The translations under genes were made by a program, and so were the position numbers. Below are positions 1 to 64,000 of a stretch of DNA of 64,000 bases, piece by piece. The notes beneath the pieces were generated by a model that was not told the origin of the DNA, made no database searches, and saw nothing but the letters and a program-made list of their open reading frames with translations. Location of the stretch: the NCBI GenBank assembly GCA_024679065.1, contig JAGIQG010000027.1, positions 6,076,001 through 6,140,000 on the forward strand. The letters are read 5' to 3'. How positions within the stretch are numbered: position 1 is the first letter of the stretch; each line of letters begins with the position of its first letter. The stretch is from Sphyrna mokarran. Taxonomy: Eukaryota.

Positions 1-13
1 ATGTTGAAAAGAA

Positions 14-200
14 TAACATAAGAACATAAGAAATAGGAGCAGGAGTAGGCCATTTAGCCCCTCGAGCCTGCCCTGCCATTCAATAAGATCATGGCTGATC
101 TGTAGTGGATCAGTACCACTTTCCCGCTTTCTCCCCATAATCCTTAATTCCCTTGTCAATCAAAAACCTATCCACTCTTGACTTGAACATATTTCAGTGC
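14..200 (-). mobile_element. CR1 LINE 3' end fragment
   Basis: Reverse-complement CR1 tail 'acataagaaataggagcaggagtaggccatttagcccctcgagcctg...'. The same tail family occurs at 58664-58740. Confidence 0.75.
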
Positions 201-265
201 TATGAGCCAAGTGAGATTAGTGGAGATTTAGTGTAGTTTTGTTGGTGTAGTTTCTTCAAACAGTA

Positions 266-730
266 TAGAAGAACATAGAACATTACAGCGCAGAACAGGC
301 CCTTCGGCCTTCGATGTTGCGCCAACCAATTATGAAAAAAGTAATGACCCTCCAAACTAAACCATTCCCTTCTCTTCCATAAACTTATCAACTAACCTCT
401 TAAACGCCACCAAACTTGGTGCATCTACAACTGCCGCAGGCAGGGCATTCCACTTCCTAACTACCCTCTGGGTAAAGACCCTACCTCTGATATCTGTCCT
501 ATAACTATCACCCCTTAATTTAAAGCTGTGTCCCCTTGTGCTAACTTTCTCCATCCTAGGAAAAAGGCTATCACTGTCCACCCTATCTAAACCTCTAATC
601 ATCTTATATGTTTCGATAAGGTCTCCTCTTAGCCGCCTCCTTTCTAATGAAAACAACCTCAAATCCCTCAGCCTCTCCTCGTAAGACCTGCCCTCCATAC
701 CAGGCAACATCCTGCTAAACCTCCTCTGTA
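266..730 (-). mobile_element. Young 5'-truncated CR1 LINE (ORF2 C-terminus plus 3' UTR)
   Basis: ORF 357..710 (LFSLERRRLRGDLIETYK...FTQRVVRKWNALP) is the CR1 ORF2 C-terminus. It has an agaacat-repeat tail and is near-identical to 33141-33875 and 13033-13233. Confidence 0.92.
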
Positions 731-1082
731 CCAGGATGTTGCCTTCAAGAAAGGCCTCTTCTGTACTGTATTGCTTTGACTCTATGAGCAGGAAGTGCAG
801 AAGTCAGTATGCCTGTTGGCTTTGTGGCAACGATAGCAAACTTGCACGAATATGAGGGTTAGTGAGTTCTGGGCTTATTATAACTGATGGTGGCCTGTGT
901 GGTGGCTCACTTGCCTTGCTATTCGTGTGTCCAGGCAATCATGGAATGGGCCTCTGCTGTTTGCAAAGTTCTTGGGAGATGCATCTCTTTGTGGTGTTTA
1001 CTTCCATGGGGGTGGTGAGAGAGTGCCCAGAGAATTGCACAGTGAGGGGTGTCCTCATATCTGAAAGATAATTAGATGAGTT

Positions 1083-1260
1083 TTGTTATTTTCATTGAGA
1101 TGTGGGTTGCACAGCATTTATTACCCATTCCTAATTACCCTTGTGTGAGTAGCCGCCTTGAACTGCTACTGTCCAAGTGACATAGAAATACCCACAGTGC
1201 TATTTAGGAAGCAAGCTTCAGGATTTTGACCCAGCAACAGTGAAGGGATACTTGGAGGGG
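1083..1260 (-). mobile_element. Old CR1-clade LINE 3' end
   Basis: 'gcatttattacccattcctaattaccctt...cccacagtgct...caggattttgacccagcaacagtgaagg' is the reverse complement of the LINE tails at 42925-43090 and 52085-52260. Confidence 0.6.
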
Positions 1261-1789
1261 CAACATATTGGGAATGTGTGTGGAGAGCAATCCCAGAAAT
1301 GGGCTGCTTTGCTCAATACCAGCTCTGCTGCAGCTGCGCAGGCAGTGAGGGACCAGAAACAGGTTGGGATATTGGTTTTCTTGCTATTGAGCTCGGTGAC
1401 AGAATTGTGAAGGCCCCAAGGAGTCCACTGTGCCTTTTTTCATGAAGGTGCTGTTATGCTGGGCCATTTACATATTGTACAATGAGAAGAAAAAGTATGA
1501 AACTAAGCACTTGTTTCCTGAGCGGCAGCCAATGTCCTCCAGCTATCTATCTTCTACCATGCTTGGAACCAACTTGAGTTTTCCAACAATGGTAGTAGTT
1601 GAGGTAGATATTTCATTTGTCCTGCTCTGGAATTGGCCTGGCTTTATTTTGCTTAATTAGGCAGCAGACCTGTCTCTGGGCTACTTAAGTTCCTGATCCC
1701 TGGAAAATCCCACTTTCCAGCAGGCTCGTGATGGAAGCAGGTTTCTGATCTGGGACTGAATCCATCTTCCATCTTGTGTCTCCAAAGGG

Positions 1790-2130
1790 AAAATCCAGTC
1801 TTTCATCTTCAGTTACATATGAGGCCTTGTTCTTCCTTTGAAACTCCTCCAGCATTCGATCTCTTCTTGCACTCATCTTCCAACTTTATTCAACCTTTGT
1901 ACGTTCCCCTTACTGCAGCGTTTGGTGGCAAGTCTTCAGCCTCAACCCTATTCTGAAATTCAAAAGTCCTATTTATCTCTCCTCTCACCACATCTAAAAA
2001 CAAAACTCCAAAAAAAACCCGTTTTGCTCACTTCCTCTGAACTACTTCTTTTGTGGCTTAGTTTTTTAGCCTATCTGTAAAAATCCTTTGAATTTTTTCT
2101 GCATTAGAGATCTTTTATAAGTACTATCTG
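1790..2130 (+). mobile_element. Old L2 LINE 3' end remnant
   Basis: Degenerate resemblance to the L2 3' region ('ttggtggcaagtcttcagcc...tctgaaattc...cctctcacc'). No ORF. Confidence 0.4.
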
Positions 2131-3764
2131 TGCTTTTTTATATTGAAAAAGTGTTAAAATAATAAGGGAATAAAATGTAACAAAGTGAGTTGGCTTGATT
2201 TTAATTGTTTTGGAGTAGAATTGATTTAAAAGCAAGTTACTGCTTGTTTTCACATATTTCTGCTTGTTAAACCAGTATGAAAAACTTGAGCCATGAGTTT
2301 TGCTGCCATGAAGGAATTATGGTAAATCCAGTTATTAATATGTCATTATATTTTTAGAAATACTTAATGTCATGAGTATTTGGAGATACAGAACTTGAAA
2401 AAAGCAAATTTGTTTGTCAAACTGGGCAGTATTGTTTACTTGAGAACCCAGTTAATCCCTGTGTTTTACGCTGTTTTGAAATGTTGAATAAAGGAGTATC
2501 TTTTTTTGATTATGTAGCATCAGAGATTTGAATGGGGTATTTTTCATCTGCGTTTTTTTTCCTGTTATTTCCCAAATTGGTGCTGCTTTAAAAATAAAAA
2601 AAAAATGCTTAAAATGGCTGGGAGAGAAAGGAGATACTATCTTTCCCTTTGTAGGGAAGAATCTAGAAACCATATATTGTTACTTAATTACAGATATGGG
2701 CAGGTAATGTGTGGCAATCAGAGAAATTGTTCTCTAATGGTCATTATAAACACATGATGTGCTGTTATTCATGCATCTTGATCATTAGTGCACCATGAAA
2801 GCTATTTGGGGATTCATTTATCAGACATTTGCTCCATGTGATCTGAGCATTGTAGCTGTGTCTTCACGATCAAAGTATCTTTGCTTAATGTGTCAATATT
2901 TTAAAGAACTTGGGCATCAGAAATCATTAGAGCTCGAGTGAAAATGACTTCTCAATGTGGCATGTACATGTTGAAGAAACTTTACAGGTATAAAATAACA
3001 TCATTAGAATAATATGCTTTGAGCATGATTGGCAGACTCGTATCTTTTGTCCTAAAGGCATTCATTTGCATTAAACTAAACTATCTTTGGTGATTATTTT
3101 GGATGCTTCTGTAATGATTTAGATTTTGCTTGACAGGCTGCTACCTAAGTCATTGAATCTGTCCACAGCCTGAAATGTGTGACCACTAATTGTGATGCTG
3201 GGGGATTGTCTGGACTTTTCGGAAGAGTAGCATCAGATTTCAATAGTTAGAAGTAATTGCAAGCAAGCTGTTGCAATTTTTTTTCCTGCACGTGTTTGGC
3301 TACGAGAATAGACTCCAATCAATATAAAAACTGAAAATGTTAGAAATACTCAGGTTGGGCAACATCAGTGGAGAGAAAATTAAAGTTAATATTTCAGGCT
3401 GTTGAACTTTCCTAAGATTTTTATTAACATTTATCTAAGATTAACTGACTGAGAGGTGCATAAAATCCTACCTTAATGGAAGTGATTGGCTTCCAGTTGC
3501 CACCTTCTTTATTGTCTAAGTCTTGTATCTTGCTGTGTAAGAATGACATGAGCTTGTAGTTTATTGCATCAGCAAGTTATAACATGTTAGCAAAAAATCT
3601 CACTGGATGGTTTAGCCATTAATACTTAAATTGGGTTTATTGAAGGTTACAGGAATAGAAAGTGAAGAAGTTGGAGGTTTTCTACTCTTTTCTACTCTTT
3701 TTAAAGAATTTTATTATTTTTTCACTTCTGCATATTAAGTAATAAAGCAAAAGCAATTCTGAGA

Positions 3765-3965
3765 AAAACAAATTACTGCAGATGCTGGAATCTGGAACTA
3801 AAAAATGAAATGCTGGAATATTTCTGCAGGTCTGACCACATCTCTGGAAAGAACAGAAGTAATGTTTCAAGTCTGCATGACTTGACAAGAAGTCAAGACT
3901 TGAAATATTAGTTCTCTCCACACATGAGTTGTGCTGAACTTTTCTAGCATTTTCTCTTTTGTTTG
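3765..3965. mobile_element. Penelope-derived palindromic short element
   Basis: Starts with 'actgcagatgctggaatctg...aaatgctggaa', the same terminus as the Penelope at 22740. The second half is an imperfect reverse complement of the first. Related half-copies lie at 3325-3415 and 18133-18262. Confidence 0.6.
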
Positions 3966-4006
3966 TGAAAGTAATTCTGTGCGCTGCTTACACATGTTGC
4001 AAAAAA

Positions 4007-5337
4007 TGTCATGATGGTTGTTAAGAAGGCCTCAGGGGATAGTCAATAGATCTCTTTGTGGGCTTTGTGGAATACAAACTCCCTTAGTAAGCAGGTGGAG
4101 GCTTGTTCAAGAGGAAGCATACAGCAGTAGTTTATAAACCGGTACTCCATCTAGATTGGTGTTGTAGGTCCCAAGGTGTTGCACTTGTCTAGCTGTGAGC
4201 TGTGGGAGCAGTCGCTTTCTTGGAACGTAATTAAAGGTGCTTGGAATGGGAAAGTGCTGTTTGGTTGAATTGTTACATTAGTGACTAGGAATATTTTTTC
4301 ATCTCCCTCCTCTAGATAACCTCCATAAGTCGAGAATCTTCTCCAGTAAGATAAAGCCATTAAGCTTTTTGGGAAACTTGAATCCTATGATTACTAGCAG
4401 TGATTTCCAGCTCTCCAATATTATCTGACACTCTGAACTGCACCGTGCAACATGTCATCAAATGGACTAGTGAAATGAGTGATACAAGCCTTTAAAAACA
4501 ATATGACAAAGCAACTGGCAGCATCTACGGAGACTAAACTGGCGTGGTTTTTGTTCAAGGGCAGGATCACACTGCACGCAGCAGGGATTGCTCCAGTGGA
4601 GTTCTTAATGGGACAGCAGTTTCATACCAAATCAAGCCAAATTTGGGTGGAATCCAACAAGAAATCCAAAAACAAAATTATGATTCTTAAGAGATCTGGT
4701 TCATGTGGAAAAATTGAGAATTGCACCATTTATGGACAAAACGGAATCAGTATCATGCCAAGTCAAAGTTTAGGGTAAAATTTTGAGCAAGTACTTGGAA
4801 CATCTCCGAGACAGCGAGTCAATGCTTGAGCAGGATCCACACCCAGCCTTGGAGATGGCCAGTGGCAGCCCTCAGCTTGAAGTTAATTCCCATTAGTGGG
4901 AGGAACCTGCCCCTTGGTAACACTTTGATGCTCCTTCTGGAAACAAAGATCCCCTGTCCTGTCTACACTCCTGACACACCTGCTTTTGACCAATCTCTCT
5001 TGCTGAACATCAAAAAGGACCTGTTTGCAATGGTAGTGTGAGGAAGGAACTCGGCCATATGGGGAAGGGATATTATGATAGCTACAATGGTTGTAAGGGA
5101 ATTGTTGATAGATGTCTAGGGGCTTCATGGAGTACAAACTCCCTTATTGACAGATGGAGGGTTGGCCAATGGAAAGCCTTCAGTGAGGGCTTTTAACCTG
5201 TTACTTCACCTGGACTGATTTGTAGGGCCCTGAGGTCTTGTACTACCTAGCTGTGGGCAGTGTGCACAATCTCTTTTTTTGGTATGTAATAAACAGTGCT
5301 TGGTGACAGGAAACTGTTGTTCGGCTGCATTATTACA
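4007..5337 (+). mobile_element. Internally deleted Gypsy-type LTR retrotransposon (two ~270-bp LTRs plus integrase remnant)
   Basis: Diverged direct repeats 4007-4277 and 5071-5337 share 'tacaaactccctta' and 'aaaggtgcttgg/aacagtgcttgg', and both end in ttaca. PPT ggggaaggga at 5061-5070 and a decayed PBS-like 'ttagtgactagga' at 4278. ORF 4479..4778 (IQAFKNNM...LAWFLFKGRITLH..GIAPVEFLMG) resembles a Gypsy integrase C-terminal core. Confidence 0.75.
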
Positions 5338-6553
5338 GTGACATAGAAGTTACAAGAAACCTATCCTTCAGTGTAAAGAAAACAGCAGTGTGGAATAATG
5401 GTAAAATAGTAGAGCTGTGTGGCTTTAATTCAAACTTTTTTTTGACACTGAGGGCTTTGATTTGCCAAAGGATCACGGATATATGACTGAAGTGCAATTG
5501 AATGCACTTATTGGAAGCTAGATGGTGCAATTGACTACACTTAAAAACTGTTGAAGTAGTCTCATGACATATTCACATGCCCACTCCTGCAAATATTAAA
5601 GGAGGCTTATTAAAATGGTAATAGTTGACCAGATGAAGGCTTATCCAAATCCAGTGCAAATGAATAATTGCCACCTTTTCTGCTTACTGCTGGTGTAAAT
5701 TTTACTTTGCTTTTTTTCCTTGTCTTGATTGCATGACAACGCAAACTGACTTAGTTAGGAGCCTGCCTTTCCAAAATACTTTGCACTTTTGTACATCTTT
5801 AATCTATTTTTCTTGTTTTAAGTTATTGAAATCTATACTCATTCTTTTGGTGGTACACTGATAATTCTTGGATTTGTAATTTCAATATTATTCTGGTACT
5901 TGGTGTGATAACCGAGCAGGGTACGAATATTTGACACCATTGCTTGTTAATGTTAAAACCACTTTGATAAGAGGTTAGGTGGACCTGAAGATCGTGTGTA
6001 TTTTTCAGCAAAGCATAACATCCTGTCTTGACCTTACTCCTCGACATCCTAATATTTATTGAAAAGTTAACAATCTCCAACGAAGGAGCTTATTTTTTTT
6101 TTTGTTTTGGACAGTTGATTGTAGTGTTAGCTCTTCATTGAAATTTCAGCACCACTTTTTCCCCCAAACCTTGATCCTCACAGATTTGTGCACTGGTGCT
6201 AGGAAAACAAACTGCAGCTACCACCATCCTGTTATTTTTACAAATATTGTTAATATCAAGCTATCATTAACTCATTTAAAAGGTAGAGTGAAACTTGGAC
6301 ATAAAGTTTGTTGTACCTGCATGTTACTTTTAGTAACTGATCTCGAAAGGAGAGTTATAAAATTTAGATATGAGGGTTTGTGGATGCATGTGGGCAAAAT
6401 TTTTAACTTGCTATATACTCAGCCTTTTAATTTAAAGTTACTTAATTGAAACTACACTTTCCTCTATTGTTTTATTTACAGTGCTTCATTTAAATTGCTG
6501 CATAGTTCAATTTTTTTTAACCATTGTAAAGTGATTTGAATTAACTAATATTT

Positions 6554-7199
6554 TGTTAAGGCTGAGATCAGAAACTCCGAGGTATTTTATGAAGTTAGCT
6601 TAGACTCTAACTTTTAATTTGATTTTGGGACTAAGGTGAGGATAAGGTGTTTCACTCGAGGTATGATTCCAGTGACCCACAAGGAAGCTTTTATCAAAAC
6701 AAACTTAATTTAAGAATACACAATACAAGAAAAAGAATTAGCTACCAATTTAAAATACTTAATCATGACAAAGTATAATTCACAGCTAGCTATTTCTATT
6801 GTTCCAATTTAGCAGTGTTAAATCCCTTTTTTAGAACCAGTTAGCAAAGAAAACCGTATGCATACGTGGCTACTAGAGTTTTGACCTTAACACCTCTAGT
6901 GAGTGATCCAGACAGATACTTGTCTTCTCATTCTCTTACAGCAACCTCCTGAGAGTTTCACTCCAAACAGTAGAATCTCACAGTGATTTATTTCCTAGCA
7001 GATTCTAGTTTCCAAACCTCAGAACAAGGAAAGAGGCATTTCTTCTCCCAAAAAGCCTGTGAGCTTGGGTTTCCTATATAAGCCTAGCTGTACCCAGTCT
7101 GACATTGCGTGTCAATCAACCTAATAAAGCCCTACTTTGCAACATGCCAGGGGAAAACAAAATAACAGAACCCTGTTAATTCAAACAAACATTGTAACA
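6554..7199. mobile_element. Probable solo LTR
   Basis: TG...CA termini (tgttaagg...cattgtaaca), with a composition different from the T-rich flanks. No internal coding sequence and no clean TSD. Confidence 0.35.
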
Positions 7200-7714
7200 A
7201 TTAAGATTAATTATGCAGTTGCAGTAACAACACAGTGCTGCTGTATATAGATAGAACAGCTCTGATAATAAAAGCAAACTTTTATACATTAGATTGTACA
7301 TGAAATAATTTTTCAGAGGCTGGTATCCTTCATCTGATTCCCTTTTATTTACAAACTTGCCTCCACTCGTAAAAGTGCTCCAGATACAAAATCTAAATCA
7401 AGAGTGTCAGTAGCTCTGACACTGCTTGATAAATGTATACAGCTGAGATTCCCTGATTGGGTAGGAAATCATTATCTCAATCAGGACGCTCATATTCCAA
7501 GAGGCCAGCTTCATGGGCCTTATTGAAGTCATTACACTGTACAAAAAAAATAATAATTACATTTCTTAAAGGAACACTATTGTTACAGTTTACTCTGCCA
7601 AAGAAGTTAATCATAGGCTCCATGCTTAAAAAAACTTGTGATGTATGAACAATATAATTGATCATGACTCTTGAAATTGTGTGTACTTAACAATGTATAT
7701 TATCCTTTTCAAAA

Positions 7715-8560
7715 ATAAGTAATTTCAACATATTAATATGCAAAGGTGCTTCAGAGAAATGTAAACAGATCACAATCAACATGAGCCAAAGAAACGGATA
7801 AATCTTTAAGACAGCTGACTCGAAGCTTGGTTAAAGAGGTAGAAAGTAGGAAGAAATCGAGAGATTTAGGGAAGAAATTCCAGTGTTATGGCCCTAATAG
7901 AAGTTAAGAGGGCTGAAGTGTGGGATGTACAAAAAGATAAAGAATGCAGCTCTTTTAGTGGAGTTGGAGGAGATTATAGATATAGAGTGGGTGAGACCAC
8001 ATGAAGGAATTTAAACAGCAGGGTAAACATTTAAAAGTTCAGAAGTTGGTGGATAGGGAGCCATCGAATAGGTGAATAAATATGACTTGGTGAGAGTTAC
8101 AGGATATGTGTAACAAAGTTTTGAATGAACCAACTTTATGGAGAATGCAGGATGGGAGAGGCAGGCCAGGAAAGCATTGGAATAGTCAAGTCTGGATATA
8201 ACAAAAGGCATGCTTCAGGAATTCAGAAGCAGAGACATAAATGGGTGATGTTATGGAAATGGGCGATGAGGATATATGGCTGGAATGTTGAAAACTCGCT
8301 TAGGGGGTTAAGTAGAAGCTGAGGTTGTGAACGATCTGGTTTACTTTGAGGCATTAATAATGAATGGAATTCATGACTAGAGAATACAGTTTGTGATGAA
8401 GGCTGAAGGCAATGATTTTAATCTTTCTAATATTTAATTGGCAGAAAATTAATCACCCAGGAAAGTTGGACTAGCAGCCTCTCAACAGAGGTGGTGAATA
8501 ATTTGAGAGGAAGTGATGAGATGGATTGTGTCATCAATGTACATTTAAAATCTGACTGTG
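7715..8560 (-). mobile_element. L2 LINE remnant
   Basis: ORF 8011..8211 contains FVISRLDYSNAFLACL, which matches the L2 ORF2 motif HAFVTSRLDYxNALLxGL. An L2-like tail lies near 7715-7840. Confidence 0.7.
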
Positions 8561-10392
8561 TCTTTGTCAGCAGGTGGTGGCTTAGCAGATGAGAAATATA
8601 GGAAGGAATACTTGGTGAGGGGGAAGTATAGAAAGTTGTCTAGCCACTATTGGACATGTACAAGTCCTCACAGATATTGGGAGCAAAGGTAGCTTGGTCT
8701 GAAGCTGGCTGTCATCCGAAATAGTCAAAAGAATACAAGACTAGTAGATATGATAAGTATGTCTCCTTTTTCAAGAATATCTTGTTTCCTCACTATCTTC
8801 TTCAATCTTTATGTCCTCTACAAATGTGTTAATTATCTTTTGAGCCAGTATGTATATATTTCCTTATTTAATGGTAATTCCGTTGCAAAGGAGGTCCTTT
8901 TATAATTCATCCTGTATTGTTGAATGCAAGATTTACTTTAAATATTTTCTGGCTCTGTAAAGGAGGCTGCAATGTGAGGTATGCAGTGCAGTTGGCAACA
9001 ATGCTGAAGTCTTGCATAGCTTCAAGATCATTTTTAGAGAAGCTAATTCATCCAATGTGCTTGGTAAAAGACACGGAGTAGATAAAAGTAACTTGACACA
9101 AAGCAAAGTTGAAATTCTTGATCATCGTGTGAGCTAAAAACGTTTTCAGAATAGCAATCGCTTTTGCAGTGATGGGAATTTCATGATATTACTTTACAAT
9201 GGAAGGACTGGAGTTTCTTTTTAAAGGCATATTCGTGCAATTACTTAATGTAGATAGATGCTCCAAATTGCTAAGCAATTTTAGGCATGGACAAATTGAG
9301 AAACTGTTTTTGTGCAGTAGCTGTGGTTTTAGTAATAGTTTGGATCCCGTGTGACCTTGTCATTATCATGCGGTTGAATTTCATACTATTATAGCTTTAG
9401 ATGGGATTTTTATTCAATAAAAAAACTACAAAATATTACATAAGCAAAGTAAATTTTCAATGAAACACACATTTTGCAAAAATGTCTCCAATAAGAAGCT
9501 TTGAAAATTTCTTGCATTACCAGGACTGCACTGTTGTTTTTACCAACCAGATTAGTGTGGAACAGTGACATTCCTCTGTTACATCTCTCATAAATGCCAG
9601 GCTGGCCAATTTTCACATTCATTTTTAAAAAAAAATTATAAGATAAAATAGTGTAGCTCACAAGTAGTATTTAGTACCTAAATCCAGCCATAAAACTTTA
9701 TTCTAGTTTTATCATCTGCTGTATAGTCTGATCCATTACATTTTATTAAAAGCGATAGCTTTTTATCTTTGAATTGCCCTTTATGAGTCTTCATTAATTT
9801 TATGATAATATTCAACTTATTAAACAGTGAATCGGTAATATCACACTATTTCAAGAGTTTTTTTTTACCCAAATGAAAATACATTTTTGCGTTCAAGACA
9901 GTTTGGCTATTCTTACGTTGCTTAGGCAAGTTAACAACACTGCTGCACCAATTTTATAAAGGAGACACATTTTCAACCACTAGCCAGACCTCACTTCAAA
10001 AATTAGTAATACAGGAAAATCTTGAGGACCTTCCCTCATTACTTGCCTCATTTGATTTTTTTAGACTGACATAAATGGGCAGCCATCACTTCTACCTGGG
10101 ATTTTCATTATGGAAATGAGAACTAGGAGGGAGAGATAATAAGCTGTTGAATCAATGTTCTCTTTTACACTATCAACATAAGTCAAAATTATCCCTATAT
10201 GGATATGTAAGAAATAAGTAGATACTCCATTTGATTTTTGGTAAGAGAATTGACGTTAGACCAATCACCTTTCATAAGTATGTTTCAGTGCATGTAGTTC
10301 TAGTTGTTGTGCCTAAAAAAAGGGACGTCTTTTTTTTTTTTGTTAAGTTAACAGAATGAAAGGACAATTTACCTTGACTTAAGATGAGGTTT

Positions 10393-12433
10393 ACAAAGTA
10401 ATTGTTCAAAAATCAGCTCAGCCCAAGTATAAAATGAAAGAATATCCCCAGATGGAATTATAACCTGAACTTTAAAAAGCTGTTTAGCTTCCATCAGATC
10501 ATGTAAAAACATTCTTGGCTAACTTTCACCAATCACGCTCTCTCTAAGCAAGAAACAAACATTGTCTGGTCTTCATCATAAACATTAAAACTACTCAGTT
10601 CACAATCATCATGCTGAGCTGTAGCTATGGCATACTGGGGGAAAAAATTATCACCTCCATCCTAATCATGGTCATCCACATTCACAATGCGTAGTCAGGC
10701 GACTTCTTGGGTGTTTTGCATAAACACGGACATTTCTGGGAAGTTACTTAAAATGGTCTTTCCAGATGTTACTACCCCTCTCCATTTCAATAAGAAATTT
10801 AGAATGATCATGAAGATCGAAGCCCTATGAAGATGGAAATATAAAGACATTCAAAGGCTGTTCATAACTGGAAGGTTGATGGCATGTCAAACACCTTCTG
10901 TTATATGACATTATTTAGCCATCAACCCATTTGTGTGGGCAATTAAAACATTAATACAATGGTCACATGGCAGAAACTAGCTCGTGATGGAATATGTTAT
11001 TAATTCACAAGGACAGGCAGTCTAGGATAAGGACCCTAAAAAGGAAAGAACACTAGCTTAAAGTGACTTCAGGCAAGTGGAGCTTTTCCTGTAGTTGTGA
11101 AGCATAATTTTTACTACTGGGCTCAATCACTAATTTGGCTGAAAAACCAGAAATCTGGTACTGCATAGTGAACTCATCACCAGACATCTTTAACTTCAAC
11201 TTTTTCTTTAATGAACCAAGAGACAATTTTCAGACCTGCAACACTTCTGGTGACCTTCTTGAAGTAGTAGAGTAATATTGACTTCTAAAGCATTAAGAAA
11301 CCCAAGTGCATGCCACATCTTTTCATATGTGTCTTGTTTGAATGAGTTGGTGTTTATTGTGATTAACTCACTGGTGTTATGAAAATAAATGTATATCCGT
11401 TTGATTTAGACTTACAAGAGTGCTGGCTTTGTGTCTTTTTAAAAGACACAATACTCAGTTAAAACAGTCCTTAAAAATATTTTGTCAGTTAGGGGGAAAT
11501 TATCCAATAGCTCTCCCATGTCTGTAATATGGTAATTTTTTTTGTGTGGCTTTAATTGAATATTAATTATTCTATAGTTTTACTTTCAAATCTTTCAATT
11601 TTTGTTCAATAAAGCCTTGACTTTTCTGTCCTGTACTTCACAATTTAAATGTTGTCAAAAAAATTATGTAAGTTTGGTTGTTGTACATTGGGAAGGAGTA
11701 TAATCTTTAGGAATGAAAGTGAGATTTATTTTTTAAAGTTCAACCCTTGCTACATTAAATGGTTTGATTCTACTTAACAATGTGATGCCATTTCATTGCA
11801 GTAACAAAGAATCACTGTCAACTATATAGTTAATAAATGCAGATTCCTGCTTCGTAGTGAATACTTGTATTTAAGACTGCTCTGCTTCACAAAGTTGTAT
11901 CTTTCCTGTGAAGGAAAACAAGTAATCTACACAGTATCCTGAATTCCACATACTACCCTTGAACTTGGCTCAGAATTTTGTTTTTAAAGGAGTACATTCA
12001 TGCGATCACAAGTTTGGTCTGGAATGTCTTTTGCTATCCTGTGGGAACCCTTTGTGGGAGCGGTCAGGCAGGGCAAAGCAGGGAGCCTGCTGAGTTCAAA
12101 AGTGAAAAATTGAACCACAGTGAAATAATTGTTCAGTGTGAATGTATATGCCATAATTAGGATGGAGGCGGTAGTTTTTTCCCCAGTAAGCTATAGCTAC
12201 AGTTCAGCATGATTGTGAACTGAGTAATTTTAATGTTTCTTATGATGAAGACCAGATAATATTTTGTTTCTTGTTTAGTGAGAGTGTGATTGGTGAAAGT
12301 TAGCCAAGAATGTTTTTGCATGAGCTGTTGAATGCTAAATAGCTTTTTAAAGTTCAAGTTATAATTCCATCTTGGGGATATACTTTGCCTTTATACTTGG
12401 GCTGACTGGGTTTTGAACAATCTACTACCTTTG
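10393..12433. repeat. Long inverted repeat: ~300-bp arms (10393-10689, 12133-12433) with ~1.45-kb spacer
   Basis: Colinear reverse-complement blocks, e.g. 'cagcccaagtataaa'/'tttatacttgggctg', 'aaaaacattcttggctaactttcaccaatcac'/'gtgattggtgaaagttagccaagaatgttttt' and 'cctccatcctaat'/'attaggatggagg'. Confidence 0.9.
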
Positions 12434-13032
12434 CCAACTATATTAACTGAGTAGTAAAATCTTTGAGTATTTTATATGAACCAACCTATAGGATGCAGTT
12501 TGTGTACGAGGTGACTTTTTCCCCCATGACTTTTCAGTGAATATTGCATGTATGGCTATATGAATATTGTAACTAAGCAACTTGACCTCTATTGTATCTT
12601 GACATTTGCAAAACAAATTGCTGAGGTGTTCTGTAATTTTTGTGCCTTGCATATTTATTAAAGCTACGTCTGCAATATTTCATATTGTATGTGTGTGTTG
12701 GTGTTTCTTTATTTGTATGGTCTTCTACTGCTGATTTTATTACTTCATTAATTTATAAATACCTTTCTGCCATGAAAAAGATGAATAGCATCCAGAGCTT
12801 GCAAATGGGAGTGGTCATCATCTCATTTCCCTATATCCTTTGAACAAAAATTCTTGACTTTTTTAATGATTTACAGTAAGACGAGCCATTGATAGAAAAT
12901 TTTTGATCTTATTTCTGCTTTGGTTTGAGCAGAAGGCAAAGGCCTTATTTGCAATTGGGTGCCTTATCATCAAAAGACTATAAGACAGCAGAATTTGACC
13001 ACTCGACCCATTGAGTCTGTTCCACCAATCAG

Positions 13033-13233
13033 TCATAGAACATAGAACATTACAGCGCAGAACAGGCCCTTCGGCCTTCGATGTTGCGCCACCAATTAAG
13101 AAAAAGCAATGACCCTCTAACCTAAGCCATTCCCTCTTCATCCATAAACTTATCCACTAATCTCTCAAATGCCGCCAAACTTAGCGCATCTACAACTGCA
13201 GCAGGCAGGGCATTCCATACCCTCACCACCCTG
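13033..13233 (-). mobile_element. Young CR1 3' fragment nested in an older CR1 tail
   Basis: Near-identical to 266-470. The host tail resumes at 'tatcatggctgat' (13234). Confidence 0.85.
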
Positions 13234-13568
13234 TATCATGGCTGATACTTTTCTCATTTCATTCTCCTCCCTTTTCCCTAATCCTTTATTAATCAAGAAC
13301 CTATCTATCTCTGACTTAGATACTCAACCAGGCCTCCATAGACTTTGTGGCAGAGAGTTCAGCAGATTCACCACTCTTTGGCTGTAGTGATTCCTCCTCA
13401 TCTTTGTTTTAAAGGATTGTCCCTTTAATTTGAGATTGTGCCCTGAGGTTCTAGTTTTTCCTATTGGTGGAAATACCCTCTCCATATCCACTCTACCCAG
13501 GCCTTCTGATATTCTGTAAATTTCAATAAGATTGCACCTCATCCTTCTAAACCCCAATGAGTACAGAC

Positions 13569-14891
13569 TATGAGATCACAGAGTACTTGAAAGTGTATGA
13601 TAAAATGGACTGAGTCAGCATGGCTTCATCATGGGGAGGTCATGTCTGACAAATCTGTTAGAGTTCTTTGAGGAGATAACAAGGAAGTTAAATAAAGGAG
13701 AACCAGTGGAGGTGATTTATTTAGATTTCCAAAAAGCCTTTGATAAGATGCTATATAGGAGACTTAAATAAGTTAAGAGCAAGATCCTGACATGGAGGAT
13801 TGGCTGACTGGCAGAAGGCAGAGAGTGGAGACAAAGGGGTCTTTTTCAGGATGGCAGGCTATGACTAGTGATATGCTTCAAGGGTTGGTGCTGGGACCAC
13901 AACTTTTTACAATATATATTAATGATTTGGCAGGAGGAACTAAAGACACTGTTGCCAAGTTTACAGATAATACAAAGATTTTTAGAGGGACAGGTAGTAT
14001 TGAGGAGGCAGATTCCTCATACGACAAGCTCTTCATTTCAGGGATCATTCTTGTGAACCTCCCTGGACTCTTTCCAAGGACAGCACACCCTTCCTTAGAA
14101 ATGGGGCCTGAAACTGCTCACAGTACTCCAAATGGGGTCTGACCAGAGCCTTATACAGCCTCAAAAGTATATCCTTGCTCTTGTATTCTAACCCGCTTGA
14201 CCTGAATGCTGACATTGCATTTGCCTTTCTAATTGCCAACAACCTGCACATTAATCTTAAGAGAATCTTGAACAAGGACTCCCAAATCCCTTTGTGTTTC
14301 TGATTTCCTAAGCATTTCCCTATTTAGAAAGTAGTCTATGCCTTCATTCCTCCTTCTAAGGTGCATAACTTCACACTTTTCCAATTATATTCCATCTGCC
14401 ACTATTTCGCTCACCTCCTAACTGTCCAAGTCCTTCTGTTGTCCACCTGCCGCCTCAATACTACCTGTCCCTCTGCATATCTTTGTATCATCTGTAAACT
14501 TGGCAACAGTGTCTTTAGTTCCTCCTGCCAAATCGTTAATGTATATTGTGAAAAATTGTGATCCCAGCACCAACCCTTGAAGCATATCACTAGTCATAGC
14601 CTGCCATCCTGAAAAAGACCCCTTTTGTCTCCACTCTCTGCCTTCTGCCAGTCAGCCAATCCTCCATGTCAGGATCTTGCTCTTAACTTATTTAAGTCTC
14701 CTATATGGCATCTTATCAAAGGCTTTTTGGAAATCTAAATAAATCACCTCCACTGGTTCTCCTTTTATTTAACTTCCTTGTTATCTCCTCAAAGAACTCT
14801 AACAGATTTGTCAGACATGACCTCCCCATGATGAAACTGTGCTGACTCAGTCCATTTTATTACACACTTTCAAGTACTCTGTGGTTTCATA
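13569..14891. repeat. Inverted duplication of a CR1 RT segment (13569-14011 vs ~14447-14891)
   Basis: About 440 bp match as reverse complements with only scattered substitutions. Both arms share the same lesions, e.g. 'aagttaagagcaagatcctgacatggagg'. Confidence 0.95.
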
Positions 14892-15019
14892 GTTAATAAC
14901 AGATTCTAAAATCTGCCAATGACCGAAGTCAGTCTAACTGGCTTATAATTTCCTGTCTACTGCTCCCTTCTCTTAAACAGCACTGTTACATACACTACTT
15001 TCTAGTCCTCTGGATTCTT

Positions 15020-18000
15020 CTGATACACCTGCTTGAAAATAAAACCGACAGAACGCATAATCCTCTGAGTTTTATCCTAAACAGGTCTAACTGGTTGTAC
15101 ACAATAAATTGTTTAAGAACTCCATTGCCTTAACCAAGACACTACGTCTATGTATTGTCCAGTCAGACCCTTTTCTAGTGCAGCATAGGCTCATAGGGAG
15201 GTGATCATGGCACTTTTGGCCTTAGGATCCTGTTGCTACTTGTTACAGCCTTGTAAGTCGGGTCCTCCTCATTGAGCCAGATGAACAGTGGCAGGTCCGT
15301 ACCCAACAGACTTATGACTGAACCTGGGTTCCTTTTGCTCTTTCCTTTCCTCCAGAATAAACGGTTTACATTGGTTGATGTGAAATGATTTTGTCCTGGA
15401 AAGCTTTGCTGTATAGGTCATGGCGTTCAAATTGTCAACAGTGCTGTATGGCCTCATGTGCAGTGGTTCAAGCACCCCTAGTGTGGAATTGTGTCTGCCT
15501 ATCAACATGTCTCCTATTTTCTATTCATAATGACACTGCATTCAAGCAGCCACTGGTTCTGGGAGTACTGCTTCCCTAGAATGCTGGCAGCTTGCCAGTG
15601 AATATTTCAAAGTTCCTTCTACAGAAGTCCTAGTCCTGTGTGTGGGAGTACTAATTCTCTTCCTGCCATGAGTTTATGGAAAGAGTATCCTTTTGCTTTT
15701 AGAAGGATTGGCTTGAACTCCCATAAGGATTAGCAAAAGGGTTTAGTCCCACTGCTGAGGGAAATGGTGCTTCCTTCAACCTTTCTTTTTAAAGTAAGGT
15801 TCATGTGCTCAGCAGCACCTGAAGACTGCTGCTTGAGACACATGCCATCCTCTATGCATTCCCAGGAGTTTGGTGTTCTCCCTCTTGAATTGGCCCATGA
15901 AGTGACTCTTCTATCCCTATGTGGAGCAATTCCCACAAGAGAACACTGGTGAGGTAAATGTAATAGCTGATCTACAAGGACAAACTTCCACCCATTTGGA
16001 TAACATATTGACCAGGTCCAAGCAGCAGTTGTTTCCAACCTCTGTCCTTGGTAGTAATCCAATAAAATCTATCTGCACAGATCACCATATCCCCTCAACC
16101 CTCCTTGTGTGTCCTAAGGGTCCCTTCCTTTTTTGGGGTCGGGATTGTTTGCCATGCACTCCAAACTTTTTTCATGAGTTTCATGAAGAGCCTACCTCTT
16201 CTACTCTCTTCAAGATAGCTTTCGGCCTCAGATGTCCTATTTCTGGACAAGTGTGGGTCAATTAAAGGAATTATTCCTAGTGCTATTCAGGAACCACTCA
16301 CCTTTAAAAGGGACCACTCCTTTAAAAAGCAAACCCATTTTCACAGCCATGTCTGCTACCCTGGGCAGACCCTCAAACTTTGCCTCCTCACCAACTTTCC
16401 TAGGGTCACTCTGATAATTCTCTAGATCTCTGCCTGGACCTTGGTTAGGTCTGGGGCACCCCTGAGTCCATCCTATGTTGTTAACATCACCCTGAGTCTA
16501 TCCTATGTTCTGGATTGCTGTGACTGGTCCTGTTAAACAGGATTCCCAGAATTATCTATTTCTTCCTCCCTGTTTTATTAGCTTATCAGCCTTAAAGTTT
16601 TTCTGCTGTCTTGGTCTGACTTGGAGTGTTCTTTCAGTTTGTGGATGTAGAAGCCTTCTCCACTGTCTATGGCTGCATAGATTGTTTGCAACATAGGAGC
16701 TGTTGGTAGGGGTTTCCTGCCTGAAAAATCATGATGACTTTAAATCACCAAAAACTCTGTACAAGAGTTGCAGGTGAACAGTCAGTCCAAACAAATGGTG
16801 TAAGCAATGGGAAGTTCCTCCAGGTGTATAATGATATATGCCATGCCATGAGTTCTGTGTATTGGGTAGCCATGGTATTGGGGAATTTATTTGTCTTAAG
16901 GTGTGGGATTTATGAACCTATGAGGTATGTCCCTTTTTATGAGAAAACTTCTTTCTACAAATCATTCTACGATTTTACAATTCTAACTTGAACCATCAAC
17001 ATAGATATCTCGACTAGTAGGGTGGACTGTGGCCACGAACCTTATGTCATGATCCCAAACTTCTTCAGTTGTGCACCTATGAGATTCTCCTGCACATGTG
17101 AAGTTCATAGTGAGTTTGGGTTCCTCGCATCTTCAAATTCAGCTGAGATAGTAGTAAAGTCCAATGTGAAATGCAAGCTTTGCTCTCTGTGCTATCCTTT
17201 ATCCTACTGTCCAGCAGCATTTGAGTGGGAATATGATGGGTTAGCAATGTGATGAGTGAGTGCCTCATGAAAAGCAGAATGCTTTACAGGTCAATATGTG
17301 GCAAAAAGATACCTTTCGCAGATGGACTACCCTTGCTCCATGCCTGCAAGGACTATTGACACTGCACCATAGGCCTTAGCTTGCTGTGTTAATCCTGGAG
17401 CAACACTGCACCCAAGATATCCCTACTGCTGGTTGTCTCCAAGAAGAAATCCTCAACCCCATTAATCACCCCTAGTGCAGATACCATTTGAAGGTCCTCT
17501 ATGAGGTGCATGAATGCTGCCTGGCAATTCTCATCCATTCACATTTTATTCCCTTTTGGGAAGAGCTGGAGCAAAAAGACTGCTGTGGTGATATAGTCCT
17601 CAATGAACTCATGGCAGTACCCTGAGAGTCCCAGGAAAATCTGTAATGTTCTTTGATACTGGCAACTCCTGCACTGCTTTCTTCTTTGCGTGATCTATGC
17701 TGCGCTCTTCTGCCCAGGTGGTCAAACCCAGAAATTTTACTACGGACTGACTAATCTGGGCTTTCATGGATTTCACCTTGAATCTGGGCCTAGCAATTCT
17801 GCTAAGAATAGGCTGTCTTTTTCCTGAGAAGACCATCTCTGAGAAGAGCAAATCATCCACGTGTTGGACTGATGGGCATAGTAGGCTGAACACCTCAAAT
17901 ATATCAGCCACGCTCTAGTGGAAGATAGGCTGTTGTGGAATCCCTAGAGAAGAGAAGTCCAAGAATGTTGGCCTTTAAATGAAAACAAACAAACCCCTAC

Positions 18001-18130
18001 TGGTCTTTCTGTTTTAAAGGAATTGGCCAGAACCCTTTTGAAATATCCAGCACAAATGTGGTTGTGGTGGCTGCAATGCTTTGAGGTTGGCTACTGCCAC
18101 TACAGTAGGCATGTATCCTGGAGTGTCATC
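15020..18130 (-). mobile_element. pol: Decayed endogenous retrovirus-like pol (RT, tether, RNase H, integrase); loki/foamy-like motifs
   Basis: Minus-strand translation with stops and frameshifts. RT: FVLDISKGFWPIPL (~18015-18056), WTSLL*GFHNS, VQHVDDLL. Tether: FLGLSGYC, LETTSS..LGAVLLQ, ITLLTHHIPTQMLLD. Second RNase H: DIYVDGSS (16986-17009), TQYTELMA, YIHKLKEHS..ADKL. Integrase: VQIDFIGLLP, SKWVEVCP, QSSGAAEHMNLTLK, and C-terminal PY..VD..Y..FHINQCK. Confidence 0.85.
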
Positions 18131-18132
18131 AG

Positions 18133-18262
18133 CAAAATACTGCAGATGCTGAAATCTGAATCAAAAACAGAAAATACTGGAAAATCGCAGCAGGTCAGAC
18201 AGCATCAATGGACAGAATACAGCCAATGTTTCAAATCTGGATAACCCTTACGAAGAGCTCTG
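18133..18262. mobile_element. Penelope-derived terminal fragment abutting the retroviral RT
   Basis: 'aaaatactgcagatgctgaaatctgaatcaaaaacagaaaatactggaaaatc' matches 22745-22800. Confidence 0.65.
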
Positions 18263-20082
18263 CACATCAAGCAAATCTTGCTGAAAGATCTAGTGATCTC
18301 TCTCTGCTGTGGATTTCACCTCTTGTGCTTTATAGTGATTCAGCAGCTACTTGCAGCAGTGCATACTGAGCTTTGACAGCATAGAATAGCAGTGATTTGA
18401 TTGGCTTGTCCAAGGAGCTAATCAGATTTAAAAAACTTAAACAGACACACAAATAAGAAGCAAAAACAGGAAAGTCAAATCACTTGTTTAAAAAACTTTG
18501 CTTTTAATAAATTAAAGATTGAAACACACAGGGTTCTTCAGAAGGACTTCTTCAAAATACAGATAATGAAAATATAACAATCAGTACTCCAACTTATAAA
18601 TCAAAGAAAGAGTTTAATAAAGAAACTTCATTACTCTGAATTTGGAGGCCGTGCCCCGGGCCATTCGAAACACTCCACAATTCCAAACAGGTTCTTATTT
18701 ATAGTGAGTCAGTTGACTATTACATACTCTGTAATTGGTTCCATGGTTTACTGGGTCAGTTGATCCTTATAGCTTGTTACCATTGGTCACATTAATCCAA
18801 TACAAAGTTGTCACTGGTTACATTCTAACAGGGTGAAGATATAAGCTGCAATATTCTGAAGCTTTTTAAAGCAAAATTTCAAAAATATTGTTCAAAATTT
18901 ACTAAATTTTAAATTATTTTTCAGGAGCCAGTTCTGTTCATCAAATGCTATTAGTTATATCACCATTTGAAAACTTTGTTATAATTTATTCAATGAGGTG
19001 TAACGTTTTAAAGGATTTGGAACCATGAAAGAAAGTTTTGAGAGTGTTTGGAAAGACAAAGAGATGAGATGAAGAAATTTGAAGTAGAAAATCGATGGGG
19101 TAATAATAAAGTAGAACATATGGACCACTGTCAGACAAAAAGAACTCAGAGGTTACTGAGGCAGGGGTAGAACAAGGCTGTTAAAATACAAAGTAGAGAG
19201 GATTTTGAAATTGATTTGGAGAAGTATAAGGAGACTAGCAATAGTGAGAAGCGAATCGTGTGGTTTTGAATGGTTGATTAAGGGTACAGGCAGTTCCATT
19301 CTGATGGTGTTGCAGTTTATGGAGAATAGATTCTTCCTCCCTGCTCCTGCTCTGCCTATTTGTAGCTTGGTTGCAAAATCAGCAAAGTGAATCATGATCT
19401 GTAGTATAAATCTTTCATATAATGGATAGATATTTGAAGGCAAGATGGCATAAAATTGAGAATGAATTGAATATATAGCTTCCCCCCCCAACAATTCATA
19501 AAAGTAAGTTGTAGCCAACTGCCACTACATCAATAATGTAAGCTGATTTATCTCTTTGTGCAAAAATACTTGTATCTGTTTGCTTGGACCTTTGAATGAC
19601 TATAGCTGGAAATGCTGCAGAAAGAAGGAATCAAACTTGAGTCATAGTCCTTAAGATCCTCAAGACAGAATATCATGTGCATAAGTTAGTAATGAATCAG
19701 TAAATATTAGCAAAATAAGTCTCAACATCAGGTTATGTTACATTATTAGCAAAATGACTTGGTTATATGATTTTGGAATCATGAGTCAAACAGATTGAAT
19801 AATTAAATAGTTTTTACTCTTTGCAGCCATTTCTGTGTGTCATCACAGAATGTCCTTTACAGCACTTGATTTCAAAACATTCATATCTTTATTAGAATTT
19901 TGTTAAAGGTCATAAACCAGCTTTCATTTCTCTGATTTTATGGCTTACTATTTAATTGGGTGATAGTTCTTATGACCCTTGCACTGTATTTATTAGCAGC
20001 TTTCTCACTTACAAGATTTGATTATGGAAATTCGATTGTACCTGTTCAGCATCTCAATATTTTAAGAAACTCTTAAGCTGAA

Positions 20083-20710
20083 AACATAAGACATTACAGT
20101 GCAGTACAGGCCCTTCAGCCCTTGATGTTGAGCCAACCTATGGAACCAATCTAAAGCCCATTTGATCTACACTATTCCAATATCATCCATATATTTATCC
20201 AATGGCCGTAATATTGGCAAGTCCACTACTGTTGCAGTTAGGGCATTTCACGTTCTTACTATTGAGTAAAGAATCTGCCTCTCACATCTGTCCTTTTGCT
20301 ATCATCTCTCAATTTAAAGCTATGTCCCCTCATGCCAGCCATCTCCATCCGAGGAAAAGGGCTCTCACTGTCCACCCTATATAATCCTCTGATCGTCTTT
20401 ATATGCCTCTATTAAGTCACCTTTTAACTTTCTCTCTAATGAAAACAGCCTCAAGTCCTTCAATCTTTCCTCATAAGACCTTCCCACCATACCAGGCAAC
20501 ATCCTGGTAAACCTCCTGTACCCTTTCCAATGCTTGCATATCTTTCCTATAATGCGGCGACCAGAACTGTACGCAGTAGTCCAAATGTGGCTGCACCAGA
20601 GTTTTGTACAGCTGCAATATGACCTCATGGCTCTGAAACTCAATTCCTCTACCAATAAAAGCTAAAATACCAAACGCCTTCTTAACAACCCTATCAATCT
20701 GGATGCCAAT
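20083..20710 (-). mobile_element. 5'-truncated CR1 LINE
   Basis: ORFs 20471..20725 and 20377..20655 (LYKTLVQPHLDYCVQFWSP; LFSLERK.GDLIEAYK) plus a CR1 tail at 20083-20130. Confidence 0.9.
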
Positions 20711-22215
20711 AGTGTAATAACACATTTCGTATGAAATTCTTTTGCTATTTTAATAAGGCATTTAATTCTAGATTAAAATTTTAAAATGAAATTATCTGTT
20801 TGAGCATATCTCTTATGATGAATGAAAACACTGGTACATGCTTTATTAACATTTTATTGCTGAGCTGCTTTTTCAAACTTTGAGTTGTATGTTGACTTAA
20901 TGGCTTCTGTGGGTTTTAAAAAATTTTGATCAATGAATGAGAATTGGCTTGAGGTAAGATTTTGTTAGATGACACTTGGATTTTATTTATTTTTGTTACT
21001 ATGGTCAATAATGCTTAAAAAATGTTCTGGACCAATGTAAATTTAAAATGTACTGAATCACTGGAATATGCTTCTGGTCAACATTTCTTATAGTATGTCA
21101 CATTCCTTATCTGTGAAAACCAAATAAAGACAATTATCATTTGTTATTACGATTAGTACTAAGATTGCCTATCTTTTAAATAGTAACTTAGCAAGGTCAA
21201 TAATCCTTTTATCTTTTGTGTTCAACATACTCTGCGCAACTGAATCTTGGGAGCAGGCATTGAATCTACTAATGCAGCACCAGGAGTTCAAAATTGTTAT
21301 TAATCTGCAACTATTTCTATCTCAGCACATTCCTGAAATGAAAGTGATTTTTTTTTTGTATACTAGAATCTATCTAAATACATCACTTTGTTCTGGTGAA
21401 CAAAAGCTGTGGGTATATTTTGCACTATTAATAAAGCGTTTTTAAAGGCTTGACTTAGGACTGATCTGTTTTTGAACTTTATCAAGTCAAGACTTGAGTA
21501 TAGGGTTTAAGATGCAGGTCATTTAGAATTTGCTCTTTACAGTTTGAAGTTTCATGCCAAAGATCTTAACTTGAGCTCATAAATTTTCTGAACTTTTCCC
21601 ATGTATTTGCTTGCCTTTTAAAGAAAAGAATCTAAAGCTTTCTGAGATTTGTTTCTTAATTGACATAAATTTGACCAACATGATCCTTGTATTCATTCTC
21701 TGATCTCTGAAAATGAATCTGGAGCAGTGACTATTGTGTAATATTCCACAGCTTTATTGTTGAATTGAACATTGCAAATAAATCAAGTTTTTATTATAAT
21801 TGTACATTGGGCTGTGGTGAGCAACTTTTTTTGATTTGCATCAGTGCAAATCAAATAGAAGCTATTTGCATGAACAGTGCAAATGAAGCCATTGTTAACA
21901 TAAAATGTTATTTGTAGTTGCCAATATGATGCCCAAAGATGAACAGACAGTCTGAGACTACATCCTTTTTAGATGGAATGATTGTACTGTTTTATATGTT
22001 AATTTACAGAGGCAATTTTCAGTTTTGAAGAAATGCTGAATTCACAGATGGCTCTACAGAGAGACTGAATAAAATCCAAGTGACTTAGTGCCAACTTTTT
22101 TTTGTATGCCTCTTAGTTAGAGTAATATTAGGCATCACATGCAACTAAGATGATGTAATAATTGGAAATAATCAACAGATCTGGCAGTAACTGTGGAGAG
22201 AGAAAAACAGTAAGT

Positions 22216-22415
22216 GGCCAAAATTTTCTTGCTGTTCCCGCTGGAGGGATCTTCTAGTCCTGCCGATGATGAATCCCTGCTGACGGCTTCCCGGTGGTAT
22301 GAATGAAGTGAATGTTGACAGCGCAGGACCAGAAGATTCTGCTGCAGGCCAGTGGAGCGCTGGCTACTTCCACTGCAATGAAACATGAAACGGAAGATGT
22401 GGAAAATCCTGCCCA
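22216..22415. mobile_element. GC-rich MITE-like element
   Basis: Imperfect terminal inverted repeats ('ggccaaaattttc'...'gaaaatcctgccc') and an internal inverted pair 'atcttctagtcctgc'/'gcaggaccagaagat'. Confidence 0.5.
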
Positions 22416-22739
22416 AAGTTTCAGATAATGTTTCTTTTAAGATAGCAGTTATGCAGACACCTGGAACATAGGTGTACAATGTAAGAGGACCTAAAGAAGG
22501 ACCTCAACAACAAATAGGTAAATTAGTACACGCTTTCAAGAAAAAAGCCATATTTGATGAAAGCTGCAGAAATAAGTGCCTAATATGTCTGTTTATAACT
22601 TAATTTTCATTGTCCATTTGGCATATTGTTCTGGATGCCAAATATTTGCAACTCTTTGTGCTATAGATTAAACCAACATTTAACTATAAAGAGCTATTTT
22701 TTCAAATATTGGTACTTTACTAAGTATGATGTACTGAGA

Positions 22740-23775
22740 AAAAAGCAAAATACTGTGGATGCTGGAATCTGAAACAAAAATAGAAAATGCTAGAAAATCT
22801 CAGGCTTGACGCATTTCGTGGAGAGAGAATAGAGCCAGTGTTTCGAATTGGGATGACCATTTTGTCTTAGCTGAAGACAAAGAAAATTGGACAAGATTTA
22901 TATTGTGAGGGTAAATGTGTTCGGGGGAACACTGTCATTGATAGGAATGGCAGACACGAAGCGAATGTAAATGGTGATGTCGAAGGTAGGAATAATGCTC
23001 AGAATGTGCAAATGGCTGAACAAAGGTGCAGAGTGCAAGAATGCCACAAATGGCTTTTTGGGGGGAAGGCTGAAACAAGAGAGAAAGTGAAATTTTAGCA
23101 GTGGAAAAGTAAAAATAAAACCATAAAGTAATAAAAATGGATAAATAAGTTGAAAAGAAATAAAATAAATGGAGATGGGAATGGAGGTGGAGAAAAGAGT
23201 TAATGCTCTGAAGTTGTTGAACTCGATGCTTAGTCCAGAAGGCTTTAAGGATCTTAATTGGAAGACGAGGTGCTGTTTCTCCAGGTTACATTGGGCTTCA
23301 CTGGAATATTGTAAAAAATTAAGGACAGGCATATGGACGAGAGAGCAGGGTGGTGTGTTGAAATGGTAAGGAGCAGGAAAGTCTGGGTCCTGCTTATGAA
23401 TGGACCGTAGGTATTTTGTTAAACAGTCATCCATTCTATGTTTGTTCTCTCTGATTTAGAGTAGACTGCATTGGAAGCAGCGAATGCAATAGACCGGTTT
23501 GAAAAAGGTGCATGTGAAGTGCCGCTACACCTGAAAATTGTTTGGGCCCTGGGATGGTGAGCAAGGAAGGTGAAGTGCTATGTGTTGCACCTTCTATGAT
23601 TGCATGGGAAGATGCCATTGGCAGTGGGTGAGCTGTTGAGTGTGATGGAGGAGTGGACCTGGGTGTCCCAGAAGCAGTACTCCCTGCGGAGTGCTGACAG
23701 AGTGAATGGATAATGTGTTAAGTGGTGGCATCGTACTGGAGTTGGGGGAAATAGTGGAGGATGATCCTTTGAATA
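22740..23775 (-). mobile_element. Penelope-like element, GIY-YIG endonuclease C-terminus plus 3' region
   Basis: ORF 22898..23434 begins YLRSIHKQDPDFPAPYHFN...EKQHLVFQLRSLKPSGLSIEFNNF, typical of a Penelope GIY-YIG end (HFN...E..LIF.L..L.P.GLN.EF). A Cys-rich segment lies upstream at 23440-23540. Confidence 0.85.
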
Positions 23776-25717
23776 ATATACTGAGCTTGGTTACTGCATT
23801 AGATTTATATTAATGCCTGTTGTGTCTGTTGTAGTTCCTCTGGTCTCCAGAGAAACATTTTAGCTTTTACTGGCAGAATTTGTAATGCTTGCTATGAGGT
23901 CTTGTATCAAATTAATTAAAGAAAATACTCTGTTCTCCATAACACTAAATTGAAAGACTGGGTGAAAACATGGCAAAGAATTAAGTATTTAGCTTTGAAG
24001 ATTTTAAAATGATGGGCATTCATCTTTTGTGGAAAGCTGCTTTTTGAATTGCCTAATCTGTTGGATTGCAATAAAAAGTTATAGTTATATACATCTTACC
24101 CATGTAATTATCTAAATGCTTTTTAAAAGAAAATTGTACCCCCTTCTGCTACTATCTCTGGCAGCTTGTTTCAGATGATCTCTAGATGGTCCTGGTGGTT
24201 TCAAAGAAGCTTCACAAATTGTGAATAGTATAGTATAGCATTTCTTGGATATTTTCTTCCCACCACATGTCTTTATCTTCCTGATTAGTTCTTTATCTTC
24301 CGCATTTGTCTTTGGGCATCAGCCTTGAATTGATGGAATGCTGCCAGACCATAAAGGCTGCATGATGATGCTCAAACAAAATAGTCTGGACACAAGTCTA
24401 GTAAACTGACTTTAATCCCAATGTTTTGGAATTGAATTTGATGTGTTAGTATTTTTTTGATTAATCATGAACTGCATTAGAATTAATCTCCTTGGTTGGG
24501 TTGTTTCAGGCTGAGGCATTGATCCTCTAACTCTTGGACTTTTGGGCCTTGTGATGTCTTGTGCCAGGTGGACATTTGTCACTGATCAAATAAGTCAACG
24601 ATGTCCTGGAGGCATCAGTATGCTTCAGAGAGACTGATTCTGATATCAGTTAGATCTTTGCCCAGAAAAATGATATATTCCAGTAGGTGCCAATCAATGA
24701 TGCCTCCATTTGTTTTTTTTATATTTCTCCTTCTGGGAGAAAGAGGATATTTGTTATAATGAGGCCAGGCTGACCATACTTTATTAGCATAAGAACACCA
24801 TTTGAGTTGTTTTTTCCCAATGGTTGTGCTCCAGATTTTGGAACATGTGTAACTCTAGCATTCAATCCCCCAGGAAGATTTTTTTTTCTTTTTGGATGGC
24901 ATTGAGGACTTCATTGAAGTTTGAATAGATCTTTTCCTCATCTTGAATAAAGTCAAAGGTTAGGACATCAGCACTAATGATGGTGCCATATTGTTAATGA
25001 CTGAGCTGCAGCTGAAATGTTATGAGTTTTTCATAATTGGGAGTTCTGGCAGTGCATGTAAGATTCTATTCTGAAGGTGCTGCAGTATACACGCTCTACA
25101 GGTACACTCCAGTAACTCCCAAAGTGGCTTTGATGTGACCACTCTGTGACTTTTACCATAAAGCAAAAGTAGAGTAGAAATGTTATGGGAACATTATCAT
25201 CTTCAAAGTGCCTTCTCAGTCACATGCCAGCCTATTTGTATAGTGACTGTGTCAAAATTTTGGTATTAGCTAGCTAACACTATTTGTTGGTGTAATAACC
25301 ACATGAACTGCAATAGTTCACTGTATAAGGCCCACCACTTTTTTAAAGGCAACTAAGGATGGGTATTAAGTGTGGCCTCACACAGCTTTTTCACATTTCA
25401 AAGAACAACAGTGAAATTCAAAATCCATCTTTATTTAAAAATTCTGCAAGCATTTTCCTCTCCTGTTCCCCTGTGCAGTTCTGCACTACTCATGGCTCAT
25501 TATAGACTGAGTAGTCATGTGAGAATGTAATGATGAGGCTACAAAAGAAGTGACATGGCAGGGAATGGGAGTTAGAACAAAGAACAACACAGCATGGGAA
25601 CTCCCATGGAGTTATCCCTGGGATTGTGGGCAGAGTGTTGTATATAGCTGTGGAGCACAAGAACTACCTTTGTTGGAAGTCCTTGTCAGTGGTTTACAGA
25701 ACCCACTACTTTTTACA

Positions 25718-25733
25718 TGGTGTCAGGAATTGG
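25718..25733 (+). other. Primer-binding site, tRNA-Leu type
   Basis: tggtgtcaggaattgg directly follows the LTR-terminal CA. It approximates the complement of the tRNA-Leu(CAG) 3' end (TGGTGTCAGGAGTGGG). Confidence 0.7.
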
Positions 25734-26149
25734 TAGAACAGCAAAAGGAATTCACTGCATCGATCCACTATCTTTGACCAAGATGTTGCAAATAGTTAGG
25801 AAAAGTTCCAGAAGGATTAGCATATTTGCTACAGCTCTGTACTTTGTGACAAGAGCTACTGTCGCAAATCCCGTGGGCCCTGAGGTTGTTGAAAAATTTG
25901 AATCGTTTGTTTTCCAGGCTGAGATAATCCCAAAAACAGTTCAAGAGCATCTGATCCCTGGTTTAAAAAAAATTAGTCCTTAATTGACATGGATTCAGTT
26001 CAGTGAACCAAAGAACAGATGAGTCAATGAATCTTACATGGTCACTCTAAAAATATTGGCAAAGAATTCACACTGAAGACCTAAACCACAGATGGAGTAA
26101 TTTGTGAAATATGTGAGAGGCTGGGAATGTTTCTAATGCCTGGGTTCAG

Positions 26150-27830
26150 CATGTGTGCAGGAAGTGCCTCCAACCGCAGATCCTGGAAGCCTGCGTTTTG
26201 GAGTTGGAGCATCCGCGAGGCAGAGAGTATTGTGACTAGCACATATAGAGAGGTGGTCACACCACAGGCGCAGACTCCACAAGCAGGAAGGGAGTGGGTG
26301 ACTGCTAGGCAGAGCAAGGGAGCTAGGCAGACAATGCAGAAATCTCTTGTGGCTATTCCCCTGCAAAACTAATGTACTGTTTTGGATGCTGTTGAGTGGA
26401 ATGGCCTTTCGGGGGAAAATACCAACAGCCAAATCTGTTGCTCCATGGTTGGTTCTGTTGCAAAGGGGAAGAATAAAAAGTAGGTGGGTTTCAGATTCCT
26501 AGGGCACTGGAACAATTAAGAACAAAAGAAAAAAACAGTAAGGAGAATAAGGAAAATGAAAGGCAGAGAAATCAAGAGCCGGACTATGATGAGGATAGAA
26601 TAAAAATTAATAGGAAAAGGAAAAATGTTAGTGTCCTCCTTAGGTTTGTACTTGAATGTTCAGGGCATTTGAAACAAAATAGATGAATTAGATGCACAGA
26701 TAGATGTAAAGGGATGTGATTTGGTTGGCATTACTAAGACATGGCTCCAAGGTGAGCAAGGATGGGAAATAAACATTGAGGGCTATTTGGTGTTTAGGAA
26801 GGACAGACGGAAAGAAAAAAACTGGTGGATTTGAGTTGTTGATTAGAGATGATATTGATATGCTAGTGAGGAAAGATATGAGCGTAGATGATGTGGAATC
26901 TGTATGGGTCGAACTAAGAAACAACAAGGGGCAAAAAGCATTAGTGGAGGTGGTGTACAGACTACTAAACTAGTGGTAATGTTGGGAAAAGTAAGAAATC
27001 AGATGTGTGTGTCAAAGGAACATCTGTAATTGTAGGTGACTTTAATCTGCATATAAATTGGGACAGTCAAATTAGTCACAGTACAATAGAGGAGGAATTT
27101 TTAGAGTGCATACGGGATGGCTTTCTGGAGAAATACATTAAGGAACCAACAAGGGATCAGATCATCCTCTGGTTTGGGGCACTGAGAAAGGATTAGTTGG
27201 CAATCTAATTGTAAGAGAACCCTTGGGGACTAGTAACCATAATATGGTAGAATTCCTTGTCAAGGTGGATAATGATGTAGTTGGTTCTGAGACCAGGGTT
27301 CTGAATCTCAAAGGTAACTATGATATGAGGCATGAATTAGCCATGATGGACAGGGAAACATTACTGAAAAGAATGACAGTGGATGGGCAATGGCAGGCAT
27401 TTAAAGAAGGAATAGGTGAAACTCCAGAAGTTGTTTATTTCTATCTGGCGCAAGAATGGTAAGGTAATTGTGGTCAAACCATGGCTTACAAGGGAAATTA
27501 GAGATAATCATATTAGATTCAAGGAAGAAGCATACAAATTGACAAGAGAAAGCAATAGGCCTGAGGATTGGGAGCAGTTTAAAATTCAGCAAAGAAGGAC
27601 CAAGAGATTGGTTAAGAACGGAAAAATGGCACATGAAAATAAGCTAGCTGGGAACATAAAAACTGACTATAAAAGTTTCTATAGGTATGTAAACAAAGAG
27701 ATTGACATATATGAATATAGGCTGTTTATAGTAAGTGACAGGGAATTAAAAAAAAAGGCTGAGAAATTAAATTTGTATTTTATTCATGTCTTCCTTTGTG
27801 AAGACTGAAGCAATGTTTCGGAAGTGCTGA
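26150..27830 (+). mobile_element. CR1 LINE 5' half (ORF1 remnant plus ORF2 APE endonuclease), nested in Gypsy
   Basis: ORF1-like VVTPQ..WVTARQSK..VAIPLQN. APE motifs VESVWVELRNNKG, VIVGDFNLH, LGTSNHNMVEF, then KPWLTREIR. Confidence 0.88.
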
Positions 27831-27835
27831 GAATA

Positions 27836-28170
27836 AAACATAGAACAGTACAGTACAGGCCTTTCGGCCCTCAATGTTGTGCCGAAATTTGTCTGAAACC
27901 AAGATATCCCACTCTATCATTCTGGTGTGCTCTGTATGCCTATCTAGTAATCACTTGAAAGTTCCTAAAGTGTCCGACTCCACTGTCACAGCAGTAGCCC
28001 AACCACTCACTGAATAAAGAACCCATCTCTGACGTCCCTCCTATATCTCCCACCGTGAACCTTTATAGTATGCCCCTAGAAACAGCTACATCTACCAGAG
28101 GAAATAGTCTTTGAACGTCCACTCTATCTATCCCCCTCATCATCTTATAAACCTCTATTAAGTCTCCTCT
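27836..28170 (-). mobile_element. CR1 3' fragment
   Basis: Tail 'catagaacagtacagtacaggcctttcggcc' followed by the reverse complement of the ORF2 end (RDLIEVYKMMRGIDRV). Confidence 0.85.
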
Positions 28171-28352
28171 CTGCTATTCTATGTTCTATGCTTCGTCTGT
28201 TTTTAATTGCTTCACAATTCCTTGGTCATCCATGGTTCCTGTATTCTGCCTTTCCTTTTCATAGGCACATGCCTGCCCTACACATCAATCAACTGCCTCT
28301 TAAAAGGCTCCCACTTGCCAAATATGGATTTAGCGTCAATACATGATTGGAA

Positions 28353-28422
28353 AGAGGGTACCAGATTTGAACTGGGACCTCTTGATCTGCAGTCAAATGA
28401 TGTACCACTGAGCTATACCTCC
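28353..28422 (-). pseudogene. tRNA-Cys(GCA) pseudogene
   Basis: Minus strand reads GGAGGTATAGCTCAGTGGTACATCATTTGACTGCAGATCAAGAGGTCCCAGTTCAAATCTGGTACCCTC, close to vertebrate tRNA-Cys-GCA. The anticodon loop CTGCAGA is intact, while the D-arm and acceptor stem are damaged. Confidence 0.9.
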
Positions 28423-30195
28423 TCAGCATTTGAAGAATACAGGGAAAGTTGGAAAAGAGCTTAAACAAGGCATTAGGAGGGCAAGAAGAGGTCACGAAAT
28501 ATTCTTGGCAGACAGAATTAAGGAGAATCCCAAGGCATTATGTAAGTGTATTAGGAACAAGAGGGTAGTTAGAGAAAGAGTTAGTCCACTTGAGGACAAA
28601 GGAGGGAAATTATGTGTAGAACCAAAGGAAGTGGGTGAAATCCTTAATGAGTACTTTGATTGGTGCTCACAAAGGAGAGGGACACGTCAATTGATGGTGT
28701 CTTGGAGGGGTGTGTAAACCTTTAGAACAAAGGGTCATTTTGAGGGAGGAAGTGTTAGGTGAATTAAAAAGCATTAAGATAAACAAATCCCAGGGCCAGA
28801 TAGCATTTAACCTGGTTTATTGAGAGAGACAAGAGGAAATTGCTGGGCCTGTAATGGAAATCCGTGTTTCTTTGTTGGCTACTGGTGAGGTACCAGAGAA
28901 CTGGAGGATAACCAATGTAGTCCCGTTATTTAAGAAGGGTAACAAGAATAGGCCAGTGAGCTTGATGTCAATGATAGTGAAACAATTGGAGAAGATCCTT
29001 AGGAATAGAATCTGCACACATGTGGAACTGAATGTTCTTGTTAGTGACAGTCTGGTTTTGTGCATGAGAGGTCATGCATCACAAATTTAATTGAGTTTTT
29101 TGAGGAGGTGACAAAAATGATTGATGAGGGAAGTGCTGTGGAAGTTGTCTATATGGATTTAGTAAGGCATTTGACAAGATCTCTCATGGCAAGCTGGTGC
29201 AAAAAATTGAAGCTCACTGGATCAGGGTTGAACTGCTAGATGGATTCAGAACTGGCTTGGCCATAAAAGACAGAGGGTAGCAGTGGAAGGTTTTTTTTGG
29301 AATGGAGGTCTGTAATTAATGGTGTCGTGCAGGGATCATATATCTTGGAAGAAAATGTAGCTGGTCTGATTAGCAAGTTTGCAGATGATACTAAAATTGG
29401 GAGAGTTGCAGATAGTGATGAAGATTGTCAGAGAATACAGCAGGATATAGGCTGGAAAATTGGGGTGGAGAAATGGCAGGTGGAATTTAGTCCAGATAAA
29501 TGTGAAGTGATGCATTTTGGTAGATCCAATTCAGGTGGGAGCTATAAAATAAGTGGCAGAGCAATCTGGAGCAATCTTAGTATCAACCACAGAGGTCCCA
29601 GCACTGATCCCTGCAGAATACCATTAGTTACAGACCTCTATTCAGGAAAAAAAAATTCCACCGGTACCCTCTGTCTTCTATGGCAAAGCCAGTTCTGAAT
29701 CCATCTAGCAGTTCAAGCCTAATCCAGCGAGCTTTAATCTTTTGAATTGACACACAGAGACCTGGGAGTACAGGTCCACCAATTCTTAGAAGTGGCAGCA
29801 CAGATGGAAAAGATGATGAAGAAAGCATATGGCATGCTTGCCTTCATTGAAAGGATCATTAAGTATAAAAGTTGGCAAATTGTGTATAATTTTGTATAAA
29901 ATGTTGGTTAGGTCACATTTCGAATGCAATGTTCAATTCTGGTCACCACACTACCAGAAGGACGTGGAGGTTTTGGAGAGAGTGCAGGAAAGATTTACCA
30001 GGATGTTACCTGGTATAGACGGTATTAATTATGAGGAGAGATTGAATAAACTGGGATGTTCTCCCTGGAAAGATGGAAGCTGAGAGGTGATCTGATAGAA
30101 GTTTATAAACTTCTGAGAAATATGGGTAGGGTGAACAATTCGAAGCTTTTTCCCAGGGCAGAAATGACAATTATAAAGGAGCACAAGTTTAAGAT

Positions 30196-30210
30196 GGGGG
30201 GGGGGGGGGG

Positions 30211-30242
<32 letters not shown>
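30196..30242. repeat. Poly-G run plus (GA)n microsatellite
   Basis: A G-run followed directly by a GA dinucleotide tract. Confidence 0.95.
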
Positions 30243-30245
<3 letters not shown>

Positions 30246-30317
30246 GGAAGGTAAACATGATCTGCACAGCTTGGAGGGCTGAAAGGCCTGTTCTTATACT
30301 ATACTGTTCTTTGATGT

Positions 30318-30431
30318 AGAGATGCCAGTTGGACCAGGGTGGGCACAGTAAGAAGTCTCACAACAAGTGGTTAAAGTTCGACAAGTTTATTTGGTGTCAC
30401 AAGCTTTCAGAGCACTGTCCTTCATCAGCTT
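30318..30431 (-). mobile_element. Penelope-derived short element with decayed minimal hammerhead core
   Basis: Minus strand CTGATGA-aggacagtgctct-GAAA-gctt followed by 'caaataaac...actttaacc..tgttgtgagacttcttactgtgccc'. Same family as 60877-61035 and 63671-63772. Confidence 0.65.
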
Positions 30432-33140
30432 GTTTTGATGCAACAAATGTGGAAAATTGAACTACTTTGCCAAGTGCTGTAGATCCAAACCACAGCAGCC
30501 ATCAGCAACGTAGGTGTTCAATCCTCCAGGGATAGGAGCGACAGTAAGTGAAGCTACAGTCTCCAACAACACTGTTGCAATAGTATTGACAGTGGCACCA
30601 AAAATGGCATAACGCAGACTTAGTCAATATTGACACTGGACTGAAGGATAATATACCATCCAGCCAAAGGTTACAGGAAATAAACCTGCATGCAACACCC
30701 AGACATACCTCATAGCTTATGATTTGCAGTCATAGAACATAGAACGTAGTCCATCCTGAAGTAGCGACCTTCCATTCCTCAGAAGGAAATTTCAAGTTCC
30801 GTATAGCTAATCAGAACATAAAACCAGTACCAGGACTTCGGGATAGTATTGCATTAGAGCTCATTCAACCTGGTCCAAAAGTGTATGCTGTGCTCTCCCA
30901 AGGCCCTATAGAAGAGACCTGGAGTGGGTTTCAGCAATGATGGCTGTAGTAAAATGATGGCACCGTCAGGATATGTATTCATGCAGTGCAGTTGAACAAA
31001 GTACTACTCAGACCACGTCACTCTGAAGACAGCAGAACAGGTGATAGTAGAAATGCCTAATGTCAAGGTGTTCAGCATTTTCAATGCAAAATGTGGTATC
31101 TGGCAGGTCCTGTTTGAAGAGGAATCCTCAACAATATCACATTCATTTTTCTGTTTTCTTTGTATGTCGAATAGGATATTCAGAGGCAGTGAGGTTTACC
31201 AGTGGTGCATAGAGTGATTCTTGCAGGCCAAGCATGAGAAACCATTGTTGATGACATCTTTGTTTGGGGCTGTACTATACAAGAACTCATCTCATCCTTG
31301 ATAGAATCAGGGCCATCCAGTTAAAGCTTCATCCTGTGAAATACAGATTTGATACTTAGGTCATTTAGTCACAGCCAATGGTGTAAAGCCTGATGTAAAT
31401 AAGATAATGGTGGTACAACCGATGGCTTTTCCTCTGGACAAACATTCTTCATAGCGATTTGCTGATTTGACAAATTAATCTTTTGTTTATCTTTTATTGT
31501 AAGGAGGTCACTGATTCTGTTTATCAGCTTCTTTACCAGGATGTTGAATGATGCTGGTAAGAGCTCCACACAACAGTCTTCAATGCAAAATGTGGTATCG
31601 GGATAGTATTGCATTAGGGCTCATTCAACCTGATCCACATTAAGCGTTTGCAGCTTCATTGGTATTACAATATTTTTGTTTGAGCACCCCTACTCATCAG
31701 CAGACAGCCCCAGCAACTGACTTGGTGCAGTCTGCATGCAGAGACTTGTTATGCACAGTCTGAAAAGGAACTATTTGCTTTAGTTTTTGCCTGTCAGAAA
31801 TTTTATGATTTCATATATGGTCATCCTACAACTATTGAAACAGATCACAAACCATTTGTAACTTCTCTATACTGCATCTGCATGGCTACAGTGCATCATG
31901 CTAAAGTTGCAATGCTACAACCGTCGAGTTGTCCACAAATGTGGCAAGAAGTTGTACTTAGCTGATGGCCTCTCCAGAGCTATCTTACCCATCATAGATT
32001 GGCAGATTGAGGAAGCCACAGACATTATAGCAATAGATATGTTATCCTTGCATCGAATTCAGGAACTCAAATGGGCCTTACAGGCAGATATCACATGCAA
32101 GCAATTGCACAGTGTTGTCATGAGAAGCTGGTCAGAATCCTCAAGTGTGCTTTCCCATGAGCTCCACACGTCTTTGCCATAATAGATAAATAACCGTATG
32201 TAGCCAGTGATTTGTCATTCCAACTGCCCTCTTCCAGAGGCGCTACACAAAACAACTACACCAAGCGACATCTAGCTTGGAAGCAACCAGATACAGGGTT
32301 ACGGAATTATGTACTGACCTTCCATGTATGTGAATATGGAAAGTGAATCTTCAGATGTGTACTGTACAATGCGCTCAAAGTGCATCAAGCAAAAACTGTT
32401 GCATTTATGAGGTAATTCACAGCAGTTGACATTTTCAATTGGAGTGGTAAACAACATTTAGTCATATTTAAATAATTTTCTGGCTTGTTTGAATTCAACT
32501 ACCTGCCAAAATGACGAGTAAAATGTAATCATCAAGCTTAAGAGACACTTTGCCACACATTGCATCCCACAGAAACTCATGACAGACAATGCTCATCAGT
32601 TGTCTCTGCTGAATTTTGCAACTTTGCACGCACAGTGGACTTCTGAGCATATCATGAGCAGTCCCCTATATCCACAGTCAATTAGTTTGGCAGAAAGGAC
32701 AGTTTGCTCAGTCAAACATTTTCCAGAGAAATGTGCATGGGATTGTAGAGCCTACAATGATACTCCAGTTTTCAGCCTACAAATCTACCATGACAGGGCC
32801 TGCCTATGTCAGCACAACTTTGTTCTAGGCACACCAGGACCATGATTCGTCATTGCTAATTCTCTGCTGCACCTAAACCTGAAACCAATGTGAATGATGC
32901 CCTACTGCAATGCAGATTGAGAAGTAAGATGCACAGTGATCAAGATGCCTACAGACTTGATCTTCTGATCGATTTGATGTTTGATCACCAGATCAAACAT
33001 CCAGAATTTGGACTGTATGTGGCCATGGTAGTGGTAATACTTTGCAATTGAACAGTTGAATGGTAGCTTCAGATAGTGCTTACCTATGCAAGTAATCGTA
33101 TCAACTTCACCAATTAGCAGAACCAGCATCCAACAGATAA

Positions 33141-33875
33141 CAAGAGTATAGGGCTAATGGTAGAACTCTTAATAGTGTTGATGAACAGAAGGATCTTGGT
33201 GTATATGTGCATAGATCCCTGAAAGTTGGCAGTCAAGTCGATAAGGTTGTTAAGAAGGCATACGGAGTCTCAGCTTTTATTGGTAGGGGGATTGAATTTC
33301 GGAGCCGCAACGTCATGTTGCAACTGTACAAAACTCTAGTGCGGCCGCACTTGGAGTATTGTGTACAGTTCTGGTCCCCGCATTATAAGAAGGATGTGGA
33401 GGCATTGGAGAGGGTACAGAGGAGGTTTACCAGGATGTTGCTTGGTATGGAGGGCAGGTCTTATGAAGAGAGGCTGAGGGATTTGAGGTTGTTTTCGTTA
33501 GAAAGAAGGCAGCTAAGAGGAGACCTTATTGAAACATATAAGATGATTAGAGGTTTAGATAGGGTGGACAGTGATAGCCTTTTTCCGAGGAAGGAGAAAG
33601 CTAGCACGAGGGGACACAGCTTTAAATTAAGGGGTGGTAGTTATAGGATGGATGTCAGAGGTAGGTTCTTTACCCAGAGGGTGGTAAGGGTATGGAATGC
33701 CCTGCCTGCTGCAGTAGTAGATGCACCAAGTTTGGTGGCGTTTAAGAGGTTAGTAGATAAGTTTATGGATGAAAAGGGAATGGTTTAGGTTAGAGGGTCA
33801 TTGCTTTTTCCTAATTGGTCAGCGCAACATCGAAGGCCGAAGGGCCTGTTCTGCGCTGTAATGTTCTGTGTTCCG
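33141..33875 (+). mobile_element. Young 5'-truncated CR1 nested in Gypsy
   Basis: Uninterrupted ORF 33207..33788 encodes the CR1 ORF2 C-terminus. Same subfamily as 266-730. Confidence 0.95.
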
Positions 33876-34329
33876 TCATTTGGCTTATGGCATCAGCTCA
33901 TTGCATCAGCTAACATACAGACTCCTTACAAAATCCAACACCGTGAATCCTGCACCTGAGTGACGTACAGATAAAACGTTATTAACAGTGAGAACATTGG
34001 CCACAGACACTATAACACTACCAACCATTGTCGTCACGTGCTTGGGTCACATGATGGGAGCACAGGAGTTATCCTTAGTGACAGACAGTACAAATGTGGT
34101 ATGTAACTGTTGAGCTCAGGAATAAGCTACCTTTGTTGGAAGTCCTTGTCAGTAATTTAGAAACCCACAACTTTTTAACACTCTCAACCTCCAATATTCT
34201 GATTCCATATTCTCCCTGTCAATTCCTTTCAACTCTGTCTTCATTGTTTCATTATCACAAAAGCCCTGAGTATTTTCAGATTTGTTACTGTCCAAAGTTC
34301 CTAAATCTCTTTTTTTTGATTCTGCTTTT

Positions 34330-36268
34330 GGTCATTGTCTCTTCTTTGGACACAGGTGAGGTCCCGGAGGACTGGAGAGTAGCTAATGTTGTACCGTTGT
34401 TTAAAGAGAGTAGTAAGGATAACCCTGGGAATTATAGGCAGGTGAGTTTGACGTCAGTGGTAAGGAAGCTGTTGGAGGGGATTCTTAGAGATAGGATGTA
34501 TAGGCACTTAGAGCGTTGCGATCTGATTAGGGATATGCAGCACGGATTTGTTAAGGGGAGGTCGTGCCTTATGAATCTGGTAGAATTTTTTGAGGAGGTG
34601 ATGAAAACAGTGGACGAACGGCAAGCGGTTGATGTCGTCTATATGGATTTTAGTAAGGCGTTTGACAAAGTCCCTCATGGGAGGTTAGTTGAGAACGTCA
34701 GAGCTCATGGGATACAAGGACAGGTAGCTAGATGGATAAGTAACTGGCTTGGTAATAGGAGATAGAGTGTGATAGTGGAAGGATGTTTTTCTAGCTGGAG
34801 ATCGTTCACTAGTGGTGTGCCACAGGGCTCGGTACTGGGACCTCTTCTATTTGTAATATATATAAATGACTTGGAAGAGGGGGTAAGTGGAGTGATCAGC
34901 AAGTTTGCAGATGATACAAAGATGGCTGGACTTGTGGATAGTGAGGAGCATTGTCAGGCGATGCAGCAGGACATAGGCTGGTAGCTTGGGCAGACAGATG
35001 GCAGATGGAATTCAATCCTGATAAATGCGAGGTGCTGCATTTTGGGAGAAAGAATGTAAGGGAGAGGTATATGATAAAGGGTAGACTATTAAGAGTATAG
35101 AAATGCAGAGGGATCTGGGGGTGCAGGTGCACAAGTCCCTGAAGGTAGCAGAGCAAGTGGAGAAGGTTGTGAAGAAAGCATATAGTATGTTAGCCTTTAT
35201 AGGAAGGGGTATAGAGTACAAGAGCTGGCCTTTAATGTTGCAGTTGTATAAAACGCTGGTTAGACCTCATTTGGAATACTGCGTCCAGTTCTGGTTGCCC
35301 TACTACCGGAAGGACGTGGAGACTCTGGAGAGAGTGCAGAGGAGGTTTACCAGGATGCTGCCTGGAATGGAAGGTCTGAGTTACGAGGAGAGATTAGGCA
35401 AATTGGGACTGTTTTCCTTAGAAAGACGTAGACTTAGAGGAGATTTAATAGAGGTGTACAAGATTATGAGGGGTATAGATAGAGTAAACAAGGCTAAGCA
35501 TTTTCCTAGGATGGACTCAAATAGCATGAGGGGTCACAGGCTTAGGGTGAGGGGGGTAAGGTATAATTTGGATGCTAGAGGGAGTTTTTTCACACAGAGG
35601 GTGGTGGGGGTATGGAATGCGCTGCCAAGTAAAGTGGTGGAGGCAGGCACTCTTGAGTTATTTAAGAAATACTTAGATGGGCACATGAACAGAATGGGAA
35701 TGGAGGGGTATAGAAAACTGATTGAAAATAGGGATCATGAGCCTTGGGAGTCCCTGGGAAGTGTGTAAATAGATGATGATATTGATGTACTTGTTTTTAT
35801 CCTCCAGGTGCTTTGGTCCACCTTGTTGTCTAACGAGGGGCATACACGTTATGGGTCGTGAGAGGGATGCTCTTGGATTTTTTTCTAGAGTATCCTAGTG
35901 CTTCACGTCGTTAGTGTACACTTGACCTGGATCATTTGATGGGCAACACGACAGCTCAGTGACTATCGCTGTGCTGTGCAGATACATGGATTTGGGCCTG
36001 TGTCTGTGGGAGTTTGCGCTTTCTCCCCATGCTTGCGTGGGTTTTCTCTGGGAGCTCCGGTTTCCTCCCACATCCCAAAGATGTGCTCTTAGGCTAATTG
36101 GCAAAACAAATTCTCCCTAAATTGTCTCAAATTTGGTTTTTAATCCATAGATCTATAAACACGGACAGGGATCGCGGGTAGAGGTGGGTACATCGGGGTG
36201 GCGGCGTGGGCTCGTTGGGCCAAAGGTCCTTTTTCCCATGCTGTTTTGTTCTTTGTTCTTTGTTCTTT
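34330..36268 (+). mobile_element. Young CR1 LINE (RT to 3' end) with extended, SINE-containing 3' UTR
   Basis: RT motifs [36 protein letters not shown] and a C-terminal ORF to 35768. The 3' UTR includes an HE1-like segment (35941-36268) and a (ttctttg)n tail. Confidence 0.95.
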
Positions 36269-38884
36269 ATTACTTACTATTTGTGTCTGTATCTGAAATG
36301 CCTTGACTATCATATTGAAAGACACTATATACATTTGAGCTGTTTTGGAAAAGTTTGAAAACTTGGATTAGTCACAAATAAACTTTTGTATGTCATAGTT
36401 TGTGCCGATATACTGAAATGCTCATGTGGTGAATATGAACAAGGTGTTATTAGGGTACAATAGTTTCAGGAGATTTATTTAATTTTGAACATGAACTGAT
36501 AGTACCTGTGTATTATCTTGCTTACTCTTAGCTAAATTTGGCATCACACTTGGGCCCATTGTGGATTCATTGATACAATAAATTGAGGAAAATGTTACTC
36601 ACAAATATTTGCATTTGTAATATCATTGAGGTTTGGTTGTATAAACCTTTTGTTCATTCTGTTCTGTTTGATGCTGTACAGTGTGTTATATTTTTGATAA
36701 TGATCACAGCAAGCTAACCCATTAAGGTCATTTAATGAATATACTTGGTTTTTTTAAAACAACAACAAAGAAGCCATTTGTTTTTAGCACGCACGTATTT
36801 GGTTACAACAAGTATTGCCACCTCCTGAACATCCTGTTGTGTATTGGACAAGGGTTCTAGGACATATTGATAACAAGCAGATGTATTGAAACTGAATGTA
36901 TTTTTAAGAAACAAGTGAATTGCTTTAGGGGTTGTTGCTGTTCATAAGGTTAAGTTAAATTTATATGAGCTGAAACTTTGAAGATGGAGAGGCAGGGGGG
37001 AGAAATATATTTTAGTAGTAAACCAATGTTGTTTCAGTGGTTTTCATGCTGCTTTGTCGTGAATGAACGTTGATCTATTTCCAGAGTATACACACGTATC
37101 AAATGTATCTGTGGAAGAACTTGCTGGGCAGCAGCTAAAGGATCCTTACATTCCTACAGAAACAGCTGTCATCGTTTAGAAATGATGGACCTCTCACATG
37201 ATCTTCTTTGCACAACTGGGAGGAGGGTAGACCGGGGCTGGGGGTGGCTGGAACAGCAAATACTGCCTTGTGATTTCATGAGGTTGGATGAGCAATGCAT
37301 TTGTTGAAGTGCAGCCTGTTGTGCCCAGGCGAGGGAGTCCCATGGAGAGTGTGGTTATATTTTTCAGTCTGTTGCAACTTACAAGCTGTTAATGATGGGA
37401 CTATGAGGATGGAACCCGAGTGAACAGGATGGCACACGTAAGTGAAATTATATTTGAGCATTCTTTCATGACCATTATTGAATAAAAAGTGAAATGCATT
37501 AATTTGTGTGGTTGCTACTTACTGGGTATTGCAGTTAGTACTACAGAGGGGCGTAGAACACAGATAATTAAGAGTTAAATGTGCCTATATTGAGTCAAAT
37601 TGTATCTTTATCTACTGCCCTCCCTCATAGCTAACGATTGTAAAACCAATTTGATGTGAATAATGTGACAGTTTAAAAGAGGCTGAGCTCTGTTTCTTTG
37701 TAGGATATTCCCAGAGGAACAAACCTGCCTATTCTTAACAGCAAGAAGCCCATTAAACTGGTCTGATTTTTGAGTGAAACTTTTCTCTTCTGATTTTTAA
37801 GGCTCAGTTTTCAATGACATTTTAAAAACTCTTGATTTAGTAAGAGTATATCTTGACGATTAATCTCTAGCAGAAAGCACTATTAGGTCAACTAATTGAA
37901 GGCACAGTATCTTCTGTTTACAGCAGACATATGTAATGTCTGCTGTAAACAGTTGAATATTATTGTGAACAATCATTTTATGTTTGAGATGAAAAATTGT
38001 ACGTTTTAGCATGATGGCAACAGACACTAAAATGAAACAGTACGTGGGCATAAGTCCACAAAAACATTTCAGTTGAAATGGATTTGTTGCTAGTAAAGAG
38101 TGAAAACATTAATTGGTCTATTCACAAAAAGTACACAAAAGGTTTGATAAGTTTGACAGTACCTGTGATTTGACACTTCTGTTGGCTTTTGAAAATTGGG
38201 GAGGGGAATGAAGAAGATAAAATATTCCTGCTTGTTTGAATGGACATACACAAGATAGCTTGGGGTTAAAAGGATTAACTCCACACTTTTGTGTATTTAT
38301 TATTCTATATACATATATTTCTCTGATACTATGAATTTTCATTGTGCCATTTACTGCTGCTGACCCAGAATTGGACACTGGCACAATCCTGGGTGCAAGT
38401 CACCAATGTTCTTCCAGAATTGTATGTGAATGGCTAATGGATCTAGGTATTTACTCACAATAAATGCTTATCTGTTTCATTTAAGCAGAATAGAGTGGTA
38501 ATTTAAATTCCTTTACTTTTTCTAATGTTTTATTGACCTGTATACATTGACAGTTTATTTAACAAATGTTATGAATATTGTAAACTTAACTTGGCTTTGT
38601 ATACTTCGTATTCTTAACTTGGAATTTAGTTAAAGTAAGGTGTAGAATTACCTCCACCTGCAATATAATCTTGACAGAAAAGTGTTTTGTTTTGGAGTGA
38701 CAGAAATCTGATGGTGTAATCTTCACAGTTTTTGACCATTTCTTTAAACTTGGTGTACAGTTTTGTGCTGAGTTATTGAAATCTTGATTTACTTGGTTGT
38801 ATTTATTATTCATGTTCAATTATTAAGTTTAAATTGACTAGCTATCATTTGTATTGCATGGTAATATTGCTGATTAAATATCCT

Positions 38885-39295
38885 CATGAGAGCACTTAGA
38901 CCTGTGAGTCAGAATGTTGGGGATTCAAATCCCATTCCAGAACTTGAACACACTTTTTTGGAAGTGTCATCTTTCAGGTGCAATTTTAAACGCAAGCACT
39001 GTCTGCTGTGTAAGATGAAAGTGGAAATCCTAAGGCACTAATATGAGCAAGAACATCCAAGTTCTGCCTGCCATCCTGACCAATATTTATCCATAATTAA
39101 CATTATTAAATCAATTACTTTGTGATATCTCATTGTTATTTGTGGGACCTTGCGCAAAAGTTGGCTGCCGTATTCCCTATATGACAAGAGTGGCTACAGA
39201 CCTTATAAATTGTTTCATTTGCTGAAAAGTGTTTTGGGACACCCTGAGTTTGTCAAAGACCTGATTAGAAATGTAAGCTGTCTTATTTCTTTTGA
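38885..39295 (+). mobile_element. DeuSINE (SacSINE1-like) remnant
   Basis: tRNA-like head with B-box-like 'gattcaaatccc', a central 'cctgaccaatatttatcc...tgttatttgtgggaccttgcg...ttggctgccg' region, and an L2-like tail 'gttttgggac..cctgag..tgtcaaag...agaaatgtaag'. Confidence 0.6.
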
Positions 39296-39729
39296 TTTAA
39301 ATAATTTCAGCTATGTACAATAGCTCAAATCCATTGAGAATTTCATGTTCTAAGCTCAGGTGTGGAGATATTCATTGATGATAGTGTTCAGTAACATACA
39401 CAAGTATTCAAATGCTAAAGCAGTCTGTCTGCATGCAGCAAGATTGGAACAATCTTCAGACTTGGGGTGATAAGTAACAAATAACAATTATAACAGCTAC
39501 CAAAAATGGGAGAGAAAATTGCCCATATACGTCTTGTCTATGGAAAACAGGATGAGTCTAATCTTGGCAATTATTATCCTGTTGGTCTACTTTCAATCAA
39601 AGTGTTCAAAGGTGTCCTGGGTGGTGCTATCAAGTGGTCCTTACTCAGCAATGCTCAGTTAGGGCTCCAGACCTCCTCACATCATTTTTACAATTGTAGA
39701 CAAAATAGCTGAATTTTGGAACTGAGGGC

Positions 39730-41215
39730 TGACAGATTCATGCGTGCTGATGGATTTTATCATAGGTCTTAAGAAGTGGCTGGTGATATAATTGATGCAT
39801 TGGTTTTAATTCCTTGAAAATTCCATAGATTCGGGGAAGGTCCCATTAGATTGTGAAATAATAAATGTAACTCGTTTATTCAAAAAGGGAGGGAGACAGA
39901 AAGCAGGAGACTACCTGCCAGTTAGCTTAACATCTGTCATAGGAAATATGTTAGAAGTTGCTACTAAAGATCTTATAGCAGGGCACTTAGAAAATTTCAA
40001 AGTAATTAGATAGAGTCAATATGGTTTTGAGTGGAAAATCATGTTTAACTAATTTATCAAGATTCTTTGAAAAAGTAACATGTTGTGGATAAAAGGAAAT
40101 GGGTGGATGTGCTCTATTTAGACACTCAGAAGACTTTTGATATGGTGCCACATGAAATCTTATTGTGGAAAATAAAAGCATATGGTGCGGGCATGGATAG
40201 AAGATTGGCTAGCCAACAGAAAACAGAAGGCATAAGTGGGCCATTTCAATTTGGCATGATTTAACTAGTGATGTTCCACAGGAATCAGTGCTGGGGCATC
40301 AGCCTTTTACAACTTACCTTCAATCCCTTTATATAAAGTTGTTGAATTTTTTGATGATGCAAAGATAAGTAGGAAAGTAAATTGTGAAGAAATAAGATGG
40401 CTACAAAAGGATGTCAATAGGTTAAGTGAGTGGGCAAAGATCTGGCGAATGCAGTATAATATGGGAACATGTGAAATTGTCCATTTTAACAGGAAGAATA
40501 AAAAATCATATCTAAATGATGAGATCTTAGAGTCCTGAGTTGCACAGTGATCTAGGTGCCCTCATGCATGAATCACAGAAGGTTGGTAATTAGAAAAGTT
40601 TAAAAAAAAATGTTGACCCTGTCTAAATACTTTGAAATTTTCTGAGCATCTTCTAACATATTCCCTATGAATGCTACTGTTTTTTGCAAAAGGAATTGAA
40701 AACAAGAATAGCAAGGTTGTGATTAACTTACATAGAGCATTGGTGAGACCACACCAGAAATATCCCAGTATTGTTCTCCTTACTTAAACAAATACATAGC
40801 TCAGAGAAGAGCAGACTAGATTAATACCTGGAATGGGACATCTGTTTAATGAGAAAAGTTTGGACAACTAGACTTGTATCTGCTGAAGTTTAGAACAGGT
40901 GACTGGATTGAACATACAAGATGTTGAGGGGCCTTGACGGGGTGGATGTGGAAAGGATATTTCATTTTGTGAGAGAACCTAGAACTAGTGATCAATTTTC
41001 AAATATTTTCAGAGAGAGATGTGTTATTTGCTTTCTGAGGCATGAGAATCTTTGGAAATTTCTTCATCAGAAGGTGGTGGAAGCAGGGTTTTTGAATATT
41101 TTAAGGTACAGGGGCACTGGGAATGTTGAAGTTTTAATCATATCAGCCATAATTTTGTTAAATGACAGAGCAGGCTTGAGAGGTGAGTAGCCTATTTTTG
41201 CTCCTAGTTTATATA
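39730..41215 (+). mobile_element. Old CR1 LINE (RT to 3' end)
   Basis: Decayed VTRLFKKGGRQKAGDYLPVSLTS and 'gttccacaggaatcagtgctgggg', ORF 40921..41190, and a CR1 tail. More CR1 pieces follow at 41240-41615. Confidence 0.85.
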
Positions 41216-41634
41216 TCCTGATGTATATTGATTACCTAGACCTGAATGCACAATGTGTAATAGTTTGTGGATGATACTAAACATGGAAACATGTTAACAA
41301 ACATGTTAACTGTACGGAGTGTATAGTAGCACTTCAAAATGACATAGGTAAGTTGATAGAATGAGAAGCTCAATGCAGAGAAATGCGAAATGATTCATGT
41401 TGGTCAGAAGAACTTAGAGAAATAACATAAAAATATTCAAAGCTCTTCATTTAAGGCAGAGCTAGATATATTCTTGATAAGCAAAGGGATGAGAGGCTAT
41501 CAGGGTAGGTGGAATGTGGAGTTGAAGTTAAAGTCAGATCAGCGATGATCTGATTGAATGGTGGAATGAGCTCCAGGGGCTATGGCCTGCTTCTGCCCCT
41601 AATCTGTAAGGTAGTATGTATGTTTTGTATTTCA

Positions 41635-43090
41635 GAGATGAGGTGGGAGTAACTGCTCCTGACATCAAAGCAGCATATGACTGAATCTGGCATCAAGGAG
41701 CCCGAACAAATCTGGAGTCAATGGGAATTAGGGAAAACACCCAATTGTTGTAATTATAATTGGTGCAAATGAAGATGGTTGCAGTTGTTGGAGGCCAACA
41801 ATCTCACACTTGCAATAAGAGGCCTAGACCCAACCACCATTAGCTACTTCATTAATGGATCTTCCTTCCATCATAAAGTCAGATGGGGGATGTTCATTAA
41901 TGATTGAGCAATGCTCAGTATCATTTAAGTCTCCTCAAACACTGAAGCAGTCAGTGTCCATATGCAGCAAGACCTGGATAAAATTTGGACTTGGGCTGTT
42001 GAGTGCCAAGTGACATTCGCATTGCACAAGTGCTAGGTAATTACCACCTCCATCAAGAGATAATTTAACCATCTCCCCCTTGATGTACAATGGCATTACA
42101 ATTGCTGAATCCCCCACTATCAACATCTTCGAGGTTACCACTAAGTAGAAGCTGAAGTGGCTCAATCTATAAATACTGTGATTATAAGAATTTGAGAGGG
42201 TGGGAATTCTGTGGTGAGAACTCACCTACTGATTTTTCAAAGCTGCCTATCATTTACAGTGCTCAAGTTGGGAGCATGATGGAGTACTCACCACTTGCCT
42301 GGATGAGTGTGCCTCTTAAAAACAATCAAGAAGCTCAGCATCATTTGGGACAAAGTAGCTTGTTTGATTCTGTGTAACACCTTGTATATACACTCCCTCA
42401 ATTACTGTTGCACTGTGTGGGCATGTATCATATACAAGATGCACTACAGCAACTGTTCAAAAGGCTTCTTTGGCAGCACCTCCTGAACTCATGATTTCTA
42501 CCAACTAGAAGGACAAAGGCAGCAGATGGAATCTTCATTACCTGTAAGCTTTCCTCCAATCGTACACCATCCTGACTTGGAACGATGGATAGAATTTTTA
42601 GCACTTGCCATCAGAGAATTGACACTTGTGTTCCTGTGTACTGTGCTCCTGCTGACTCTCAGAAACCCACTGCCATTTAATACTCAGTGTATAGTGTTGA
42701 TTGGTAGAATAGGTCTTCCATCCACCTTTGGAAGGAAATCCCACCTTGGAGAACTGTTGACCAACACTCCCTGCAAGCACAGCGCTGTAATGGCCAGAAA
42801 AAATAATGAAGCTATCTGCCTGGAACTAGTCCTGTGACTGTTCTCGACATAATTATGTGCTACTTTATGCTCCCCAAGGTTGGATGTATGCCCACTTGGG
42901 ACATGTAAAATTTTAACCTATATGTTTGCTCCTTCACTATTGTTGAATCAAAATCCTGGAACACTTGCAGTTAGCCCTGTGGGTATACCTACACCACATG
43001 GACTGTGGTGTTGAATAGGGTGGCTCTCTACCATTTTCTGAGGGCATTTAGGAATAGGCTTTAAGTGGTATGTATGCCAGCTGCACTTGT
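41635..43090 (+). mobile_element. Old CR1-clade LINE 3' half, with a MITE-like insert at ~42585-42920
   Basis: Decayed DIKAAYD.(I)WH and IYSAQVGSMMEYSPLAWMS motifs. Homologous to 50110-52260. Confidence 0.75.
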
Positions 43091-45349
43091 CTCCCAAGAA
43101 TGAATTTTTAAAAATTATTTTGATGATGAATAGCAGTACAAGTTACAACTTTTATCTGAGCATATAATTTTATTATCCAAGTTACTTTGCCGTAGTTCAT
43201 GCTTGATATATGGAGTTGAAGTCTACTATTATTTGTATTATAGATTATGGATTCTGTATCCAGGTTTGATGGTTACCGGTACAATCTGTCATTACTCTGG
43301 ATACGTAGAAAACAGATGACTATATGACTGCTAAATTCAACTCCATATAACTTTGCTTGCTTACACACAGTCACTCTGGTGAGAAATGCATAATCAAAGG
43401 GTAAGGTTTTCCAAGTATTGTCTATAGATGAGATCATCACAAATTAATGAATTCTTTGTTTCAAGTACATTAAATCCAATCATGTGACAGGAGTGTTGCT
43501 GCTGAATGTTAGTTAAGGTAATCCTGGCATTTTGGCTGATATTGAACTCAATGTCTTCTGGTTTAAAAAAAAAAATTTGGTTTGCATTTGGTTTCCAATT
43601 GCAGTTTTGGTTTTTGTTTTCTTAGATATGGAAAGGGTTGGTTTGCCTCTTCAGTTTGCCTCTTTGCATAGGATCTGTCTGAAAAAAATACAAGCTTTTA
43701 AACCACAGATTCTATCACAATAGGCTCTTCAAAATCCCATGGCAAAATGTGTTTGGCACGCGGCTGCAAGTGATGAATCCATCTTTAGAAGGACCAAATA
43801 GCTATAGTTCGACGGATGTGTTTTGCTCTAAAGTCACAGTCACTATTAACACATTGGTAAGTGAATAACATGAAATAGATGAAAAGAATATGAAGTTTGT
43901 TTTACTAATTCAAGTAAATTAGAGTGTAGAATAATATTGGTTAGTAAAGCGATGAAATGTGATCATATGAAATTGTAAAACAGGCTTCAAAACATCTTGA
44001 ACACATCTTGTTCCACCATTTTTAGATGCATCTAGGTCACGCCTGCCATACATAAGCTTATGAGATGCTTACTGTCTGTCAGAAATAGAAATTCTAACCA
44101 AATTTGCTTTTTTTTTGTTTTTCTCCTGCCCAACACAGGATAATGTGTTTAGTTGTTTTATTAAACGAATTCTTGCATCAGTGCAATCAAAGCATCTTGA
44201 TTCTGAGAAGAGGCCATTTAATTGTTTACTGACGGGAAGAAAAGCATATAGTGGCGAAGCAACAAGGGAAGCCTTAAGAGCAAATTACTTATTCAATGAC
44301 TTTGTGGGTTGGGATTGTAGCATTCTATTGGAGAGACCTATGTAGAGAAAAATAAATGTTTTAATTTAACTCATCAGCTTTCCTGCCAGCACATAACAAA
44401 TATGTTCATAATTTAATTTTGACCAAAAATATGCAATAACTTATATCAGAATGTAGCTTTTTGAATATAGTGTCAAGTCTGGTAAAAGTTTTATGTTTCT
44501 GTCTGACAAAATAATTAGTTTGTACCTTCTGAAAGATATCAACTATAATTGCTTTGCAGTTTGTAAGTTATAATTAGTAATTTGTTGAAATAATTTAAAA
44601 AAAAACATGGTAAATGTGATGAACTGCATTTTAAAATTATATTGAATAAATGACACTTTAGAGTTAAAAGTAAAGACTTGCTGCATTCTTAGCTGAAATG
44701 TGTAAATATCTGGTTGGAAAACTTGTTATTGTGGTAAACTTGTTTATTTTAGTACTATTTCAATTTAGCCATTTTTGAGTAGTGTTCTTGGTGGACTCCC
44801 TAACAAAATATTTAATTTTTAATATTTTTTAGGGAGTTTACAATTTGGTAGGTCGGAAGAGATCTTGTAGTTATATGTTAGTCACTTAGAATTATTTACA
44901 ATATGTACATCAAAGCGTACAAGCTTGGAGTTGTCTCCATGCTTGCTGGAATAAATGACTCTGTTGGTTGGTGTGGCTCATGTGCTGCCTTACATCACGG
45001 TGTGGGTGGTGTTGTACTTAATCCCACATTAATCTTATATAGTGTAATCCCTTATACTACAAATATGGGGATTATAAGTTTTTCTCATTGATGCTTTAGA
45101 GAGCAATCTACAAATATCAGTCTTCCATAACAAAAACAAGCAACTTTCTCACTCTAACCCTAAATGTGCATCTGTCCCCTCATGGCCTTACTTAATTCAT
45201 TAAATCCAGGAGACCTGCCTGCAGTTCCCTAAATGTCAAGTGCTTTAAATTGCTGGCCACACAATTTTCCTTCCTGGCATCATGCCAAATGAAATTGTAA
45301 ATGGTTGCCCCTCATAAATTATTGTTTTTTTTTGAAAACAATGTCCCTG

Positions 45350-47405
45350 ATGATAGAACACGACAACACCTGTAACCCTCAATCCCATTAAATCCCATGT
45401 ATTCATCCAGAAGTCTATTAAAAGACCCCAACTAGTTCGTCTCCATCACCACCGACGGCAGCCGATTCCATTCACCCACCACCCTCTGAGTGAAAAACTT
45501 ATTCCTGACATGTCCTCTGTATCTATTCCCCAGTACCTTAAACCTGTGTCCTCTCATAGTGACTATTTCAGCCCTGGGAAATAGCCTCTGAGAATCCACC
45601 CAATCTATACTTCTCAACATCTTATAAACTTCTATCAGGTCACCTCTCATCCTTCATCTCTCCAGGAAGAAAAAACCGAGTTCCCTCAACCTATCCTCAT
45701 AAGACATGCCACCCAATCCAGGCAACATCCTTGTAAATCTCCTCTACATCTTTTCAGTAGCTTCCACATCCTCCTTGTAATGAGGTGACCAGAACTGCGC
45801 ACAGTACTCCAAGTGGGATCTGACAAGGGCCTTATAAAGCTGAAGCATTATCTCCTGACTCCTAAACTCAATCCCTCGATTAATGAAGACTAGTACCCTA
45901 TATGCCACCTTGACCACATCGTCTACCTGCGAGGCTGATTTAAGAGTCCAATAGACCCAGACCCCAAGGTCCTTCTGATCCTCTACACTGCTAAGAGACC
46001 TACCCTTGATATTATACTCCTTTATCCCAATGGACTTGCGAAAATGAACCACTACACATCTATCCATGTTGAAGTCCATGTGCCACTTCTCCGCCCAGTC
46101 TTGCATCCTATCAATGTCTTGCAGCAACCTCTGACATCCCTCCAGACTATCTGCAACACCACCAACCTTTGTATTGTCGGCAAACTTACCACCCCAACTT
46201 TCCACTTCCTCATCCAGGTCGTTCATGAAAATTACAAATAGCAAGGTCCCAGAACAGATCCCTGGAACTAGTGACTGACCACCATGCAGGAAAAGACCCA
46301 TCTATAATCACTCTCTGCCTTCTGCAGGCAAGCCAGTTCTGGATCCAGAAGGCAACAGCCCCTTGCATCCCATACCCTCTCTCTTTCTTAAGAAGTCTTG
46401 CATGGAGTCCTTTTCGAACACCTTGCTGAAGTCCATATAAATCACATCCATCTCTTTTCCTTTGTCAATGTGTTTAATCACATTTTAAAAGAACTCAACC
46501 AGGCTCATAAGGCTCTTGACAAAGCCATGCTGACTACTTTTGATCATACTAAACTTCGCTAAATGTTTATAAATCCTGTCTCTCAGGATCCTCTCTATCA
46601 ACTTACCAACCAGTGAGGTCAGACTCACCGGTTGGTAATTTCCTGGGCTATCCCTGTTCTCTTTCTTGAAAATAGGAACCACATCCGCAATCCTCCGGAA
46701 CCTCTTCCGTCTCCATCGATGACACAAAGATCATTGCCAGAGGCTCTGCAATCTCTTCTCTCACCTCCCACAGTAACCTGGGGTAGATCCCATTCGGTCC
46801 CAGCGACTTATCTATCTTGATGCAATTCAAAAGTTCCAACATATCCTCTTTCTTAATGTCCACATACTCAATCTTTTCAGTCCGTCGCAAACCTGCAGTA
46901 CAACCACCCAGGTCATTTTCCATCATGAATACCGAGGTAAACTATTCATTAAGCACCTCTGTCATTTCTACCGGTTCCGCACAAACGTTTCCCCCTTCAC
47001 CTTTTATGGGTCCTATTTCTTCACATCTCATTCTTTTACTCTTCACATATTTGTAGAACGCCTTGGGGTTCTCCTTAATCTTACCCACCAGGGCCTTCTC
47101 ATGACCCCTTCTGGCTCTCCTAATTTCCATTTTAAACTTTTTCCTACAACCCGTATATTCCTCTTGATCCTCAACATTGCCTAGCTTTCTGAACCTTCTA
47201 TATGCCTTTCTTTTTTTCTGACGAGGTTCATTACAACCTTCGTGCACCATGGTTCCCGTAACCTACCAAAACCACCTGTCTCGTTGGAATATTGTTGTGC
47301 AGAGCTCCAGACAAACATTCCTTGAAAATCTGCCACCTTCCTTCGGTACTTTTCCCCAAGAATACCTCCTTCCAATTTACTCGTCTAATTTCCTGCCTGA
47401 TGTCT
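45350..47405 (-). mobile_element. CR1 LINE (linker plus RT plus 3' end)
   Basis: Minus ORFs 47231.., 46942.., 46648.., 46485.., 45744.. and 45432.. give colinear CR1 ORF2. Same subfamily as 63127-63460. Confidence 0.93.
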
Positions 47406-47419
47406 GTTCTTGAACACCA

Positions 47420-47700
47420 TTCCCCCATCTCAAACCTCTATTTCTTCTCAAGTCCTTGAACATGTTTTCCAGATCTATTCTTCACTGTCTAAATGCTGCC
47501 TCTTGATGGCATAATCCACTTACATTAACTTCCTCATATACAGCAATCAACTATGTTTCTGCATCACGTCCCCTTCTCCCAACACCATTGCCATTTGTGT
47601 TACCCGACTGCTTGTTTGGCATCCAATCTTGAGTGAGCCATAATTTCTTCCAGTTAAAACTGGGAAAACCAAAACCATTGTCTTTACTGTTTGTCCTGTG
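47420..47700 (+). mobile_element. L2 RT remnant
   Basis: 'agccataatttcttccagttaaaactgggaaaaccaaaaccattgtcttt' approximates the L2 motif WMSxNFLQLNxxKTExIVF. Confidence 0.5.
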
Positions 47701-50584
47701 TCCTCTGACCTGTTCTACTTAGGATCTCAGCCACTGTCATGGCTGAACTAGTCTCTTTTTGTGAGGTTGACAACTTTACCCTTCCCTTTGCCTCACCATT
47801 TGCCTGAGGCCTCAGTTACTTTGTTGAACTTTGTTCAAGTTCAGTTACTTGAAATTCCATTGTTAAACTCCATGCATGTCTCCTTTTAGACCCTTGTTAG
47901 AGCCCATCTTTTCATCAACTATGTCGTCATCCCTTTTAATATTTCTTTTATTCCTGCTCCTGTGTGCCTTGGGTGTCTTTTCTGTGTCCAACTTACTATA
48001 TAAACTTGTGGAATTCCATGCATTGCTAATTGAGAAAATAGTTTGAGACCATGAGAAATAGGAACAGGATTAAACTGTTCAGCCTCTCAACACTGCTTCT
48101 CATTCAATAATGGTTGATCTAGCATTTCTCAAATCCAGTTTCCTGCCCATTCCCTGTAGCCCTTGATTCCATTTCCCATTTCCTCCTCCTTCTCAAAAAA
48201 GATAATTTACCAATGATTCACATTAACAGTGTTGGACAGAAGATAATAATTACATCAATTGGCATTTCAGGTTTACAGAAGATGGTTATTGTTATATTGT
48301 TGGATTTTTTTCCAAACGTTATTCATTGGTATCTTAACTATAATTTCTAGTAATGTTTTCCACATTTCACTGTTTGGTTGTCACATTTTTATCTTCTTCT
48401 TTGAAACTTTGGTTTAATTCAAATTATGTTGGCTGACGGTGAAGACAATTTTGCCACGAGCAGATACAGATACCAGCATAGGACTTCCTGCTATTGATGC
48501 AAAAATAATGAGTGAAAACTTCAAGTTTAACATGGGTTATCATTTCATCTAGTTCATCATCAAAACAAAGCAAGATTATATTATCATGGGGCTAATACCT
48601 CATACTTTATATTTTTATAAAATATGGAATTTACCCTCTTGGCTAATTTCTAATATTTTAAAACTGGATAATGACCTTTTTGAATGACTGAAGCAATGTC
48701 TGTGTACATTTTCAAACAATAAGAGCTATTTGGCAGTTACTGAAGAAATTTGCGCCTTGTTATCTCTGAAGAGACCCTAACTACCCTAAGGACTATAGAG
48801 ATTAAATTCAAAGTTGCCACCAGTCTGCCACATTACCATTTACCAAGCAATAGCGCAGAAAAGAGGCTCTGTCGAGGTTTGGATGCCTGACCCCATCTAC
48901 ACAATTTGACTGGAAGTTGTATAATATTAGATACAAGACTGATTAATCTCCATTTGCCTATCTCATCGTGGAATTCAGCTCTACTGGAAAAGTTCAATCT
49001 GCTGACCATTGTGAAAGAGTACGCCATTGAATTTTGATTCTGGACTCTGGACATACATGGAACAATAATTTTCCTTTTCTGTGAATTTAAATCTTTCCTT
49101 TTCTGTCCTGCTCTTTACTGTGAGCGCATACCCTTTCCCTGCAAATAATCTCCTGTCTTGAATTTGCTTTCAGGTTACTTATGGAAAATTGGACCACACC
49201 AAAACTAAAGAGTTGAGAAACATGCTACTGTTTATAAGAAGAGAAGCAAATCAAAACACCTTTCTGTTTATAGATGCGTGGTGAGAGGGTTAACATTTAC
49301 GTTAACCCTCTCCTGTCCGTAACAATATGAAAATCTACCCAGTAAAATATAAATTATCGTTTGAAAATAATTAATTATTAATATTTGACGTTAATTTATA
49401 ATGTATTATCTATTTTAAACATTCAATTGAATGAGGTATGAAATAAACTTCATAGTCCAGAAAAATGAATAAACCTTGTACTTTGTAAACATTCACCACC
49501 TTGCACACGGCAAGTCATTCTTTCATTCCTTCTGTTGTTGCCATTAGGGGGAGTCATTTTGCCATGTAATACAGGGTCTAAATGCAAAGCACCCAGTTTT
49601 GTTGCCAGATCCAAAATATCTTGGTTTCCAAACTTAATGAAAAAGTGTATTTGTATTTGTGTATATTGCATGGATTTGGAAGTGAAAACACCACAAATGC
49701 AGGTTAGAGTCATATACACAGTTAGCATATCAAAATAGAGTTGCTTCAGAAGAGTTATGAGATGAAAGTAGATATGGACCAAAATAAGAGTTATTAGGAT
49801 GGGTGAGACAGGTGGGTATAAGGAAAAGAGAGGAATGGAGGGAGGAATTCCAAAACATTGGGCAGACATCACTAAAGGCATAGCTACCAATTGTGGATGA
49901 AGCAGTGGGATGGGGGCATGGTTGTGCAAATAGGATATTTTCTGTGCAGAAACATTTGCAAAATTTTCCAGGTATGTCTTGCAAAGTGGACAATGTGGGA
50001 TAGATACAATCCAGCCAATGACCATCAGCCCACTCTCTACCACCCCCATAGTTATGGGTGGGATTATTCATTGATGATGGTTGCTGCTTGACAATCAACT
50101 TCTCATTAATTTTGGATTATGCCAGGGTCACTGAGCTCCTGACCTCATTCCAGCCTTGATCCAGGCATAGGCCAAAGAGTTGAACTTTAGAGGTGATTTG
50201 AGAGTGACCGGCTCAAGGCAGGATTTGATGCATTGTGACATCAAGGAGTTCCGGCAAAAGAAATCACTGAATCAAGGGGAAAGTCTCTGCTTGTTTGGGT
50301 TCTACCTAGCACAACGGAAGATCATTGTAGTCATTGAAGGTCAGACATCTGTACTGCAGGATATCATTGCAGGAATTCCTCAGGGGTGTGTCCTAGGCCC
50401 AACCATCTTCAGCTGCTTCCATCATACAGTCAGAAGTGGGAATGTTCGACCTTGGTGGCAAATTGTTCAACACCCTTTCACAACTCCGCTGATACTGAAG
50501 CAATCTGTGTTCATACACAGCAAGATGTGAACAATACTTGGACTTGTGCTGATAAGTGGCAAGTAACATTGATGCTACACAACT

Positions 50585-50908
50585 TGGTGGCACATTGGTT
50601 AGCACTGCTGCCTCATAGTTAACTTGGTTTGATTCCCTGGTAGTCATGGTATAGAGTTTGCACGTTCTCCGCGTGTCTGCATGGACTTCCTCAGTGTGCT
50701 TTAGTTTCCTCCCACAATCCGAAGATGTGCAGGTTAGGTGCTTTGGCCATTCTAAATTGTCCCTTAGTGTCCCAGGATGCATAGGTTCGAGGGATTAGCG
50801 GGGTAAATACGTGTGTTTATGGGTGTGGGGCTTAAGTGGGATTGTAGTTGTGCTGCCTTGATGAGTTGAATGACTTCCTTCTGCGCTGCAGGGTTTCTAT
50901 GATTTCTA
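50585..50908 (+). mobile_element. HE1-type tRNA-derived V-SINE
   Basis: Head 'ggtggcacattggttagcactgctgcctca', V-domain 'gagtttgcacgttctcc..gtgtctgc...gtttcctcccaca.tcc.aagatgtg', and a CR1-derived tail. Flanked by 'ctacaca' on both sides. Confidence 0.88.
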
Positions 50909-51429
50909 CACATGTGCCAGATTATGATCATTCCTAACAAGAGGATCTAACCATCTGTCTATGGCATTACCATCACTGAATCCTCCATTTATCAATACCC
51001 TGGGAGTTACCATTGACTAGAGACCAAAGTGGACTTGCTATATTAATATTGTAGCTACATTAGCAGGTTAGAAACTAGGAATCCTATGGTGAATAACTCA
51101 CCACCTTTCTCCTCAAAACCTGTCCAACATCTACAAGGCACAAGTCAAGAGTGTGATGGAAAAATCTTTACTTGCCTGGATAAATGCAGTTCCACTTAAG
51201 AACCTTGACCCTATCTAGAAGAAGGCTGCCCATTTGATTGAACCCCATCTACAAACATTCATTTTGTCCTCCACTGACCCATAGTAGCAGCAATGTGTAC
51301 TATTTACAAGATGCACTTCAGCAACTCAACAAGATGTTTGACAACACCTTCCAATTGCATGAGCAGTACTATATAGAAGGACAAGGACTGCAGATACAAG
51401 GAGACACCTCCACCTGCAAGCGGAGGACA

Positions 51430-52047
51430 TGCCCGGTCTAATTCAATGGGGACAAGTAAAAATAGTCGAGAGTTCAAGTTTTTAGGTGTTCCCCCCCACC
51501 CCCATGCCAAAATAGAGTCTACCAATACCTCTACTTTGTCAGAAGTCTAAGAAAATTTGGCAAGCCCACTGCGACACTCACCAGCTTTTACAGATGCACC
51601 ATAGGAAGCATGAATGTACTACAGCTTGGTGTGACTCCTGCTCTATCCAAGGCTGCAAGAAACTACAAAAGACCATGATCAAGGCCCAGTCCATCACTCA
51701 AACCAGTCTCCCACACATTGACACCATCTGCACTTCCTGCTGCCTCAGGAAAACCAGGCACGCACCTCTGACAAACACTCTTCCATCTTCTTCTGTCAGG
51801 AAAATGATACAAAAATCTGAGGACACGTACAACTGACTGAAGAACAGCTTCTTCCGTGCTGCCAAGAGACTTTTGAATGGACTTACCTTGCATTAAGTTA
51901 ATCTTTCTCTACAACCTAGCTATGACTGTAACACAATATTCTGCACACTGTCCTTTCTCTATCTATAGTATGCTTTTTCTGTATAGTGTGGAAGAAACAA
52001 TACTTTTCACTGTACACCAATATATGTGACAATAGTACATCAAATCA
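51430..52047 (+). mobile_element. Rex1/Babar LINE 3' fragment
   Basis: Decayed FKFLGV, LYFVRSLRKFG..LTSFYRCTI and LKNSFF motifs. Tail 'tacttttcactgtac...gtgacaata...caaatcaa'. Confidence 0.75.
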
Positions 52048-52289
52048 AGCCACTCACCAACCTGATTTGGAACTATCTCCTTGTCCTTTCGCAGTTGCTG
52101 GGTCAAAATCCCAGAACTCCCTTCTTAACAGCACTTTGGATATACCAAACCAATGGACTGCAGTGGATCAAGAAGGCAGCTCAACACACCATCTTGAGGG
52201 CAGTTATGAATGGGCGATAAAGCTGGCCTAGCCAGTAATGTCCAAATTCCATGAATAAATAAATAAAAAATAAACATGGATGATGTGCG

Positions 52290-52540
52290 GTAGGAAGTGA
52301 TTGGCGGCATTTCTATCCCCTTGTACAACACAGAAGCAGGCCAGAGGAGTTGGTGGAAGCAGGCACATTGGCAATATTTAGGAGTCAACTGGATAGATAC
52401 ATGGATAGGGAGGGAATAGGGCGGTATGGACCAAGTAAGGACAGAAGACTTATTTAAAGTTAGGGCATCATGATTGGCACAGGCTTGAAGGGCTGAAGGG
52501 CCTGTTTCTGTGTTGTACTTTTCTTTGTTCCTTGTTCTTG
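52290..52540 (+). mobile_element. CR1 3' end fragment
   Basis: 'gtggaagcaggcacattggcaatattta...gggctgaagggcctgtttctgtgttgtac...ttgttcttg' tail. Confidence 0.75.
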
Positions 52541-52544
52541 AAGA

Positions 52545-53915
52545 TGGTGCTTTTCATGTAGAGCCTAAATCTCCTCATCATTCTCATCGAACCAGTCATG
52601 CTACTTGCAAGTAGAGGGCCCGAGCATCTTCAGCGTACATGAATGGACAGCATCCCTGAAGTGTGCCCAATCGTCTTTAGCACTGCCTGCGAGCTGTATG
52701 TCAGCAAGCTTGATTTGTATGTCTTCAGCCAGTGCTGAAGCAATGCTGGGGTTCCTTAGCTTGGCCACATTGATCCTTTTCATAATCTTGCTTCTTGTGA
52801 TCACCTCTTGGGTCTGATGCAGAGCCTCATTTTGGAGACAACGAGTCTATGATCTGTCCAGCAGTCAGCACCTCATGTGGCCTTGGTCACTCTGACATCC
52901 TGCCTGTCTTTTCTCCTGACAATGACATAGTAGATAAGATGCCAATGCTTAGAGCCAGGTTGTATCCAGGAACTTCAGTTACGGGTAGGGCTGCAATGTC
53001 GATGTTGTATCTTGCAAGCTCTCTGGCAACTAAGGCTATGCTTCTCTCTGGTCTGTCTGCTGTAGGGTTGTCCAAAAGCATGCACACGTTCCAAATGCCA
53101 ACGGTGAGCAGTGTCACCTTGTGTCTTATTTTGTTTGTTCAACCAGAAGATGGGATCCCTGTCAGCCGCGGTAAACTGACCAGTGTGAAGGCAATGTTTA
53201 GGGCACCTTTTCTAGCCCCTTCCTCAATCCATGGAAGTGAGCAATGCGTTCCTGAAGAGGACTGCTCAGATGCCCAGGTAGATGCTGAGTTTCACTGTTG
53301 CTTCAGTCAGCAGAAAATGACCATTAAACCTGAGCCGCCTATTTGCAGGTCCATGATTACAGCTTCCAGTGTATCAGCACCTGCCGCTTTGCTGCTTGCC
53401 CGTTGCCACAGGACTTCAAAGGTTGAACAGGACACTGGATTAAAGTGAGGGAGAGTTGCACAGCGTCAGCCTCGCTCTGTCTTCCCAATTTCCATCTGGG
53501 TCCAGTGGCAATACAAGAGTCAAGATGGCTGGAGATGGGAGTAAGTGCAGTGGATGACCAGGACAGCTTCTGTATCTTGTCCTGCTCTTCACATTCCATG
53601 ACGCTTGCAGAGACTGCCACCTTGACCGTTCGACCTTCCACTAGTCTCAACCACTCAATCCACTGGAGTCTCTCTTCACATGCTGGGATAGACATCTCCC
53701 TATCTCACAGGGTTGAGACCCATCGGCTACCTTCACCTATTTTAGCCAGCTTGTCAAGGCCATTGCCCAGGATGTGGCCACTGTCGCTTGCAAAAAGCTA
53801 CGGGAAGCCACAGGTGAGAGCTGAGTGCCAAGTGGGGACAAAGGGTGGACAAACCACTCTGAAAAGGATGCGATATGCTCCCCCACCAGAGGTAACACCC
53901 CTCCCTGACAACATA
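52545..53915 (-). mobile_element. RTE-clade LINE 5' part (long 5' UTR plus internally deleted APE endonuclease)
   Basis: ORF 52887..53117 LTVGIWNVCMLLDNPTADRPERSIALVARELARYNIDIAAL is the canonical RTE N-terminus. The end of the APE domain (RGADCWTDHRLVVSKM) and linker (ORF 52601..52804) follow. About 800 nt of GC-richer 5' UTR. Confidence 0.9.
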
Positions 53916-54157
53916 GTCTCAGGATAGTAGTGACCTAAGAGTGCAGTTACTCCTGCTATTCACTTCTCGGCCAGTCACTTAGATATCATCGCACAATGCC
54001 CATGATGATGATTTTTCTGATAGTACTTGTGGGAAGGCGTGACTTGGTGTGTTCTGGAAAGGGGGAAAATTCACATAGCTATACGAACTAGCCTCAGAGG
54101 AAGACTATTTTGCACATGAATGAATTTGAGAGTCTAATTCCTCCCATCTGCCACACT

Positions 54158-55808
54158 AAAGAACAAAACAGCACGGGAAACAGGCCCTTTGACCCAACGA
54201 GCCCGTGCCACCATCCCGATGTTCCCACCTCTACCGTGATCCCTGTCTATGTTTATAGATCTATGGATTAAAAACCAAATTTGAGACAATTTAGGGAGAA
54301 TTTGTTTTGCCAATTAACCTAAGAGCACATCTTTGGGATGTGGGAGGAAATCGGAGCACCCGGAGAAAACCGACACAAGCACGGGGAGAATGCGCAAACT
54401 CCCACAGACACAGGCCCAAATCCGTGTATCTGCACAGCACAGTGATAGTCACTGAGCTGTCGTGTTACCCATCAAATGGTCCAGGTCAAGTGTACACTAA
54501 CAACGTGAAGCACTAAGATACTCTTGAAAAAAATCAAAGAGCAGCCCTCTCACGATTTATCGCATGTATGCCCCTTGTTAGACAACAAAGCGGACCAAAG
54601 CACTTGTAGGATAAAAACAAGTACATCAATATCATCATCTATTTCCACACTTCCCAGGAACTCCCAAGGCTCATGATCCCTACTTTAAATCAGTTTTCTA
54701 TACCCCTCCATTCCCATTCTGTTCATGTGCCTATCTAAGTATTTCTTAAATAACTCGAGTGCCTGCCTCCACCAGTTTACTTGGCAGCGCATTCCATACC
54801 CCCACCACCCTCTGTGTGAAAAAACTCCCTCTAGCATCCAAATTATACTTTACCCCTCTCATCCTAAGCCCGTGACCCCTCGTGCTATTCGAGTCCATCC
54901 TAAGAAAGAGCTTAACTCTGTTTATCTATACCCCTCATAATCTTGTACACCTCTATTAGATCTCCTCTAAGTCTACGTCTTTCTAAGGAAAACAGTCCCA
55001 ATTTGCCTAACCTCTCCTTGTAACTCAGGCCTTCCATACCAGGCAGCATCCTGGTAAACCTCCTCTGCACTTTCTCCAGAGTCTCCACGTCCTTCCGGTA
55101 GTAAGGCGACCAGAACTGGAAGCAGTATTCCAAATGAGGTCTAACCAACGTTTTATACAACTGCAACATTAAAGGCCAGCTCTTGTACTCTATACCCCTT
55201 CCTATAAAGGCTAACATACTATATGCTTCCTTCACAACCTTCTCCACTTGCTCTGCCACCTTCAGAGACTTGTTCACCTGCACCCCCAGGTCCCTCTGCG
55301 TTTCTATACTCTTAATAGGTCTACCCTTTATCATATACCTCCCCCCTACATTCTTTCTCCTGAAATGCATCACTTCACATTTATCAGGATTGAATTCCAT
55401 CTGCCATCTATCTGCCCAAGCTACCAGCCTATCTATGTCCTGCTGCATTGCCTGACAATGCTCCTCACTATCCGCAAGTCCAGCAATCTTTGTATCATCT
55501 GCAAACTTGCTGATCACTCCACTTACTCCCTCTTCCAAGTCATTTATATATATTACAAATAGAAGAGGTCGCAGTACTGAGCCCTGCGGCACACCACTAG
55601 TGACCGACCTCCAGCTAGAAAAACACCCTTCCACTATTACTCTTTGTCCCCTACTACTGAGCCAGTTACTTATCCATCTAGCTACCTGTCCTTATATCCC
55701 ATGGGCCTTGACTCCCATGAGGGACTTTGTCAAACGCCTTACTAAAATCCATATAGACGACATCAACGGCTTGCCCTTTGTCAACCGTTTTCGCCACCTC
55801 CTCAAAAA
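54158..55808 (-). mobile_element. Young CR1 LINE, SINE-tailed subfamily (second copy)
   Basis: ORF 54912..55634 is nearly identical to the 34769-35500 translation. The 3' UTR is the reverse complement of 35700-36260. Confidence 0.95.
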
Positions 55809-56245
55809 ATAATTGCACTTATTTGGCGTGGGGCTAGAGAGATGTAATTATGTCCACTACTCACTTCTCAGCCAATCGCTTTAGCCATCATCACTTGGCA
55901 GAACCGACAGGGAGGCATGATTCTGTGTATAGAAAGTGAAAAAATTCACACAGTTACTGTAACCCAAACCCTAACCCTCTGAAAGTCAATTTCTCCCATC
56001 ATAGAAACAGAGTTCAATGAATTGCAACAAATGGTGCTTGAGAATTTCAAAGATTTTGGATATGAATTAACTGAAGTGCAAGATCCAAGGGAAGAGCTGT
56101 TAATGATTATTCCATCATTTAAAAACAAAATTGATATTTTCCAGAAACAGAGAAGCCTGAATCACTGTTTCACGAATAATCTGGCAGTACAACTGTTTGT
56201 GCATGAGAGCTATATAGATGCTGGTTCTGCAGAGTAAGATTGAGA

Positions 56246-56595
56246 TCACACAGAATCCTCTCAATGCAAAAGGAGGCTACTCGGCCCATCAAATCTGCAC
56301 CGACTCTCCAGCAGATCATTGTACTTGAGCCTTACCCATTCCTGTAACTCCATGTGTTTATCCTGCTAATCCCCTTAACCTACACATCGTAGGATGCTAA
56401 CGGGCAATTTAGCATTGCCAATCCATGTAACCTGCACATCTTTGGAGTGTGGGCGGAAACCAAAGCACCTGGAGGAAACCCATGCAGACATGGGGAAAAC
56501 ATGCAAACCTCACATAGACAGTCACCTAAGGCCAGAATTGAACTCATGGCACTTTGAGAAAGTAGTGCTAATGACAGTGCCACCATGCCACCCAT
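56246..56595 (-). mobile_element. HE1-type V-SINE
   Basis: Reverse-complement tRNA head (56560-56595), V-domain (56430-56520) and CR1-like tail (56246-56300). Confidence 0.88.
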
Positions 56596-56842
56596 AGACT
56601 GCAGAACTCTTGATTGAAATCAAAATATTGTTTGGATAAATCTAACCAGGCCAAAATGTTATTTGTAAGTATTAGGTCAAACTTTTGTGCTTATAATATA
56701 ACCTCAGAACCACATTGAATGGAGCTTTATCACAAAATAAAGCTTTCTTAAAGATTTAATGAACTTATAGACAAAGATTTTTCTCATTGGTGTAAATTAA
56801 TAACATGACAAAATGGTGATTTATCAGTTTTCAAAGCCTAAA

Positions 56843-57800
56843 ATCTCAGGGATCGGTGCTATGTTCATTGTTATTTGTTATTTATATTAATGATTTAGAT
56901 GAGAATTTAGGAGGCAAGATTAGTAAGTTTGCAGGTGGCATGAAGATTGATGGTATAGTGGACACTGAAGAAGGTTATCTAGGATTGCAATGGGATCTTG
57001 ATCATTTGGGCTAGTGGACGGATGAATGATATATAGAGTTTAATTTAAATAAACGTGAAGTGATGCATTTTTGTAGATTGAATTGGGCCAGGACCTAATC
57101 AATTACTGATTGGGCATTGGGGAGAGTTGTAGAACAAAGAGATTCAGGGGTACATGTTCAGAGCTCTTTGAAAGTGGAGTCTCAGGTGGACAGGACCGTG
57201 AAGAAGGCATTCAGATTGCTTGTTTTGTTGGTCAGAACGTTCAATACAGGACTTGGGACATCTTGCTGAAGTTATAGAAGACATTGATAAGGCCACCCTT
57301 GGAATATTGTTTACAGTTCTAGTCACCCTATTGTCAAAAAGAATATTATTAAACTAGAAGGAGTGCACAAAAGATGTACTAGGATGCTATTGGGACTTGT
57401 AGTTTGAGTTATAAGGTGAGGCTGAATAGACTGGGACTTTTTTCCCTGAAGCGTAGAAGGCTTAGGAGTGATCTAATAGAATTTTATAAAATAATGAGAC
57501 ATAAATCAGCTAGGTAGTCAGTATCTTTTCCCAAAGGTAGGAGAGCCTAAATCTAGGAGGCACAGGTTTAAGGTGAGAAAAAAAGGATCCAGAGTCAATT
57601 TTTTCCACACACAGGGTGGTGAGTGTCTGGAGCGAGCTGTCAGAAGTAGTAGTAGTAGGGTGAGTACAATTTTGTCTTTTAAGAAGCATTTTTTAGATAG
57701 TTACGTGGGTAAGATGAGGGGTATAGAGGGATATTGGCCAAATGTAGGCAATTGGGACTAGTTTAATAGTAAACCTGGGTGGCATGGACAAGTTGGACCG
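56843..57800 (+). mobile_element. Old CR1 LINE; its tail resumes at ~59490-59528
   Basis: Decayed [21 protein letters not shown] and LIEFYKIMR motifs. The tail 'ttggaccg' continues as 'aagagcctgtttccatgctgta' after the nested elements. Confidence 0.85.
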
Positions 57801-57816
57801 AACATAAGAACTAGAA

Positions 57817-58663
57817 CAAAGAACAAAACAGCATGGGAAACAGGCCCTTTGGCCCAACAAGCCCGCGCTGCCACCTCGATGTTCCCACCTCTACCCGTGA
57901 TCCCTGTCTATGTTTATAGATTTATGGATTAAAAACCAAATTTGAGACAATTTAGGGAGAATTTGTTTTGCCAATTAGCCTAAGAGCACACTTGGGATGT
58001 GGGAGGAAACGGAGCACCTGGAGAAAACCACGCAAGCAGGGGGGGATTCGCAAACTCCCACAGACACAGGCCCAAATCCATGTATCTGCACAGCACAGCG
58101 ATAGTCACTGAGCTGTGGTGTTGCCCATCAAATGGTCCAGGTCAAGCGTACACTAACAACATGAAGCACTAGAATACTCTCAAAAAAAATCCACGAACAG
58201 CCCTCTCATGATCCATTGCGTGTATGCCACTTGTTAGACAACAAGGTGGACCAAAACACCTGTAGGATAAAAACAAGTACATCAATATAATCATCTATTT
58301 ACACACTTCCCAGGGACTCCCAAGGCTCATGATCCCCATTTTAAATCAGTTTTCTATACCCCTCCATTCCCATTCTGTTCATGTACCCATCTAAGTATTT
58401 CTTAAATAACTCCAGAGTGCCTGCCTCCACCACTTTACTTGGGAGTGCATTTCATACCCCCACCACCCTCTGTGTGAAAAGACTCCCTCTAGCATCCAAA
58501 TTATACCTTACCCCCCTCACCCTAAGCTCGTGACCCCTTGTGCTATTTGAGTCCATCCCAGGAAAAAGCTTAACCCTGTTTATCTATATCCCTCATAATT
58601 TTGTACACCTCTATTAGATCTCCTCTAAGTCTACGTCTTTCCAAAGAAAACAGTTCCAATTTG
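57817..58663 (-). mobile_element. Young CR1 3' fragment, SINE-tailed subfamily (third copy), with 6-bp TSD
   Basis: Matches 54158-55005. Flanked by ctagaa at 57811-57816 and 58664-58669. Confidence 0.93.
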
Positions 58664-59484
58664 CTAGAAGCAGGAGTATGCCATCTGGGCTCCTCGAGCC
58701 TGCTCTGCCATTCAATAAGATCATGGCTGATCTTTTTCTGGACTCAGCTCCACTTACCTGCCGCTCACTATAACCCTTAATTCCTTTCCTGTTCAAAAAT
58801 GTGTCTATCCTTGCTTAAAAACATTCAATGAGGTAGTCTCAACTGTTTCATTGGGCAGTAAATTCCACAGATTTGCAACCGTCTGTGTGAAGAAGTTCTT
58901 CCTCAACTCAGTCCTAAATCTGCTTCCCCATATTTTGAGGCTATGCTCCCTAGTTCTAGTTTCACCTGCCAAAGGAAACAACTTTCCTGCTTCTATTTTA
59001 GCTATTCATAATCTTATATGTTTCTATAAGATTTCCCCTCAATTATCTGAATTCCAATGAGTATAACCCCCTTCTACTCAGTCTCTCCTCATAATCTAAC
59101 CCTCTCAACCCTGGAATCTAGTAAATCTCCACTGCACCCCCTCCAGTGCCAGTATATCCTTTCTCAAGTATGGAGACCAAAACTGCATACAGTATGCCAT
59201 GTGTGGCCTCACCAGCACGTTATACAGCTGCAACATAACCTCACTGATTTTAAATTCCATCCCTCTAGCATTGAACGACAAAATTCCATTTGCTTTCTTA
59301 ACTATCTGCTGCACTTGCAAACCAGCTCCTTGAGATTCCTGCACAAGGATACTCTGGTCCTTCTGCGTAGCAGCATGCTGCAATTTTTTACCCTTTAAAT
59401 AATAGACCATTTTGCTGTTGTTCCTCCCAAAATGGATGACTTTGCATTTATCAACATTGTATTCCATCTGCCAAATTCTCATCT
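58664..59484 (-). mobile_element. CR1 LINE 3' half (extreme tail at 57801-57816)
   Basis: ORF 59105..59482 WQMEYNVDKCKVIHFG...LVRPHMAYCMQFWSPYLRKD. Confidence 0.9.
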
Positions 59485-60876
59485 GCTCAATTAGAAGAGC
59501 CTGTTTCCATGCTGTAAACCTCTATCTAATTACCTCCTATCTGGGAAACCACTGTTCAGGTGGTTTTTGGATCAAAATACTACAAAGTGGAGGAGAAGAA
59601 TAACTTTCACTATTGGTTGGTATTAATACAGAATTAGAGATTAAAAAGGTTATTTTTTTAAACCTGTGGAGTACAAGTAAATTATGCTCTGTAGCTTGCA
59701 ATAGCAATGCTGCTGAAAAGATGTTTTACCCATGTTATACTTTTATTTGCACACTATGGCTGGAACTTTTTGGCTATCCATGCCAGTGGAGTCTTCTGGT
59801 CTTGCTAACGATGCATCACTGTCACGGGTTTCTCAGTAGTAAGGGATGCGTTCATCAGGAAACCCTGTTGACAATGCTGGGACAAGAAGCTCCTGCCACC
59901 TCAGCTATTGTGAAACATGTAGCAGGTTGCGTGGGAAAACCTTGTCCATTGTTTACTGCGGCCTTTAGACTGTTGTGACTAACCTCGCTTCATTTTGGTG
60001 GTATACAAACATATATAAACATAAATAACATCATAGATGCACAGTTAATTTTTCTTACAGTAAATATGCTGATCCCACTCAATGTGAGGTATGGTTTTTT
60101 TGTAAGAATGTAAGCATTTTTATAATCTCTAAAGTGCGTGTGTTTTAATGTGGATAATTCATGGTGTCTTTCTAGTTGGAGTTGGAAAATGAGACTAAGG
60201 AGTCAAGGACAGGGAGTGGTTGTAGACAGGAATTGAGAACTGGCTGTGGATGAGAGCCAATAACTTAGATAGGCCTTTGGGAATTTGGGAGTGAGTCTAA
60301 TTATGGACAAACACAGGGCCCAAGATGCTTTGGGTGGCACTCTCAGAGTGAAACAAGTTACTGGCTATGTTCCCACTTCACTTAAAATAGTACTGTCTGG
60401 AGGTAACACTTCTTAAATTTTGTCCCATGAGATGGGTGAAACAATTTTCAGTGTGAATACGCAACTGATGTTTTGCAGCTGAAGGAACTACCCAAGGTTA
60501 TAAATGTTTTACCAGAGTAGGTGTATGACTCAATAAAATTATGGGAAATTCTGCATCATAATTTGAAGGTCCATATGATGTTATTCTTAGAGGGAGTGTC
60601 ACTACGTTTTATAACTGGAATAAACATTTAAAGTTCAATCTTCTGTTTATTTCTGTTTGATTTCAAATATTCTTTCACATAAACAATGCATTCTGATAAC
60701 ATCACTATGGAAGCTGGCTTGCAGAAGTCACTGAGCTTTGCAATATGACTGAAGTCAATTAATAGGTTGTGATAGATTTAGACTTTTGGATAACCAACAG
60801 TTGGCGTCTTTAAGTTGACTGCCCATTCAGTGGCAAAGAGGCTCCTGTCATTTTGAAGCTCCACCTCAATTAGATT

Positions 60877-61035
60877 GATGTGGAGATGTCAGTTTGGACT
60901 GGGGTAAGCACAGTAAGAAATCTCATAACACCAGGTTAAAGTCCAACAGTTTTATTTGGCAGCACAAAATTTCTGAAAGTTTGTGCTGCCAAATAAACCT
61001 GAAGGACTTTAACCTGAGGTTATGAGACTTCTTAT
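60877..61035. mobile_element. Penelope-derived fold-back element with ~11-bp TSD
   Basis: Inverted arms 'taagaaatctcataacaccaggttaaagtcc..tttatttggcagcacaaa'/'tttgtgctgccaaataaa...ggactttaacctg.ggttatgagacttctta'. Flanks tcaattagatt (60866-60876) and tcagttagatt (61036-61046). Confidence 0.8.
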
Positions 61036-62349
61036 TCAGTTAGATTTGGCAGACAAGTTGCAGAACACCAACTGCTGTAGCTCATTGGTTGTGGCCTGAA
61101 AATGAGGGTTGGAGTTGATTTTTTTTTGAGGGGATGGCAATTAGCATTACAATTAAAGTATTTTTTCCTTTTGCTTCACTTTTGTCTAAAGCCATTGACA
61201 TTTATTGTGAACGGGTTTGATCTTCCAGCTGGATCCTCTGTGCCCAGGTGGAGTATTCATTTAAAAAGAAAATGATCACTACTTTCATGATCTAATTTTG
61301 CCTCTGACAAGTTTACGTACTCCTAAAGTGTAAGGCTAATACCTTAATGTTATACTAGTAAACCTAAGTAGCTAGTATAACTGAACTTTCTGTACTGTTT
61401 TGCTGAAGCTGTAAAGCAAATCAGAACTTGTAAGTTACAGGTGGCTTAGTTCAATAAAGTTATACAAAGAATCTTTTTGCATAGTCAAACATTTTTATGA
61501 CAGAAAAATTTGTGAGGGTTAGGAGAAGAATAAAGTCAGGAAACAAGAAATTCAGCAAGACTATTTCCTTAGCTTCTGCAGCCAGAAAACACAGGAAGGC
61601 AGTGTAACTTGCTACAGACGGAAAAAAGTCATTTTATTACAGTAAAATGTGGCTGCAAATTACCACATTGGCGATAAGTCACCAAGTGCAGAGCTATTTT
61701 AAGATGGCACCATTCAGTTTTCAAAATGAACAAGTTTTGTTATTAATGCAGATGAGGTAAATGGCTAGGATTTGGAACCCCAATATGTTTTTCTAATGTA
61801 ATTCTTGGACGTCTTTCCTCCTATATAGTAGTAGAATAATATTTTGAATACTATTAGCATCCTGTTTTCTTTAATCACCACTCCCCTCCCCCACATGAAG
61901 ATATCACCATTTACTCAGAATAAAGAACTAACTGCTTTTATTAGTCCAAGGGGAAAAAGGTATTTTAGATATTGTAGTGATTTCCCAGATATGAATAAGC
62001 TTAATCATCAGGACAAGAATTTGTATTGTCATTCTGAGTAGAAACACTACAAAGTAATTCGTGAATATTTCTTCTGCCTGCAATCTTTGTATATTTTTAT
62101 AATTTATATAAGTATTAAGTATTCAAATATTCTTTTGATGTTTATGATGTAAAAATATTAAATATAGGAAATATAAATCATTTAAGATGTTGTTATGTAA
62201 TGACCAATGCACTAATTGCCTTCCATATCCATTGTCATAACAAATAGTACTCAGTTCTCAGTTTATGCCTCAATATTGTAACACAAGGATTGTTAAATGC
62301 AATAAATGAAGCAACAGATTGAAACTTCTACCCATGTTGGGTTTTGGTT

Positions 62350-62815
62350 TAATCACAGAATTGTATGGCACAGGAGTTCATTTGGTTCAATGTGTTGGAA
62401 CCAGCTTACCAAATGCGTAACTCACCTAGTTCCATTCTTCTGCACTCTCCTAGTAATCCTGCACATTCTTTTCCAAACTATAGATTAATCAATTCCCTTT
62501 TGAATGCTTCAATAAATCTACCTCCATCACACTGTCAGGCCAAGCATTCCATACCCCAACCACTTGCTGCATGAGAAAGCTTTTCCTTCAATTGCTATTG
62601 CTTCTTTTACTTTAAATGTGTTCTCTTGTTCCTTTCACAAGTACGAACAGTTTCTCCCTAGCCACTTTGTCCAGATTCATTATGATTTTGAATATCTCTG
62701 TCAAACCTTCTCCCTGCCTTCTTTTCTCTAAGAAAAACAGTCCTATCTCCATAACTCTATCTTCATAACTGCAGTTCCTCATCCCTGGAACCATTCTCGT
62801 GAATGTTTTCTGCAT
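62350..62815 (-). mobile_element. Old CR1 3' fragment
   Basis: ORF 62612..62815 FTRMVPGMR..SYEDR...LFFLEKRR. Confidence 0.85.
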
Positions 62816-63126
62816 ATTTTCTTTTACTTGATCTTCTGGTGAACAGGAAAGGGATAATATCAGAGTATGTGTAGATTGTCTGTCTGAGCAGGATTCAAAC
62901 CAATTGACGAAGTCAAAACTAAGACACCGAGCCTTTCCTTGCTGAGAGTGTATTGATTTTGTCCAGTAATAATACTTTTTGTCTATACCTAGTGTCTCAG
63001 CTATCTCATGTTTGTGTTCAGATATCCATCACCTGTTTCGCTTAACAACCCCTCTTTCTTTTAAAATGGAAACTTTTGAAAACACGAGCTAGCTTTGAAA
63101 TAGTTGAAACAAAATTATATTTTTAT

Positions 63127-63460
63127 CTGAGAGGAATGGATAGGGTGGACTCTCAGAGACTATTTCCCAGAGCTGAAATGGTCGCGATGAGAGGGCACAG
63201 ATTTAAGGTGCAGGGAAGCAAGTACAGAGGGGATGCTAGGGGAAAGTTTTTCACTGAGGGTGGTGAGTGAATGGAATCGGCTGCCGTCGGTCGTGGTCGA
63301 GGCGAACTCGCTGGGGTCTTTTAAAAGACTTCTGGATGAGTATATGGGATCCAATGGGATTGGGGGGTTATAGATAGGTCTATGGCTGGGTAGGTTTTGA
63401 TGTGTTCGGCACAACTTGTGGGCTGAAGGGCCTGTTTGTGCTGTAGTGTTCTATGTTCTA
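63127..63460 (+). mobile_element. CR1 3' fragment
   Basis: RGMDRVDSQRLFPRAEM..RGHRFKV plus the tail 'gggcctgtttgtgctgtagtgttctatgttcta'. Confidence 0.9.
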
Positions 63461-63670
63461 AACCTATGGGAGTGATTTTGAGCTTGCACTCTCCATCTGT
63501 GGGAATAGTGGCGTGGGCTCAAATTCTGGAGGATGGGATTCAAATTTCCGAGTTCCGATCTTCCTGGCACACCAATGGAGTGGCCTGAAAAGTGCTATGG
63601 GATTGCAGAAAGCTCATTTTAATAGATTAGCATATCATTAGTGAGCATTCTCTCTGGGGGTTTGAGCAGT

Positions 63671-63772
63671 GAGTTACGCATTTTACTATCAAATAAATTG
63701 GTTGGATTTAAAATTGGTGTTGTAAAACTTTACTGAGTTTACCCCAGTCCAACGCCGGCATCTCTACATCAC
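63671..63772 (+). mobile_element. Penelope-derived short insert with 12-bp TSD
   Basis: 'caaataaa..gttgga.tt.aa..tggtgttgt...accccagtccaacgccggcatctc' flanked by ggtttgagcagt at 63659-63670 and 63773-63784. Confidence 0.75.
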
Positions 63773-64000
63773 GGTTTGAGCAGTAACAGAATTTTCAGCA
63801 AGTGCCAGAGTGATTTACAACAGGTCTACAGAAGTATGATTCTGTAGTCTTCACTTCTTGGGGGGGATGTATCAGAGGTGAGCACAAAGGTAGCTGGGAC
63901 CCTCCACAGACTGCACTGTTTAAGGGGCATTGGAGAGAACTTGGGACATGATAGGTTCAATTTGGGGCTAGGGATGGGGTCCCAGAATTGCTATTTTGGG

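Follow-up and report, generated by a model that had tools for sequence, protein, structure and literature searches.

In the retrovirus cycle, reverse transcriptase (RT) copies RNA, a second RNase H degrades the RNA strand while the old RNase H serves as a tether, and integrase (IN) carries out integration. Odin retrotransposons also have a dual RNase H, and their RT is sister to lokiretroviruses (loki) plus retroviruses. In cartilaginous fish, the available text of Han 2015 (PMC4422223) describes an elephant-shark endogenous retrovirus (ERV), CmiERV lineage I, that clusters with snakehead retrovirus (SnRV). Clade Huo is described, in the accessible parts of the sources, as infecting all major vertebrate lineages (Xu et al. 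2018, PMC6001957; PMC8922424), 2,843 clade III RT loci are given for 6 chondrichthyan genomes in the part of PMC11089739 at hand, and a foamy-like ERV is reported from catshark in that of PMC10699275. Here we analyzed a 64-kb stretch of Sphyrna mokarran DNA, called the window below, and found in it a pol fragment that we hold, with high confidence, to be an old ERV pol, dead and truncated, grouping, outside the loki and foamy viruses, with elements of sharks, coelacanth and frogs and likely class III and SnRV-related (Huo; CmiERV-I).

The fragment lies at 18121-15340 on the minus strand and comprises RT, tether, second RNase H and integrase. The closest protein in our reference set was P0171, with 423 summed tblastn bits against 255 for the next protein and 172 for the best loki protein, and P0171 itself has both the RT_RNaseH and RNase_H Pfam domains. 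A frameshift-aware alignment matched 18121-15638 to its residues 244-1089 at 48.4% identity over 798 columns (score 1217, compared with 38-51 for 5 shuffles), and two further proteins, P0003 and P0180, carried the match on to 15342-15359, the integrase C-terminus. Taken frame by frame and without read-through, tblastn to P0171 gave E=1e-70. The nearest named relative is a protein from the shark Heptranchias perlo (P0002, XP_067852025), at 44-51% identity, and identity to P0003 was 33% over 897 columns. With one frame as a phmmer query, the named top matches came from Heptranchias, bullfrog (a 'NYNRIN-like' Pol), coelacanth and turtle; Gypsy-type proteins were 2 of the first 9 matches, and most of the weak matches were Gypsy-like. 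Pfam on the three raw frames, with stops read as X, returned the tether-type domain of Table 1 alone, below its curated cut-off.

A first-pass annotation made from the letters of this DNA had listed a series of pol motifs, and all of them are indeed on the minus strand, in the order that it gave and spread over three frames. The domain succession that it proposed (RT, tether, second RNase H, integrase) is borne out by the P0171 alignment, by Pfam and by an RNase H profile. It had also described the frames as broken, and the alignment to P0171 contains 18 frameshifts and 24 stops, that is 42 breaks in 2.5 kb; the fragment therefore cannot encode Pol. The element begins inside RT at a short repeat and ends about 320 nt past the integrase, where a LINE fragment starts. 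Protease and env, reported as not visible, were not recovered by our searches either: the protease and RT start (P0171 residues 1-245) had no match upstream of the fragment, with a score of 40 that equals the shuffle level, and no env remnant was found in the window. An LTR of its own was likewise not found in the window, and no gag was recognized there. Among the sequencing runs listed, the element occurred in no RNA run and in one DNA run, which may be the source of the assembly itself. The pol fragment is real, retroviral and dead, and it has most likely no present function. In its ancestor, RT would have copied RNA, the second RNase H would have degraded the RNA strand with the old one acting as tether, and IN would have performed integration. 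This ancestor presumably entered the germ line, after which the 5' half, env and LTRs were probably lost via deletion and later repeat insertions, and the remainder may have decayed without selection on the reading frame.

Table 1. Parts of the pol fragment and flanking repeats, in window positions.
Feature	Position	Strand	Basis
RT, C-terminal two-thirds, with stops and frameshifts, N-terminus absent	17520..18121 (inner boundary approximate)	-	P0171 residues 244-452; trees
Tether (degenerate Gypsy-type RNase H)	17110..17520 (approximate)	-	Pfam RT_RNaseH_2, E=2.5e-5; motifs at 17442, 17238
Second RNase H, retroviral-type, broken	16560..17010	-	Profile score; motifs at 16997, 16864, 16787, 16640, 16587
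Integrase: zinc finger, core, C-terminal part, broken	15340..16260	-	Motifs at 16234, 16167, 16069, 15810
Post-pol tail of the element	15014..15340	-	67% over 327 nt to genomic copy L002
LINE RT fragment, outside the retrovirus	14020..15000 (approximate)	-	LINE RT motifs in frames; repeats elsewhere in the window
Short interspersed repeat by the element's 5' break, outside the retrovirus	18131..18245	.	Families D14/D15; copies near 3767, 22744
Solo-LTR-like repeat, high-copy, about 300 bp	18534..18830	-	TG..CA ends

Within the RT, LDIS is found at 18047, GFHN near 17950 and xVDD at 17863. The region that the first-pass annotation had taken for a second RNase H matched a profile built from 55 retroviral RNase H domains, with P0171 left out, scoring 48.5 bits when read through with X and 24.1 bits in one raw frame, against a best of 3.1 bits among the 128 of 200 shuffles that were reported at all. 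Integrase DNA was 67-69% identical to the genomic copy L002. In the post-pol tail, a pyrimidine tract runs up to an AG at 15029 and is a putative env splice acceptor. The tail after the L002 integrase, used as a query, returned among the matches listed no retroviral-tail copy and only a common repeat. The LINE fragment, which we take to be CR1/L2-like, abuts the element where env would begin. Just downstream of the element, the stretch 13567-14893 contains a pair of inverted LINE fragments, which make up long inverted arms (each 93-97% over 130-179 nt).

We also considered the solo-LTR-like repeat on the other side as the element's own LTR and rejected it, as it is high-copy and no pol was found within 1.5 kb in any of the 11 copies read. 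It was 80-87% identical to the 40 other matches that were scored out of 3270 candidates, and 3 of those 11 copies had an exact 5-bp target duplication. It is likely a separate, younger insertion.

Trees were computed under LG+G4 with one search each, on RT (71 of 129 RT rows, then 62 rows), on IN (62 of 104 rows) and on RT plus tether (50 rows, without class II). Surplus Gypsy rows were omitted, as were near-duplicates among the epsilon-like and the sister-family loci; no tree contained named ERV-L elements, Odin elements, CmiERV-I or foamy-like ERVs of fish, and the IN tree contained neither NYNRIN nor CGIN1. The reference set consisted of matches to a bullfrog Pol query. As loki proteins were picked by their match to the loki rows of Dataset S2 of PMC7947760, and foamy-type (6 RTs) and class II RTs were taken from viral contigs by motif, the class labels rest on motifs and tree position. 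P0188 is the SnRV Pol: it fits the SnRV row of that paper and shares 99.4% identity with pol in L124, a 10,688-nt genome among the viral contigs. With P0003 as a query, no related loci were found in the viral contigs.

Results showed that in the 62-row RT tree the pol fragment groups with P0171, Heptranchias P0002 and the genomic copy L013 at 100/95 (99-100/95 across RT trees). Around this group, a wider RT clade of frog, coelacanth, turtle and shark 'NYNRIN-like' proteins received 86/92 and 92/81 in two RT trees. The 23-row version of this clade (92/81) lost its turtle members in the RT plus tether tree, in which a 15-row clade of shark, coelacanth and frog elements including the pol fragment had 95/95. 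In the 62-row RT tree, loki (100/100) and foamy viruses (100/100) were each monophyletic, and the branch parting loki from all other retroviruses was supported at 100/98. The RT of the pol fragment falls within the non-loki retroviruses in this tree, which argues against an Odin element. SnRV Pol was weakly (78/77) on the same side as the 23-row clade in the best RT tree and took no resolved position in the RT plus tether tree; the label 'SnRV-related' therefore leans on the published placement of CmiERV-I, with which our comparison was made by eye.

Could the fragment nevertheless be an ordinary Ty3/Gypsy retrotransposon, or an epsilon or gamma ERV? The sole raw-frame Pfam match is a Gypsy-type RNase H and the weak phmmer matches lean the same way, but a second RNase H is present, Gypsy is split off at 100/100, and epsilon and gamma elements form a different clade, class I, outside which the RT stays in both the RT and the RT plus tether trees. 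The degraded Gypsy pol that lies in the same window at 30924-32731 on the plus strand (RT, RNase H, IN; best match P0372) lacks a second RNase H (best score 4.5 bits), confirming the contrast drawn by the first-pass annotation. Its reading of a retrovirus-type pol outside Gypsy, gamma and epsilon was also right, the RT being on the retrovirus side of the 100/100 and 100/98 branches. Both identities are refuted by the RNase H score and the trees, and we give them practically no weight. The annotation went wrong in taking the RT motifs as loki or spumavirus style, and from this a lokiretrovirus or foamy-like ERV as the source. The 24 loki rows read have D.A.G[FY]WT, CPFGY.NSP (for the frog rows, PFGYINxG) and [IS]YVDD, and tetrapod foamy RTs have DL[AS]NGFWAHP and LPQGFLNSP, whereas the pol fragment and its relatives read LDISxGFW.IPL, GFHN and QxVDD, which is the style of SnRV. 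The AU test rejected a grouping of the fragment with loki (p=0.0019) and with the tetrapod foamy viruses (p=0.012, 6 foamy-type RTs), and rejected both again for the 5-row subfamily (p=0.009 with loki, p=0.005 with foamy). When the frames were picked via a loki or a foamy protein, the fragment was still placed with P0171 and P0002 at 99% local support. A first chondrichthyan lokiretrovirus would agree with the tether plus RNase H, with a whole-pol alignment score above that of SnRV (best loki 293 vs 130; P0171 1217, frog proteins 476-521, best foamy 142), with an IN grouping with loki that is not rejected (p=0.37), and with the gap left in 2021 by 0 of 6 chondrichthyan genomes containing loki, as given in Fig. 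S1 of PMC7947760. Against it are the RT motifs, both AU results and the loki-guided placement, and none of the top 30 loki-RT matches in the genome is loki. On RT, under the model used, the loki reading is refuted; its chance is very slim. A foamy-like ERV of the fish kind, in clade Tu with such elements as CmiFLERV or ERV-Spuma-Sca, is barely more credible. It would account for the DxxxGFW style, and foamy-like ERVs are known in cartilaginous fish according to the part of PMC10699275 at hand. However, the available fish foamy-like rows, CmiFLERV and XtrFLERV not among them, read IDLANGF, LPQG[YF][KR]NSPN and YIDD, unlike the pol fragment; the AU rejection concerns tetrapod foamy viruses, with the fish elements compared by motif only, and the genome gave no Spuma_A9PTase match in a search without a working positive control.

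Integrase leaves more room. In the IN tree, neither a grouping with loki (p=0.37) nor one with SnRV (p=0.34) was rejected, the best tree did not group the pol fragment with loki, and the backbone was an open polytomy. Identity of the fragment's IN was 31% to loki vs 21% to SnRV, and that of P0171 was 44% vs 34%. These data might be explained by a separate unnamed deep lineage in sharks, coelacanth and frogs, with a weak tie to SnRV and an integrase shared with loki and NYNRIN. Such a lineage fits the clade of its own without SnRV at 95/95 (RT plus tether), the IN results and the automatic 'NYNRIN-like' names of the relatives, as well as the loki IN placed next to CGIN1 in the available part of PMC7947760. 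We nonetheless consider it improbable: CmiERV-I, with the same motifs, was already published (PMC4422223, as far as its available text goes), NYNRIN was outside the tree with the open IN backbone, and its departure from the preferred reading is largely one of name. Somewhat less doubtful, yet still unlikely, is a distinct deep lineage apart from SnRV proper in which a non-loki RT goes with an integrase of the loki/NYNRIN type and envelopes have been swapped, gamma-type in the elephant shark and long F-like here. If true, this lineage would link lokiretroviruses to the other retroviruses and could have been the donor of mammalian NYNRIN.

Related copies in the genome are part of the evidence for the preferred reading, an old and likely SnRV-related class III ERV. 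Broken relatives are many, the count being a lower bound, and L002, L013 and L006 are nearest. A sister family (L097-L112) has paired LTRs of about 800 bp, 76-79% identical, in 5 of the 10 regions fetched, and is therefore old; the two published rates for LTR dating, as quoted in the sources at hand, differ tenfold. Clear env-like remnants were present in 4 of the 10 sister-family regions, and L006 matched them weakly (scores 70, 96 and 101 vs 38-58 for shuffles). In the sister-family copy L103/L104, less than 1 kb separates pol from the 3' LTR. P0397, a natural relative of the env remnants, combines a cysteine-rich part with a coiled coil and a hydrophobic anchor but lacks a gamma-type CX6CC. 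By eye only, the env of the relatives suggests an F-like fold and resembles the C-terminus of loki env. The env pieces had no match to PF00523 (paramyxo/pneumovirus F) or another Pfam fusion family, the predicted model had a low-confidence pLDDT of 46, and no PDB match fell under E=0.66. Compared with SnRV env, identity was 27% over 106 aa (E=0.095), and SnRV gag, env and accessory ORFs had no match in 11 regions. The env remnants differ from the env of CmiERV-I, which is gamma-type, suggesting that envelopes were swapped. The first-pass annotation had proposed an F-like env as a loki marker; it is not loki-specific, given that the title of PMC11468914 ties foamy Env to paramyxo/pneumovirus F.

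We also looked for true loki elements in the genome. A stricter first look with loki Pol gave a best match of 25-34% identity, and none was found among the best 30 of 150 scored loki-RT matches (986 candidates); worn loki fragments may stand further down the ranking. The loki motif pattern had 7 matches in the genome vs 11 in the control. The literature on lokiretroviruses had no title on sharks among the matches listed. Most of the best 30 of the 150 scored matches belong to an abundant broken family (L149-L178) that is closest to P0184. Two other groups of loci were noticed: a young epsilon-like ERV family (L035-L063, e.g. G000:C905:963008-965725) whose open pol frames reach 1456 codons, and ERV-L-like loci (L171, L172, L177; G000:C1:178764456-178767929) with long open frames, which formed a long branch without resolution in the tree and are similar in their RT and RNase H motifs to the HERV-L/MuERV-L rows in the available part of PMC7947760.

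Of the first-pass reading as a whole, the retrovirus-type pol stands, and so does the statement that no lokiretrovirus is known in chondrichthyans, to the extent of the 6 genomes in that Fig. S1, while the loki or foamy-like identity does not. It had also suggested that the element could fill a gap in sharks; novelty is probably refuted, as this kind is already catalogued in a chondrichthyan according to the text available of PMC4422223, and the lokiretrovirus gap in sharks remains. As a likely member of an SnRV-related group already reported in cartilaginous fish, the pol fragment is an ordinary fossil, and the locus matters little: class III ERVs are many in this genome of cartilaginous-fish type, and the fragment is a single worn copy. 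The interest lies in the family, whose deep placement is not settled by the trees, whose integrase is no further from loki than from anything else outside its own clade, and which seems to carry two unrelated envelope types. These points are relevant to domain shuffling near the root of the retroviruses and to where NYNRIN came from.

Compared with known systems, the pol fragment shares the tether plus second RNase H with lokiretroviruses (Wang and Han 2021, PMC7947760, in its available part) and differs from them in RT motifs and RT placement, and the window has neither env nor smc gene. With SnRV it has in common the RT motif style and the side of the 78/77 RT branch, but overall similarity is low (score 130), and SnRV Pol has an extra stretch at about residues 760-930, between RNase H and IN, which P0171 lacks. 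The frog and coelacanth 'Protein NYNRIN-like' Pols (P0003, P0167, P0168) and Heptranchias P0002 are in the same clade and have the same domain order; several of the frog copies are intact, and their names come from automatic annotation and denote no described family. In CmiERV lineage I, a chondrichthyan element, six pol motifs from RT, tether, RNase H and IN match by eye, as far as the available part of PMC4422223 shows: scaffold 2 reads LDISNGFWSIPLKPEDQ, LPQGFHNSP, YIDGSS, AQYAEL, IQIDFIG and YHVNQLK, and the pol fragment reads LDISKGFWPIPLKQKDQ, GFHNS, YVDGSS, TQYTEL, VQIDFIG and FHINQCK. Scaffold 2 also has, by eye, a similar pyrimidine tract and AG after pol. On the contrary, CmiERV-I is described in that available part as complete, with LTRs 3.3% apart, and its env is gamma-type by eye (LQNRMALD, CX6CC), whereas the pol fragment is pol alone and its relatives in the genome have a long-TM env-like remnant of another kind.

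Follow-up and report, generated by a model that had tools for sequence, protein, structure and literature searches.

A CR1 LINE lineage of Sphyrna mokarran with a V-SINE-like front half in its 3' UTR, likely kept by selection

HE1, a V-SINE of sharks and rays, is listed as a pair with its partner LINE, HER1, in the available part of PMC3747384. The element described here, from Sphyrna mokarran, resembles HE1 in its tRNA-derived head, V-like domain and CR1-type tail and in the kind of genome that it inhabits, but its SINE part lies inside an autonomous LINE, lacks the B box as well as the SINE's post-V part and tail, and was seen in no free form. In this comparison HE1 and HER1 are labels that we assume, and the sequences aligned are those of this genome. 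A second parallel is MER6/MER6A, which the accessible text of PMC6887750 presents as a Tc1/mariner MITE carrying a headless V-SINE. In both cases a V domain has been spread by another transposon after loss of its promoter; MER6, however, appears there as an inactive, non-autonomous DNA element in which V need not act as RNA, whereas the carrier here is an autonomous retrotransposon with successive subfamilies.

Sequence resembling a SINE domain has also been reported from LINE UTRs, in Ingi-3_AC and R4-1_ADi, where a Ceph-SINE/RTE-like stretch was attributed to recombination (PMC5786205, in the part available). Those stretches differ from ours in lying in the 5' UTR, in measuring 45-70 nt, in deriving from the RTE-derived half of Ceph and, as far as that part goes, in having neither a tRNA head nor a conservation test. 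Alu/LINE-1 chimeric insertions are sense SINE-LINE joins made via template switch or RNA ligation; as described in the portion of PMC13174262 at hand they are single insertions, whereas the join considered here gave rise to a lineage that numbers copies in the tens of thousands. Template switching has been proposed both for such chimeras (PMC13174262) and for tail exchange (PMC4824008), each in the part of the text available, and the accessible section of a 2016 paper (PMC5804259) holds that conserved SINE domains had not been found in LINEs. In the openly readable literature that we searched, no shark CR1 is described as having a V domain in its UTR, the available parts of PMC13343379, PMC5499810 and PMC7245038 contain nothing on a V-bearing CR1 element, and Repbase or Dfam may already contain the sequence.

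The reading that we prefer, and consider probable on the comparisons below, is that a CR1 lineage carries the front half of a V-SINE in its 3' UTR, that a single old insertion probably brought it there, and that selection on the LINE RNA has probably maintained it since.

The composite LINE and its copies

The window is the whole stretch of DNA that was analysed, 64,000 nt in length. It holds three copies of a CR1 subfamily that we call A (B, C and E are its insert-bearing relatives and D is the nearest short-UTR CR1) and a free V-SINE, with the following features:

34330..36268, + strand: copy 1 of subfamily A, a CR1 truncated at its 5' end (about 4.85 kb when full-length)
34330..35723, + strand: ORF2 remnant with reverse transcriptase and C-terminus, a stop and frameshifts inside (translation; Pfam RVT_1, E 2e-14 and 4e-8)
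35724..35726, + strand: family stop-codon position, GAA in copy 1, which adds 14 further codons to 35768
35727..35787, + strand: variable segment 3' of the stop, a shortened form of a 146-nt segment of old subfamily E, nearly missing in B and C
35788..35807, + strand: polypyrimidine tract and CAG, putatively splice-acceptor-like, present in all four subfamilies
35808..35940, + strand: 133-nt segment, a predicted long hairpin in all subfamilies by folding z
35941..36000, + strand: decayed tRNA-derived SINE head, B box deleted and A box altered (37/60 to the free SINE head)
36001..36119, + strand: V-like SINE domain (103/119 to the free SINE; 91-97% between subfamilies)
36120..36199, + strand: variable spacer, 34-100 nt depending on subfamily, no homology to the free SINE
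36200..36268, + strand: CR1-type 3' tail with stem-loop and terminal heptamer repeats (47/54 to D, 38/53 to the free SINE)
54158..55810, - strand: copy 2, subfamily A (91.8% over 1675 nt)
57817..58663, - strand: copy 3, subfamily A, lying in an older short-UTR CR1 whose tail it interrupts; 6-bp duplication
50585..50908, + strand: free HE1-like V-SINE, for comparison only (V in common, post-V part not)

Compared with itself, the window yields three copies that are 91.3-91.8% alike through ORF2 end, spacer, head, V domain and tail, with the similarity stopping at the element ends. The preliminary description had placed the composite at these three positions as a unit that moved whole, and had named shared flanks as the sign of segmental duplication instead; the flanks of the three copies are unrelated, which rules out segmental duplication as their source and bears out mobility as one unit. 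The target-site duplication that it reported for copy 3 (58664-58669 and 57811-57816, 6 bp) is plausible locally, because the tail of its host, an older CR1, becomes whole again once the copy is excised; across subfamily A copies, by comparison, such duplications are not commoner than in the control (at least 6 bp in 11 of 75 copies versus 6 of 75). Copies seem frequently to adjoin or interrupt the 3' ends of other CR1 copies (window 57811-59302; L210, L224, L226, L295, L310), perhaps through priming by common terminal repeats. Long inverted repeats are also seen in the window by self-comparison, at 13567-14893 and 10397-12426 (447 bp at 95.5% and 299 bp at 86%).

A 23-nt head marker is matched exactly 22,552 times in the genome searched, which comprises 2.77 Gb, and its reversed control not once. 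The 226-nt spacer gave 1656 first-look candidates, 40 of which were scored, and all 30 loci fetched with it, the window copy among them, continue 5' into ORF2 and 3' into V, which for these loci answers a check of flanks proposed at the outset. When 39 loci were chosen by ORF2 alone, 37 carried V and tail, two broke within ORF2 and none had another UTR. The first 30 head-marker matches by position, two pairs of which are duplicates, include 29 that reach at least 99 nt upstream; copies starting independently at the SINE head were not found among them, the single match that starts in the head doing so inside it. The pairs L223/L238 and L224/L237 each consist of identical loci on contig C1, inverted relative to each other at a distance of about 830 kb, and represent a segmental or an assembly duplication. 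The earlier proposal was right on two points, that SINE sequence passed to a LINE and that this genuine and abundant LINE-SINE chimera retrotransposes whole.

Long copies of about 4.85 kb consist of tandem 5' monomers, an ORF1 of about 305 aa and, downstream of it, an ORF2 of about 950 aa, and both frames are open in the majority sequence of 13 long copies. The ORF2 reverse transcriptase is confirmed by Pfam RVT_1, and by eye ORF1 has what we take to be zinc-finger and esterase-like motifs. CR1 is the clade label that we assume for the family, our trees containing only families of this genome. Copies are 5'-truncated with a fixed 3' end, short terminal repeats and a tail stem-loop (z -1.9 to -3.4 for the fold of the tail). 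In subfamily A the 5' UTR, seen in L166:1395-1715, L074 and further long copies, contains tandem monomers of about 168 bp in which GC-box-like and TATA-like motifs can be seen by eye; the monomer promoters of rodent L1 resemble them. Inverted pieces of the element's own 3' end occur in L015, L099, L222 and L305, as expected from twin priming. Part of the stretch is contained in 17 of 19 listed sequencing runs from several organisms, and the four inspected are contigs that attest presence, not expression.

Subfamilies and conservation of head and V domain

Subfamilies A, B, C and E have one 3' UTR plan in common, in the order stop, polypyrimidine-CAG, 133-nt hairpin, B-box-deleted tRNA head, V-like domain, variable spacer and tail. 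Subfamily B was found in forty 10-kb stretches taken at round-number positions, and C and E were found afterwards; first-look candidates number 1053 for B, 1267 for C and 1968 for E. Divergence from the majority sequence is 1.6% in B (23 copies), 3.0% in A (60) and 9.0% in E (30), all low estimates since the copies were chosen by likeness, and the ORF2 proteins of the four are 80-93% identical. A variant of subfamily B (L070, L079, L234, L290, L361) has extra hairpin changes, some of them pair-keeping. The preliminary description had called the subfamily recently active and the capture its own: subfamily A is indeed fairly young, but the capture must be much older, because four diverged subfamilies carry the insert.

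In the remaining CR1 families sampled, the UTR measures about 60-110 nt and lacks the head-V block. D is grouped with A, B, C and E at 99-100%; it falls outside the insert-bearing group in protein trees (74-85%) and inside it in most DNA trees (60-84%), and longer ORF2 alignments decide for neither position. If D lost the insert, its tail is not an independent witness, though the diagnostic tail letters also occur in other CR1 families.

Rates of change within the UTR were compared with those at four-fold sites in the last 330 codons of ORF2, in five subfamily pairs that are not independent of each other (B-C being excluded). Four-fold sites are 63-73% identical in these pairs, whereas identity is 87-98% in the head, 91-94% in V and 93-98% in the tail; the hairpin segment reaches 73-89%, and the post-V part 51-68% with large gaps. 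Head and V both exceed four-fold sites (Fisher p 3e-3 to 7e-8), and taken together they exceed the adjoining hairpin segment in five of six pairs (p 4e-5 to 0.03) and equal or exceed the identity of codon positions 1+2, significantly in one of four pairs. In the sister pair B-C only V lies above four-fold sites (p 0.04).

A low mutation rate could mimic such conservation in part. Among inserted A copies (57 of 140 passing filters), divergence is 2.9% in V, 1.7% in the head and 3.5% in ORF2. V is thus no strong mutational cold spot; coldness can explain part of the conservation of the head, which mutates at half the ORF2 rate in inserted copies, and little of that of V. Conversion from free SINEs does not maintain V either, because the subfamilies resemble one another (91-97%) more than they resemble the free SINE (82-87%). 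Given head and V at 87-98% while ORF2 four-fold sites stand at 63-73%, the alignments suggest that head and V are likely under purifying selection, with UTR exchange or gene conversion as the main rival.

That rival would give the block the same origin and make it a functionless passenger; LINE lineages would later have swapped 3' UTRs or undergone gene conversion with one another, and the likeness between subfamilies would stem from this. Recombinant and converted copies do occur: L309 is an A/E recombinant, and copy 1 (window 35725-36019) and L002, on another contig, are identical over 295 nt, including seven differences from the family majority, while differing on both sides, a tract that is likely the product of gene conversion. 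The hairpin segment too exceeds four-fold sites among A, E and C (80-89% versus 64-73%), and its covariation is not significant by event count. Yet head and V are better kept than this neighbouring segment of the same UTR, the segments flanking the block are unalignable or deleted, and about 400 nt survived repeated deletions that removed sequence on either side; moreover, B and C are joined in the UTR tree, matching ORF2. We regard a mere passenger as unlikely.

The 133-nt segment is predicted to fold, with z -1.9 to -4.9 in majority sequences and z -2.5 in copy 1. Simulated random change of equal extent seldom preserves fold energy as well, either in the hairpin (0-18 of 400 simulations, started from E) or in head and V (0-11 of 200). 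Double changes affect four of 45 hairpin pairs in six real copies. Counted by events, hairpin changes that keep a pair do not exceed the neutral rate seen in copies (18 kept, 4 double, 11 broken; p 1.0 and 0.83), and covariation is significant only by unique states and only with the A structure (p 0.006; with E, p 0.25). No Rfam family matches the 133-nt segment (best E 1.4, below gathering), nor has it a match outside the family in 1.77 Mb of fetched DNA. Neither this folded segment with its acceptor-like 5' border nor the conservation of the SINE block across subfamilies, the features that tell most, figures in the preliminary description.

Source of the block and its neighbouring segments

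Among the free V-type SINEs of the genome (202 copies), 100 have a CR1-type tail, 28 have another tail and 74 belong to neither set; the majority sequence of the 100 was the comparison standard. The names HE1 and V are ones that we assume for these free SINEs, the reference being the copies of this genome and not a published consensus. The 28 copies (L137, L138, L149, L151 and others) form another family of free V-SINEs, whose 3' tail differs and is probably of L2 type.

An alignment of 35941-36268 to the free SINE had been suggested at the outset, and it gives a divided answer: head and V match, as the preliminary description had it, but the post-V part and the tail do not. The head has 37 of 60 positions identical (z 4.0, with one of 1000 shuffles equally good), 16 of the 23 differences being transitions; across subfamilies it is 59-65% identical to the free SINE and is missing about 18 nt including the B box, and intact A and B boxes are not found. 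V matches at 103 of 119 positions (z 21), over the core common to the two free SINE families here. The 80 nt 3' of V do not align to the free SINE (33/64, z -0.9, 832 of 1000 shuffles equally good), and the claim that a whole HE1 SINE had been captured fails at this point, homology ending with V. The supposedly HE1-like tail is instead of CR1 type: that of subfamily A matches D at 47 of 54 positions, four other CR1 families at 37-40 of 49-53 and the free SINE at 38 of 53, and its diagnostic letters agree with all five LINE families compared.

On these alignments, what lies between the LINE stop and the LINE-type tail appears to be only the front half of a V-SINE, plus about 150-300 nt of upstream sequence. 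Since the match to the free SINE is confined to head and V and the tail fits D better, the likely event is an insertion of this front half 5' of the tail that the LINE already had. A V-SINE that ended in a tail of D type and is now extinct is a possible alternative source.

The capture by read-through first proposed for this element holds that a master LINE read through its flank into a whole SINE and adopted the SINE's tail, and it would now have to add that the post-V part was later replaced and that the tail drifted to become LINE-like. In its favour, head and V lie in the sense direction behind some 200 nt of unrelated sequence, the arrangement that a 3' transduction would give; the tail retains 72% identity to that of the free SINE, and the post-V part changes fast even between the sisters B and C, which makes loss of homology possible. 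But such a capture should also have left the LINE's former tail 5' of the captured flank and a complete SINE, SINE tail included, 3' of it, and neither is seen. A search for an earlier native tail in 35727-35787 gave z 2.4 to the D UTR (54 of 2000) and z 0.4 to the element's own tail; the case for this segment as the remains of a former tail, or of the end of a different ORF2, is weak (z 1.0-2.4), and the segment is a deletion derivative of the subfamily E UTR. The tail of A, nearer to CR1 D than to the free SINE, occurs in none of the 202 free V-SINE copies, which leaves the proposal without a matching free SINE. The extra ORF2 codons said to run into captured sequence are real in copy 1 (GAA, 14 codons) but a minor variant of the family: the stop position reads TAA in 124 of 133 subfamily A copies and is changed as in copy 1 in seven, all of them from a set chosen by likeness to copy 1. 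A single motif precedes the end of ORF2 by four codons in A, B, C, E and D, and the insert-free relative stops at the same codon. Read-through capture is, in our judgement, decidedly unlikely.

We give hardly any credence to a third reading, in which the acceptor-like site itself is selected and transcripts splice into hairpin, head, V and tail as a mobile last exon: polypyrimidine-CAG is kept in A, B, C and E despite shortening of the preceding sequence from 146 to 3 nt, and ties as the most pyrimidine-rich YAG among the 522 AG sites of the full-length element, but only 69 copies genome-wide have foreign sequence directly 5' of it, no GT-AG spliced LINE was found among the 30 of these examined, none of 141 other copies has a spliced form (one has a microhomology deletion), and 15 of 47 joints in contigs of four sequencing runs include no GT-AG joint to the site. 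A spliced derivative family was found in none of these copy and contig sets. By eye, no small frame 3' of the acceptor-like site is open across all subfamilies.

A candidate cis-acting role for the V domain

If the front half was inserted upstream of the LINE's own tail, reverse transcription would have started on that tail, switched template to a transcript with an intron-exon-like boundary, the hairpin and the V-SINE, and, in a second switch, returned to the LINE just 3' of the ORF2 stop. The outcome of DNA recombination would be identical, and insertion by either route seems the simplest reading. The pol III B box may then have been lost, so that the block would be copied only within LINE RNA; flanking segments would have been freely deleted or replaced, with head and V slow to change. 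The predicted folded head and V may act in cis, in RNA stability, in loading of the ORF2 protein or in reverse transcription. It is conceivable, and we propose it tentatively, that the V domain of the LINE's own parasite was co-opted as a cis-acting RNA element that raises retrotransposition.

Here V sits in an autonomous element, with ORF1 and ORF2 open in the majority sequence, and is free of a pol III promoter; it changes about as slowly as the functional tail, and its role is testable within one element with no partner needed. Repeat annotation will split copies of the chimera into LINE and SINE, and both will be miscounted. If co-option is correct, the conserved domains of SINEs would be kept because they help the carrier RNA to be copied, and the argument that such domains never occur in LINEs would be overturned.
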